Assembly: GCF_009914755.1 (NCBI RefSeq)
Contig: NC_060927.1
Reading direction: 5' to 3' (one strand)
Source: the human T2T-CHM13v2.0 reference genome, Homo sapiens
DNA length: 64,000 bases
Positions 1-64,000 of this stretch are shown here, in pieces. Both the position numbers and the translations under genes were made by a program. Below the pieces are notes generated by a model. It ran no database searches and was not told the origin of the DNA. It worked only from the letters and a program-made list of their open reading frames with translations. The first letter of the stretch is position 1. Each line of letters opens with the position of its first letter.

Positions 1-114
1 GCATCATTAGCATAGATGGAGGTGTATGTGATGAAAACATGTAGGAAATCCAGGCATCTGCTCAACCTCAACTGATTGTAACTCTGTGAGATTAAAAGGT
101 GGTTGGAGATCAGG

Positions 115-340
115 AGAGTATGGTGGTTAGAACGTTGGGGTAAGATCAGATTGAACACTAATTTCATCCTTTACTGACTGCTGAATATGAACAACTATTT
201 AACTTCCCTGAGTTCCAATTTCTTCATTGTAAAATGAGATTACTTTTCCATCAACTGTTATTCTGTGTGAGGAATTAATTAAATGTAATTATACAGCATT
301 TAGCCCGGTGCCTGGCACACAGGAAGCACATATTAAATAA
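115..340 (+). mobile_element. MIR SINE (diverged)
   Basis: MIR core 'tttaacttccctgagttccaatttcttcattgtaaaatgag' and 3' part 'gcatttagcccggtgcctggcacacaggaagcac'; boundaries approximate. Confidence 0.8.
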
Positions 341-2320
341 TTTTTTTAAACATTGAAAAAGCCTTTTATCACTATGACAAGAGATGATCAACAATTTAGG
401 AATATCCATAGAATGTGTAAATACCATTGCTATATGTTATATGTATATAAATTAATACAGAAACAGCACATATTTATTTCTTTAAGGAATTTATTAAACA
501 GGCAAAAATTATTCAACATTCTAGAAAACAACCTTGATGTAACCTTATCCTCAAACACCTACTTAAAAAATAAATTGAGAATATTCATTTGGTAGGATAT
601 TGCTGATTGGTATAAAAAGGAAAAAAATTGTGGTCCAACTAGGTAAAATAAAGTTAAAATGTTTTCTTTACTAAATGACTTATTGCAGTGTTTAAGAAAA
701 ACATAAAGTATACAGTGTTTCACAAATTTATTTCACCATGGAATGTTTTCATTGTAGGATATTTCATGTCATTTTTGTTGCCTAATACTTTGGAAAATTA
801 TGTCTTAGACATTTAGTGCTATCCAGCTTCCTTGCTTTCAAAAAATTGAACTAGAATTAGTTTGGCACTGAGCTAGGCTTCATAAATGTTTCATTTTATC
901 CAATGAATGTACAGCATTTGACAGCACAAAAGTTAAACCACCATAGAAAAGAGAAATACTTCATTCTCATTATTTGTTTTATAATTCTTTTTCATATGGT
1001 GTCAGTGTTATCCATTCAATTAAATTTATAATTTTCATGCTCTTCATTTTGAATCCTAATTTAGAAAAAATAAAAAGAGTAAAATAATAAAATGTATTTT
1101 TATTGGTTCTCATTCCAATTTCTGAAACAATATATAGTTAGCAATTTAAAAATTAATTATCCTCCATATATTTGCCTATAGATTTAGTCATTCTAAAATT
1201 TAGAAATTAGACAAAGTTTATCTTTCCTCTACAGTAATCCTAGTAAATGTTATGCATTACCGTAATCCTATAAGGAGATTTAAAATTCCTGTACTTTTAT
1301 TGACCAGTTCTACTTTTCATGCACATTCCTTTCAGGGGAAGGGAAAAATAAGGAAAGAAAACACATAGCAAGCATATAGACAGGAATGATCTAATTCTAA
1401 TATGCCAGTGTCCACGTTGACTCATCAATTCATTAAGCAAATGAATATTAGTTTTTATTTGTCTGCATGTCATGTCTGGCTGTGGTGTACACTATACCAA
1501 TTCTATTTTGGATTGATTGCTGACAGAGAAATCATTCATTATGCATGTGAGGAATGAAGTCCCAGAGACATAATTTTTTCAGCTTGACTCTATGAATACA
1601 CAAAAAGGCTGGTGTTTCTTTGTGTTGATAATAAGACAATACATGTCTCATTAGCATGTTTAGACTACATACAAGTTATAAGTATTTGTAGCATATTGAT
1701 AGTTATCAATGCCTTCTTTGAGGTTTGGTTATGAGAAAATGTGATATTCAGTAAATGGACTAGTACCTAACAGCAGGTGTTCCAATCTTGCCAATTGCAA
1801 TACCATAATTTATTCACTATTAATCTGTTGCTGGATGAATGTTGCAACTGCAAAGATAAAACTCCCATTAAACCAGGAGGAGTTATGTAGTTACATTGAT
1901 TTTGATAAATTCAGGTAGAAATTTAATGACATTCCATTGTTTTGTTCAATTTTTATTGTTCTAATTATATCATCAATCATAGTTCATTCCAGTTGCATAT
2001 GTTATTGAATTATAACCACTGTTCTAAAGCTCAGGTTTCTCAAACTGACTAATGCAATTAACAAATTGAGGGAACAAGGCAGCAAAGATGAGATCAAAGT
2101 ACCAGCAGGTACTTTACGTCAGTGACTCAGACCTTGGACCAGGTTTCCGGAGACTGTATCTTTAAGACGGTGGTCAGATTCCATAGTTGCCAGTTGGCAT
2201 ATGAATCACATGATGGAGTACTATTAAGTACACATCAAGTAAAGTGCATTTACATACAGCTTTTTAAAGTTTGTAATTTGGCTGAGTTTTTACATAATCT
2301 TGACCAATTTGAATAGCCTT

Positions 2321-4588
2321 TGTTTTAGTCCATTTTCATGTTGCTGGTAAAGACGTACCCAAGACTGGGAAGAAAAAGAGGTTTAATTGGACTTACAATT
2401 CCACATGGCTGGGAAGGCCTCAAAATCATGGTGGGAGGCGAAAAGCACTTCTTACATGGTGGCAGCAAGAGAAAATGAGAAAGAAGCAAAGGCAGAAACC
2501 CGTGATAAACCCATCAGAGCTCGTGAGACTTACTCACTATCACAAAAATAGCAGGGGGAAGACTGGCCCCCATGATTCAATTACCTCCTTGTGGGTTCCT
2601 CCCATAACATGTGAGAATTCTGGGACATACAATTCAAGATGAGATTTGGTGGAGACACAGCCAAACCATATCATTCTGTCCCTGGCCCATCCAAATCTCA
2701 TGTCCTCATATTTCAAAACCAACCATGCCTTCCTAGTAGTCCCCCAAAGTCTTAACTAATTTCACCATTAACTCAAAAGTCCACAGTCCAAAGTCTCATC
2801 TGAGACAAGTCAAGTCCCTTCTGCCTATGAGCCTGTAAAATCAGAAGCAAGCAAGTTACTTAAACAATGGAGGTACAGATATTGGGTAAATACAGCCATT
2901 CCAAATGAGAGAAATTGGCCAAAACAAAGGGGCTGCAAGGCCCACGCAAGTCCGAAATCCAGCGGTGCAGTCAAACTTTAAAGCTCCAAAAGGATCTCTT
3001 TTGACTCCAGGTCTCACATCGAGGTTATGCTAATGCAAGAGGTGGGTTCCAAAGGTCTTAGGCAGCTCCGCCCCTGTGGCTTTGCAGGGTGCAGCCTCCC
3101 TCCCTGCTGCTTTCATGGACTGACATCGAGTGTCTGCAGCTTTTCCAGGTGCACGGTGCAAGCTGTTGGTGGATCTGCCATTCTGAGGATGATGTACCTC
3201 TTCTCACAGCTCCACTAGGCAGTGCCCCTGTAGAGACCGTGTGGGGGCTCGACCCCACATTTCCCTTCCACACTGTGCTAGCTGAGGTTCTCCATGAGGG
3301 CCCTGCCCGTGCAGAAACCTTTTGCCTGGGCATCCAGGCATTTCCATACATGTTCTGAAATCTAGGCGGAGGTTCCCAAGCCTCAATTGTTGACTTCTGT
3401 GCACCCTGAGGCTCAACACCACATGGAAGTTGCCAAGGCTTGGGGCTTCCACTCTCTGAAGCCACAGCCCAAGCTGTACCTTGGCCCCTTTCAGCCATGG
3501 TTGGTTGGGGCGACTGGGACACAGGGTACCAAGTCTCTCAGCTGCACACAGCATGGGAACCCTGGACCTGGCCCACGAAATCACTTTTTCTTCCTGGGCC
3601 TCCGGGCCTGTGATGGGAGGGGCTTCTCTCCATGTCTCTGACATGGCCTGGAGATATTTTCACCATGGTCTTGAGGATTAACATTAGGCTCCTTGCTACT
3701 TATGCAAAGTTCTGCAGCCAGCTTGAATTTCTCAGAAGAAAATGAGTTTTTCTTTTCTATCACATAGTCAGGCTACACATTTTCCAAACTTTTATGCTTA
3801 CTTTCCTTATAAAACTGAATGCCTTTGACAGCACCCAAGTCACCTCTTGAATGCTTTGCTGCTTAGAAATTTCTTCCTCCAGATACTCTAAATCATCTCT
3901 CTCAAGTTCCAAGTTCCACAATCTGTAGGGCACGGGCAAAATGCTGCCAGTCTCTTTGCTAAAACATAACAAGAGTCACCTTTACTCCAGCTCCCAAGTT
4001 CCTCATCTCCATATGAGACAGCCTCAGCCTGGACCTTATTGTCCATATCCCTATCAGCATTTTGGGCAAAGCCATTCAACATGTCTCTAGGAAATTCGAA
4101 ACTTTCCCACATTTTCCTGTCTTCTTCTTAGCCCTGCAAACTGTTCCAACCTCTGCCTGTTACCCAGTTCCAAAGTTGCTTCCATATTTTTGGGTATCTT
4201 TTCAGCAAGACCCCACTCTACTGATACCAATTTACCGTATTATTCTGTTTTCACGCTGCTGATAAAGACATATCCAAGACTGAGAAGAAAAAGGAGGTTT
4301 AATTCGACTTACAGTTCCACATGGCTGGGTGGCCTCAGAATCATGATAGGAGGGAAAAGGCACTTCTTACATGGCTGAGGCAAGAGAAAATGAGGAAGAA
4401 GCAAAAGCGGAAACCCCTAGTAGACCCATCAGATCTCATGAGACTTATTCACTATCATGAAAATAGCATGGGAAAGACCAGCCCCCATGATTGAATTACC
4501 TCCCCCTGGATCCCTCTCACAGCATGTGGGAATTCTGGGAGATACAATTCAAGTTTAGGTTTGGGGGAGACACAGCCAAACCATATCA
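2321..4588 (-). mobile_element. Complete THE1A MaLR element: 3' LTR 2321-2673, internal 2674-4235, 5' LTR 4236-4588
   Basis: Two ~353-bp direct repeats ending 'ccaaaccatatca' (TGATATGGTTTGG on minus); internal part begins GTAAATTGGTA on minus; 5-bp TSD gcctt (2316-2320) / ggctt (4589-4593); broken MaLR ORF pieces in ORF track (e.g. 3888-4112). Confidence 0.95.
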
Positions 4589-4885
4589 GGCTTCTTCAAA
4601 TAGGGCTGGTGCTGTATACATCATCTGTGAGATAAATACAATGTACCCTGTGTTAGAGCTCAAAATGTATAAATATTCCTGAATTTATATCTGGCTTTGT
4701 TATTTGTTTACATGCATTAAAACACTTTCCTTTTGGCTCACTCCGCTTCGTTTGTTTGTGAGTTTGATTTGGGACTCTTCTTTTCAGACATATTTGGTTG
4801 TGATATAATATGGAGACTAGAGTTATAAAGAAATATACCTCTCAATGCAATGTGGGTAAAATTTGAATTATTTTCCATATCCTAG

Positions 4886-4920
4886 TGATATATATACATA
4901 TATAGCGAGAGAGAGAGAGA
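4886..4920. repeat. (TA)n/(GA)n compound microsatellite
   Basis: gatatatatacatatatagcgagagagagagaga. Confidence 0.85.
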
Positions 4921-5459
4921 AAGATCTAGATGCAGATGCAGACTTATAAAATTTCAACGGTGTAACATTCATTAGAAAGATGAGTGGCAAAAAGAATTTA
5001 TTAAAATACATCTACCTGCAAATCTATGTTTCTTTCTATTCATGTATCAAAGAGTTATTTAAAAGTACCTTTTTTATATGAAACCCTTTGGAGGCAGTAG
5101 TATAGTTTCTTACATCTTTTTTCTTTAGGCATTATAGTAACTACTATAGACTTTATTCAGCCTCAATGTTCATATTGCATTGCGTGGTATAGCAAATAGC
5201 TACTAGTAGTAAATGGCTTTGTTACTAAATGCCATTGGTATGAAGTCGTGAATTGGTCCTAAATTTTCTATAAAAGTTCATTAATGTAATAAGACATATA
5301 CTCCACTGATCTTTAAGAGCAGCTATAAATTGCCAACATTATTGGAATTCATCTTGTGGTTAATAAATAAAAGATAACTAATAAAAGGTAATAAAAACAT
5401 CATCATGTTCCCATCACATAGTTTTATTTTGAAGGCCTTTTTATCATTCATTTCTATAA

Positions 5460-5545
5460 AAGGATCACTTAAGTTCAGTTTCCTCATCTATAATATGACA
5501 AAAATAATAACTTCTCCAAATGTGTGGTTTAACAAATGAACCAAC
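5460..5545 (+). mobile_element. MIR core fragment
   Basis: 'cacttaagttcagtttcctcatctataatatg' resembles the MIR core. Confidence 0.6.
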
Positions 5546-6039
5546 AAAAACCAAGAGAGCGTGTCAAGCCATTTTGTCATCCAAAGAGAAGTATATGAAT
5601 GTAAGAATATTACTATTAAAAAGAAGAAAGCTTAGAAAAGATATCTTTATTTTTTTCTTAACACAAAGAAAAATGTTCTCTAATTATCCTCCATTTCTGG
5701 GGCCTTATGTTTATGCTTATTTGTTCTTGTGACAGTGTTTTATAAAGAGTATTTACATTTATAAAAAGAAACTGAGCACAAAGATGCACTTTGTGCCAAA
5801 AATATAATGGATAATTTACCCCAAGATTTAACTTACCAAAACTTAGCAGAAAAAAAAATAGGAAACCTGAAAAATCCCATAAATAGTGAAATATTAGAAA
5901 ACATATCAAGGTAAGCCATTATATTAACATACTCAAAAGAAAAAGAAGCATGATCATTTCAAAATAACAGGAAACCTATAAGTGTGCAGTAAATATTCTT
6001 TGTAAATGGAGGCTGGGCATGGTGACTCACTTTGAATGG

Positions 6040-6476
6040 ATAGAATATAGACAAGTGGTGCTTTGTGGCTGCTAAGGGTAAGTCGTAAAATGAATAGCTT
6101 TACCTCTGGCTCTCTTGCTCTCTTGGTTGCATACAATGGGACAAACCAGCTGACATGTTGTAAGGACATTCAAGCAACCAGGAGAAAATTACCTTTGTGG
6201 ATAGGAATTGAGGCTCTCCACCAACAAGGAACACCAACTTGCCAGCCACGTGAGTGAGCCACGTTGAAAGCAAATCCTCTAGTCCAATTAAGCCTGCAGA
6301 TGACAACAGCTCCAGCCAGTTTCTTGACTTCATAAGAGACTCTGAGCTAAAACTGCATAGCTAATCCACTATAGAGTTTCTGACCTGCGCAATATGTGAG
6401 AGAGAATACATGTTTACTGTTGTTTTAAATCATTAAATTCTGGAATAATGTGTGATGCAGCTGTAGATATCTAAGA
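6040..6476 (+). mobile_element. MLT1 (F/G/H-type) MaLR LTR
   Basis: 'ccagccacgtgagtgagccacgttgaaagcaaatcctctagtccaattaagcctgcagatgac' and MLT1-type 3' end 'tgtgatgcagctgtagatatctaa'. Confidence 0.8.
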
Positions 6477-6618
6477 AAAATACCAAGACATGTTAATCCC
6501 TAGTGATTAAGACTGTGATAGCTGTCGATTACTAAATAAATAGAACTATGGAAAAGAATAGACAATACAGAAACAAAGCCATGCATCGATAAAATCTTAA
6601 TATAAGTCAGAATACCAC

Positions 6619-7023
6619 TGTATTAGGCCATTCTTGCATTGCTATAAAGAAATACCTGAGACTGGGTAATTTATAAAGAAAAGAGGTTTAACTGGCTCAC
6701 AGTTATGCCAGCTTTAAAAGAAGCATGGTGCTGGCATCTTCTGGGCTTCCAGGGAGGCCTCAGGAAACTTATAATCATGGCAGAAGGTAAAAGGGGAGCA
6801 GGCATGTCACATGGCCTGAGTGGAGCAAGGCTGGGGTTGTAGGGGAGGTGTCGCATACTTTTAAACAGTCAGATCTCACAAGATCTCACTATCATGAAGA
6901 CAGCACCAAAACATGAGGGGTCCTCCCCTGTGATCCAAACATCTCCCACCAGGCTCTGCCTCCAGCACTGGGGTTACAATTCAACACGAGATTTGGGCAG
7001 GGACAAATATCTAGTCTATATCA
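6619..7023 (-). mobile_element. MSTA-type solo LTR
   Basis: Starts tgtattaggccattcttgcattgctataaagaaatacctgagactggg, ends ctatatca; perfect 5-bp TSD ACCAC (6614-6618 / 7024-7028). Confidence 0.93.
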
Positions 7024-8174
7024 ACCACTATTGTAGAACAATAATAAGAGTATTAGGAAAATTATGATGAAAATATAGAGAAAATTACTGTATCACACAA
7101 TGCTTAAAAGTAATATCTATGTGGCTTAAAGATTTAAAGGTAAAAAATGAAGCTTTAAACCTTTAGAATAAAGCAAGAAAATATCTTTATGACTTTGGGA
7201 TAAAGAAGGAATTCTTAAGCAAGATGATATTTCTAAAAGTGTTATTTAATTGAGCTTCATCTGAAAATATTTCAGAACAATTTCTTTACAAATTCTTCAA
7301 AGCTCTTGGTAAGCAATGAAATGTATCACCTATACTTTGAAAAACAACTTAGACCTAAGTAAATGAAAATTTTTAAAGTAAATAAATTAATATTGTTGCC
7401 CCAAATCCTAAGCCCATCCTTTTTAAATATTTTTCTTTTTGTGCCCTGTGGTACATTTGTGCCATCCTTAGTTGCTTAGAAGCCTTTTTATTTAAAAGTA
7501 ACAATAGAGAAATAGAGAGAATAAGAGCAAAAACTTTAACGTAAGCATAACGTAAGCATAAAAGGACCAGATTAAGTCCCTTCAGCTTTTTCAGTTCTTT
7601 ATCTAATCCTCTTTCCTCCTCCATCCCCACCAACAACAACCTCAATCACATCTAAACTCCTGAGTACACACATCATCTCTGCCATTTTTTATGTCTATAT
7701 GTGACTCAAATAGCTCTTTTTTGCTTTTCTCAGCCTGGCTGAATCCACTTGGAATTTTCAAAAGTGATTTATCAAAGACTATTAGGAGAAATAAGTAGAT
7801 AAGTACAATGCAAAAGCATAATAATAAATATTTGCCAAATGTCGATTTTTCATTCTAACATGATAAAATTGTACATTCAGGTGTAAGTCTTCAGGCTTAC
7901 TCACCGAGCTCTTTCCCCTCAATTTCTAATTTGAATTTTCACAGTTTAGAGCAGAAACATTCGAGCGATTTTTTGATATGTTACATTATATGAAAACTCA
8001 GTACATATACACACACACACATACATGCAGGTATATGGACGTGTATATGACTAAAACAGATTATTCACAAAATAATGTTGTGCCATTACCATCAGTGATG
8101 CATTTCTTTAATGTTAGTTATTACTTACTAAATGTATTTTATGGTGCAATTATAGATTACAAAGATCAGCAATT

Positions 8175-8238
8175 TGTAACTAACCTGCACAATGTGCACA
8201 TGTACCCTAAAACTTAAAGTATTAAAAAAAAAAAAAAA
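8175..8238 (+). mobile_element. Very short young L1 (L1HS/L1PA2-like) 3' end plus poly(A)
   Basis: tgtaactaacctgcacaatgtgcacatgtaccctaaaacttaaagtat followed by an A-run. Confidence 0.9.
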
Positions 8239-8559
8239 GAATAAGATACACTATAAAGGAAAATACCAGAATGCATCACAGGGAGTAAGAGGAAATATAG
8301 CTTGTTTATTTCAGCTGGACTTTATGCATGAATGTATGTAAGAATGTATAAAAGTGCTATGTATTCACACTACAGTGTGATGTAAACTATGTGAATTACT
8401 GTCGGTCATTGTCAGAAGAGTTTGTAAGTCACTGGTTAAATTTTCTTCTGAAGAAAGCCCTTTTTCTTCTTTGAATCAGTTTTTGGCAATTCTTTATAGT
8501 GCTACCCTTTGTCCCTCTTTGGGCAAATTTTACACTGCCTAGCTTAAGTAAATTGGCTG

Positions 8560-9510
8560 ATTCATGGTTGTTTACAGCCCTAGCATCCACAGGCCCAGTC
8601 TGAACAGTGTGTAGGTCCACTCACTTTGCCCATCACCGCATTACATGGTTGTACTCCACTTATGACAGCAGGGAAGTGGAGGCTGTGGCCAGGAATCTCC
8701 TACCGTGGGAATAGCATGGCCTATATCCAAGGCTGCTCCCGCTGGGAAAACAGTGAAAGCACCTGAGGCTCAATGGCACAGGCAGGATCGAGTAGTATGG
8801 GGTGACCTACGATTTAGGGAGGACACTGTGCACCCCGGGCCACTCACACATGCTTTCATCCTTTCATGGTATTTGAATCTTGTATGAGGTCAAGGTACCC
8901 TAACTTCTTCCCTAGAAAGAGAGGTCGATTTCAACCCTTAAAGATAGCAGTCACTTGCATTCTCCTAACAAATCTTAGAAAGTGTTTGGGAAAAAAAAAC
9001 AAAGTAAAATAAAAAAAACTATAATTTTCATGCTGCAGCTAATCCTAGGTTCACAATTGACATTCCTCATCTGTCACCTCCATCTTCCATTCCAGATTTT
9101 TTGAGTACTCTACTGGCAGTTCTGGTCCCCCGGGTCTCACTTTTGGGGAAATTAGGGCATTAATACTCCAAACCTTTTTTCTCAGGAAATTTGAGCCCTT
9201 AGTTGTCTTTTTATTTATGGGCTGTGGTTTCTGACTGGCTCATTTATAGTTACCACCTGGTACAAGAGCACTAAGAGTTGCCCCAGTGCCTAATCTAGGT
9301 CCTAGACACACTCCTCCGCGCATCCATCAGGACAGCCATAGATCCTCAGGGTTATCTATTGCCACCTGCAACATAGTAACTCTTTTCTTTGCCTGCAGAT
9401 CCACTGGCATGAAAAACACAAAGTAGCTCACTGGTAGTTGCAATTTCGAGCTCAACAGAAAGTCTTTGCCATGTCCCACAGAGCAAACAACCCCTCAAGT
9501 AAGGGCCTGT
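8560..9510 (-). mobile_element. Ancient ERVL-class internal remnant (HERV16/ERV3-16A3-like) including dUTPase-like region
   Basis: Minus strand 9446->9342 translates KLQLPVSYFVFFMPVDLQAKKRVTMLQVAIDNPED, matching the ERV-L dUTPase segment KLRLPPGHFGLLLPLSQQAKKGVTVLAGVIDPDY as I recall it; collinear similarity continues to ~9020; left boundary uncertain. Confidence 0.75.
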
Positions 9511-10529
9511 TCAACTTAACTCTGCTAGTTAAGTCACCTAAAATCATAGCTGTTTGTTAATCCTTTAACAGTAATTAAATGGATCAGAAGGTGTGATTGG
9601 AAGAGGTGAGAAGAGAGACAGAGGAGGAGAGAAGGAGAATAATAGGAGTTGGAAAGAGAAATAGGCATTGACAGAAGTGGGAAGGGGCCTTGTTCTCCTT
9701 TCAAACGCATTTCACAGTCTGGTGCCTCTCACTGTCCTAATCTAGTTATGAAGTATAGATTCAGATTTGTGATTGTCCTAAGTTGTAGTAGAAAGACTTC
9801 CTAAGGAAAGGCTGAAAGATTTTGGCATACAAATTTTCTTTCATATCTACAGGTTACTGATGTCATTAAATGATGATTGGACGAATAGTATGTAGAGACT
9901 GAGAAGCACTGGAAAGGCAACACCTCTACTCCCAAGACATACAATTGATGTGAAAACGTTTCCCAGGTTTTTTATCTTAAGCACATTCTAAGGTACAGAA
10001 CAAAACCCCTTCAAGGTTTAGTCCCACACTGCCAAATCCATGGACCTAGCTTCCTTCGTCTTTTCTTTCTCCTAATCCTACCCCTAAGGATCACACCAAA
10101 CCACTCTCTCTCTAGGAACTCCTCTCAATATATACTCAATAAAACCCCAGAGTCAGTTTCTTTCCACCTCAGTAGGGCTCAATGGTGTATTAGACTAATC
10201 TCAAAAAAAAAATAAAAGAGACTTGGACTTAAGAATTTAAAATAACAATAATATAAACTCCTTTACCCTTTCTCTACTGGAAACTAAATAACCAAAATAT
10301 AAAAAACTAATTTCTCCCTGGAAATGAGGGAAAATTTAGTTTTCAAGAATTTTAGTTTCAAGTTTTCAAGATTAAATGGATATTGTAGTTTAATTAAGGA
10401 ATGATGTACACATTCCCATATACACAAATCCTTATGTTCATCAAATCCTTTAGGCCTTTTGAAATATTATTCCTCAGTATCTTATGACTCTCCTAGATAA
10501 ACCATTTCTTCCATTCATCTCTATACAAT

Positions 10530-10740
10530 ACCAAGTATTATCTTCCTTACAATCTTTATGAGTGTCTGTAATTTTATTCATTCATTTATTCATGTATTTG
10601 TTTCTAATCTTTTTCAAAAAGAAAAGAAACTCATCAAGGGAAGGTATTCTATTGGTTTGGTAAACAAGTACATGAATTCCTAATGCCTAGATTAATGTTT
10701 GGCACACAGAATAACTCAAGAAATATTTACTACATGAATC
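10530..10740 (+). mobile_element. L2 3' end fragment
   Basis: 'cctaatgcctagattaatgtttggcacacagaataactcaagaaatatttactacatgaat' is an L2-type tail. Confidence 0.65.
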
Positions 10741-11618
10741 ATAATTTTTATATTTTTGTTGAGGCGTAAGAACAAAGTGTATTGAAGATAGAAGACATCT
10801 ACAGGAACTGGTTTCCCTTTTTATTAGGTTCTATCCAGATATCTTAAGATATGTTTCTACTGGGAGGATTCATGTTAGTCAAAAGTATATGTGAATGCAT
10901 ATACATGTATCATGAGTTATGTTAAAACGTACATTTCACATTTTATTATTTGACCAATTATAGAAGAAATATTGTAAATATGAAAAAATAGTGGGTAATA
11001 AAAATAGTTTATACTAAAGTTTGAAATCAATTGGGATCTGGGATAAGGCATTTTATACCCACCCATCCCATAAGCCATTGTATTTTGCTTTTATGAGATT
11101 TTTGATTTATTACTGAAGCACTGGATGATTAATTCAGAAAAATGATGGATGATAAGAAGAAATTATTTGAAATTATAAAATTGCAGCAGATCATTCACAG
11201 TGGATAATCTACATGTAGATAATTGAGAGTTGGCTGAAGATAGATGTTTCTAATTTTGATGGTGTCTTTCAGAAAATAACACTCCTGATATTCGTCAGGT
11301 TGAAGAACCACCATTTTAATATAATTTCTGTATGCTATCATATTTTTCCAGTCTATTTCACAGGAGAAGTGTCCATTGTTCTAAAGATATATTGTTTGAA
11401 TGGCTTGATGTTAACTTTCAAATATTATGAAGACCACTGCCTAAGGGAGATTGAAATCAAGGCATTTTAATTACTCTTACTTGGTACATAAGCTAAGTGA
11501 GGAGCTTTTAGTTTGATAAGCAAAGACAAAAAAACACTGGCCCTTTTTTCCTACCATACATTTTCTCCTTTTGATCTCTGTGCTCCTCACTCCAGTTAAA
11601 ATATCCTGGATAAAATAT

Positions 11619-11620
<2 letters not shown>

Positions 11621-11650
<30 letters not shown>
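11621..11650. repeat. (GT)15 microsatellite
   Basis: Directly visible. Confidence 0.98.
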
Positions 11651-11654
<4 letters not shown>

Positions 11655-13054
11655 AAAATTGTCTAAAACATATATACAATATATACTTCATGTATAAAAT
11701 GTACATAATTTTTTAAATTCTTGCAACAAAGTACCTATATTGCATGCCCAATAATGATTCTGAACCATGAATAGCTCTTAGAACACCAAACTGTATACCT
11801 ACATATGATATCACTCATCTTTATCTTAGCATGGTAGAAAAATATATTCTGAATAAGCATTTATAATATTAATTCATTTGTTGTCAGGAAGAATTATTAA
11901 TACCTGGGCTTCATAATTTCTATTGTTTTCTTTTATACATTAAATTAATCATTAATTTAAGCCTTGGGATCACCTACATCGATCTTACTGTGTTTCATGC
12001 CACTTTCAAAATAAAGTATTTTAACATTCAGAAAGTACAAGCTTTTAGCAAGATCAAGCATACTATTCTTTTTTTATTCAGTAGAAAATTGATATGCAAT
12101 GCTCTATTTTTTTGCTCCATGGAAATGTTTTAAAGAGGAGAAATAATATGAATGTATGATGGTGTACAATGAAACACTTGTTGCTCATAAATATCTGATA
12201 ATCAATATTTTTATTTATATTCCTTACGATTTTTTCATATAAGCTTCTAGAGACTATTTTTTGTTGACCCATCATTTCCTATCAGAAAGCTCTGGCTAGC
12301 TTTCAGCATGTTTCATTTTGAGAATGTGTGTCTTAGATACATAGGTTATATTGCCAACACTGAATTTTGTACATTCAGAACATCAGGGACCCTCTGTGAC
12401 ATCTAATCTTTAGATATATAGGACCTTTCTCATTGCTCCATCAGCCACTAAATTCATAGTATTGCACTCCTATCATGATTCACGATCATGAAATAAAATT
12501 TGCTTTAACACTAAGCTTTATGTATGTACAGATACAAATTTGTTTCTGTTTAGAAAACAAGCATCATGCTGACATGTCATGATGACATTTTAATAGATAA
12601 AATGGTAGGACAGTTATAAACTATTAATAGTTTCAAGACAGCTGAAAAACAATATACTACACCATGTAATTGTGTTCAATAAAAAGGACCAAAATGAGGA
12701 AATATATTTTATATGTTCATGTTTAGTGATATATAAATATCAAGAAAAAACTTGTGTTAGATGTCTAAATCCTACCAACTCTTTTTAACCAAGCCATTGG
12801 ATGGCAGATAAAAATGAAGAGACACTAGACTTGTCCTTTATTTTTGAAAATAATAATGCAGCCATTTTTTATTTCTAATTATAAGACAACCAAAGGTGAT
12901 TATTATTTTAAAAAACTCATGGTTACTGTATAAAGCGTGTTTCTTATAGAAAAGCTAAGAAAACAAGATTTAGGTATCCAAAAATTATGCCAGTATTTCC
13001 ATGTTTCTATCATTTAAATAACATGTGAAGTAATAAAATACACATGTTTAGAAA

Positions 13055-13430
13055 TATGGCAGAAAGAGGTGGTGGTCACCAAATATTTTATGTGTTTCCT
13101 ATATTCCCAATTCTCCCTTGATGTCAAGTCGGAACCATGTGACTAGTTTTGGTGGAAAGACCATTAGAAGTCACATGTGCCATTTCTGAGCCAGACAATT
13201 TAACAGCCAGCTGTCCATTCCTCTGTTCCACTCCAACAATGACCCTGATAGCTGTAAGTTCTATCTAGCTGGTGTCATTACAAGATGGAGGAAGGAAGCC
13301 TGAAGTATACTGGGCTTTATGTGAACTGGTAAGAAAAGCAGAACAACCTTTTTAGGTGTATTAAAATACCAAAATTATAGTATTCCAACTCGTAGTGGAT
13401 AGATAATTTGTGGTATAAATTAATATTAAT
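13055..13430 (+). mobile_element. Old MLT1 (I/J-type) LTR
   Basis: 'tatggcagaaag...ccatgtgactagttttgg...gaagtcacatgtgccatttctgagcc' is typical of MLT1I/J. Confidence 0.7.
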
Positions 13431-13659
13431 AATGTTTGATAGGGATTTGTCTTAAGCAACAGCATGTTGCATTTAAGAGTTTTTTAGACTCTATGTTTAC
13501 AATATTTTGAGCATTCAGTGGCAATATATTTGAGATGTCATAAGTAGTATTTTTTTAAAAATTAATTTTCTTCTAAATATGAGCTTAGCTCAAAGAGGAA
13601 TAAATAGCAAGTTTTATCTCTGACAGTTTTTAGCAAGAAGAAATAATGATAGAAATTGT

Positions 13660-13910
13660 CATTTACAAAAGCCCCTAATGTGCCAAGTTCTGTGTTAAAA
13701 ATCATCATTTAAATTGTGGATTACTCATTTAATTCTCACTTATTCCTATCATACAGAAACTATTATTGCCCCTGTTTTGGATGTGAGGAATTATAGCCTG
13801 AAAAGGGTTAAGTAAATTGTCCAAGGCTACATTGGATAGCAACTGGCAAAGTGAGGATTCAAATATGGGAATTGAATCCATTGTCAGCACTTTAAACAAA
13901 TAACTACATT
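13660..13910 (-). mobile_element. MIR SINE
   Basis: 'ctcatttaattctcac...gttaagtaaattgtccaaggctaca...ggattcaaa'. Confidence 0.8.
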
Positions 13911-14129
13911 TGACATTGGAATCAATAAAGCTATACTTTATATGGACACTGGCAATTAATTATCCTGTCTCCTGTTTATTCGTTGCCTCTTTTCACCTGG
14001 AACCTTTCTATCAACCTTAAAGCACACTCTCCAATATTGGAAACGTGCAAAAGCAATGAAAGGATACAATAACAACAAGATTTTTCTCACTCAACTTCTT
14101 GCCCCTCCCCTTTATAGCCACACATCTGG

Positions 14130-15570
14130 AAAGAGCCTCAGTCTTTCTCTCTCCACTTTTTAATGTCTGACTCAATTCTTGCCTTTATATAATGTGGCCT
14201 TTGTCCTTATTATTTAACTAATATTTTCCTGCTATGTTCAACAATAATCATATCTCTCCTTATTTCTCAGCAACACTTGTTGTGTAGATAACACCCTCCT
14301 CCCTGAAAACCTCTTCCCTTTATTGATAGCCCATGTACCTAGTTTTTCTCTCCCATGTCCTCTCTCTTCAGGATATATAGGTTAAACCTGTTCTATTTGT
14401 CATTCCGTGCTGGATTTCCTGCGAATAACTCAAGCTTAAACCTTTTTTCTCACCATTCGCCCTCTACCTAGACAAACTTATATCTACAGCTTCAGCTGCC
14501 ACCACACATTTCTCTCTTTAGCCACATTCTACTCTTAAGTTCCTACTTCGCGTCTCTCTTTTATTTCTAAAGGGGATCTCTGACTCATCATATTCCAAAT
14601 AGAACTCATCATCATCTGCCCTTACAAATGGCTATCACCTTTGATCCTGTTGAATGTACCTGAAGCCCAGCAGTCATTTTTTTTACTTCTTTATTAATGA
14701 ATTAAGTCAATTAATAGTGAATTCTACTTCTTATTCCCCGACCCCACAGTCAAATGACCATCATTTTTCATATTACCTCAAAATGTATTTTGAATCTGTC
14801 TGCTCTCCATTAATCTAGTTGAAGATGACAATGACGATAATAATGATGATGATGACAATGATGAGGATGATGATAATTGCTAACATTTATTGACTTATTG
14901 ACTACTTAGCATATGTCAGGTGCTGTAATGCTCTTATTCTAATAGACCACTTGCCGTAATCCTAATATAAACTCTTGTCATTCCTCAATTTGTCCTCTAC
15001 ACTAAAGCCAGAATGATACAGTGGTGAGAAAAATTGGTATCAAACTTCTTCCCAAACCCGTTTGATGAGTTCCACATCCTATTAGAATAAATACAAAGTC
15101 TATTAAAAGGCTGGCAAGGCTTGTAAGATTTCACCCCTGCCTACTCACTTGAGCCTTAACGCATACTGTCCCCCCACACCTCTCTCTTTGCAATACTTAT
15201 TATCCCTTTTCTTCTTTTAATTTCCTGAATGTGTCATTTGCCCTGTGTTTATTGTATTTTTCTTTCTAGAAGGTAGAATGACTATTCCCACTGGTTCAGT
15301 TAACTACTCATCACCTTTGAAATCCCTCTAGTTAGTCACAGAGTCCTCTGTCTACGTTCTACTCCCGCACCCCTATGGCTTGATCTGCTTCTACTGGTTT
15401 CTTTTTCTCTACACTAGTAACCTCACTGATTTGAGGAGATGATGTCATTAAATTTTGTCTTCTCTCACTACACTGTAAGAACCAAGAGATCCAGTAAATT
15501 TTCTTCTTTTTGCTTACCTTTCTCACAGATATCAGGATTCAATACACATCTGATAAATGAATAAAGAAAG
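14130..15570 (+). mobile_element. L2 LINE 3' portion (diverged, interrupted)
   Basis: Pyrimidine-rich L2-like blocks ('accctcctccctgaaaacctcttccc', 'tccaaatagaactcatcatc', 'cctctacactaaagccagaatgat') ending 'tcaatacacatctgataaatgaataaa'. Confidence 0.7.
14821..14876. repeat. Imperfect (GAT)n tract, probably a MIR/L2 tail
   Basis: gaagatgacaatgacgataataatgatgatgatgacaatgatgaggatgatgataa followed by 'gctaacatttattga'. Confidence 0.8.
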
Positions 15571-15872
15571 AAAAAGGAAGAAGTAAAATATACTATTCTG
15601 CAAGCCAGCTTGGACCCTTACTTTTGCTTACCATTCCCTCTACACACAGGTCCTGTGAGATATCAAGGCATCAGGTCCTGTAGATTGTATGTCTTATTAT
15701 CTCTTAGATCTGCTCCATTCCATTGTCTTACATTCAAATCCCATCAAATTTATCCAAGTGTCTGCAATAACTAGTATGGCTGCCTTGGAGGTCTTTCTTT
15801 GTTTTATCATTGCTATCACAGCTGGAGTGATTTTCCTAAATGCAGTCCAGATTTAAAATTGATAAGTGGATT

Positions 15873-16414
15873 CTATTTCAGTTACCTATTGCTGTGAAGC
15901 AGATCTCTTTAAAGCTTAGTGACTTAGGACAAAGCTTTATTATTTCTCATTGTCCCAAGGGTTGACAAAGCTCTTCTGATCAGTTCTTGCTTGGGGTCCT
16001 TTACAGGGTTGCAGTTAGATGTTGACCAGGATCATAGTCATCTGAAGGCTTCAGGAAGCTGTACAACCCAAAATGGCTCACACATGACTCACTGCTGTGG
16101 CTGGGAGCTTAGCTTAAGATGTTGACTGAATCCCCTATTGTGGCCTCTCTACGTGACTCGGGCTTCTCATACCAGAGCTTCTAGGTTCTAAGAAGAAGCA
16201 TACCAACAACTACCTCAAGAGACTGAGATAGAAGCCACAAAATGTATTGACAATGCAGCCTTAAAAGGAACATATTATAACTTTCACTATATTTTCTTTG
16301 GTTAAAAGTGAACCACTGGATTAGCTCATATTTAATAGAAAGAAACTCTAGAAGAATATTAATACTGAGAGTATGGTTCTTTTGGGGGCCATCTTTGGAG
16401 ACTAATTGCTACCA
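15873..16414 (-). mobile_element. MLT1H-type LTR
   Basis: 'cagttacctattgctgtg...aagcttagtgactta' start and 'ggggccatctttggagactaattgctacca' end. Confidence 0.8.
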
Positions 16415-17298
16415 TCTGTGTTACTTCACGTAACATACATCAATGGTATTTCCTAATCCTGCCTTTGCCTATACCTGTAGTCTTACCTTTGACCCCTATT
16501 CCAACCCCATTTATTTATACATACACTTGGCTGCATGCATTTAGTTTCCTGAGTATAGTAATAATGTAGTTTTAGGCCACCATAAAACTTTCTTATATGC
16601 TCTTCTACAAGATGTTTTGTATTTGTTTTTTATTTGCTAGGTTTTTCTAACTTTATTCATTCTTTACAATATAAATGTAGAAGCTGTCATTCTTTATGGG
16701 AAGTCTCTCTAACAGTCTTCCAGCTGTTTTCTATTCCTGTTGCAACCTGTGAATACTTGTATCATTGGACACTGTAATCATTTTAAATTACTTGAGGGCA
16801 GCGACAAACTCTTAGCCAATTTTATATGAAGAAGTCATGGCAGGTAACAGGGCAAGAAATAAATCCTTGCTGAATAACTGGATAAGAAGAAGCACTTATT
16901 TTGCTCTTAGACTAGACACATTTTTAGAGCTGCTTCTAGTAGGTTTAATTTCCAGTCTTTTGCTGTATATGTATCCCTTCATTTTATGAGCCTATGTCCT
17001 TTCTGAATGGTTCAACAATAAGCTGTGAATTACTCATAAACTACAAGGGAAGCCTGATAACTATCTATAGCACACTGCCTTGATTGCCTGACATGAAGGC
17101 TGTTCTGTATAATTTCAATAAAGATATTTAAAACTGAAGACTGTGATTCTTCACACAGTTTTGTGAAACTGCATGTCATTACATGCAAAATGGAAGTTTT
17201 GCATAATTTTCAAAAATTCTTAAAGGAAATCTATTTTCAGTTCATGTGATATAATAGTTTTCATCAAATTAATATTGAATGTCTAAAAGTATAACATT

Positions 17299-17659
17299 TG
17301 TATTAGTCTGTTCTCATGCTGTTATTAAGAACTGCCCGAGACTGAGTAATTTATAAAGGAAAAGGTTTAATTGACTCACAGTTCTGCAGGCTGGGAAGGC
17401 CTCAGGAAACTTACAATCATGGCAGAAGGGGAAGCAAACACATCCTTCATCACGTGATGGCAGGAAGGAGAAGTGCCAAGCAAAGGGGGAAAAGCCCATC
17501 AGATCTCATGAGAACTCATTCACTACCATGAGAAAAGCATGGAGGTAACCGCCCTCACGATTCAGTGACCTCCCATCAGGTCCCTCCCACGACATGTGGA
17601 GATTATGGGAACTACAATTCAAGATGAGATTTGGGTGGGGACACAGCCAAACCATTTCA
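17299..17659 (-). mobile_element. THE1C-type solo LTR
   Basis: tgtattagtctgttctc ... gccaaaccatttca; perfect TSD ACATT (17294-17298 / 17660-17664). Confidence 0.93.
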
Positions 17660-17682
17660 ACATTTCTCTGTGGTCTGATAAA

Positions 17683-17683
<1 letters not shown>

Positions 17684-17725
<42 letters not shown>

Positions 17726-17726
17726 C
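17684..17726. repeat. (TG)18(CG)3 alternating purine-pyrimidine microsatellite
   Basis: Directly visible. Confidence 0.97.
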
Positions 17727-18376
17727 ATGTGTATCACTTCTTCCATAAACCTATAGCCACATTTCCTACCATAAAAGTGACAGAAAAAAATATGCAATAT
17801 GTATTCAGCAAAAATGAAAATGATCATTTCCTATTTGATTTTTATTGTAATATAGCAATATTTAAAATAATATGTGTTTATATATAAAGTCTCAAATATT
17901 TTTGTTGTTTTTAAAATTCAATAGCTTATGAGTTTTTAATGTAATTTCACTTATACTAAAAGAAGTAGAATTGAATAGTGAATTTGAAAATAAATAATAT
18001 TATTCTGAAAAACAGAAGTGCAGATCTGTAAAAGAAATTTGTTACGCAAAGGAATGCCGACTGCAATCCTCATCCTACTATCTATACCTGATACATTAAT
18101 AAATAACAATTGGACTTAGTGCATTTCTCCAGCCACGACATTGATTTTAAAAAGTGCTCTTAGGTAGCATATGTCAATTGCTTTAATAACTATTGTTGAA
18201 GTGATCTGTGCTGATTTCTTTAGAATAAAATTAATCTTTAATTTTTTACCCACTTGAGAGAAAAATTAACTTTAAATGTTTAAATGTCACATATTTTGTT
18301 ATATAATCTCTTAAAAATGTTTCAATTTAATTGGTCTTATATGGAAAAACAAAGATGCTTGAAAGGCATCAGATTA

Positions 18377-18396
18377 AGGTCACAGGTCAGTGTTCA
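18377..18396 (+). promoter_or_regulatory. Perfect DR1 nuclear-receptor element AGGTCA-C-AGGTCA plus a third degenerate half-site
   Basis: aggtcacaggtcagtgttca in unique sequence; function inferred from the motif only. Confidence 0.5.
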
Positions 18397-20049
18397 AGCA
18401 AAATAGAGCTGGGCTACCCAATGATTTCCTGTTATTAAGCCGATAAATCAGGGAGATGTTGATAGATGTGATCGCTGGGACAGCATGTCAGTCTCATGAA
18501 AAAAGTGCTGAACAGACACAGGTAATCCATGCTGTCGGTGTCTTGAAAATAAAAATTTTAAAAAGGTCAAAGAATCGAGAAGACTATCAGTGGTGTTTAC
18601 GCATCCAAAAATGCAATTTTTTTATGATTTAACTTAAAAGACGGCTCCATAAGGCTTCATAATGAACAAAGCCGAGGAACTGTCAAAATGAATGCAATTT
18701 GTTCTAAAGGAGTACACATCAACACTCCACATCTATCCAGACTGACTCCCACGGGCATTTACAGTTCATTCCAGGCTTCCAGTCTTTTTGAGTTGTTGTT
18801 TTCTTCTATATGTAATTCAACTTGTTGTCAGCTCCTCATATTCTATTTCTGCCCTGTATCTTCAGGCCTTGTTCAAGTTCTGCCTCTTTTGAGTACCTGA
18901 GTGCTCCAACTCAACAAGCCCCTCTTCCTTGAGCCAATAGAACAATGTCTATTTAGTACGATTCATTTTGATGTGTAATGGATTCACACCTACATGATTA
19001 TTTAACAAATTATTTTTGCTTTTGACAAGTATGTTCTGAATACCTTCCTCTCAGACTCTTGTAATAAATAAATAGAATAGAATTTCTGTCTGTAAAAGAT
19101 TTACATTCTAGTGAATGATTTATAAGTTTTGGAGGTCAACACTTCCTTTGAGAGTCTGACTAGAACAACAGCCACTTTCACCAGAAAAAATATATTCACG
19201 TAAAACTTACTATAGAAAATCTGGTGAGGCGATCATATAAGGGGATAGAGGTGATGCCTTTCAGGTAACATTTGTAATAGATTTGTAAAAATAATAACCT
19301 CTTTTTCAATTAAAGAATGTTGAATGATATCTAGGGAGATACAACAAGCAACACAGGTAAAAGGAAGAAATGTAAAAAAGAATGAGACATTGAAGAAATG
19401 TTAAATTTTTTCAGGTGGCAAGAGAGAGCTATGAATGTAGGTTGCAGATGCAAGTTAGAACAAAGTGCAGATGGTCATATTTACTTGCTAAAATGTCTAG
19501 CCTGTTTTTGGAGTAGATGTCTTCCTAAGAAGATTATTATTTTTCCAGACCCTATGGATTTTAACCTTGTTTTTCTGTATCTAACTTGAAGCATCTCATG
19601 TGTAGTGTTTTGCAAGTATTAGATGTTTAATTGATAATTGACAAAGAATGGAAAAAAAGAAAGGAAGAAGGTTATAGAGTAAGTTCCTCTTCAGAGCTCT
19701 GAAAAGGATAAACAAAGACATAATTGAATTATAAATACTATACCAGGTCGATTACATGTAAGTGTATGTTATTTTAATAGGGTGATTAATTTCATGTCAT
19801 TTTACAGGAAGTGCTTTAAGTGAAAATATTTTTCTTGTAACAGCTGTTTAGTTTTATTAATGCCACTAGAGAGGAAATTATAAATATTGTAACTATAGAG
19901 TTCTAGATTTATCTTAGTTAAATGATACATTATTATATACCAGTATTTAGGTTATAATTTCCATGAGGACATAGACTATGTCTGTTTTATCCACTTAGCT
20001 GCTAGCTAACTTTCTACACATTTTAAATAATAGAATAAGACAGCATAGA

Positions 20050-21120
20050 TCATTTATTTCACACATATTTATTAAGAGATTACTAAGTGCCAGGCCCCGT
20101 TCTAAGTGGTAGAAAAGCAGTAATAAACAACAACAACAAAAGTGCCTCTTCTCAAGGAGCATATATTCAGGAAGAGGAACACGACAATAAGTAAACACAC
20201 AAATATATAGTATGTGAGACAGTGACTGTGCCATAAAAACTCAGTATGTGTCAACTGGACATTGTCACAAAAATACTATGTATCAATCACCAAAATTTCA
20301 GCTGTGCCCTGCAGCAATAAACCTCTATTTCACTCGAGTGTCTGGAATCCGCTGGAGATCAGCTGAAGTTTGAATTAGGTGGCTCCACAGGTATCAGCTG
20401 GGCTCACTCTTGCATCTGCAGATTCGAAACTGACTAAACTGAGCTGGACTCCACCCAGATGGTTAGGCTGGACTTCCTCTGCTCCATGCTGCTCTCGTCT
20501 TCCTCTTAGAATCCACAGGCTATGGGCATGTGCTTCTCATGGCAACGTCAGAAACGCAAGATAACAAGCCCAACCAAACGGTGCTTTGAACGCCCTACTT
20601 CCATCGTCAGCCTAAACAAGGAAAAGGCTGAGGAATGGGGAGGACAGTTTGCCCACCAAGATAGGAAGATGGGGAGGAAATATTTTTAAACACTAGCTAG
20701 TTGACCATGTAATATAGCACGGGGGAAAAAAAGGGGGTAATATGAGATGATAGTTCAAATAGGGTAGGCAGGACCAGGTTCACTCATAAGATGGTATTTG
20801 ACCACGGGAAAAAATAAAATAGAGAGTAAGGCATGGAAATGTCTGTGGTAAACAGGTTTAAAGCAGAGAGAAAAGTAATGTCAAAGGCTCTAGAACATGC
20901 TTGGACTGTTCAGGGACTGCTGGAAAAAAAAGTAGAACCAGATTTGAATGAGGATGAAGTGGAAGGAGAGACAATGAGGCCAAGGAGAGACACTGACCAG
21001 GTGATGTGCAGCCATGGTGAGGATGTTGGATTTTATTCTGAGCGAGATGGGAAGCCAGAAAATATTTTGACAGAAAAACTTACATTATCTGACTTTCACT
21101 TTAAAAGGATCACTCTGCCA
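20050..21120 (-). mobile_element. L2 (L2a-like) split by an MLT1 LTR
   Basis: Tail 'atatttattaagagattactaagtgccaggc' at left; 'ggattttattctgagcgagatgggaagcca...tttaaaaggatcactctg' at right. Confidence 0.8.
20245..20710 (-). mobile_element. MLT1J-type LTR nested in L2
   Basis: 'gctgggctcactcttgcatctgcag', 'gggcatgtgcttctcatggcaacgtcagaaacgcaagataacaagcccaacc'. Confidence 0.75.
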
Positions 21121-21470
21121 ATGAGGTTTGGAACCTTTTGTATTAAATATATTTCCTCATTAAAAAAAATTTCAACTAGATAGTAAATGTGTATGGGTGG
21201 GGGAGGGGGAAATGAACTGTATGTTACTTATACCTGGACCCACTAGTATTCGTAAAATACCTCTTTAATAACATGCAACTAGTTCAAACATTTTTGCTGA
21301 TTTTATTCTAAGAAGACGTGAAGTAACCTAAATGAGAAAATTCAAGAGATGTTTCATTATAATGTTAGACGTGAGATTCCCTCAGAGCATCACCATTAAG
21401 TCGAGTGCTAGAATTCTATTAGTCCCCTCACGGGGTAAAGAAAGAGTATTCCCACATGATGCTTTTGTCA

Positions 21471-21790
<320 letters not shown>

Positions 21791-22229
21791 AACTTTGCTT
21801 TATCCCAGACCCTTCCTTTTTTTATTAGTCTTCGTCTTTAACAGCTATTCCTCAATGTTGCTCTTGCCCTTTTTTCTTAAGTCTAGACTGGAGACTTTAC
21901 CATTGAAGTAATTGCTTGTAATATTGTTGTGAATGATTCAGCTGTACTCAAGCTGTTTCTCTCTTCCCTTTTTGGATTTTTATGGATCTGTCCCTGGCAG
22001 CTGAAGGGTAGAATGCTTACCGTATAGATCCATCCACCTTCCTCTCTGATGATGTCGGAAACAACACCTGTCTGTTGAAACAGTTCTCTTTTTATTGAAA
22101 AAAATAATGACATCTCCACCTACTTGCTGGACAGATTATTGCTTTGAGCTGCTGCTTATTTGAAGAAATATCTTATGGATAAAATTTAGTCACTCCTCTG
22201 TTCCTGCGCTGTACCACTGTTCAATCCAG

Positions 22230-22312
22230 GGTGATTGGGAGAGGTGGCGGCCTTTTCTGCCACTATTGGCATGAATCTACAAGCCCAGGATTTAAGGGTC
22301 TATTTATAGCTG
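22230..22312. promoter_or_regulatory. Candidate promoter/enhancer core: MEF2 site overlapping a TATA-like box, two CCAAT boxes
   Basis: CTATTTATAG 22300-22309 (TATAAATA on minus); ATTGG at 22234 and 22265. Confidence 0.4.
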
Positions 22313-22559
22313 GACAGAGGGCTAACAGTCAGGCTGAGCTACTTTAAAATAAACTTCGGAAATGACCAGATGTATCAAACAGCCACGTTCCCATGGTATC
22401 TTTACCAAACGAGATTTGATCACACCTAATTTATATTCTTGGGAAAAAATGGAAAAAAAAATGATTTTATAGAACATGTCTGGAGGCAGCAAACTCCAAG
22501 TGACATCTATCAGAGGTAATGCAGATGAATGGGGCCGAGTGGCATTGTTTGGTAGCCCA

Positions 22560-22785
22560 GATGATACCATCAAAAGAACGTGGACTTTACTGTCAGGCAG
22601 TACCAGGTTCATATTCTGGCTTATTGGACATATGACCTATAACCTTAGTCAAACTGTGTAGCCTCAGCTGTAAAATGCAAATGATCCTGTCTACTCCGTG
22701 GAGGTGTCTATGAAAATAAACCACAGGAATCATACACAGCTTCTTTTCCAGACTTGTAAAATTAGTTCTCAGTAAAGGTGAATTC
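22560..22785 (+). mobile_element. MIR SINE
   Basis: 'aagaacgtggacttt...ccaggttcatattctggct...gcctcagctgtaaaatg'. Confidence 0.65.
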
Positions 22786-23630
22786 TTCTGCTGCTGATCC
22801 TATATCATAACTATGAACCAACACCTCTATGTTTGTAAAAAGATGATGGGTAGGATTCTTTCATATTCGGTTAGACCAGGAGTTGAAAGATTAAAAAACA
22901 TATTTTTCTCGCCAATCTGTCACTTAGGAATGATAATAAGCATTGTCCATTCCAAATTATAAATCAGATGATTATAAATATTTTTATGATTAAACAGCAC
23001 CCTACTCCATGTGTAGCTTATACTCAAAGCATAAGAATATGACAGTTGCAATGCTATAGAAATAGCAAACAAGTTTTACAACAAAATACAGTATTTAAAT
23101 GTTGTATATGAAACCATAGGGAATGATCAAATTAATATTTCTGTCATTCAAAAATATGAAAGCCATTATACCTCTAGTTTCTCTGACAAGTTAACTCAAA
23201 ACTATCTTAATAACATGTCCATTTTTAAAAAAATTTTAAAAGGTAAGATCTAACTGCTCTTAATTTTTATTTTAAAATTGACACCTTTTGCTGCTGCTCA
23301 AATTTATCCACAGTCTTCAAACTTCTAGACTCTCATTCTCTTCCTTCCTCGTCATTGCTTACATTCAGTTTAATCAAATACCCCTCTTCCTGCTGTTCCT
23401 TATGTCCTACTACTAAAAAAAAATCTCCACAGGCTTTAAAAACCTTTTTTCTCTAAATTCTTCCATTTCTTTCTACATTTGTTGCAGAAACCAATGAGGG
23501 AATTTATAAATACATAGTGCAATACATTTAGCAATTTTCCTCTCACAATGAATGTCATTTCTCCATTCAAAAAACTTCTCAGCCTTTCCCCAAGTTAATT
23601 CCTCCAATCAGATAAGTAGCCGCTACTTCT

Positions 23631-24160
<530 letters not shown>

Positions 24161-24291
24161 TAAATGGACTAGCAATTTATAGTAAATGATCCCTTAACAA
24201 TTGTATAGATCCAGATATTAGTTGATTAAATGTGCATTAAACAGTTGCATACTAACCAACATTTATCCAACATCACACACTTTTTTCTCTG

Positions 24292-24573
24292 TTTTTTTTT
24301 TTTTTTTTTTGAGAGACATGCTCACTCTCTCAGCTCGGCTAGAGTGCAGTGGCATAATTACTGCAGCTTTGAATTTCTGGGCTCAAGCAATCCTCCCACC
24401 TTAACCTCCCAAGTAGCTGGGACTACAGGCCTGTCACCTCATCTGGCTAATTTATTTTCTGTAGAGTTGGGGTCTCCCTATGTTGCCCAAGTTGGCTTCC
24501 TGGCCTCAAGGGATCCTTCTGCTTTGGCCTCCCAAAATCCTGGGTTTACAGGTGTGAACCATCACATCCAGCC
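24292..24573 (-). mobile_element. AluJ
   Basis: T-tail, 'ctgggctcaagcaatcctcccacc', 'tatgttgcccaa'. Confidence 0.93.
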
Positions 24574-25319
24574 TAAGTTCACACACTGTTAACTAGAAAG
24601 TTCCTTTAAAACAGAGATATAGTAACTTCAATATCATGGTGTGTTTGTAGCATGGGAAAATGGCCTCTGCTACATTAAGATGGCCTGGTTCTCACCTGCC
24701 TTTGTAGACATCAGGCAATCCTTTCACATATCTTAACAAACTCTTTTTAAGGATCACAATATAGCATTTCCCTTAGAAATACCACATGCAAAAGCAAAGT
24801 AGGTTTGTTAATGGTATTCATGAAGCTTGATTTTAGTAGATGCTGGGAATTCTATAACGTTACAAAATGGTTCATAAAATATTGCCATCTGCTATACCAA
24901 GTAACAGTTCATTTTTACTAGTTTTAAAATGGCTGTGCTTTTATGTGTTTGGATTTTTGCCTAAACTTCAAGTTCCCTCTGAAAGTTGCTTCTGACCTCT
25001 GCCTGAGGAAATATGAAAATCTGCCTTTCCTATCTTGTTTTATAAGCTTCAGTGACAGAATGTAAATGGACTAAATACATTCTGCAAAATTTTACCATAA
25101 AAATCTTTCACATGCTGCCTGCATGGCTGGCTCTGTTTATAATATTTCCAGCTTATACTGAAGTAACCACTTGTAAAAGAAATTGCCCCAAGTACTAGTG
25201 CTGAAAGCAAACATTTATAGAGTAGTGTGCAGTCAGCAGAAGATAAAGGCTTTTATTACAACTGAGGAAAAATTTTGCAAAATAATTGATCCTGACAGAA
25301 AATACAGGATGGAATATAA

Positions 25320-25430
25320 GCTTCAGATTTGAAAATTATCTCATCCAACTACTTGCTGAGTGATGAAACTGAGACCCAGAGGAATTCAGTGACTTGCCCA
25401 GGGTCTCACCTTTAGGAACAGACAGTGTCC
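25320..25430 (-). mobile_element. MIR/MIR3 fragment
   Basis: 'gatgaaactgagacccagaggaattcagtgacttgcccaggg'. Confidence 0.75.
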
Positions 25431-26067
25431 AACTTTGGATAAAATGTCTTTGGTGGAATTCGGGTTTTAGAAGAGTTTGCATTAAGCAACCATACGGGCT
25501 CTGCTGTTTTCAATTGTTTAGACATTGGCTGAAACCAGCAAATGAGTGAATGAAGTTGGTAATTAGTGATTTGATGATATTTACTGGGCAGAGCCAAAAT
25601 AAAGAACAACAAAATACAAAGTAGCTTTTTTAAATAGAAAAAGGAGGATAAGGAGGAGCTGAAAAAGAGGAAAAGAGGGGAAAGTGAAGGAGGAGGCAAT
25701 GAGGTATCAGCACCATAAGTTATTTATTCCTACAGATTGTGTCCATCATCATTCGATATACTTGCCAATTCTTTTTGTTTCTATTCCTGAATATCTAATT
25801 AAATGATTACACATTCACTTTTCTTCTTCACTCTCCTAGAATAGTGATATCCTCCTCATATAAATTCTGAGAATACTCCTCTTTAAGAAAATGTGCTTTG
25901 TGCCTGTAATGAATTTTGAAAACTGGCCCTGCTGATGGCCTCTGGTTGAATGAGCTCTGGGTGTCCTTGGGTTCACTGCTTTTCTGTAATTTTCTCATAT
26001 AGACGTCTAAGGAGAACACTGTCATATATTTACCTAAAATGCAGGCTTCCTTTGTCATGGAAGAGGT

Positions 26068-26406
26068 TATCTTAGTCTATTGGGGTTGCTCTAACAAGAA
26101 TACCACAAACTGAGAGGTTTATAAACAACAGAAACTTTTTTCTTACAGATCTAGAGGCTGAGAAGTCCAAGATCAAGGCAGTGATAGATTCAGTGTCTGG
26201 TGAGGGCCTGTGTACTTGTTCATAAACAGTGCCTTCCAGCTGGGTCTTCCCACAGTAGAAGAGGTGATTCGGCTCTTGGGTGTCTCTTTTATAAAGGCAT
26301 GCATCCCAATATCTTTCTAAAGGTACCACCTCCCAATACCAAGACCATGAAGGTTAGAATTTGGGCATACATATTTTGGGTGGACCCAAACATTCAGATT
26401 ATAGCA
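26068..26406 (-). mobile_element. MLT1A-type LTR
   Basis: 'cttagtctattggggttgctctaacaagaataccacaaactg...gaagtccaagatcaagg...aaacattcagattatagca'. Confidence 0.88.
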
Positions 26407-27187
26407 AAGATAATATTTTCACCTGATAGAAATATCAATATCCTACTGAAACATTCTCAATAAGAACAGATGTTAAAGCAGATTTATTGGTTATCACAAG
26501 AGTCTTACAACTTTTCAATTTTTGATTCAGGGGATATGGCAACACATTATTGAAAATATAAATTTTATAGAGATTGTATGGAGTTATTAAATATCTCAAA
26601 TAGCCCCAGCCAATTCATTTTGTTCAGTGCTGTGTGCCTAGATGAATCATCTTCACTTTTGACTAGCCATACCCAGTGATAGGAGATATGAGCAAGGAAA
26701 TGCGTCTCAATGACCTGAAAGTTTTCACTTTGTGATGTCGCGGTTTTTGAAATTGATGTTGGCTCAGAGGCATCTTTTTTAAATGTGAACACTCAAGCTG
26801 GGTCTCAAACATTAGTATGTATTAGTTTAAGTAGACTGCTTTCTTCATTGGACATAAATGATATCATCTGTATTGAGTAAATGGAAATTGTAATTGCGGG
26901 AGGGAAAAAGAAAGTAATGAAAAACTAGGGAAAGAAACCATTTTGAAATTGAATTTCCTCCAGGGATATAGAAGCCAGAGGAGGCATCACTGTGTTGGAA
27001 GGTTAGGGTAGCAAGAAGACACTGAGCAACTGGAACATGAGAAGATAATGTGCATAGTTATAGCACATTCATTGTATAGACATCTGTGTCTTGATATAAT
27101 TTACTGCATGGTCAATGCATATCTCAATAAATGAATGAGGACAATATGAATGAATCAAAGCTTATACCACTGTAGCTATGCGGAAGC

Positions 27188-27359
27188 AATATCTCTTAAA
27201 GTTTGCATCAGCATCATCTGGGAGCTGGTTAGAAATGCAAATTCTTGGACCCTACCCCAGTCCTTTTAAACCAGGAACTCTGTGAGTGAATCCCAGAAAT
27301 CTGTGCTTTAATACACCCTATAGATGATTCTGATGTGGGTTTAGGTTTGAGAACCACTG
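27188..27359. mobile_element. MER5A (hAT-Charlie MITE)
   Basis: 'gcatcagcatcatctgggagctggttagaaatgcaaattcttgg...tttgagaaccactg'. Confidence 0.88.
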
Positions 27360-28911
27360 AGGAAGAGTAAAAGTTAAGAGCGTCACTCCACACAGAAGTG
27401 TGACTGACTGGAGGGTTCAGGGGAATGAGGTGATTAGGTGGCCTTGTTCAAAGACCCTGAAGATCTCCCCAAAAGTGGATTTTTCTTCATCCAGGCAGAA
27501 TACAAACAGTTACTTGTTCTCACCAAATATATTTTCACTTGCCCTGTCTGTGTGACTGTCAGGATGCCTCAGGATGTCCAAGAAAGACAGCATCAGGTCC
27601 TTGCATTCAATAAGTCAGAATCCCCAACCAGAGTTGGCCTCATACATGAAAAGAAAACACCTGATGTGCCAAATCTTGAATAGGAGCTGCCAGAAAACCC
27701 CTGCCAAACCACCCACTTCATTTCCCAGCATGTGACCCTAACTAATAGCCAACATAGAATCACGCTCTGCAGGTATGCCTTTATTTCATGTCATCTTTTC
27801 AAACACAAATAAGTGTTTTGCCTCATGGAACAATTAAATATTTCCATTTCAGAAAAACTGACACAATATGATTGATATCAACAATTATTAGAATCTTACA
27901 ATGGTCCTCTGAGGACTTATTCTTCCATGAATATTCAAGTTTATTACAGCTACCCAGAACAGCCACCATGACGATGTGTGTTAGGTACATTAATTTATGC
28001 AAAAACCATTAGTGTCTTTTTCTAAGCCCTTACTTTTGCAACAAGGCAGAGTTTCAATTTACTATAGAAGGAAAATTTGTCCCCTACAAGGATACTATAA
28101 TTGCCCATTTTTAATGCAATTTTCTTTTACTGATCACAGTCGTAGATTTTCCAAAAGGTTAGGTAACTGACTAATTTAATGCCAAGTATCTTATCTCTAG
28201 AGACGTAGGTTAAGAAATGTCACTCTGATTGTCTCCGTGGCAAGCCATGTCATGTATGGACAACTCCATCTCACTGTCTAATTTGACCCAATTTTCCATT
28301 TTGCTTAATAAGCACATTACAGTGAATCACTGATCTATTATCCAAGGAATTATGAAGCTTATGGGTTATCTTCCATTGCACCTGCTTTAATCAGCGTAGT
28401 GCCTTGGGTATTATGGTCACTTTATCCTTTAATAAAAGAATTGTTAATATCTTCATCTGCAATTTCAAGCAATTTGCAAAATTGGGTTAGCTGGCTTTTA
28501 TATGGGACTTATTACAAACTCAGTTACTTAATGTGATGTTTTCAGCAATAATTTCTGTGTTTCCAACATCCTCAAATTAATATTTTATTTAAACAAATTG
28601 TCAGTATTTAAAGTGGTAAAATTCATTTAGGGAGATAAATGGAAATGTGGGATTTTGTTCTAAAGTTACTTTCATGCTATATCTGATACTATTGTATTGG
28701 CTGTTTATTTTTTTAATTTACAAAACTAAACTAATAGGAACTATAGTGCTTATAACCCTGTATAGTTAAGGATATTTAAAATTGTTTTTGGAGATATTTT
28801 TTCTAAGAGATATGATACCACTATTTTATTGTTGTATAGAATAACTCTTATTACATTTGTAATAATTCTATTACATGTTGTTTTCTGTATGTAACATGTT
28901 AACTGTCATTA

Positions 28912-29048
28912 TTTTTTTTTTTTCAATTTCAACTTTTATTTTAAGTTCATGGGTTCCTGTGCAGGTTTGTTACCTTGGTATATTGTGTGATGCTGAGGTT
29001 TGGGGTGTGATTGATTCCATCACCCAGGTACTGAGCATAGTACCCAAT
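28912..29048 (-). mobile_element. Older primate L1 3' end (L1PA15-16/L1PB-like)
   Basis: T-tail then 'gtgcaggtttgttacc...gatgctgaggtttgggg...acccaggtactgagcatagtacccaat'. Confidence 0.88.
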
Positions 29049-29224
29049 TAACTATGATTATTAATAAGGATCCATTATACCATCTCCTTACAAGTCGCAT
29101 ATGTAACCAATATATAAATACTGAATATGAAACTACCATATGCAGAATCCATATTATCTCTACCAGAATGTTAAAGTCTACATCACACATTTGAAGTTAC
29201 TCTAATTCATTCAGGAAAAGAACG

Positions 29225-29808
29225 CTTGTGTCACAGAGGTTTGTTATACAGAATATTTCACCACCCAGGTAGTAAGCTTAGTGCTCATGAGTTATTTTTC
29301 CTGATCCTCCCCCTCCTCCCATCCTCCACCCTCTGATAGGCCCCAGTGTGTGCTATTTCCCTATGTGTCCATGAGTTCTCATCCTTTAGCTCCCAGTTAT
29401 AACTGAGAACATGCGGTATGTGGTTTTCTGTTCCTGTGTTAGTTTACTAAGAATAATGGCCTCCAGACTCATCCATGTCCCTGCAAAGGACATGATGTCA
29501 TTCTTTTTTATAGCTACATAGTATTCAATGGTGTGTATGTACAACATTTTCTTTATCCGGCCTATCACTGATGGTCATTTAGGTTGATTACACGTCTTTG
29601 CTATTGTGAAAAGTGTGGCAAAGAACGTACACATGCATGTGTCTTTATAACAGAATGATTTACATCCTTTTGGGTATATACCCAGTAATAGGATTGCTGT
29701 GTCGAATGATATTTCTGTCTTAAGGTCTTTGAGGAATCACCATTCTGCTTACCTATGTGATAAACCTGCACTTGTACGTCTGACATTAAAATAAAAGTTT
29801 GCAAAAAC
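29225..29808 (+). mobile_element. L1PA (about PA8-13) with twin-priming inversion: inverted 29225-29748, sense 3' end 29749-29808
   Basis: Minus-oriented ORF2 end and 3'UTR followed by sense 'ttacctatgtgataaacctgcacttgtac...taaaataaaagtt'. Confidence 0.88.
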
Positions 29809-30618
29809 AGGTACTACTTTTAAAATAATGATCCACTGGCCTTTAAGTCTTGGTGCCATGTTCTAAATATGTGCTCTGAATATTGGAGAGGGAAAAATGG
29901 TTGGTAGGGCTACATCTTCTTCTTAATGTAAAATATATGTGCTTTTAAAATAAGCTTAAATTTTGATTTAAAAAATAAGAAAAAAACACTTAAGTATCTG
30001 TTGTGTGTCAGCAACTGTGCTCAGGGGCAGGAATGCTCATCCCTTAAACTCAGTGAGTCCACAGTCAAGTGGGGAGTCGGCTATGCAGCACGGAAAGCTC
30101 AACAGAACGCAGGAATTAACAACTTAAAGCCAAATACTCCTCTCTCCCCAGGAGAAGTTGAAATTAGTGAATTTTTATTTTCTGATCATTATAGGTTAAA
30201 TTTTCTAAAAGCTTGAACGTAATTACCTCCTTTGTAATAGCTGCAGTGCCAAGGAACTGGATAATTTGTGTTAGGTTATTCAATCGAGATTTCTGCTGCT
30301 TTATTATACCCAAAATTTTAGTGTTTCTTGCTTATTATTTCAAGTGGTAGCTAGTTCTTTGTTTGGCCTATATCTACAGGCCAGCAAGAAAACATTTTAT
30401 CTAATTTAGTGAAAATTTTTAAAAAAGAATAAAAGGAGAATTTTCTACATAAAAAAGTTACTAATATTGATTATAAAACCCTAAAAATCCTATTAACTAG
30501 GGACATTTTTTCTCAATCCTGTCACTACGCAGGGCCCTATTTGGTCAACTATCTGTGCTTTTCATTCTTTATGTCCTATTCCCTTATTATTTATTTAAGC
30601 TAAGTTAATACTGTACAA

Positions 30619-31138
30619 TTGCAGTCCCCAACCTTTTTGGTACCAAAGACCAGTTTTAAGGAAGGCAATTTTTCCTCAAACGGTGGTGGCGGGGATGGTT
30701 TCAGGATGAATCAAGCGCATTATATTCATTGTGCACTTTATTTCTGTAATTATATTGTAATACATCATGAAAAAGTATACAAGTCTCATAATGTACAATC
30801 AGTCGGAGCCCTGAGCTTGTTTTCCTGCAACTAGATGGCTCTGTCTTGGGGTGATGGGAGACAGTGACAGATCATCAGGCACTAGATTCTCACAAGGAGC
30901 ACGCAATCTAGGTCCCTGGAATGCGCAGTCCACAATAGGGTTCATGCCCCTGTGAGAATCTAATGCTGCCGCTAATCTGACAGGAGGCAGAGCTCAGGTG
31001 GTAATGTGACCAATGGGGAGAGGCTGTAAATTCAGATGAAGCTTTGTTCACTCGTCTGCCACTCACCTGCTGTGTGGCCCGGTTCCTAACAGACCGCAAA
31101 CTGGTATCAGTCCATGATCCAGGGGTTGGGGAACTCTG
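30619..31138 (-). mobile_element. MER1A (hAT-Charlie), full length
   Basis: Terminal inverted repeats 'gcagtccccaacc' ... 'ggttggggaactctg'; ~520 bp; decayed 8-bp TSD ctgtacaa / ctatatga. Confidence 0.92.
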
Positions 31139-31584
31139 CTATATGAAAAGCTATATACTCATAGCTCCCTCCATAAAATGTGGAAAGACCTTTGCCTTGT
31201 GTGAGCCTACTTTGAGAAATAGGTGTCACCTGTTTTTTTCAGAGCAAAGGCTATACATCTCTGCCTTTTTCTAAAATGTTTCTCACAGGTAAGGGTTGCT
31301 GTTTGTACTGAAGTAAAACTGTCTAGAACCAGATTACATACAAAATTTTGCTTTTTATAATTTAAAAAAATAAAGTAGGCTACTATTGCTTTGGTGTGCC
31401 CTCTGTAAATTAAGACTATAGTCGTGGATCTTAAAATAACAACAATTTGTTAGAACAAAGAAACAAACAAACAAAATTTCACATTTTTCCTTGCTCACCA
31501 TTCTAAACTCCAGAAACTCTCACTAGACCAAAATATGGAAACATGGAAGAAAGAAAATGAAAGAATTATATGAGATGTCACTCA

Positions 31585-31795
31585 TAAGGTTTGGTTTGCA
31601 CCTCAGTTCAATCACTCTCCAGCTACAACATCTTGAGCAAGCCATCTTCACCTCCATCTCCGGTCCAGTAATTATAAGATTGTAAAGTAAGCCCTGCCTT
31701 TGTTATCATCAGGGGCTGCAAAAAGAATCAGGTGGCATAATACCTGTGAACCTGCTTGGTGAACTCCAAAGTGTGACATAAATACTTGTAGTTTT
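31585..31795 (+). mobile_element. MIR (MIRc/MIR3-like)
   Basis: 'cttgagcaagccatcttcacctc...aactccaaagtgtgacataaatac'. Confidence 0.6.
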
Positions 31796-32570
31796 TTCTG
31801 GGAAGGACTTAGCAGCCACAGGGGCATTGTCAAGATGATGTTGGAACTGCTTAGGTCTTCTTTCTGGAGAAGGAAGAACTCAGACTTGAGCTCTTATGCA
31901 GAGAGCCCTTAGAGTGATTCTATACGATTAACTACCTTGGGTTGAAGTTATGTCACTTTCTAGGCTAATGCTCGGTGGTTACGCAGAGGGATTTTCATCT
32001 GTCGTATGTACAACTGACGCACATTGAGTCATGACAATGTTGAACAGCGTTGGTGGTTTAGATGCAACACCTATCCTTTACGTAAGGGGAGTTGGGTTTT
32101 TGAGGTCTTTGCAGGATTTCTAACAAATATTTTTTTCCAAAAAAATGTTTACTCAGAAAATCTCTGGTTATCTGATAATGAAAACTCATATATCTTTGAA
32201 ATGTCTTATGATGACATTTGGCAAGGATCAGTGAGAGTCTTCTCAAATATTAGAAAAACCAAAATAAATGTATGAGGGCAAATTCTAAAGGATGTTTTAT
32301 GTTCCTGTTATTTAGCAGTTTTCTGAATCTCAAAATGATAGCTAATACTTTTTCTCAGAAACAAAATGTATGATATTATTATTCTTTCTCTCCATTGTCA
32401 TGTAATGAATGGAAGAGCAGACAGGGTGCAATTAAGGCCTATGAGGTTTCCTTTTTCAACATTTTTCCTATGTGTCCTTGATATCTTTTCTAAATAATTG
32501 TTATCCCCTAAACCCTCTAAATGTTATAAGGGAGTAGAACTTTTGGAATACCCAAGCCAGAGACTCACAT

Positions 32571-32883
32571 TTTTGTTTTGTTTGTCTTCAGAGACAGGGT
32601 CTCGCTTTGTCCCCCAAGTTGGAGTGCAGTGGCACAGTCATAGCTCATGACAGCATCGAACTCCTGGGCTCAAGCAATCAACCTGCCACAGCCTCTCGGG
32701 TGGCTAGGACTGCAGGTGTGTGCCACTATACCTGGCTAATTTTTTAATTTAATTTTTTTTTTTTTGTAGAGACAGTGTCTCTCTTTGTTCCCAGGCTGAT
32801 CTCTAACTCCTGACCTCAAGCGATTCTCCTGCCTCAGCCTCCCAAAGTGCAGGGATTACAGGAGTGAGCCACTGCACCCAGCG
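32571..32883 (-). mobile_element. AluJ
   Basis: Full dimer; TSD agactcacat / agaatcacat. Confidence 0.95.
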
Positions 32884-33199
32884 AGAATCACATATTGTTC
32901 TGCTTTCTGTCCCGTCACATCCTTTTTATGATAGTGGACCTCAGTGACATAACCTATGGGCTTAAAAGGGGGATAAAAACGTATGTAAAAATGTAAAAAA
33001 ATGGAACCAATATAATAGCTTACTATCTTTAAAAATGTTATTCTGATAAAAATATATAGATTTTCTATTTCAACAATAAATGAATCTTCTAATACTTTAG
33101 TAAAACTTCTCAAATGGAGCTTCTGTTTAAGTTTTTAAAGTAAGCCTAGTGGTCCAGGAAATAACACGCCAAACACCAGTAGTCATAATACTTTCTCTC

Positions 33200-33712
33200 T
33201 GACTCATATTATCAGGGCAGAAGTTCGAGCCTAGTTTACTTAGGTTCTCTGTTTAGAGTCCTAGAAGCCTGCACTCTAGGTGAAATCCAGCTGCAGCGAT
33301 AGACTCATCAGAGACTCATCAGATCTCCACTGGTGAAAGATCTTCCTAGTTCCCTCAGGTAGCTGAAAGAATTAATCTCTTTGCAGTTGTAGGACTGAAT
33401 TCCCCATTTTCTTGCTGGCTGGCTGCTCCTAGAAGCTGCCCACAATTCCACATGACTATCTCCGTGGACCCTTTCACAACCTGGTAGCTCACATCCTCAA
33501 CACCAGCAAGAGAGACTCTCTCTGAGTTTAGCCTGCAAAGGTAGTTATACAATGTATGGCAATCACAGAAGTGACATCATTACCTTTGCCGTATTCTACC
33601 ATTAGAAGCAAGTCTCAGACCACACTCACACTTAAGGAGAGAGGATTACACAACCATATAAACACGGGGAGTCACGAATAATCAGGGTCAACTTAGGTCC
33701 TTTCTGCCTCAA
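33200..33712 (-). mobile_element. MLT1 (E/F-type) LTR
   Basis: 'tgcagttgtaggactgaattcccc', 'gaagtgacatcattacctttgccgtattcta...agaagcaagtc'. Confidence 0.8.
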
Positions 33713-33724
33713 AGTGAAAGGGTT

Positions 33725-34345
33725 TGCATTAGTTTTCTATTGCTGCGTAACAAATGACCCGAATTAGCAGCTGAAAATGCAAATGTATGACCTCACAGAT
33801 TCCGTGGGTCAGAATTTTGGCACAGCATCACTGAATTCTTTGCCCAGTTTACTTGGAAGACCTCAAGGGGTTCTTTGGGGGCTATCTTATGACCTCATGG
33901 CTTTCTTCCACGCCCATTAAGAACATTGACAGAATTTAGTTCCCTGTGGCTGTAGGACTGATGTTCTTGTTTTCTCTCTGGCTGTTGAGCTGGACTGTTC
34001 TCTGCTGTTAGAGAAGACCTGCCATTGCCTGCCATGTGGTCCTCTCTCTGCTGTTAGAGAAGACCTGCCGTTGCCTGCCGTGTGGTCCTCTCCACAGCAT
34101 ATCAGCTGCTCCTTCAAAGCCAGGAGGGGTACATCGCTGCTACTTTGAATCTCTGCTCTTCTGCCACTGACTTCTAGACCCAGATTTAAAGGGCTCATGT
34201 GATAAGGTCCATCCTATCTAAATACTCTCCCTTTAATTATATCTCCCAAAATCCTTTTTTCCATGTGAAAGAACATAATCCCTGGAGTGATATCCCACCG
34301 TATCCATAGGGAGCAGATATCTTGGAGGCCATTTGAGAATTCAGG
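33725..34345 (-). mobile_element. MLT1E-type LTR containing a 46-bp tandem duplication
   Basis: 'tgcattagttttctattgctgcgtaacaaat', 'tttaaagggctcatgtgat', 'ggaggccatttgagaattc'. Confidence 0.82.
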
Positions 34346-34579
34346 GGGTCTAGGATAAAGGACACACACACAAAAAAGGGTGTGTCAGGAATTTGCCTTT
34401 AAAACCCTAGAACTGATTTTATTGAAATCACCTACATTCAAAGTTAGAAAATCAAGTTTACTATGGAAATTATAGCCTTTGTCCTACTACCTAGAAGGAC
34501 GATTTTGTGGTATTTATTTTTGTGCAGTTCTTACTTTTCTTCTTCCTCTTTTTGGTGAGAGGGCAAAATCTGATTATTA

Positions 34580-34688
34580 TGGGAGGCTGAGGCAGGAGCA
34601 TTGCTTGAACCCCAGGAGGTGGAGGTTGCAGTTAGCCAAGATCGCACCACTGCACTCCAGCTTGGGTGACAGAGTGAGACTCTGTCTC

Positions 34689-34717
<29 letters not shown>
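34580..34717 (+). mobile_element. 5'-truncated Alu (right arm only) with pure A29 tail
   Basis: TSD aaaatctgattatta / aaaatctgatgatca directly flanks the half element. Confidence 0.93.
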
Positions 34718-34721
<4 letters not shown>

Positions 34722-34929
34722 ATGATCAGAACACTGGTACTGACTTCTTTTTTTTGTTTTTTTTTTTGGCCTCTTTTAGGTTTTGTCACAACCTAAAACA
34801 TTTCTCAGTGGCTCTGATGAAAAAATGTTTGTAATGGATGTGTTTTATAAGAGATGAGAACTTATACTCTGTTCATTGCTGAAATGGGAAATTACCTGCT
34901 CTTACCTTAAAAATATCAGGATAAATGGA

Positions 34930-35125
34930 AGCCACAGTGATATAGTAGGAAGGGCACTCAACTAGAAGAGGAGAGCCTAGAGTTCTGATCCCAATAGCCT
35001 GAGCAAGCCACACATTTTTGGCAGAATCTTAAAGTGTATGGGTTTCAGTTTTCTCATGTACAAAATTACAAAGTTAAACCACACAGTGAATTCTCAACCA
35101 GCTTTAAAATGTTATAATTTTGTGG
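34930..35125 (+). mobile_element. MIR3-like SINE
   Basis: 'gtgatatagtaggaagggcactcaactag...ggtttcagttttctcatgtacaaaat...ccagctttaaaatgttata'. Confidence 0.7.
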
Positions 35126-36538
35126 TTCCAAAGTGAAGTAAGTACGTAGTAAGAAGTTTTCACCAAACATCATCAGCAAATGCATAGTCTCATGAATAAT
35201 TAAAAAATTATTTTATTTATAACTTCTCACATGGCCATTTGAGTTCAAAATTTTATTTGAGTTATTGTTACTTTGAGCAAAATAATTGTATTAAATGATA
35301 ATTTTTAACTTTTACATATGTAAATCTAGGTGAATTAAACCAATTATAAAAGCTGCCAAAAGTACATAAAGATATATGGTTTAAAATAAAAAAGATATTA
35401 TAAATATTCTTTTATAAACATTTTAATATTTTAATGAGGTATTTTTGCACTTATTGAATTATAACGAAAATATACCTGAAAACAAAAAGCCTTTCAATGA
35501 ACATTTTTTTCTTTAAGGTTTTCAAAATGAACACATTAGGACGTGCCTTAAATTGAAATGAGTATTTCAAAAATAAAACAAAAGTGTATTATTTGCTCTG
35601 CTCATCTGTGATTATCCTGGGCTGTTGTTTAAAGATTTTCTTTAAAATAAGAATGCTCTCCTAAATGCCAAATGCTTTTGCTTATGTCCACCCTTTTTGG
35701 TATGGAAGGCTTTTGTTCCTTAAAATGTCACAGTCTTTTCTACCTTCCACTTCCTCCTTTTTATGACGAAAGAAATTTTTTATCTATTTTCTCAGAGCTA
35801 AAGGATGGATCCCCATCACTAAAGTTAAAGAAAATCAGGATTGATGCCTGTCCTCGCTGTCACAACCTAAAACACTTCTCAGTGGGATTGTATGACAGTA
35901 ATGATTCAATTGCAGATCAATGTTGAACATTTTTGGCAGAGTTGGCTGCAGAATGAATAGTCTTCTCTCCTTTTGGGTCAATGGAACCCCAATAGTTCTG
36001 ATTTTTACAAATCTGTTTGGTTTCCTAGTGTTAGTAGTGTCTATCGTTAGTAAGTTTTAATAGCAAAGCGAAATGCTTATTATTTGACACAAAGAAAAAG
36101 AGTTCACATTTTGCCAGAAGGAAGCACTATACTGAGGTTAAGAATTATTCTGGAGTGCTTACGCTTCAGGACTGTGAGAAGTGATGAAAGTAACTCTTGC
36201 CACTCTAATATGTCGCCATGATAAAATTGTTCATGGAAAAAGGACACACATTTTTATATTTTTTTAATTTAAAAAAATGCAACCCCAAACTTGAGAAAAT
36301 CTCAGAATGAGGACCACAGACAGAAACTGTCAGATTTGAGACAAGAAAGTGTTGAATGTCTATCGCATTAGTTATGTGTCTCTGAGCTTTCTTATGGCTT
36401 ATATCCTGTAGTCCACATTTTTATTTAGGGTTATTTAAAGCTTTAAAAATCAATAGATTAAAAATAGCAGACCAAAGAAGATTCAATAGAACAACTCCCC
36501 TAAATAAAAGACAAATAGAACAGAATTAATTCATTTGA

Positions 36539-36850
<312 letters not shown>

Positions 36851-37380
36851 TAAGATTAATTTTTTTAAAAAAAAGTAATAGGCACCATCACATCAGCCGT
36901 AGAGCATATGATCTCCCTTATCCCATTCCATGCTCAGTCTTCCTCTCATCTTGTAAATTAATACTTGCATGCACATACTATCACTCATTCTACTTATAAA
37001 CCCAAAGTACTTCACAATTAAGTGGAATGAGAGAGACTGAGTTAGCAAAGGAACTTGGAAGTTACTGGAGAACTAGCTGCATTGTATGTGAATTGTAGAA
37101 TGGATTAGATAAAACAGAAATCAGAAATGTGCTGCCTGGCATATACTCTTTTAAGCAACTCCTGGTGTATATGACATTAACAGAATGATATTCTACCTTT
37201 GTTTTGCCCTTGTTTAGGCATTATTACATTGAAAAATTATACCTATATTGAAAATTTTCTTAAGAAAATGCATTCATTACAGTCAAACATTGCTTCCTTC
37301 TGGAAGGAGAATTTGAGCTTTCAGATTATATTTTTATTCTTATATTCTCCCCTCTTTTCCCTCTCCTCAGTACTTTGTAG

Positions 37381-37737
<357 letters not shown>

Positions 37738-38934
37738 CACCCCCAAAACTTAATCTAGTGTTGTTAGCTATTATTAGCACATTTAAAATATAGGCTCAGT
37801 GATAAAAGCAGTTTCAATTTTGGGCTGTATTAGGCTTTTAAAATTACCTGTTTAATTTTATCAATCTGGTTTCAATATTTGTTATTGAGAATAGATGAGA
37901 ATTAGCTTTGTTGATCAAAACAATCTGCCTGGTATATTAAAGATACGAGACATGACCTGTTTATGTGTTCGCTCCTTTTGACCATGCATGTTCTCTCATA
38001 GACTCTGCCCATGGTCCAGTTGCTTTCTAGGGCAGCATTAAAAATTATTGTGAAGGTCATCCTTCACTTCCGGTTTCCAGGAAACTTACTGCACATGTTG
38101 TCTTAGATGGCAAAATTGTCACAAATAAGAACTTTGACATTTAGTTTTCAAAAGTGCATAAAGAAAAAAAAAACAGGGAGGAAAAATAATCAACTCAGTT
38201 CCTTTGTTTCTGAGTTTTGCTGTCATATGGTCAAACTTCTCAATGCCTTACTGTTTTTACCTGATTTGTCCATCGTCTTGTATGAATTAGCCATTAACGA
38301 CGTACTATATACAGCTTTTTTTTTAGAGTAAATGGAGGATCCTCATTCAACTAACTTGGACTTTCTGACCAGTTATCCATGTTTTTCCACTAAAATGACA
38401 AACACAGCAGAAAGAACACGACTGAATGACTTCTTCATATTTTATAGTAACATTCTAGCAATTTTTATAACGATTTTAAATAGTAGTTTTATAATTGGAT
38501 ATAATCATGTAATTATGATTTTATAATTTAATTTTTACATTGTACATTGGTTATAATTACATTATGTTTTTAAAATAATTTAATTCTAAAATATAATGCC
38601 TCACAGTTGAAGTATTTGCACTCACTGGAAGAGACATCCGTATTTAAAATAGAAAAAGGCAATGAAATAGAATGACATGTTTGGGGCATGTTTTTGCACA
38701 TATGCATAGCGTTGTGGCTGTCTCAATATTTAAAAGTAGGTAGAAATGTATTTGACTGTTGCTGTCAACCATCGCACTTTCTTAGCCTCTTTTGTTTCTT
38801 TAGCTATTTTCAAGTTGCTAAGCTCAGCCAACAGCACAAGTCTTCCTGACACCTGGCACTATTTTGTCTCTTTCTCTGAAACAAAACTGTGGTATTAACA
38901 TATCTTAGCACTTGAACCCAAAACATGTAGACAA

Positions 38935-38939
<5 letters not shown>

Positions 38940-38965
<26 letters not shown>
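38940..38965. repeat. (TA)13 microsatellite
   Basis: Directly visible. Confidence 0.97.
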
Positions 38966-39564
38966 ATTGTATATACATGTATAAAAAAGATTTCATGTAC
39001 ACAACAGTAAGAAAAGTCCATCCAGTGACTTTCTTGATGAGTCTCATATCAAAATATTAAAAGATTGCTTTAGGCTGTTATTTTAGTCTTGTTTGTCCAT
39101 ATCCAATTTTTTTGGAAAAGTTCATTCTCTTCCACTAAAATATTAAAACATATTATTTTTTCCTATATGTTTCCTTGCATTTTCAAATTTTATATCTTTA
39201 TGTTGACATCTTACATTATGCGAAGCCTTCAGTTTTTCTTGATGACATTCACTGATGCCATCTCTTTCCATTTACTATCGATTTCCGTTCCCAAGCTAGT
39301 AAAGCTGTTGGAGCACAGCCTTCTACTGCTGGTCCCTGACCCCTTTGCTAAGGAAAGTTTTGTCTTGTACCTCTGCGAGGCACTGAATGCATCTCCCCTT
39401 TCTTCTCAAAGTTATCATGAAAGATCTCAATAACAGAAAGTAATTTTTTATTCCTTTTATTTGTTTTTAATTAAAAGCTTGATTTCTTGAATTTGTTCCA
39501 CAAATGAATGCATCTAAAGAGATACTTAACACAAAATTGAGGGGAAATCTGCTTTTAAAGTACG

Positions 39565-40676
39565 TCCATAAGATCCAGCAATTTCACTCCCAGGCATGTA
39601 CCCCAAGCAATTGAAAACAGCTAAAAGGATGATATGTATGTGAATGTTCACAGCAGCACCAACCACAATGGCTGATATGTACGTGAATGTTCACAGTAGC
39701 GCCAACCACATTGGATAAAAGGTGGAAACAGCCCAAGTATTCATCAATGGAAAAGTAGACAAACTAAGTGTGGTATATACATACAATGAAATATTATTCA
39801 CACATAAAAATGAAGGAAGTACTGATTCATGTGTAAGGGAGGCAAAATTTTACCTCTACCCTCTTAGGGTACTTTAGCTGAGCCTGCGAATTAAACTGAC
39901 ATACGACAGATTAAGAGGAGAAAGGCATACACATTTACTTAATACACGTTTTACATGACACAGGAGTCTTCAAAAGAAATGAAGATGGAAAAGAGTGGCA
40001 AAACCTACATACTTTTATACTCCATTGATCAAAGACATGCAATTGTAGGCAAGTAACTAAACTACGGGGGGAGGCTAAAGGAAGATAGAATTATTTTAAC
40101 AAGGTCTGTTTGTACAGAATTTTGGGGGTCTCGACTTCCCATCCTTGATGATAATGTTCTTTTCATTGTGGTATAGGGAGGAGATCTTCCATATGGGGTT
40201 TTTATCTCCTGTTCTCAGGAAGAAAAAGGGGAGCGTTTGAGTGCCTTTGTACCTGCTGTTTCTTTAAGTGACTTTAGCACAAAATAATCTTTATGCCAAA
40301 CTGGCAGAAGTTGGGGTGGCGTATTCTGTTACTCTTGTGCTGTAATGTGGAGAAACCTCAAAAGCATTACTCTAAGTGAAATAAGCCAGACAAAAAAGGA
40401 CAAATGTCGTATGATTTCCTTTATAAGAAATATTCAGAATAGCTGAATCCATAAAGACAGAAGAGATATTAGAGATTCCAAGGGCTGGAGGAAGTAGACA
40501 ATTAGGAGCAACTGCTTAATGGGTACAGGGTTTTCTTTTGGGGTGATGAAAATATTTTGGAACTAGATACAGGTGGTGACTTCTCAACATTGTGAATGTA
40601 CTGAATACCACTGAATTGTGTCCTTTAAAATGCTTAATTCCATTTTATTAAAATTTCACCTCAATTTTTAAAAAAC
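39565..40676 (+). mobile_element. L1MB 3' end, split by an ERV1 LTR, with a 43-bp tandem duplication
   Basis: 'ccataagatccagcaatttcactcc' ... 'tgcttaatgggtacagggttttcttttggggtgatgaaaatattttggaactagata' ... 'tttcacctcaatttttaaaaaa'. Confidence 0.9.
39832..40336 (-). mobile_element. MER34/MER39-family ERV1 solo LTR
   Basis: Ends 'tgtaagggaggcaaaattttacctctaccctc' and 'aaaataatctttatgccaaa...ggggtggcgtattctg'; the L1 sequence resumes in register on both sides. Confidence 0.85.
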
Positions 40677-41589
40677 AGGGAAAGTACCCTCACGTGTGTT
40701 TGAAGTTAACATTTGTAAATAGATGAAGACAAATATAGCCTATGGAATCTAACTCTTTAGTATACCATTAATTTTTACAAATTTAATAGTGCTTTGTATT
40801 TATCTTCATTTCCTTTTTTTTTTTTTTTTTATCTGATTCTGGAGTTTAAGACACACACAAAAAATGTAATAGCCCTCCAACTGCCCTAGGTTATGTTTTA
40901 TTGGTTAATTAATATCTCATTTAGTGGTTGAAGATATTTGAGTGTGCCTGAGTTGTGTATTAATGGAGTGCTAAAACACGCCCTGTCATGTCTTAATGCC
41001 ATGAGACAGCCTCATATTCAGTAAGTGAAAAGCGATGAAAACTTCAGTGTCTTACCACTGAAGTGCTTACTAACTTAGTCAGATGAGATTAAATGATTAA
41101 TCATTTGTTCACTAGCAATCATCAATCTTTCTCCATTCTAGTATTAGGTATTATTTTTGTTCTGGATCATTTAGGCTATAGACCATTTTCTAGTTTTTTT
41201 TTTTAGATTGTATGTGCTCTGTTCTTTCTTTTAAAGCATCCTTAAGCATATGGAAGAAACATGGACAACAAGGTATGCTATGAAAGCCCTTGAAAACTGG
41301 GTGAAAATGTTCACATAATGGGGTTTTACAGCAGGTCTCATACGTAATGAAGAACAACTATGTTATCAGAATACAAAATATGAAATCCATGTGTGAGATA
41401 AATCCAGTGTCAGTCTGGGTATTTCTTTTACATCAATAATTTAGAAAAGTGATGGACATTTCTTACTACAATGATGCATGGTTTTATGTTTCTATGGAAG
41501 TGGAGTGTTTCAAGAAATGTATGCCTATTAATATTTTGTAATGAATTTAATTAACAGCCATATTGTACTTCTTGAGGTCAGAAAAGTAA

Positions 41590-41780
41590 CATCGTATAGT
41601 GGAAGCATTTCCAGAGTTGTCTTTGGGGTCTGCCTACAGGCAAAATGTTGCATGACTGAGCAAACTCCTTTACTTCAACAAGCCCTCAATTTTCTTTATC
41701 TATAAAATGGAATAATTTTCATTTCGAGATTGTTGTAACAGTTAAATAGATTCATCTATAAAACATGTCTGGCATACTAC
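41590..41780 (+). mobile_element. MIR SINE
   Basis: 'cctcaattttctttatctataaaatggaataat...gttgtaacagttaaataga'. Confidence 0.7.
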
Positions 41781-42826
41781 CCAACTCCTCACCCATTTCA
41801 TCTTCACGTGACAAATATCACTCTTCATTCTTTAAGTTTCATTTGTAATTCTTAAATTCAATTCTTTCATTTTCATCTTCAGAGAAAAATGAATAGATGG
41901 ATTAAGAAAAGAGAATGACCGTAATTAATCTATAAAGTTAACAAAATTTCCATAAAAACCCCTCTAGGGGGTACCTTCACAATGTTTCTAAATCTCATCT
42001 AGAAAAATAAGTGATTTGTGAATGCCTCAGATTCTGTTCTAGGACCTATTACCTTTATACATCCCTGGAAAATTTCATATGTTACTAAAGGCTTATTTGC
42101 TTCTATATTTTGAAAACCTCTAAATGTACTTCTCCTGTTCCCAAGACTCTCATATCCAGCTGCCTACTTGATTTCCCAGTGTGGATCTCTAATAGGCATC
42201 TCAAAGTTAAACTTAACATGCTCCGAGCTGAAATCTTGACTCCCTAGAGTCCTTCCCCAGTTTCTGTCATGTTGGTAAATGGCAATACCACTCATCCAAC
42301 CGCTAAAGTCCAAAACCTTAGAGTTTTTTAATTTCTCTATTGCTTTTACAACCCCTACCCAAAATATCAGCAAACCATTTTACCTATTTTCCAGATATGT
42401 CCAGAATCTGACCACTTCTCATCAACCATACTATTATATGGCATCCCAATCCACCATCTAATATTGCAATAGACTTGTGGCTTGTGCTTCAGCTTTCACT
42501 CTTGCCCCTCTATGGTCTATTCATTACATAATAGTCACAATGAACCTTTTAATAGCCAAATCAGTTCATGCAATTTATGGCTCCAAACTCTACAAACTTC
42601 CCATTGCTTTAAAAAGAAGCAAGTCTTTAAAAGGCCAAATCACCTTTTGTGGCTTCTGTCTCCTTGGCCCACTGCACTCCAGCCACAATGAACATTATGT
42701 GGTTGTTTTTCAAACACTGCCAGATACTCCTGCCTCAGGGCCTTTGCACGTATACTTTTCTTTGATTGGAATGATTGATCTCTGGCTATTTTTCACTGTC
42801 TTGTTTTTTTCATGCCTCTGTTTAAA

Positions 42827-43096
42827 AGTCTCTCTCTCCCTCGCTGAAGTGCAGTGGTGTGATCTTGGCTCACCACAGCCTCAACCTCTCATGCTCAAGC
42901 AATCCTCCCACATCAGCCTCCCAAGTATCCTGGAGTACAGGTATGTGCCAGCATACCAGGCTAATTTTGTTTAATTTTTTAAAGATGAGGCCTCACTGTG
43001 TTGCCCAGGCTGGTCTCAAGCTCCTAGGCTCAAGCCTTCTTCCCGCCATGGCCTCCCAAAGTGCTGGGATTATAGGCATGAGCCACCACACTGGGC
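42827..43096 (-). mobile_element. AluJ lacking its A-tail
   Basis: 'gtgcagtggtgtgatcttggctcacc...gctcaagcaatcctccc...ctcccaaagtgctgggattataggcatgagccacc'. Confidence 0.92.
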
Positions 43097-43159
43097 AATG
43101 TCCCATTTTTAAAGGGGAATTCTCCAACTACTGTACCTAAAATAATATCTCTTGTCTTG

Positions 43160-43560
43160 TGTGACGGTTAATTTTATGCATCACCCTGGCTAGGCTGTAG
43201 TGCTCAGTTATTTGGGCAAATATAAGTCTAGATGTTGCCATGAAGGTGGTAGTTACAGGCAAGTCACGTTGAAATCAGTAGATTTTGAGTGAAGCCGAGT
43301 ACTCTCTATAATATGGGTGGGCATCCTCTAATCAGTTGAAGGTGTTCACAGAAAAGACTCAGGTTTCCCAAACAGGAAATAATTCTTCCCACGGTCTGTC
43401 TTGACTCAGGCTGAGACATTAACTTCTGCCAGCATTCCCAGCATTCCCAGCATTCCCAGCATTTCCAGCATTCCCAGCATTTCCAGCATTCCCAGCCTGC
43501 TGGCCTGCCTTGCAGACCTTGCACTTTCCAGCCTCTGCAATCACATAAGCCAATGCTTCT
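43160..43560 (+). mobile_element. MLT2 (C/D-type) ERVL LTR
   Basis: Starts tgtgacggttaattttatg; 'ctctataatatgggtgggcatcctctaatcagttgaagg'; 'ccagcctgctggcctgccttgcagac'. Confidence 0.88.
43429..43496. repeat. 9-bp minisatellite (CCAGCATTY) x7.5
   Basis: Five CCAGCATTC and two CCAGCATTT units plus a partial unit. Confidence 0.97.
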
Positions 43561-43879
43561 TCCTTAACCTGCTTTATTTGTCTTCACAACTTATCACTCC
43601 CTTACACTATATTTTAAACCTCTTTGTTTACTCATTCATTGTCTGCCTTCCCAATTTGAAGATAGGTTTCAAGAAGAAAAAATTTTCAGTGGTATGTTCA
43701 GTGTTGTAATTCTAGCACCTAGAAAATTCCTTGGCATATATTTTTTCAAAAAGTGTATTTGTACTCCAAACATTATTTCTCAGTGAATGAATTACTAGGC
43801 ACAAGAGTTTGGAAATACTATAACTCATAATTATTTGAAACATAATTGTATGATGTTCTACCAGGCATTACAATGTATT

Positions 43880-44205
43880 TGAGTGGTAGTTGCTGGGGGC
43901 GCAGTAGGGTGTGGGGTTGGAGAGGTGTTTGTTAAAGGATACAAAACTTTAGTTAGATAGGAATAAATTCAAAAGATGTATTGTACAATGTGGTCACTAT
44001 AGTCAATAACAGTATATTGTATTCTAGAAAATCACTAATGGAGTAGATTTTCAGCATTATCACCACAAATAAATAAATAAGTGTGAGGTAACATATATGT
44101 TAATTAGCTGTATTTAGAAATTATATAATAAATATATATTTCTAAATATTCTGTTCTGTGCAAGAAATACATAATTTTTGTCAATTTAAAAATTTATTAA
44201 TTAAA
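43880..44205 (+). mobile_element. L1MA 3' end
   Basis: 'ttaaaggatacaaaactttagttagataggaataaattcaa...gagtagattttcagcattatcaccacaaa'. Confidence 0.88.
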
Positions 44206-44289
44206 GAGAATCTTGGCATATAAACTTTTGAACAAGCAATACATCTGTAACCAAACATACATCTGCTTCTTCTTAGTTTGTCTGCTTTT

Positions 44290-44588
44290 TTTTTTTTTTT
44301 TTTGAGACAGAGTCTTGCTCTGTCGCCCAGGCTGGAGGGCAGTGGCACAATCTCGACTCACTGCCACTTCCGCCTCCAGGATTCAGGATTCAAGCAATTC
44401 TCTGCCTCAGCCTCCTGAATAGCTGGGATTACAGGAACCCACCACCATGCCTGGCTGATTTTTGTATTTGTAGTAGAGAGGGGGTTTCACCAGGCTGGCC
44501 AGTCTGGTCTTGAACTCCTGACCTCATGATCCACCCTCCTCAGCCTCCCAAAGTGCTGGGATTACAGGCCTGAGCCACTGCGCCCAGC
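44290..44588 (-). mobile_element. AluS
   Basis: Perfect 15-bp TSD agtttgtctgctttt; internal 7-bp duplication caggatt. Confidence 0.97.
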
Positions 44589-45720
44589 AGTTTGTCTGCT
44601 TTTAATGCATGAGTCTGTATACACCCCATCCACTTAAATTTATCTGGTTTTCCTTTCTACCCCTCATAGGTCAACCTAGTCTTTACCTTACTCCTGCTCA
44701 TTACCCAGAACTCCAAAACTAAATCCATTCTTAGTAAGATGCTACCACTGATCTCATGACCTTATTGGAGGGATGATATTTGGAAGATTACACCTGCCAC
44801 TGTCCTTTCCCTCAATTTCTCCGCAACATAAGGCTTTGTATAGGTAATGCCCTTTACTGAAAAGTAGGGGAAAATATAATACAGGAATAAAAAAACTTAA
44901 ATATGGATGCTACATATGACTGTCCCTAGATTCCAAAGAAAATGTGAAGTGAAAAAATGATATCTTGTATAGGAGTCCCTTTGTTGACACTCCTCAGCCC
45001 TAAGCTTTGCTTCTCTATCCCAATGTCCAACCTCTATTCTTCATCATCTGGAGAATACACTCCACTTCCTTCTCAAATAACATATGGCTTGACTTTCAGG
45101 AGTACATTTCTCAAGTCCTAAATTATTCCTTCTGGACAAACATTATGGAAAAGAAATCAACTGTAGGCTTTGATCACCCAATCAGTCTCTTTTGAGATCT
45201 TTTCAAAGAATGAAAAGGCACCTGTTCATTCTTCCTGCAGCCATTCTGTTACAGGTAACTATTCGACCAAACACTGAAAGTAGAGTCAGAGTTAGCAAAT
45301 GTGAAGACACACATGTACGTGCAACAGACATTTCAAAGAGTATACATTAAAACTATATCAATGGAGAGAAACAACTTCCTAAAATCTATGTCATCTCCAA
45401 AAATCCCCCTAAAGATCTACAATGGAGACAATTTTACATTGCTTTACAGACTATGAATTCTCCTTTTTTTAATGATGGTTCCAAGCTAGCCCGTGTGTGT
45501 GCTGATATACAAATAAGTAGGGCAAATTACTAGACCTTATCAAAGAACAGAGACACAATGGTTTGGCCAACTTTATTTACATAAAGACCTGGCCAAAGGT
45601 TTAAAACTCAGAATTTGTTTTTTCATTTAATCCAGGAATGAGAGTCAAACACCCAAACACCGGTGGAGGGGAGGTTTTAAAACCTGGGGTGGTGGGGGGA
45701 CAGTAAAAATAGTTTATTTT

Positions 45721-46014
45721 ATTTAATTAATTTTTTTATTAGAGATAATCTCAATCTGTCACCCGGGTTGGAGTGCAATGACACAATCACAGCTCACTGC
45801 GTCCTTGACTTCCTGGGATCAAGCAATCCTACTGCCTCAGCCTCCTAAGTAGCTGACACTACAGGCGAAGGCCACCATACCTGGCTAATTTGTGTACTTT
45901 TTGTAGAGACAGGGTTTCATCATGTTGCCCAGGCTGGTCTCCAACTCCGGAGCAGTCTACCCACCTGGGCCTCCCAAAGTGATGGGATTACAGGTGTGAG
46001 CCACCGCACCTGGC
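45721..46014 (-). mobile_element. AluJ
   Basis: TSD aaaatagtttatttt / aaaatagttaatttt. Confidence 0.95.
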
Positions 46015-48157
46015 AAAATAGTTAATTTTAAAGGAAAATATGGAATGTAATATATAGCCCTGCAAGGGCAGCTGTGAGGTGATTCCTGAAGTGCCTAACT
46101 ACCCTAGGACCAACAGCAAGTGACCCTGTAAAACAAAGTCAACACAGAAGCTCCTCCTTTCCTTAAAGAATAAATTCCTCTGCAGACAAAGGAGAAGGGG
46201 GTACCACATTTGTCACATTCTTCACAAAAGCAGTCACATCAGTTTTTTTATGACAGAGTGACAGCTCTGGAAAGCTCTCCACATTACTCAAAAATCTATG
46301 AGATAAAAGTTAATTTTTATTTTATTAAAGTCAGTTCTAGAAGATAAAGTTGGAAGTTGGATATCTTTGCATGGTGATTTCGCGGTTCAAAATTTTCTGA
46401 GATCCTTCCCCTTAATTTTGAACAAGGGAAGAATAAAAACAGTATCATTTTTTAATAAAATGATAGGTATCCAGTATAGCATTCCTCAAAAGAAATGCTA
46501 TTTTTTAGGGGTTATGAATCATCACTTGACATGTCCTGTGTACAGCAGCTCCCAGGCTGTGTCATAATTCTAGAAGGCTTGACACTGTAGGGAGGGCTAG
46601 GAAGCATATTTGTCATAAATCTCATAACTTATCCTGCAAAATATCAGAAAAGCTGGAAATGAATGCCAAAAGGCTATTATTGCATCTATTTATACACTGT
46701 TCACTGTATTATTATGTATCAGAATTGGATTTTATTTTAAACCAGATTTTATCAGTTTGAAGGTTAACTTTATTTTGGAGAGGGACATAAATTATTTCTC
46801 TTAAAGTTCTTTCAAAGTTTGAAATAAATTGTTTAGTTTGCATTATACTTCAGAGAAATGTCCACTGTTGGTTTGTCTTCTCAAGGGAGGGATCAAAGTC
46901 TCTGCTATGTATAATAATTGGACCCAAATACTCCAGTAATGATAAATTTCAGCCCATTATATTATCCCAATCCTCTACTGTGGAAAGTGGAGGAGATGAG
47001 AGGAATCCGAGTCAGAAATGATGGTAATATAAATAAGTTTTCAAATACCATGCTAAATTTCTTTCAAGGCTAATCATTAACTCATTCTTCCACTCAGCAG
47101 GTATTATTAAGTGTTCAATTGTGCCAGGTATGTGGAGTAGTAGCAGACAAAATGGCCTAAATCTAATACTGCAACAATCTTTTCATGTTAAATAAAATCT
47201 CCTAGCTAATAGGTGACAGAGCCAGAATTTGAACTCAATTTTGACCAGAATTCAGAGCCTGTATTTTAATTTGCTTCTTTATCCTACACTGTATTTTCTC
47301 TTACTTAATGAAACAGATTTAATTAGAAAGGCTCAACTCTATGAATTAAATATAGGGATATCATTTTTATAACATTTTATATTAACAGGTTACAGAAAAT
47401 AAGTATACTCAGTGGGGTGGGAGTAGTTCACGTCTAACAGCAAGCCTCACCCCCAGCCTTTTTACATGTACGCTGTTTGACTTATTGTCAAAAGGACACT
47501 GTTATTTTTATAGTTTCTGGAAGAGATTGATCAAAACTTCAACTATTGTGGAATTAATTTGAAAGTTTTCAAAACTACTCATTTTGCCACAGAGGATACT
47601 TTTAAAATAGACTCCCATAATCTTTAATATTCAAACATTTATAATAATACATATGGTTTTCAGAAGCATATATGATACAGTGTTAATTTTAAAGTGTTCA
47701 TGACATCAATTATGTTTTGTGAAAGATATAATACATCAGGCTTTGTTAGGACAATGCAGAGACAGCCCAGAATCATGAAGGTGGAAATAAAGATGATTTT
47801 CTTCTGCCTTAATAGCTTTAATTGCAGGATACAGTAGAATACAGCTGCTACTCCCTTCAAAGTTTCATTTCATTGCCTGTCTATAAGCTGTCACACCATG
47901 GTTGCCACTTGACTGTTATGTCACCCAATCCTGTTCCACCTGAACAAATTTGTGGCAATATGTGCTGAATGCTCCATTTCTTTGCTCTAAAGTATAAATG
48001 CACTGTGCACTACTGAAATAGGAGTAGTTTAAGTTGGTTGATGTAAACTTATTTACCATGAATAATATAGCAAGTGCTCCACTGATATAAATAAAATTTA
48101 AAGTTTAGGATTGACATTTTACTTAGAAATAAAACTAGAAATTTGCTTCATACATTC

Positions 48158-48320
48158 TTTTTAAATTTTTTAATTTTAATTTTTAATGTTTGTGGATACA
48201 TAGCAAGTGTACGTATTTATGGGCTTCATGAGATGTTTTGATATAGGCATGCAATGTGAAATAAGCACATCATGAAGAATGGGATATCCATCCCCTTAAG
48301 TATTTATCCTTTGAGTTAAA
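48158..48320 (-). mobile_element. L1MA1/2-type 3' end
   Basis: 'tgagatgttttgatataggcatgcaatgtgaaataagcacatcatgaagaatggg'. Confidence 0.9.
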
Positions 48321-48544
48321 ATGTGAAATCTTGTGATGATTTGAACACGGTGGCATAGTTAATTATAAAGAATATCAAATCCTTTATTTGATATGTCTAT
48401 AGGTCTTTTAAACAAGAGAAAAAAACAAAAGGAATTAAACCAACCCCTGAACAACAGCAAACTTGGCAAGAAAAATGTAGATGATTTATTGCAATATATT
48501 ATCTAAAAGTCTCATTAAAAATTTTAGCTTTCATGGAACAACCA

Positions 48545-48585
48545 TGTAGTAGTCAGGGTTCTCTTAGAGGGACAGAACTAACAGG

Positions 48586-48626
<41 letters not shown>

Positions 48627-49029
48627 CGCACGCATGTGTGTGTGCAAAGGGGAGTTATTAAGTATTAACTTACATGATCACAAAGTCCCACAATAGGCTG
48701 TCTGCAGGCTGAGGAGCAAGGAGACCCAGTCCAAGACCCAAAACTGAAGAACCTGGAGTTCAATATTTGAGGGCAGGAAGCATCCAGCATGGGAGAAAGA
48801 TGTAGGCTGGGAGGCTAGGCCCGTCTCTCCTTTTCATGTTTTTCTGCCTGCTTTATATTCGCGGGAAGCTGGTTAGTTAGCGCCCACCAGAATAACGGTG
48901 GATCTGCCTTCCCCAGCCCACTGACTCAAATGTTAATCTCTTTTGGCAACACCCACACTGAAACACCCAGAATTAATACTTTGTATCCCTCAATACAATC
49001 AAGTTGATAAACTCAGTATTAGCATCACA
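48545..49029 (-). mobile_element. MLT2A1-type (HERV-L) LTR with internal (TA)n(TG)n tract
   Basis: 'tgtagtagtcagggttctcttagagggacagaacta' ... 'caatcaagttga...cagtattagcatcaca'. Confidence 0.93.
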
Positions 49030-49032
49030 AGT

Positions 49033-49475
49033 CCATATGATCTCACTACTGGGTATATATTCAAAGGAAAAAGTATCGGTATACTGAAAAGATGTTTGAA
49101 CTCCCATGTTCATTGCAGCATTATTCACAATAACCAAGATATGAAATTAACCTAAGTGTCCATCAACAGATGAATAAATATAGAAAATGTGGTATATATT
49201 CCCAATGGAGTACTAGTCAGCCTTATTACAAAAAGAAAATTTCGTGACAACACAGATGAACCTGGAACATATTATGTTAAGTGAAATAAGCCAGGCACAG
49301 AAAGAAAACTACCTCTCAATCTCACTTACATGTAGAATATTAAAAAGTTGAAGATCATGAAAACAGAGAGTCAAACGGTGATTAGTGGATGGTGGGAGGT
49401 GAGGTTATAGGGGAGATGTTGGTTAAAGTATGCAAAATTTAAGTTAGGTAGGAGAAACACAGCCAAGAGACCTGT
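49033..49475 (+). mobile_element. L1MA ORF2 end / 3'UTR fragment
   Basis: 'cactactgggtatatattcaaagg...cccatgttcattgcagcattattcacaata...ttaagtgaaataagccaggcacagaaaga'. Confidence 0.9.
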
Positions 49476-50060
49476 TTTTAAAAGTTTGGCTTTCAAATAA
49501 TTCACTGAACGTGTCTGGTTTTCATTACTCTTTTCTTTCTGCATTCAAATGTGTCATGAAAATCATTATGTAGATAACTAGAGTTAAGCTCAGATTTGCT
49601 CTTTCTCGTGTAAAATGAATGATTATGATTTGCCATGATTTGTAAACAGAATAGTCCTTTTTTTATATCATTTTCTCTCTTCATCCACTAACCTAGCAAA
49701 CGACAATGATTTAAATTATGGGTGGCACAGTATGTAATGAAAAATACGCATAACAAAAACTTTGTTTTACAATGTTTGGCCACTGAGAACACTTTAAAAA
49801 ATATATGTAAAATAGAGGTTTTGTACGACGTTGGTCATGTTCACTATGCAGTTGTACACTTTCATGAGTGCACTGCCTCTTCCGCAAAAACACTCACTGT
49901 GACTTGATAAAAGCCATACGTTTGTTTAGAAAGTGAGAGACAGAAAATGATGCAGAAAGCAACGGCCAGCGCCTAATGACCGTGAAGAACTATGAGATCC
50001 GTCAGACTAATTCTTTCTTGAGAGGGACAGTTCTAGTAAATTGAAATTTGGTAGGCATAA

Positions 50061-50427
<367 letters not shown>

Positions 50428-50994
50428 GAAAATATTCTTTAAACTGTGAAAACAGTTTGCAGGTCTAGCCGCTAGCGTTAGGCTATTGATGATAGTCTTC
50501 ATTTTGGGGTGCCAAGAGTTCATATTGTTTCAAATTTCATCATTGGCTTAGAAGATGGAAAACCACACACATTTATTATGTTTGCTGTTGACACTAAGCT
50601 TTATTTTTGTATGTGGTAAATGAGCAGTGTGGGCAAATGGGATAAACAATTATTGAAAAGGAGAGAAAGAAGAAATTGAAGACACCTTAGATTTGAAAAA
50701 AACAGTATCAATATAAAGTTGAGAATTATTTTTGAAAAATGTAATTAAGGATCCTTTCCTGGATTATGACTAACTACCTAAACAAAATCACATTTAGATC
50801 AATTAATAAAAGGAGTACGACTGATGATTTGATCTTTTGGTAAAATGCAGCACAGATTAGTTAGATTTTCTGGAACAACCAGGCAAAAACCATCGGTTGT
50901 TTCCTCAATTAGGAGCTCTGGCTTCCTTGGCCACACTAACCACTAGCAGCTAAAGATAGTTCAGCATTTAAAAAAAAAAAATGCTATTAGTATG

Positions 50995-51444
50995 TGTTGT
51001 GGGCTGCACTGTGACCTCCAAGAGGGTATGTTCAAGTGCCAACTGCTGGCACCTGTGAATGTGATCTTATTTGGAAACAGGGTTTTTGCATATGTACTCA
51101 AGTTAAGATGAGGTCATACTGCGGTAGGGTGGACCCTAACTCCAATATAGCTGTATCCTTGTAAGATGAGAAGTAGAAACACAGACACAGAAACGGGTGT
51201 TCTACCCACTGACAGAGGGAATGACAGACAGAAATTGGAATGAGGCATCTACAAGGCAAAAGACATCATGGATTGCAGGCAACCACAAGAAGCTAGAAAG
51301 AGCCAAGAAACATTTTTTCCCCTAGAGCCTTGACCCTGTCAACACCTTGATTTCAGACTCCAGGAACAAGAGAGAATATATTTCTGTTGCCTTAGGCTAC
51401 CCATTTTACGGCTTTTTGTTACTGTCCCCCAGGAAACTAATACA
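50995..51444 (+). mobile_element. MLT1B/C solo LTR
   Basis: tgttgtgggctg ... ggaaactaataca; perfect TSD GTATG (50990-50994 / 51445-51449). Confidence 0.92.
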
Positions 51445-51824
51445 GTATGTCATCCATAAAAGAAAGAGTCACAAAAGTTTTTTTCAGTCCAGTGAAAGTA
51501 AATGAATATTTATATTTTATACACTTACACATTTGTAGGTAACACCTTGGAGCTATGATAGTAAGTCACATAAACAGAAACTCCATTTTGAAAAGCACTG
51601 ATGAAGGAACTGCAAAAAATAGAGATACTGACTCACCTGAATATGAGCACCTGCATTCTTCACTGACATCACCATTATCCCCCTGAAACAGCTCTGCCAG
51701 CGTCTCTGTCTAGTTCAACAGCCCTCGGTGAATTCCTTTTACTTACAAAGGGAAACTCCATATTCTTCAGCTGGGCACACATATCTTTTACAATGTAATA
51801 TCTTGCTTTTAAAAAATATATACA

Positions 51825-51935
51825 CCATAGAAATTTATTACTCATGATTCTGGAGTCTGGGAAGTCCAAGATCGAGTTGCCAGCAGTAAAAGTGTCCTGT
51901 GAGGGCTGCTTTCTGTTTCCAAGATTGCATTTTGA
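51825..51935 (-). mobile_element. MST/MLT1A LTR fragment
   Basis: 'agaaatttattactcatgattctggagtctgggaagtccaagatcgag'. Confidence 0.8.
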
Positions 51936-53187
51936 CCTCTACCTAATCTTCTAGTCTATATTGTGCTGTGCCCGAGTGGCACCAATGTTCCAGCTACACT
52001 AGATTACATGTCATCCTTCAATGTATCTTTCGTTTTCTTGCCCCTGGATATTAATTTGTGCTGTTTTATTTTGTTCTCAAGTAACCAAAACCCCATTCCA
52101 GTTATTCAAGGACTAATTCAAGTGCTGCTTTGCCTCATGAAGGCTTCCCCAATGCTCCTCATTGCATTATTTTTTCTGTCTTTATTTCCCTTATTCTTTG
52201 TACCTTCATTAGAGATTTAATAAGATATTGTGATTTATAATTTATGTATGTGTCTTGTCCTCATTTTATCAGACAAGACGGTGCTTATGATATTCTTTTA
52301 CAAATCACTGTTAGCGTACGCTGGCAACCTGAAAACAGCTAAACATAAAATACAATCTGTTCCTTAGAACATGGAGGCTTGTTCAAGGAGGAGTGATCCC
52401 TGATTCATGAATGAGTGAGTGAAGGTAAGACTGAATGTGGAATCAAAATAAAACTGAATGTGTTTGTTCCTTAAAATATACCTAAAAATAAAGAATCAGC
52501 TGGCTTATTTTTATTTTTGACAATCTTAGTCAAAATCTTCTAATAAAAGTTATGATGTTAAGTTTATGAACTTTCTATAAAAATATATGAATTTAAAATT
52601 GGAGTCTTCTCTCAGAAATATTAGTATCAATTGTAACAATTTAATAATGTTGATTGTTTGCTGTGAACTAAATCTTGAGTTACATGTTTACATGGCTTTT
52701 ACTGATTCATAAATTAACGAAATAGTTACAATCAACATAAATTAGAAATTCGTACAGGGCATAAATTAAAGGTACTTAAATATTTTATATCAAAAGAGAA
52801 TTATTTAATGGAAATAGATTCCTGTTTGAAAATGCATGAAGATAATAAGTTTTAAATTTTTGAAAAAATCTAAATACAAATAACACAATGAATATGAGTT
52901 TATTTATGAAATTTGATTAGGTTTTATAATTTTAAAGATTATTCTAGCTATATAACCCTCACTTCTTTATGTAATTACTAAATATGAACTTATGAGTTCT
53001 TTATAAGAAAAACGTTTATTAATAAAGTAAACATAGTTCTTGGTTTTCAAAGAAGAGTCTGGTGTTTGGAGACAGAGAATGTTAAATCTAATACTTGCAG
53101 AAATTGTAATACTGAAGTTCCCTTTACAGAGAATGCCTCTTCATTCTATTAGAATGGAATCTTTAGAACCAGCTATAAAAGAGCTTA

Positions 53188-53430
53188 ACAGTAACAATAG
53201 CACAATACATACCAGACAATATTTTAAGTGTTTTGCATATATTAACTGATATAATCCTCACAACAACCCTACGAGATAAGTACTGTCATTACCCATATTT
53301 CACAAAAGGAGAAACCATTTTTTACTTAGTGTAGATTAACTCATAAAGGTCATGTACCATATACCAAGCACATGATAAAAACACGATCCTAGTCTGGTTC
53401 TACAATCCGTTCTTTCTACCACTCTTCTCT
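53188..53430 (-). mobile_element. MIR SINE
   Basis: 'taatcctcacaacaaccctacgagataagtactgtcattacccatatttcac'. Confidence 0.85.
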
Positions 53431-53914
53431 AGAGTCCTCTAGTTTTAGGAAAACAACTCTCTGATCTGTCTCTTTCATAGGAAATCAAAGTCATGAGGAC
53501 ATATGTTTCAAACATTCAATAGCACACAGCACTCCAGGAGGAATAATTTACAAAGGGTTGTATAATGAACACTCCTCAGGATGTCTTCCTCTTTATATAT
53601 GTATATGTATGTCACTTATCTAAAGTAAAATCATATGAAATAAAATACATGTTTTTATGTAGCATAATAGAGATCCATGATACCTACACAATTTCAAGTA
53701 CGGTGTGACTTTCCATTCATCAAAATAAAGCATATATAAATACATGTACACAAACTTGTCATTGTTAATTTTAGTTACTTCTGATTTTCTTAAAACCTTT
53801 AACATGCTGTCCCTAAAATGATCATTTTTAGTATTCCCCTAAATGTGGCAACAAATTATGTGAAACTAATTAGAACTACGTTCAAATTTAAATTCACCAT
53901 TAATTATTCTTTTA

Positions 53915-54060
53915 ACCATTGGCAACATGAACTGCATTCCTTAATTGAATTTCCCTATTTGTAAAATAAAGACAGTATACCTGTTTGGAGGCTGTTGTGA
54001 AAAAAAATAAGATTAAATATATAATACATTCCTTGCAACAATTTGGACCTACTCAATCTA
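53915..54060 (+). mobile_element. MIR fragment
   Basis: 'tttccctatttgtaaaataaagacagtatacct...ggctgttgtga'. Confidence 0.65.
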
Positions 54061-55169
54061 TTTTCTCCTTTCCTCGTTCTTGTGACAGTGAATATTTGTC
54101 TGCTTTACTAATGAAAAATTATTAAGAATGTTATTTTAAGAAACATTAAGTAGGTGGAGGAAACATCCATATCTATGTTTAAAAATAATCATTAATCTAT
54201 TTATTTTAGTACAAATGTAGTAATCCTGAGATATCCTTGGATCGACATATATTTTTCTTATGCAATAAGTTGCTGAAGCAAATATAGCTTGCTACCACTC
54301 AAAAAACTTGAGGCTTATCATATCATCCCTCCAAATATTTAAAAAGATTCAAAACATTCTGGCAGTTCATTATAAGACAAAGCATCTCAGTAATTCTTTT
54401 CAAAATGTACTGTTTATATGAACTCTCAGTGAATTACTTTTTATTACACTGCTTTGATTTCATTAATATAGTAAGTTAGTGCAGGATTTCTAACCTAGGT
54501 CATATTGATTCTGTCTGGATTCTTTATCCATTGAACCAAATGATCCTTTTTTATATTATACAATGCATATGTAGATATGTGAATCTGAAGAAGCTCTACT
54601 ATTTCTATTGAAGCCCTTATCAAAGTTATATACATGCCCATATAGTGAATTGGGTTTGGGAGTTTTGTTTCTGTGTTTGTTTTTCTTGTCTCTAATAAGA
54701 TTACTATCAGGAAACTACCTTTGTTATTCTTAGAAAGTTACCTTTGTAGAAAAAGGTAGTTTTTCTAGTAAAAGAAGGGGTGGGGCCAAGGTGGTGCCAT
54801 TTTAGGGCTCCTTCTGTTAAAACAGCTGACTCTCAGTTGCAGGCAGCCCCACTCTCTGAGAAAGAAGATATTCAATCACACCCATTCTGTTTGAACGTTT
54901 TGGTGATAAATTTTACTCACCCCTGGTGGAGCAGAGCCAGAGAGAGAGAAAGAGGCAGAGATTCCATGAGTGCCCGACTTGGTTTTGGCAGCTCTTCTGG
55001 GTGGCAGCTTAGCCTTGATGATAACTGCTTATGGTCCCAGATAAACATTAACATGCAGCCCTGGAACTCTAAGCAAAAGGTCACCCTTGGTCGAATTTTT
55101 ACTAAGAAAGGAAGCTTCTCCTTATTCAATGGCAGATGGTAGCATGTTTACATGGTACCTGTAGAGAGA

Positions 55170-55332
55170 ATCAAGAGCCGTGAGTGGAAAGTGGAACAAG
55201 AGACATTCGGCCTAGTGTTGAGGCAACGCTTTCCAACAGTTGCTGCTGTCCAGCAACGGAAGTCACGCTCCACGAAGCTGTGAGTGCCTCCTCACAAGAA
55301 TTATTCCAGCAAAGCCCAGGTAAACATCTGCC
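55170..55332 (+). mobile_element. L3/CR1 3' fragment
   Basis: 'ctttccaacagttgctgctgtccagcaacggaa...gtgagtgcctcctcacaagaattattccagcaaagcccaggtaaacatctg' parallels the L3 3' consensus as recalled. Confidence 0.65.
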
Positions 55333-55799
55333 ATGAATACTTTTCTTTAAATTTCACAATTTGTTTAGGCAAGTATTTAATTAATGCCTCACTCAGGTTG
55401 AGCACCTTTAACCTAAAAATTCAAAATTTGAAATGCTCCAAAATCTGAAACTTTTTGAGTGCCAAAATTATACCACGAGTAGAAAATTCTACACCTGACC
55501 TCATGTGATGGGTCACAATCAAAATACAGGCTCACACACACACACACAGTTTATTCAATGTCCCCAAGGCGAATATAGACTCTCCCAGGCCCATTCAGGT
55601 GCAATACGTCTTTTCTGCACATGCCCAGATTCCCTAAACAAGCACACCCACAAAGGGTAATAAAATGGCACATGTGCAGGCTGGACATGCCAAGGGTAGA
55701 TTCCCTATGATGCCCTACATGAGAACAAGACGTGCATGCATTACTCACTGTGATTTCTTGCTTATTCTCTACTTTGTGGTGAAAGAATATTGTTGAAAA

Positions 55800-57780
<1,981 letters not shown>

Positions 57781-57839
57781 CTCCTTATCTCTAGAGAATC
57801 TCCTTCCTGGTCTCTCAATAACTTTTGATGTTTCCTTAA

Positions 57840-57909
57840 ATATATATATATGGAACTTACTAATTTACTTATATATATATATGGAATAAATGGACTGGTT
57901 GCAGAAATT

Positions 57910-57941
<32 letters not shown>
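57840..57941. repeat. Complex (TA)n tract with embedded inserts
   Basis: Three TA runs separated by ggaacttactaatttactt and ggaataaatggactggttgcagaaattt. Confidence 0.92.
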
Positions 57942-58495
57942 GTGTACTTTAACTCTTTAATCAAAACACAGCATCACACATAGAGACTGAAAGCCTGCCA
58001 TTGTCAGCTGTTGCTGTTGTTTAACAGCAGATACAGGTATTCTGGCGATGCTACTGTGCTGTTAGTTACTCTGAACACATAATTTTTTCACTCTATTATG
58101 GTATTTTTTACTGTTCTGCACTTAGCTGTGAATAAGTATAAGGAAATGATTGCTTACTGCTTCTCAGTAGCCTGTAAATTCAGTCAGGAAAAAGGGTGAT
58201 GTCAAACACCCACAGACAGCACACCCGGGTGGCAGAGGCAGTGGTGCCTTTCCTTTCTGATTGTTCAATGTACACACACTTTCTTTCAGGCACAAAATTG
58301 TTTAAAATATTTTATAAAATTACCTCAGGCTATGTGTATAAATGGATATGAAATATAAATAAATTTCATGTTTAGACTTGGGTTCCATCCTCAAATATTT
58401 CATTATGTATATACAAATATCTCAAAATCTGCAAAAATGTAGAAATCCCAAACCCGTTTGGTCCCAAGTATTCTGGATAAGGGATCCTCAACCCG

Positions 58496-58830
58496 TATGT
58501 GCTAACCTCATTTCGCGGGCTGGGATAACAGCCATGAGCAAAACAAAACACCGTCATCATGAATATTACATTCTAGAGGAAGAAAAAATTAAATAAACCC
58601 AGAAATACATAACACAGTTTAATTTAGAAATAAGCACTCTAAGAAAAAGTGAAGTCTGATAAAGGAATGGAGAGTCATGGTACTACTACCTTAGAAAGTT
58701 GATCAAGGAAGTTCTCTTGACAATTTGAACAGTAGCAAGGGGTAAATCATAATTCCTTATAAGCCATTGTAAGAGCTATAAATTTTATTCAAATAAAAAT
58801 GGAAGGCACATGGTGATGAGGCAGGCCACA
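58496..58830 (-). mobile_element. L2 3' region (its tail lies at ~55355-55393, left of Tigger4)
   Basis: '...ttaatgcctcact' [Tigger4] 'tatgtgcta...ggctgggataacagccatgagcaaaacaa...tacattctag'. Confidence 0.7.
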
Positions 58831-58936
58831 TTGTTTTAACTTATGTTTGAATTCTGTACCACTCTCTTGTTTTTAATCCTCAGCTTTGCCTTACCCAGAA
58901 TGCCAGGACAAATGTTCAGGTTATTGTGGGTATTTA

Positions 58937-59171
58937 TTTATTTATTTATCTATTTATTTATTTTTATTTTTCTGAGGAAGAGTCTCACTCTGTCACCCAG
59001 GCTGGAGTGCAGTGGTGTGATCTCAGCTCACTGTAACCTCCACCTCCTTCCTGGGTTCAAGCGATTCTCCTGCCTCAGCCCCCTGAGCAGCTGGTCTACA
59101 GGCTCACACCACCACGCCTGGCGTGGCCTCCCAAAGTGCTGGGATTGCAGGTGTGAGCCACCACTCTTGGC
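58937..59171 (-). mobile_element. AluS with an internal deletion and (TAAA)n tail
   Basis: Junction 'acgcctggc|gtggcctccc'; TSD tattgtgggtattta / tattatgagtattta. Confidence 0.94.
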
Positions 59172-59289
59172 TATTATGAGTATTTAAAATGAGCCAACCA
59201 GCAAAATTGAGTATAAATCAAATATTGAATATAATTTAAAGTTATGAATTGCTTCATTATTTAATTTTGTCTTAAATAGTTCACACTGA

Positions 59290-59870
59290 CTTAATTTGAA
59301 AATTTTCAAATGTGTAAACAATAGAGAGATGAGTATAATAAACTCCATATGTCCACTACCCAGTTTAAACAACTATCAGACTATCCCAATCTTATTTCAT
59401 TTGTCATCCTACCCACTTCGGCCAACCTCAGGTAAAAGTGAAACGATGAGCAAATGTCTTACCATTTCACTCTTAAAATTTTTAGAATGTAAGAACTTTT
59501 TGAAAAAATAACCATAATATCATTAACACTACCAAAAATGTTAACAATCATTTTTTAATGTTATCAAATATGAGGTGTTCAAATTTCCCCAAATGTCTCA
59601 TAAATATATGATTAGAATTGATGTACTTTAATTAGTGTCTTCATTGCGTATTGTCAGTATGTCACTAAGTCTCTTTTAATCTACCTGTCACTCTTTTATT
59701 TTAAACATCAATTTACTTGTTGAAAAAAGTGTGTCATTTGTCCCATTATTCCTCTACATTCTACATTTTGATAATTGGATCCCCATGATATCATTTCACA
59801 TGTTGCTCTGTTTCCTGTGTTTTTTATAAACTGAGAGTGATTTCTAGATGTTTGATCAGATTTGGTTCAA
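59290..59870 (-). mobile_element. L1MC4/5-type 3' end
   Basis: 'gaaaattttcaaa...gtataataaactccatatgtccactaccca', 'gttcaaatttcccc', 'gatcagatttggttcaa'. Confidence 0.78.
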
Positions 59871-62249
59871 GATTCTCCCCCCATGTTACATGTAGTCAGT
59901 CACTCTCCCCTAGGGCCCACCCAGGCGCTCACCTACCTCCCCAACTTTAAGAACTGCTTAAGATACCATCCCAAACATGAGAATAAACTAGTAAAATTCA
60001 CAAAGCAGCTGAGAATTGTCCTTTATTCAGCTGAGTCTTCAGAAAATCACAGTAACTGTGGTTCATTAATGTTTCAGGATATTCTTCATTATCCCAATCA
60101 ATATTCAATTGGAAATATTTATAAAAATAATAATAATGAAGATATCAGATAAAAATATTGTTGAACAAATGTTGCCATTATCCTTTTAATCTCTGTTATC
60201 GAAAAAATCCTAGATTATTGTTGTTGAGGCCTTTGGAGTTCCATTTAATCTTTTTCAACTTTTATTTCTTTTTTTGGAAACCCACTTCTAAATGTCAGTT
60301 TTCCCTGAAATCCCACCTTCAACTCACTTTCTCTAGCTACCATATGCACTTACAGTGCCTATTCTCCTTCATGAAGGGAACATTTTAAAATCTATTTTTG
60401 ATTATTACTATGGAAACTCAGAGGTTAGATACATGACTGCCTGAATGAAGTGTTCACCTCCATTTTTTCTTCTTTCCATAATGTTGTTCAATAGCAACTG
60501 CTGACTAATGACACACACATTAGCCCTTGGTTTGAGACACACACAAGTTAGAGGTGGTGTTTGCATAATGTTTTTATAGAAAATAATAGGAATACAAGCA
60601 CCTAAATCCTTTTCTCTCACTTCCCATGGCTTGTTCATTTATAACTTGTTTCAGAATTGCCCTGTGCTGTTTCTCTCTGACCTTCTGTTCTACAATAATA
60701 AACACTTGGATTAACTATCTGTGTTCTAAAATGCCAGCTATTTCCAGTTTGAGATGTTTAAATAAGTGATTTCCTTAATTTGCAGCTATAGTTCTTTTTT
60801 AACCCAATTTTAAAGTGAGTTTCTTTATATACCTTCTCGCCTTCTTCCTCCCTGACTTTCTACTGCTCAGCAATCTTTAAAATTAAACAAAGCATTCAGG
60901 TGAAAGGGAAAAAATGAAGTCATGTTATTTGTTTCTATATTTTGAGGTCTATTTTAACTTTATATTTGTTATTTTATTCTCAAATGTATATTTCCTTTTT
61001 TTCCCCAACTATCACAAAAAGAAACTGGAATATAGTACATCTCCTTTCAAAACAAAACTGGATATTGGAACTTATCATTATTTCTTACACGCCTGCAAGG
61101 TATTTTTTTTTTTGTACTAATAAAAGGACTCAGGTATGTTGAATTCATCCATTCAAATGTGCACACATTGCTTTTGCTCTCTATTGTGTACATCTGCATA
61201 TAAAGCCTAAGCATATCTTTGCTCCTTTATTAACAACAGATAAAAATATGTATTGAGCATTTATTCTGTGTCTGGCACTGTGTTATTTGTTATTAATACA
61301 GTGGGAGAGGAACAGTTATTGTCTTTAATATTGTTGAACTCTAGAAAGAAAACCACTGAATGGATAACCCACTCTCTGTCAAACGTTCATTCCCTTCTCA
61401 TTCTCAGTGAACAAAATTTGTCCAACTGTCACTTATAGAAAACCTAAACTGTTTTCAAAGGAACATGTATGGTCTCTCGATTCTTCACTTATGTCTCATT
61501 TTCTCCCAGCTTCACTTACAAGTTTTATATATTGGCTGATGACATGTGGTACCGAGAGCAGCAAGGCATTAGAGAAAGTGAAAAGTCAAAAATATAAACC
61601 TGCTATGAAAAAGTCAGAGGCGAAAAGCTAGATTTAGACATCTAGTGGACCTTGGTTTATTTAGACCTTTCCCTGTAATATGTTTAAAACTTTAACAGAA
61701 TGACATCCCTAAAAGTCAAAATTCCATTTGTGCAATTTACAAAAAGTGAGAAATAGATTTGTTACAATCTTGATTTTGGCTGATAAATGTATGTTTCATG
61801 GTAGGAAAATATAACTGGGACTCTATGAGCAACAGAAATCTGTGAGAAGACCCTCTATAGCAGATGACCCTAAATTGTTCTTTTCTCCCATCCTACCTCC
61901 ATACCCACACCTGCTGCTGTTCATACCAAGAATGAATCTACAAAGTGCAGACAGTATCCTTTTTATGACTTCCCCACAGCTTTCAGAGCTTCCACAAAGT
62001 TTTCATTAGTCTCTTTGAAGTTCAAAATGTGACCCCGAACACATTGTCGTATTGAGTTGTAGATTCCCGTTTATTACTAAAGAGGCAGTAGCAATAAAGA
62101 GACACAATGTATTATAAGATTTTCCTCAATGTGTCATTGGACTGTGAACTTGGCGCTTGCTCCATTTTAAAATTTACCAGTGTTCTCTTGTGTACTCTCC
62201 GTTCTTGCATCCTCTCTCCCAACCATTTCTAGGAAAATGAATCTTTAAG

Positions 62250-62360
62250 GAATCAAAAAATCATAGAATATTATAACTAAAGGAGACCTGAGAGATTCTG
62301 TTTTCTGATCTTTTAATTTTTGAGAAGGAACTAAGATCAAATTTTCTGTAATTTGACAAG
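62250..62360 (-). mobile_element. MIR3 fragment
   Basis: 'aatcatagaatattataactaaaggagacctgagagat'. Confidence 0.6.
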
Positions 62361-62939
62361 CATTCCGACCTAAAAACAGTATTCATAAGAAGCATAAAGA
62401 TTACTAGAAGGAGACCTTCTCAGGCAGAATGACATTCTAGAATGATCTGCAAGTCCCTGAAGGTAATAAGGCAGCTGTTTTATTGCTTAATCCCCAAGTC
62501 ATGTTCAGGTTTTCTCTTCTTATTTTGAAAAAGAATGTTGCTCTAAAGAGACAGCGATTATTTTGCACAGTGAAAGAACGGAGATGAGAAATACAGGATC
62601 CCTTTTAAGTAATATTATGTGTTTAACTTTTATCTAGGTAGTTTTGAAAGAAAAACAGGTTTAAGTGCATGAAATTATGTATCTATATCATATGACTTTC
62701 TTTTAATATAACGGTTATAAAATTTTCATACAGTGTGATTGCAAGCCAGTGTTTCCTGGGGACATGCGTGCATGTGAATATATATTTCAGTGCTTTTACC
62801 CATGTATGTACATATATGTGAGTGTTTAATGAGTACATCTGCCCATTGGATGAATTTCACTTCATTCTGACAATAGAATTGCCTGTTCAAAGGGAGGAAA
62901 AAAGATTAATATAACTAAAAGGAAAAATAAAAAGTTAGA

Positions 62940-63150
62940 GTGACAATTTGTTAAGTGTTTACTAGGAGCCAGGCACTGACCTGGTGGCTTTGCATGCATC
63001 TTAATTAACCTTCACAAGAGCACTAATAGGTCGATATTTTTCTCTTCATCTTCCAGATCAGAAAAGCTTGAGGCCTTAGAGAAGTTAAGTGACTTTTCCA
63101 GCGTCACATAGATGGCAGCAGTAGAGTGTGGATTTCTACCCAAATCCAAT
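62940..63150 (-). mobile_element. MIR SINE
   Basis: 'ttaagtgtttactaggagccaggcactg...agagaagttaagtgacttttccagcgtcaca'. Confidence 0.85.
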
Positions 63151-63189
63151 TGGTGGCAAAAAACAAAAAATAGCTAAATGTAAAACGAT

Positions 63190-63395
63190 GTTTATCATGC
63201 CTAAGTATGTTATATCAATTAACCCATTTTATGATCCCAGAACTTGATACAGTTGCTACTGCTATTCCTGTTTTATATATGGGAAATTGAAAACCATTTA
63301 AAGTTTAAGTAACTTGCTACAGTTAAAATGACACATCTGGGATATAAACCAGTAGCCTGGTTGGACTATATACTTGAAGTCACTTATATACACTC
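63190..63395 (-). mobile_element. MIR SINE
   Basis: 'ctattcctgttttatatatgggaaattga...tttaagtaacttgc'. Confidence 0.7.
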
Positions 63396-63886
63396 CTGTC
63401 CAAAGTGGGTATCTACCTTTTCCTCTCCTTGTGGAGAGGAAAGAACAGAGAACAGAACATATTCACATTTTGCATGTCATTTTAGATTTAAATTATCCTT
63501 AAAATTATATTTTACAAAAGGTTAATAACTGTCACTTTGGAAAGTTCTGATGTTTATCATTCCAGAGGCATTCCTTTTTTTATATTAAAAAAAAACTTTA
63601 TCATGCATCAGGGGGTTCCTTTAGTTTCTACACTCTGTAAAGAGACATTGGCATTAGATTTAGAATACATTGTAATTACTTATGTGAATTGGAACATACA
63701 GCACTGTGTCAGTTAGATATTGTCCAGTAGCCTTCTGTAGTAGAAAACAGAAACAATAATGACACACAAAAGAATTTTTTGAGAAGGCAGTCCACAAGAG
63801 GCATGGAAGCGCACCAGTATGACCTGAAGGACCCAGGCACTTTCTGTATTTTGGCTCCAAGGTGTCCACTGGGAGTTGACTCATCA

Positions 63887-64000
63887 TTTTTTTAGAATTT
63901 TTTTTCTTAATTTTTAATTATTGTGGGTACATAGTAGGTATGATGTTTTGGGGGTACCTGAGATGTTTTGATACAGGCGTGCCATGTAAAATAATCACAT
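63887..64000 (-). mobile_element. L1MA2-type 3' end (runs off the window)
   Basis: 'ttgtgggtacatagtagg...tgagatgttttgatacaggcgtgccatgtaaaataatcacat'. Confidence 0.88.

What the first reader, a model, noticed from the sequence alone, without database searches (positions are those of the whole stretch)
43395..43500. Minisatellite expansion in an MLT2 LTR builds a natural multimerised TEAD array beside an AP-1 site
Seen: CATTCC-cag-CATTCC-cag-CATTCC-cag-CATTTC-cag-CATTCC-cag-CATTTC-cag-CATTCC, i.e. five perfect and two variant cores at a 9-bp period, with TGACTCA at 43402-43408. Known: CATTCC is the TEAD (M-CAT) core, TEAD binds cooperatively to tandem sites with a 3-bp spacer, and TEAD + AP-1 co-occurrence marks YAP/TAZ enhancers. 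Inference: slippage inside a dead LTR created a reporter-like Hippo-responsive enhancer whose strength could scale with copy number. This is the best novel candidate in the window.
Basis: partly seen in the sequence, partly recalled or inferred. Interest (0 to 1): 0.72.

Follow-up and report, generated by a model that had tools for sequence, protein, structure and literature searches.

The report
Phased TEAD-site array in old LTR
A 68-base run of a 9-base repeat inside a roughly 100-million-year-old retroviral LTR remnant in a ROBO2 intron lines up seven TEAD-type binding cores beside an AP-1 site, within a stretch already annotated as a stem-cell enhancer; whether TEAD really binds there is untested.

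Summary
TRF finds a 9-bp array at 43429-43496 (7.6 units, 93% match), with five CATTCC and two CATTTC cores in strict 9-bp phase. TGACTCA lies 24 bp upstream.

The host is a 3'-truncated solo LTR, about 43160-43567. Pairwise K2P of 0.31 to 29 relatives gives about 70-154 Myr.

None of the 29 relatives has the array, so it is a local expansion younger than the LTR.

Adjacent units reproduce the published strictly spaced Tead double motif, 15 of 17 bases identical to a printed high-affinity example.

Genome-wide, this is the only one of five loci outside CATTC-type pentamer repeats (18 of 23 hits) with more than three phased cores.

RefSeq already annotates 43070-43703 as an 'OCT4-NANOG-H3K27ac hESC enhancer'.

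TEAD binding, YAP dependence and copy-number scaling remain untested. Tandem-repeat TEAD platforms are already in print: the 5p15.33 VNTR1 and HSat3. Verdict: a real and plausible new member of a known kind.

The parts
43160..43567 (+). 3'-truncated solo LTR remnant of the MLT2 (ERVL) group, sense to ROBO2. Subfamily not resolved.
   Evidence: 841 first-look candidates in the genome; 40 of 40 scored at E <= 7.6e-24, 70-76% identity. The 5' end is fixed at 43160 by alignment A2, where upstream flanks differ among copies. Likeness to relatives stops at about 43560-43567, while 5 of 10 aligned relatives run 60-100 bp further to a shared end. The window matches the print-named MLT2B1 copy at E 4e-11.
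43429..43496 (+). 9-bp tandem array, 7.6 units (5 x CCAGCATTC, 2 x CCAGCATTT, partial CCAGC).
   Evidence: TRF score 122. Units listed. Absent from 29 of 29 relatives.
43432..43457 (+). Three perfect cores forming two overlapping exact matches to the printed Tead double-motif pattern (17-mers at 43432-43448 and 43441-43457).
   Evidence: 2 hits against 0.03 expected. The 17-mer is identical at 15 of 17 bases to the high-affinity double motif printed in PMC12008814.
43460..43495 (+). Two exact copies of an 18-bp block, each holding one variant core (CATTTC at 43460 and 43478) and one perfect core (CATTCC at 43469 and 43487).
   Evidence: the two 18-mers are identical.
43402..43408 (.). AP-1-type heptamer TGACTCA, 24 bp upstream of the first core.
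   Evidence: The exact heptamer occurs anywhere in the LTR of only 2 of 29 relatives.
43070..43703 (.). RefSeq functional element 'OCT4-NANOG-H3K27ac hESC enhancer', covering the whole LTR and array.
   Evidence: Annotation file read.
42826..43100 (-). Neighbouring antisense Alu (bounds approximate). Only its last ~30 bp lie inside the annotated enhancer.
   Evidence: Rfam sub-threshold SRP and mir-1285 matches at 42852-43040 on the minus strand. Masked repeat at 42950-43098. Sequence.

Best explanation
SHOWN:
- An MLT2-group (ERVL) solo LTR inserted here roughly 70-150 Myr ago and later lost its 3' end.
- At one site, relatives carry a single short stretch; for example L007 reads CTAGAATTTCCAGCCTC there.
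- This copy instead carries a 9-bp unit that was duplicated head to tail about six extra times. The last step was an exact 18-bp duplication.
- The result is seven TEAD-type cores (five CATTCC, two CATTTC) at a strict 9-bp period, 24 bp from a TGACTCA heptamer.
- All of this lies inside a 634-bp stretch that RefSeq annotates as an hESC enhancer.

INFERRED:
- The perfect neighbours form Tead double motifs on which two TEAD molecules bind cooperatively.
- The row of sites raises local TEAD occupancy. With YAP/TAZ and AP-1, this makes a TEAD-dependent module that contributes to the annotated enhancer activity, and possibly to ROBO2 regulation.
- The expansion needs no special DNA structure. Slippage or unequal exchange between the short direct repeats is enough.

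The confidence given (0.5) is for the inferred functional part; the shown structural part I hold at about 0.9.
For: Array and phase.

Local origin:
- 0 of 29 relatives have two cores 9 bp apart.
- At the homologous site, readable in 17 of 29 relatives, 0 of 17 have CATTCC and 4 of 17 have ATTTCC.
- The window holds about 55 more bases than L024 and L019 between shared flanks.
- One relative (L014) has its own 8-bp x 2.2 duplication at the same site.

Younger than the LTR: 10.5 substitutions are expected in 68 bp at LTR age, against at most 2 seen, P = 0.0018.

Family and age. PMC4419796 lists MLT2B1-4 and MLT2D as 'Eutherians'.

TEAD logic in print:
[quoted passage not shown] A 1-bp indel weakens it.
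- The same paper finds the motif for TEAD1-4 in human ENCODE data and reports that AP-1 adds to YAP1 binding.
- Its printed high-affinity example, GCATTCCCGACATTCCC, compares with the window's GCATTCCCAGCATTCCC.
- bioRxiv 10.1101/2024.10.22.616524 says the commonest configuration is two motifs 3 bp apart.

Rarity: 23 genome hits for three cores in phase, against 0 and 2 for the controls. 18 are CATTC-type pentamer repeats. The other four non-pentamer loci have 3 units and this one has 7.

Enhancer annotation. Inside that interval I found no octamer within one mismatch and no good SOX-OCT composite, so AP-1 plus the array is the only conspicuous motif cluster among the few recalled motifs I scanned for.

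Host gene: PMC8452540 calls ROBO2 a TEAD1 target, with several TEAD1-bound enhancers in the ROBO1/ROBO2 loci.

No hairpin tendency: z = 0.10 and 0.25.
Against: - No occupancy, accessibility or activity data for the array itself could be read. Supplements are closed and there is no ChIP resource here.
- The strict single-site pattern printed in PMC12008814 (RMATTCCWD) has 0 matches in 43070-43703, because C follows every core.
- Two of the seven cores are CATTTC, so only 2 of 6 adjacent pairs are perfect.
- The RefSeq label names OCT4, NANOG and H3K27ac, not TEAD. The link of such labels to ChIP-STARR-seq is my inference.
- The same label class includes elements made of two Alus (PMC13205175), and an episomal assay need not reflect chromatin (caveat in PMC8744684).
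- The element sits deep in a 787-kb intron, and old LTRs with chance tandem duplications are common: 19 of 29 relatives carry some tandem repeat, mostly microsatellites.
Confidence: 0.5

Rival explanations
1. Neutral by-product. The array is an ordinary slippage product in decaying LTR DNA with no regulatory role. The annotated enhancer activity comes from other sequences in the 634-bp interval, or from the assay format.
For: - 19 of 29 relatives carry tandem repeats of some kind, and one has its own small duplication at the very same site.
- The RefSeq label cites OCT4, NANOG and H3K27ac, not TEAD.
- The same label class can be plain Alus.
- The strict single-site pattern is not met.
- The ChIP-STARR-seq preprint stresses that only a minority of marked regions are active and that repeats are over-represented among active fragments.
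Against: [quoted passage not shown]
- Such phased triples are very rare outside pentamer repeats: 5 loci, and this is the only one above 3 units.
- No octamer or SOX-OCT composite was found that would explain the label otherwise.
Confidence: 0.35
2. The array is bound by a different factor. The opposite strand reads GGGAATGCTGG repeatedly, which offers TGGGAA-type cores. These recall sites of Ikaros-family, RBPJ or NF-kB half-site binders (names recalled, not from a call). One of these, rather than TEAD, may be the relevant reader.
For: The minus-strand sequence of the array is shown. The C after each TEAD core, which fails the strict single-site pattern, is the same base that creates the GGG on the other strand.
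Against: I had no motif library or binding data for these factors, so this is a resemblance from memory only. The exact 9-bp phase has a printed meaning for TEAD and none that I know of for the others.
Confidence: 0.1
3. The array is an inherited feature of an LTR subfamily rather than a local expansion.
For: Four of the ten relatives aligned in A1 (L008, L010, L011, L012) carry an extra module of about 50 bp in the same part of the LTR. This shows that the region varies in length among copies.
Against: - 0 of 29 closest relatives, and none of the three print-named MLT2 copies examined, show a 9-bp array.
- The units are far too alike for LTR age (P = 0.0018).
- Only 40 of 841 first-look candidates were scored, so a small unseen subfamily is not strictly excluded.
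Confidence: 0.03

Closest known systems
Tead double motif (strictly spaced pair of TEAD sites; PMC12008814, passages seen)
   Same: Two RMATTCC 7-mers separated by 2 bases, that is cores 3 bp apart at a 9-bp period. The window 17-mer matches 15 of 17 bases of the printed high-affinity example, including C after both cores.
   Different: Here there are seven sites in a row instead of two. Two of them have a variant core. Nothing is known of binding at this locus.
5p15.33 VNTR1 enhancer (PMC13001379, medRxiv 2026, passages seen)
   Same: A natural tandem repeat whose units carry TEAD motifs. That one is reported to bind TEAD1, TEAD4 and TAZ, to act as an enhancer and to be verteporfin-sensitive.
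   Different: A different locus and repeat unit; there the motif spans the unit junction of a longer unit. It is not reported as LTR-derived in the passages I saw. That one has functional data and this one has none.
HSat3 TEAD/YAP binding platforms (bioRxiv 10.1101/2024.10.22.616524, passages seen)
   Same: Tandem repeats that multiply CATTCC cores and are reported to bind TEAD1-4 and recruit YAP, including in hESCs.
   Different: Those are megabase pentamer satellites in heterochromatin. This is a 68-bp euchromatic array with the 9-bp double-motif phase, inside an annotated enhancer.
Synthetic multimerised TEAD reporters (8xGTIIC type; recalled, no call)
   Same: Several TEAD cores in a head-to-tail row.
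   Different: The natural array has C rather than A/T after the core, and two variant units.
Print-named MLT2 LTR copies hosting MIR5694 (MLT2B1) and MIR1269A/B (MLT2B3) (PMC10379226 Table 2, passage seen)
   Same: Same LTR group. The window LTR aligns from its first bases with the MLT2B1 copy (E 4e-11, 62% over 199 bp). 28, 24 and 24 of 29 relatives hit the three copies.
   Different: Identity to these named copies (about 60-69%) is lower than to the window's best relatives (70-76%), so the window probably belongs to a sister subfamily. None of them has the array.

Membership tests
MLT2 group of ERVL LTRs | LTR sequence homologous to copies that print names as MLT2 | tested here: met
   window against the MIR5694 locus copy (MLT2B1), E 4e-11. 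28 of 29 relatives hit it (best 6e-21). 24 of 29 hit each MLT2B3 copy, though a few of those hits are Alu or simple repeat. In each case the named miRNA lies inside the matched LTR span.
MLT2 group of ERVL LTRs | LTR termini (TG at the 5' end, CA at the 3' end) and a short target-site duplication | tested here: inconclusive
   The 5' TG is at 43160, and flanks diverge upstream of it. The 3' end is missing, so neither the CA nor a duplication can be read.
MLT2 group of ERVL LTRs | Flanks an ERVL inner region in full-length elements | not tested
   It was not needed once print-named LTR copies matched.
MLT2 group of ERVL LTRs | Age: older MLT2 subfamilies are shared by eutherians (PMC4419796 table) | tested here: met
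   K2P median 0.309 to 29 relatives. Half of that gives 70, 103 or 154 Myr at 2.2, 1.5 or 1.0e-9 per site per year (rates recalled). Orthologous loci in other mammals could not be examined.
MLT1 (ERVL-MaLR) LTRs | LTR sequence homologous to copies that print names as MLT1 | tested here: not met
   No LTR-level blastn hit from the window or the 29 relatives to MLT1B (PPCS), MLT1E1A (NT5C1B), MLT1C (MIR558) or MLT1H2 (MIR3927), nor to the copy in DDX10 intron 1 that I took for the paper's MLT1D. The only exception is one 45-bp hit at E 0.02. Local-alignment z >= 4 in 4 of 31 and 9 of 31 comparisons, against 0 of 31 in three controls, shows only a remote likeness.
Tead double motif | Two RMATTCC sites with a fixed 2-base gap | tested here: met
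   2 exact matches, 0.03 expected. Four further adjacent pairs have one CATTTC half.
Tead double motif | Cooperative TEAD occupancy | not testable with these tools
   No binding data or predictor was available.
YAP/TAZ-TEAD-AP-1 enhancer | AP-1 site close to TEAD sites | tested here: met
   TGACTCA at 43402-43408, 24 bp from the first core.
YAP/TAZ-TEAD-AP-1 enhancer | Enhancer activity that depends on YAP/TAZ-TEAD | tested here: inconclusive
   RefSeq annotates 43070-43703 as an hESC enhancer. Nothing ties the activity to the array or to YAP. The activity table is in a supplement that is closed.
VNTR / minisatellite | Head-to-tail array of a unit longer than a microsatellite unit | tested here: inconclusive
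   The array is certain. A 9-bp unit lies on the border between the usual size classes (convention recalled).
VNTR / minisatellite | Copy number varies among people | not testable with these tools
   Reads, other assemblies and the assemblies look-up are off. Only T2T-CHM13 was seen.

The most novel reading that the evidence does not exclude
The array is the longest phased TEAD-site row in the euchromatic human genome. It expanded on the primate lineage and varies in unit number among haplotypes. It acts as a dosage-tunable TEAD/YAP-AP-1 input to ROBO2. Print calls ROBO2 a TEAD1 target, and Robo receptors are reported to feed back on Tead expression (PMC8452540). An old ERVL LTR would then have supplied, through a later tandem duplication, a graded Hippo-responsive element in a ROBO2-TEAD loop.
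Probability: 0.12. Interest if true: 0.72.

Novelty: new member of a known kind. Interest (0 to 1): 0.46.

Why it matters
If TEAD does occupy the array, this would be a clean natural example of how a dead retroviral LTR gains a new regulatory input long after insertion. The gain would come not from the virus's own sites but from a later 9-bp tandem duplication that happens to fall in the exact phase needed for cooperative TEAD binding.

It would join the 5p15.33 VNTR1 and HSat3 as natural multimerised TEAD platforms. It would also offer a small, countable allele series (unit number) for relating site number to occupancy.

It lies in ROBO2, a gene already tied to TEAD in print.

If TEAD does not bind, it is an ordinary short tandem repeat in an old LTR, and the annotated enhancer must be explained otherwise.

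Tried and rejected
1. My own first reading of the family was MLT1/MaLR, from recall. I tested it against copies named in print and rejected it.
- The copies were MLT1B upstream of PPCS, MLT1E1A upstream of NT5C1B, MLT1C at MIR558, MLT1H2 at MIR3927, and a copy in DDX10 intron 1 that I took for the paper's MLT1D.
- None gave an LTR-level match. Only a remote likeness was seen. Those were mononucleotide shuffles, 40 per comparison, so the z-scores are rough.

2. A 110-kb trawl around PPCS, NT5C1B and DDX10 with the window LTR and relatives gave only Alu and simple-repeat hits.

3. A full-text search for a 12-base stretch of the LTR's 5' end found 8 papers, of which 4 were listed. All four were bacterial or yeast papers, so irrelevant.

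4. A guessed PMC id for the 1993 paper that first described these LTR families was not held.

5. Rfam at a permissive threshold over 42600-44000 gave 5 matches, all in the flanks upstream of the LTR (four over the Alu, one weak lncRNA-family hit at 42649-42758), and nothing for the LTR.

6. The RefSeq mobile-element features on chr3 carry no family names.

7. I recalled that the LTR flanks look like an older SINE split by the insertion. A search of the genome with 43561-43800 returned only the window itself, so this remains recall.

8. Hairpin-driven expansion is not supported: DNA folding z = 0.10 and 0.25.

9. A possible target-site duplication was looked for by eye and is not convincing, because the 3' end is missing.

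10. No protein tools were used, since the feature has no coding content.

11. I found no paper on this array. Searches were TEAD, tandem, cooperative, direct repeat, CATTCC; TEAD, VNTR, minisatellite, tandem repeat, LTR, enhancer; ROBO2, TEAD, YAP, intron, enhancer. No listed title concerns this locus. The library cannot be searched by coordinate.

12. Closed supplements may bear on the claims:
- the ChIP-STARR-seq BED and activity file of 10.1101/146696;
- the enhancer and TEAD1 tables of PMC8452540;
- the VNTR1 tables of PMC13001379.

13. The subfamily within MLT2 could not be resolved without a repeat library.

Full report
WHAT IS THERE

- TRF reports one array at 43429-43496: period 9, 7.6 copies, 93% matches, no indels, score 122.
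- The units are five CCAGCATTC, two CCAGCATTT and a partial CCAGC.
- The 18-mer at 43460-43477 recurs exactly at 43478-43495, so the last step was probably a two-unit duplication.
- Read as cores, this gives CATTCC at 43433, 43442, 43451, 43469 and 43487, and CATTTC at 43460 and 43478.
- TGACTCA sits at 43402-43408, 24 bp before the first core.
- CATTCCCAG occurs 5 times in the window, all in the array, against 0.71 expected. 0 of 100 shuffles reached 5.
- Neither strand of the array folds better than shuffles as single-stranded DNA: z = 0.10 and 0.25.

THE HOST ELEMENT IS REAL

A genome search with the LTR gave 841 first-look candidates.
- All 40 that were scored matched at E <= 7.6e-24 with 70-76% identity. 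One of the 40 is the window itself.
- 35 of the 39 other hits start within 8 bases of the query's first base.
- Alignment A2 shows that nine relatives and a print-named copy begin at the same point, and that upstream flanks are unrelated. This puts the 5' end at 43160. My query in the early calls began two bases too far in.
- Relatives share about 350-460 bp.
- In alignment A1, likeness to the window stops near 43560-43567. Five of ten relatives (L002, L008, L011, L012, L019) run 60-100 bp further to a shared end.
- The window copy is therefore a 3'-truncated solo LTR on the + strand, sense to ROBO2. No target-site duplication can be read.

WHICH FAMILY

No repeat library was available, so I used copies that papers name and that I could locate through genes.

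I expected MLT1 (MaLR) from memory. That was wrong.
- MLT1B lies upstream of PPCS and MLT1E1A upstream of NT5C1B (PMC3836709, passages).
- MLT1C is at MIR558 and MLT1H2 at MIR3927 (PMC10671384 and PMC4330264, passages).
- I also used a copy in DDX10 intron 1.
- None of these gave an LTR-level blastn hit from the window or its 29 relatives. The hits were Alu or simple repeat, plus one 45-bp hit at E 0.02.
- A local-alignment test gave z >= 4 in 4 of 31 (MLT1B) and 9 of 31 (MLT1E1A) comparisons, against 0 of 31 in each of three controls. That is a remote likeness only.

The MLT2-named copies did match.
- They were taken from PMC10379226 Table 2 (passage): miR-5694 from MLT2B1, and miR-1269a and miR-1269b from MLT2B3.
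- The window hits the MLT2B1 copy at E 4e-11, 62% over 199 bp from the LTR's start.
- 28 of 29 relatives hit the MLT2B1 copy, the best at 6e-21.
- 24 of 29 hit each MLT2B3 copy, and a few of those hits are Alu or simple repeat.

Identity to the named copies is lower than to the best relatives, so the subfamily stays open.

HOW OLD

- K2P between the pre-array part of the window LTR and the 29 relatives has a median of 0.309 (range 0.245-0.366).
- Among 28 relatives the median is 0.271. L022 was dropped as a duplicate of L021.
- Half the window value gives 70, 103 or 154 Myr at 2.2, 1.5 or 1.0e-9 per site per year (rates recalled).
- Two biases pull in opposite directions. The relatives are the best 29 of 841 candidates, which lowers the estimate. 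They may span subfamilies, which raises it.
- Print lists MLT2B1-4 and MLT2D as 'Eutherians' and MLT2A1/2 as 'Primates' (PMC4419796, passage).

THE ARRAY IS A LATER, LOCAL EVENT

- 0 of 29 relatives have two CATT[CT]C cores 9 bp apart on either strand, while the window has six such overlapping pairs.
- TRF on the LTR slices finds tandem repeats in 19 of 29 relatives. These are mostly di- and tetranucleotide runs further 3', and none is a 9-bp array.
- L014 has its own 8-bp x 2.2 duplication at the very site.
- Between shared flanks the window holds about 55 more bases than L024 and L019. That fits six added units.
- The homologous site could be placed in 17 of 29 relatives. There, CATTCC occurs in 0 of 17 and ATTTCC in 4 of 17. 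For example, L007 reads CTAGAATTTCCAGCCTC and L013 reads CTGGAATTTCCAGCCTG. The TEAD-type core is therefore new to this copy, and the CATTTC variant is the form nearer to the relatives.
- If the array were as old as the LTR, 10.5 substitutions would be expected in 68 bp. At most two are seen, and they are the same change twice: P = 0.0018.
- The 95% upper bounds are loose: 32-70 Myr for one event and 42-93 Myr for two.
- TGACTCA occurs anywhere in the LTR of only 2 of 29 relatives, and AGACTCA in 5 of 29.

WHAT THE ARRAY RESEMBLES

- TEAD4 binds it cooperatively, at about 4-fold over additive.
- A 1-bp insertion or deletion weakens it.
- It is more active than a single site in reporter tests.
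- It is found for TEAD1-4 in human ENCODE data.
- The paper's pattern for that spacing is RMATTCCNNRMATTCCNN.
- It also reports that AP-1 motifs add to YAP1 binding.

The window compares as follows.
- The printed high-affinity example is GCATTCCCGACATTCCC. The window reads GCATTCCCAGCATTCCC twice, at 43432-43448 and 43441-43457. That is 15 of 17 bases identical.
- One of the two differences falls in the free spacer. The other is A versus G at the first base (R) of the second site, which the pattern allows. C follows both cores in both sequences.
- The pattern matches twice in the window, against 0.03 expected.
- The strict single-site pattern of the same paper (RMATTCCWD) matches nowhere in 43070-43703.

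HOW RARE

Three CATTCC cores at 9-bp steps occur 23 times in the genome (19 forward, 4 reverse), against 0 and 2 for the reversed-pattern control.
- 18 of the 23 are CATTC-type pentamer repeats on chr4, 21, 22 and Y.
- The other five are chr2:12053275, this locus, chr6:88653309, chr12:16139641 and chr12:62264703.
- The other four have exactly three units. This one has seven, five of them perfect.
- The tool warns that such counts are lower bounds and that closed regions are not shown.

FUNCTIONAL CONTEXT

RefSeq annotates 43070-43703 (chr3:76551070-76551703) as an 'OCT4-NANOG-H3K27ac hESC enhancer'.
- Neighbouring features carry the sister labels 'H3K4me1 hESC enhancer', 'NANOG-H3K27ac hESC enhancer' and 'OCT4-NANOG hESC enhancer'.
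- These four marks are those of the hESC ChIP-STARR-seq study (10.1101/146696, passages).
- The RefSeq Functional Elements paper names that method as data to be added (PMC8744684, passage).
- That this label derives from that study is my inference.
- The label does not mention TEAD. Elements of the same class can consist of two Alus (PMC13205175, passages).
- Within the interval I found no octamer within one mismatch and no SOX-OCT composite better than four mismatches (motifs recalled).
- The window lies in a 787-kb ROBO2 intron, or 1.16 Mb in the long isoforms.
- PMC8452540 (passages) calls ROBO2 a TEAD1 target in human pancreatic progenitors. It mentions several HNF1B- and TEAD1-bound enhancers in the ROBO1/ROBO2 loci. 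It also cites work in which Robo receptors control Tead expression. Which enhancers are meant I could not see.

WHAT IS KNOWN ALREADY

Natural tandem repeats that multiply TEAD sites are in print.
- The 5p15.33 VNTR1 binds TEAD1, TEAD4 and TAZ, acts as an enhancer and loses activity with verteporfin (PMC13001379, passages).
- HSat3 arrays bind TEAD1-4 and recruit YAP, including in hESCs.

I found no paper on this array.

VERDICT

- Structure, origin, family and rough age are well supported.
- The regulatory reading is plausible and specific, but rests on motif logic plus an annotation that is not specific to the array.
- I put about 0.5 on a real TEAD-dependent contribution, 0.35 on a neutral by-product, 0.1 on another factor and 0.03 on an inherited subfamily feature.
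- If real, it is a new member of a known kind.

Noticed in passing
window 42826-43100 (minus strand): Antisense Alu directly upstream of the LTR. Rfam gives sub-threshold SRP and mir-1285 matches there. Only its last ~30 bp fall inside the annotated enhancer.
   Followed up: partly
window 43100-43159 and 43568-43800: From recall, the LTR's two flanks look like the two halves of an older SINE split by the insertion, with the junction at the truncated 3' end sharing a few bases with both. A genome search with the downstream flank found only the window itself, so this is unconfirmed.
   Followed up: partly
window 15262-16461 and 62494-62663: Two further RefSeq functional elements lie in the window: a 'CDK7 strongly-dependent group 2 enhancer' and an MPRA CRE fragment (experimental_71246).
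   Followed up: no
L021 / L022 (chrX 151041376 + and 150960040 -), plus chrX 151025787 + and 150975628 -: Two pairs of LTR copies with identical match statistics lie in mirror orientation about 80 kb and 50 kb apart. This suggests a large inverted duplication on Xq that carries two copies of the family on each arm.
   Followed up: no
L048 (chr2:12053275, minus) and L049 (chr6:88653309, plus): Two unlinked loci carry nearly the same 30-base stretch with three phased CATTCC cores, differing at 3 of the 30 bases shown. They may be copies of another repeat family that carries a triple TEAD-type site.
   Followed up: no
L014, LTR slice positions 282-299: Another copy of the family has an independent 8-bp x 2.2 tandem duplication at the site homologous to the 3' edge of the window's array. 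This hints that the spot is prone to slippage.
   Followed up: partly
L002-L030, LTR slice positions ~355-465: 19 of 29 relatives carry tandem repeats. Most are di- or tetranucleotide microsatellites clustered in the 3' part of the LTR that the window copy has lost.
   Followed up: no
L008, L010, L011, L012 (alignment A1 columns ~50-100): Four of ten aligned relatives have an extra module of about 50 bp in the 3' half of the LTR that the others and the window lack. This is either a subfamily difference or an old internal duplication.
   Followed up: no
window 44275-44592: A poly-T run followed by a 318-bp masked repeat, probably another antisense Alu. A small 17-bp x 2.1 tandem repeat also lies at 42789-42823.
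   Followed up: no
L035 7350-7478 and 8853-9065 (minus; DDX10 intron 1): An LTR copy resembling the print-named MLT1B copy is split by about 1.4 kb that includes Alu-like sequence. It is probably the MLT1D element from which the DUX4 paper's antisense DDX10 transcript starts.
   Followed up: partly
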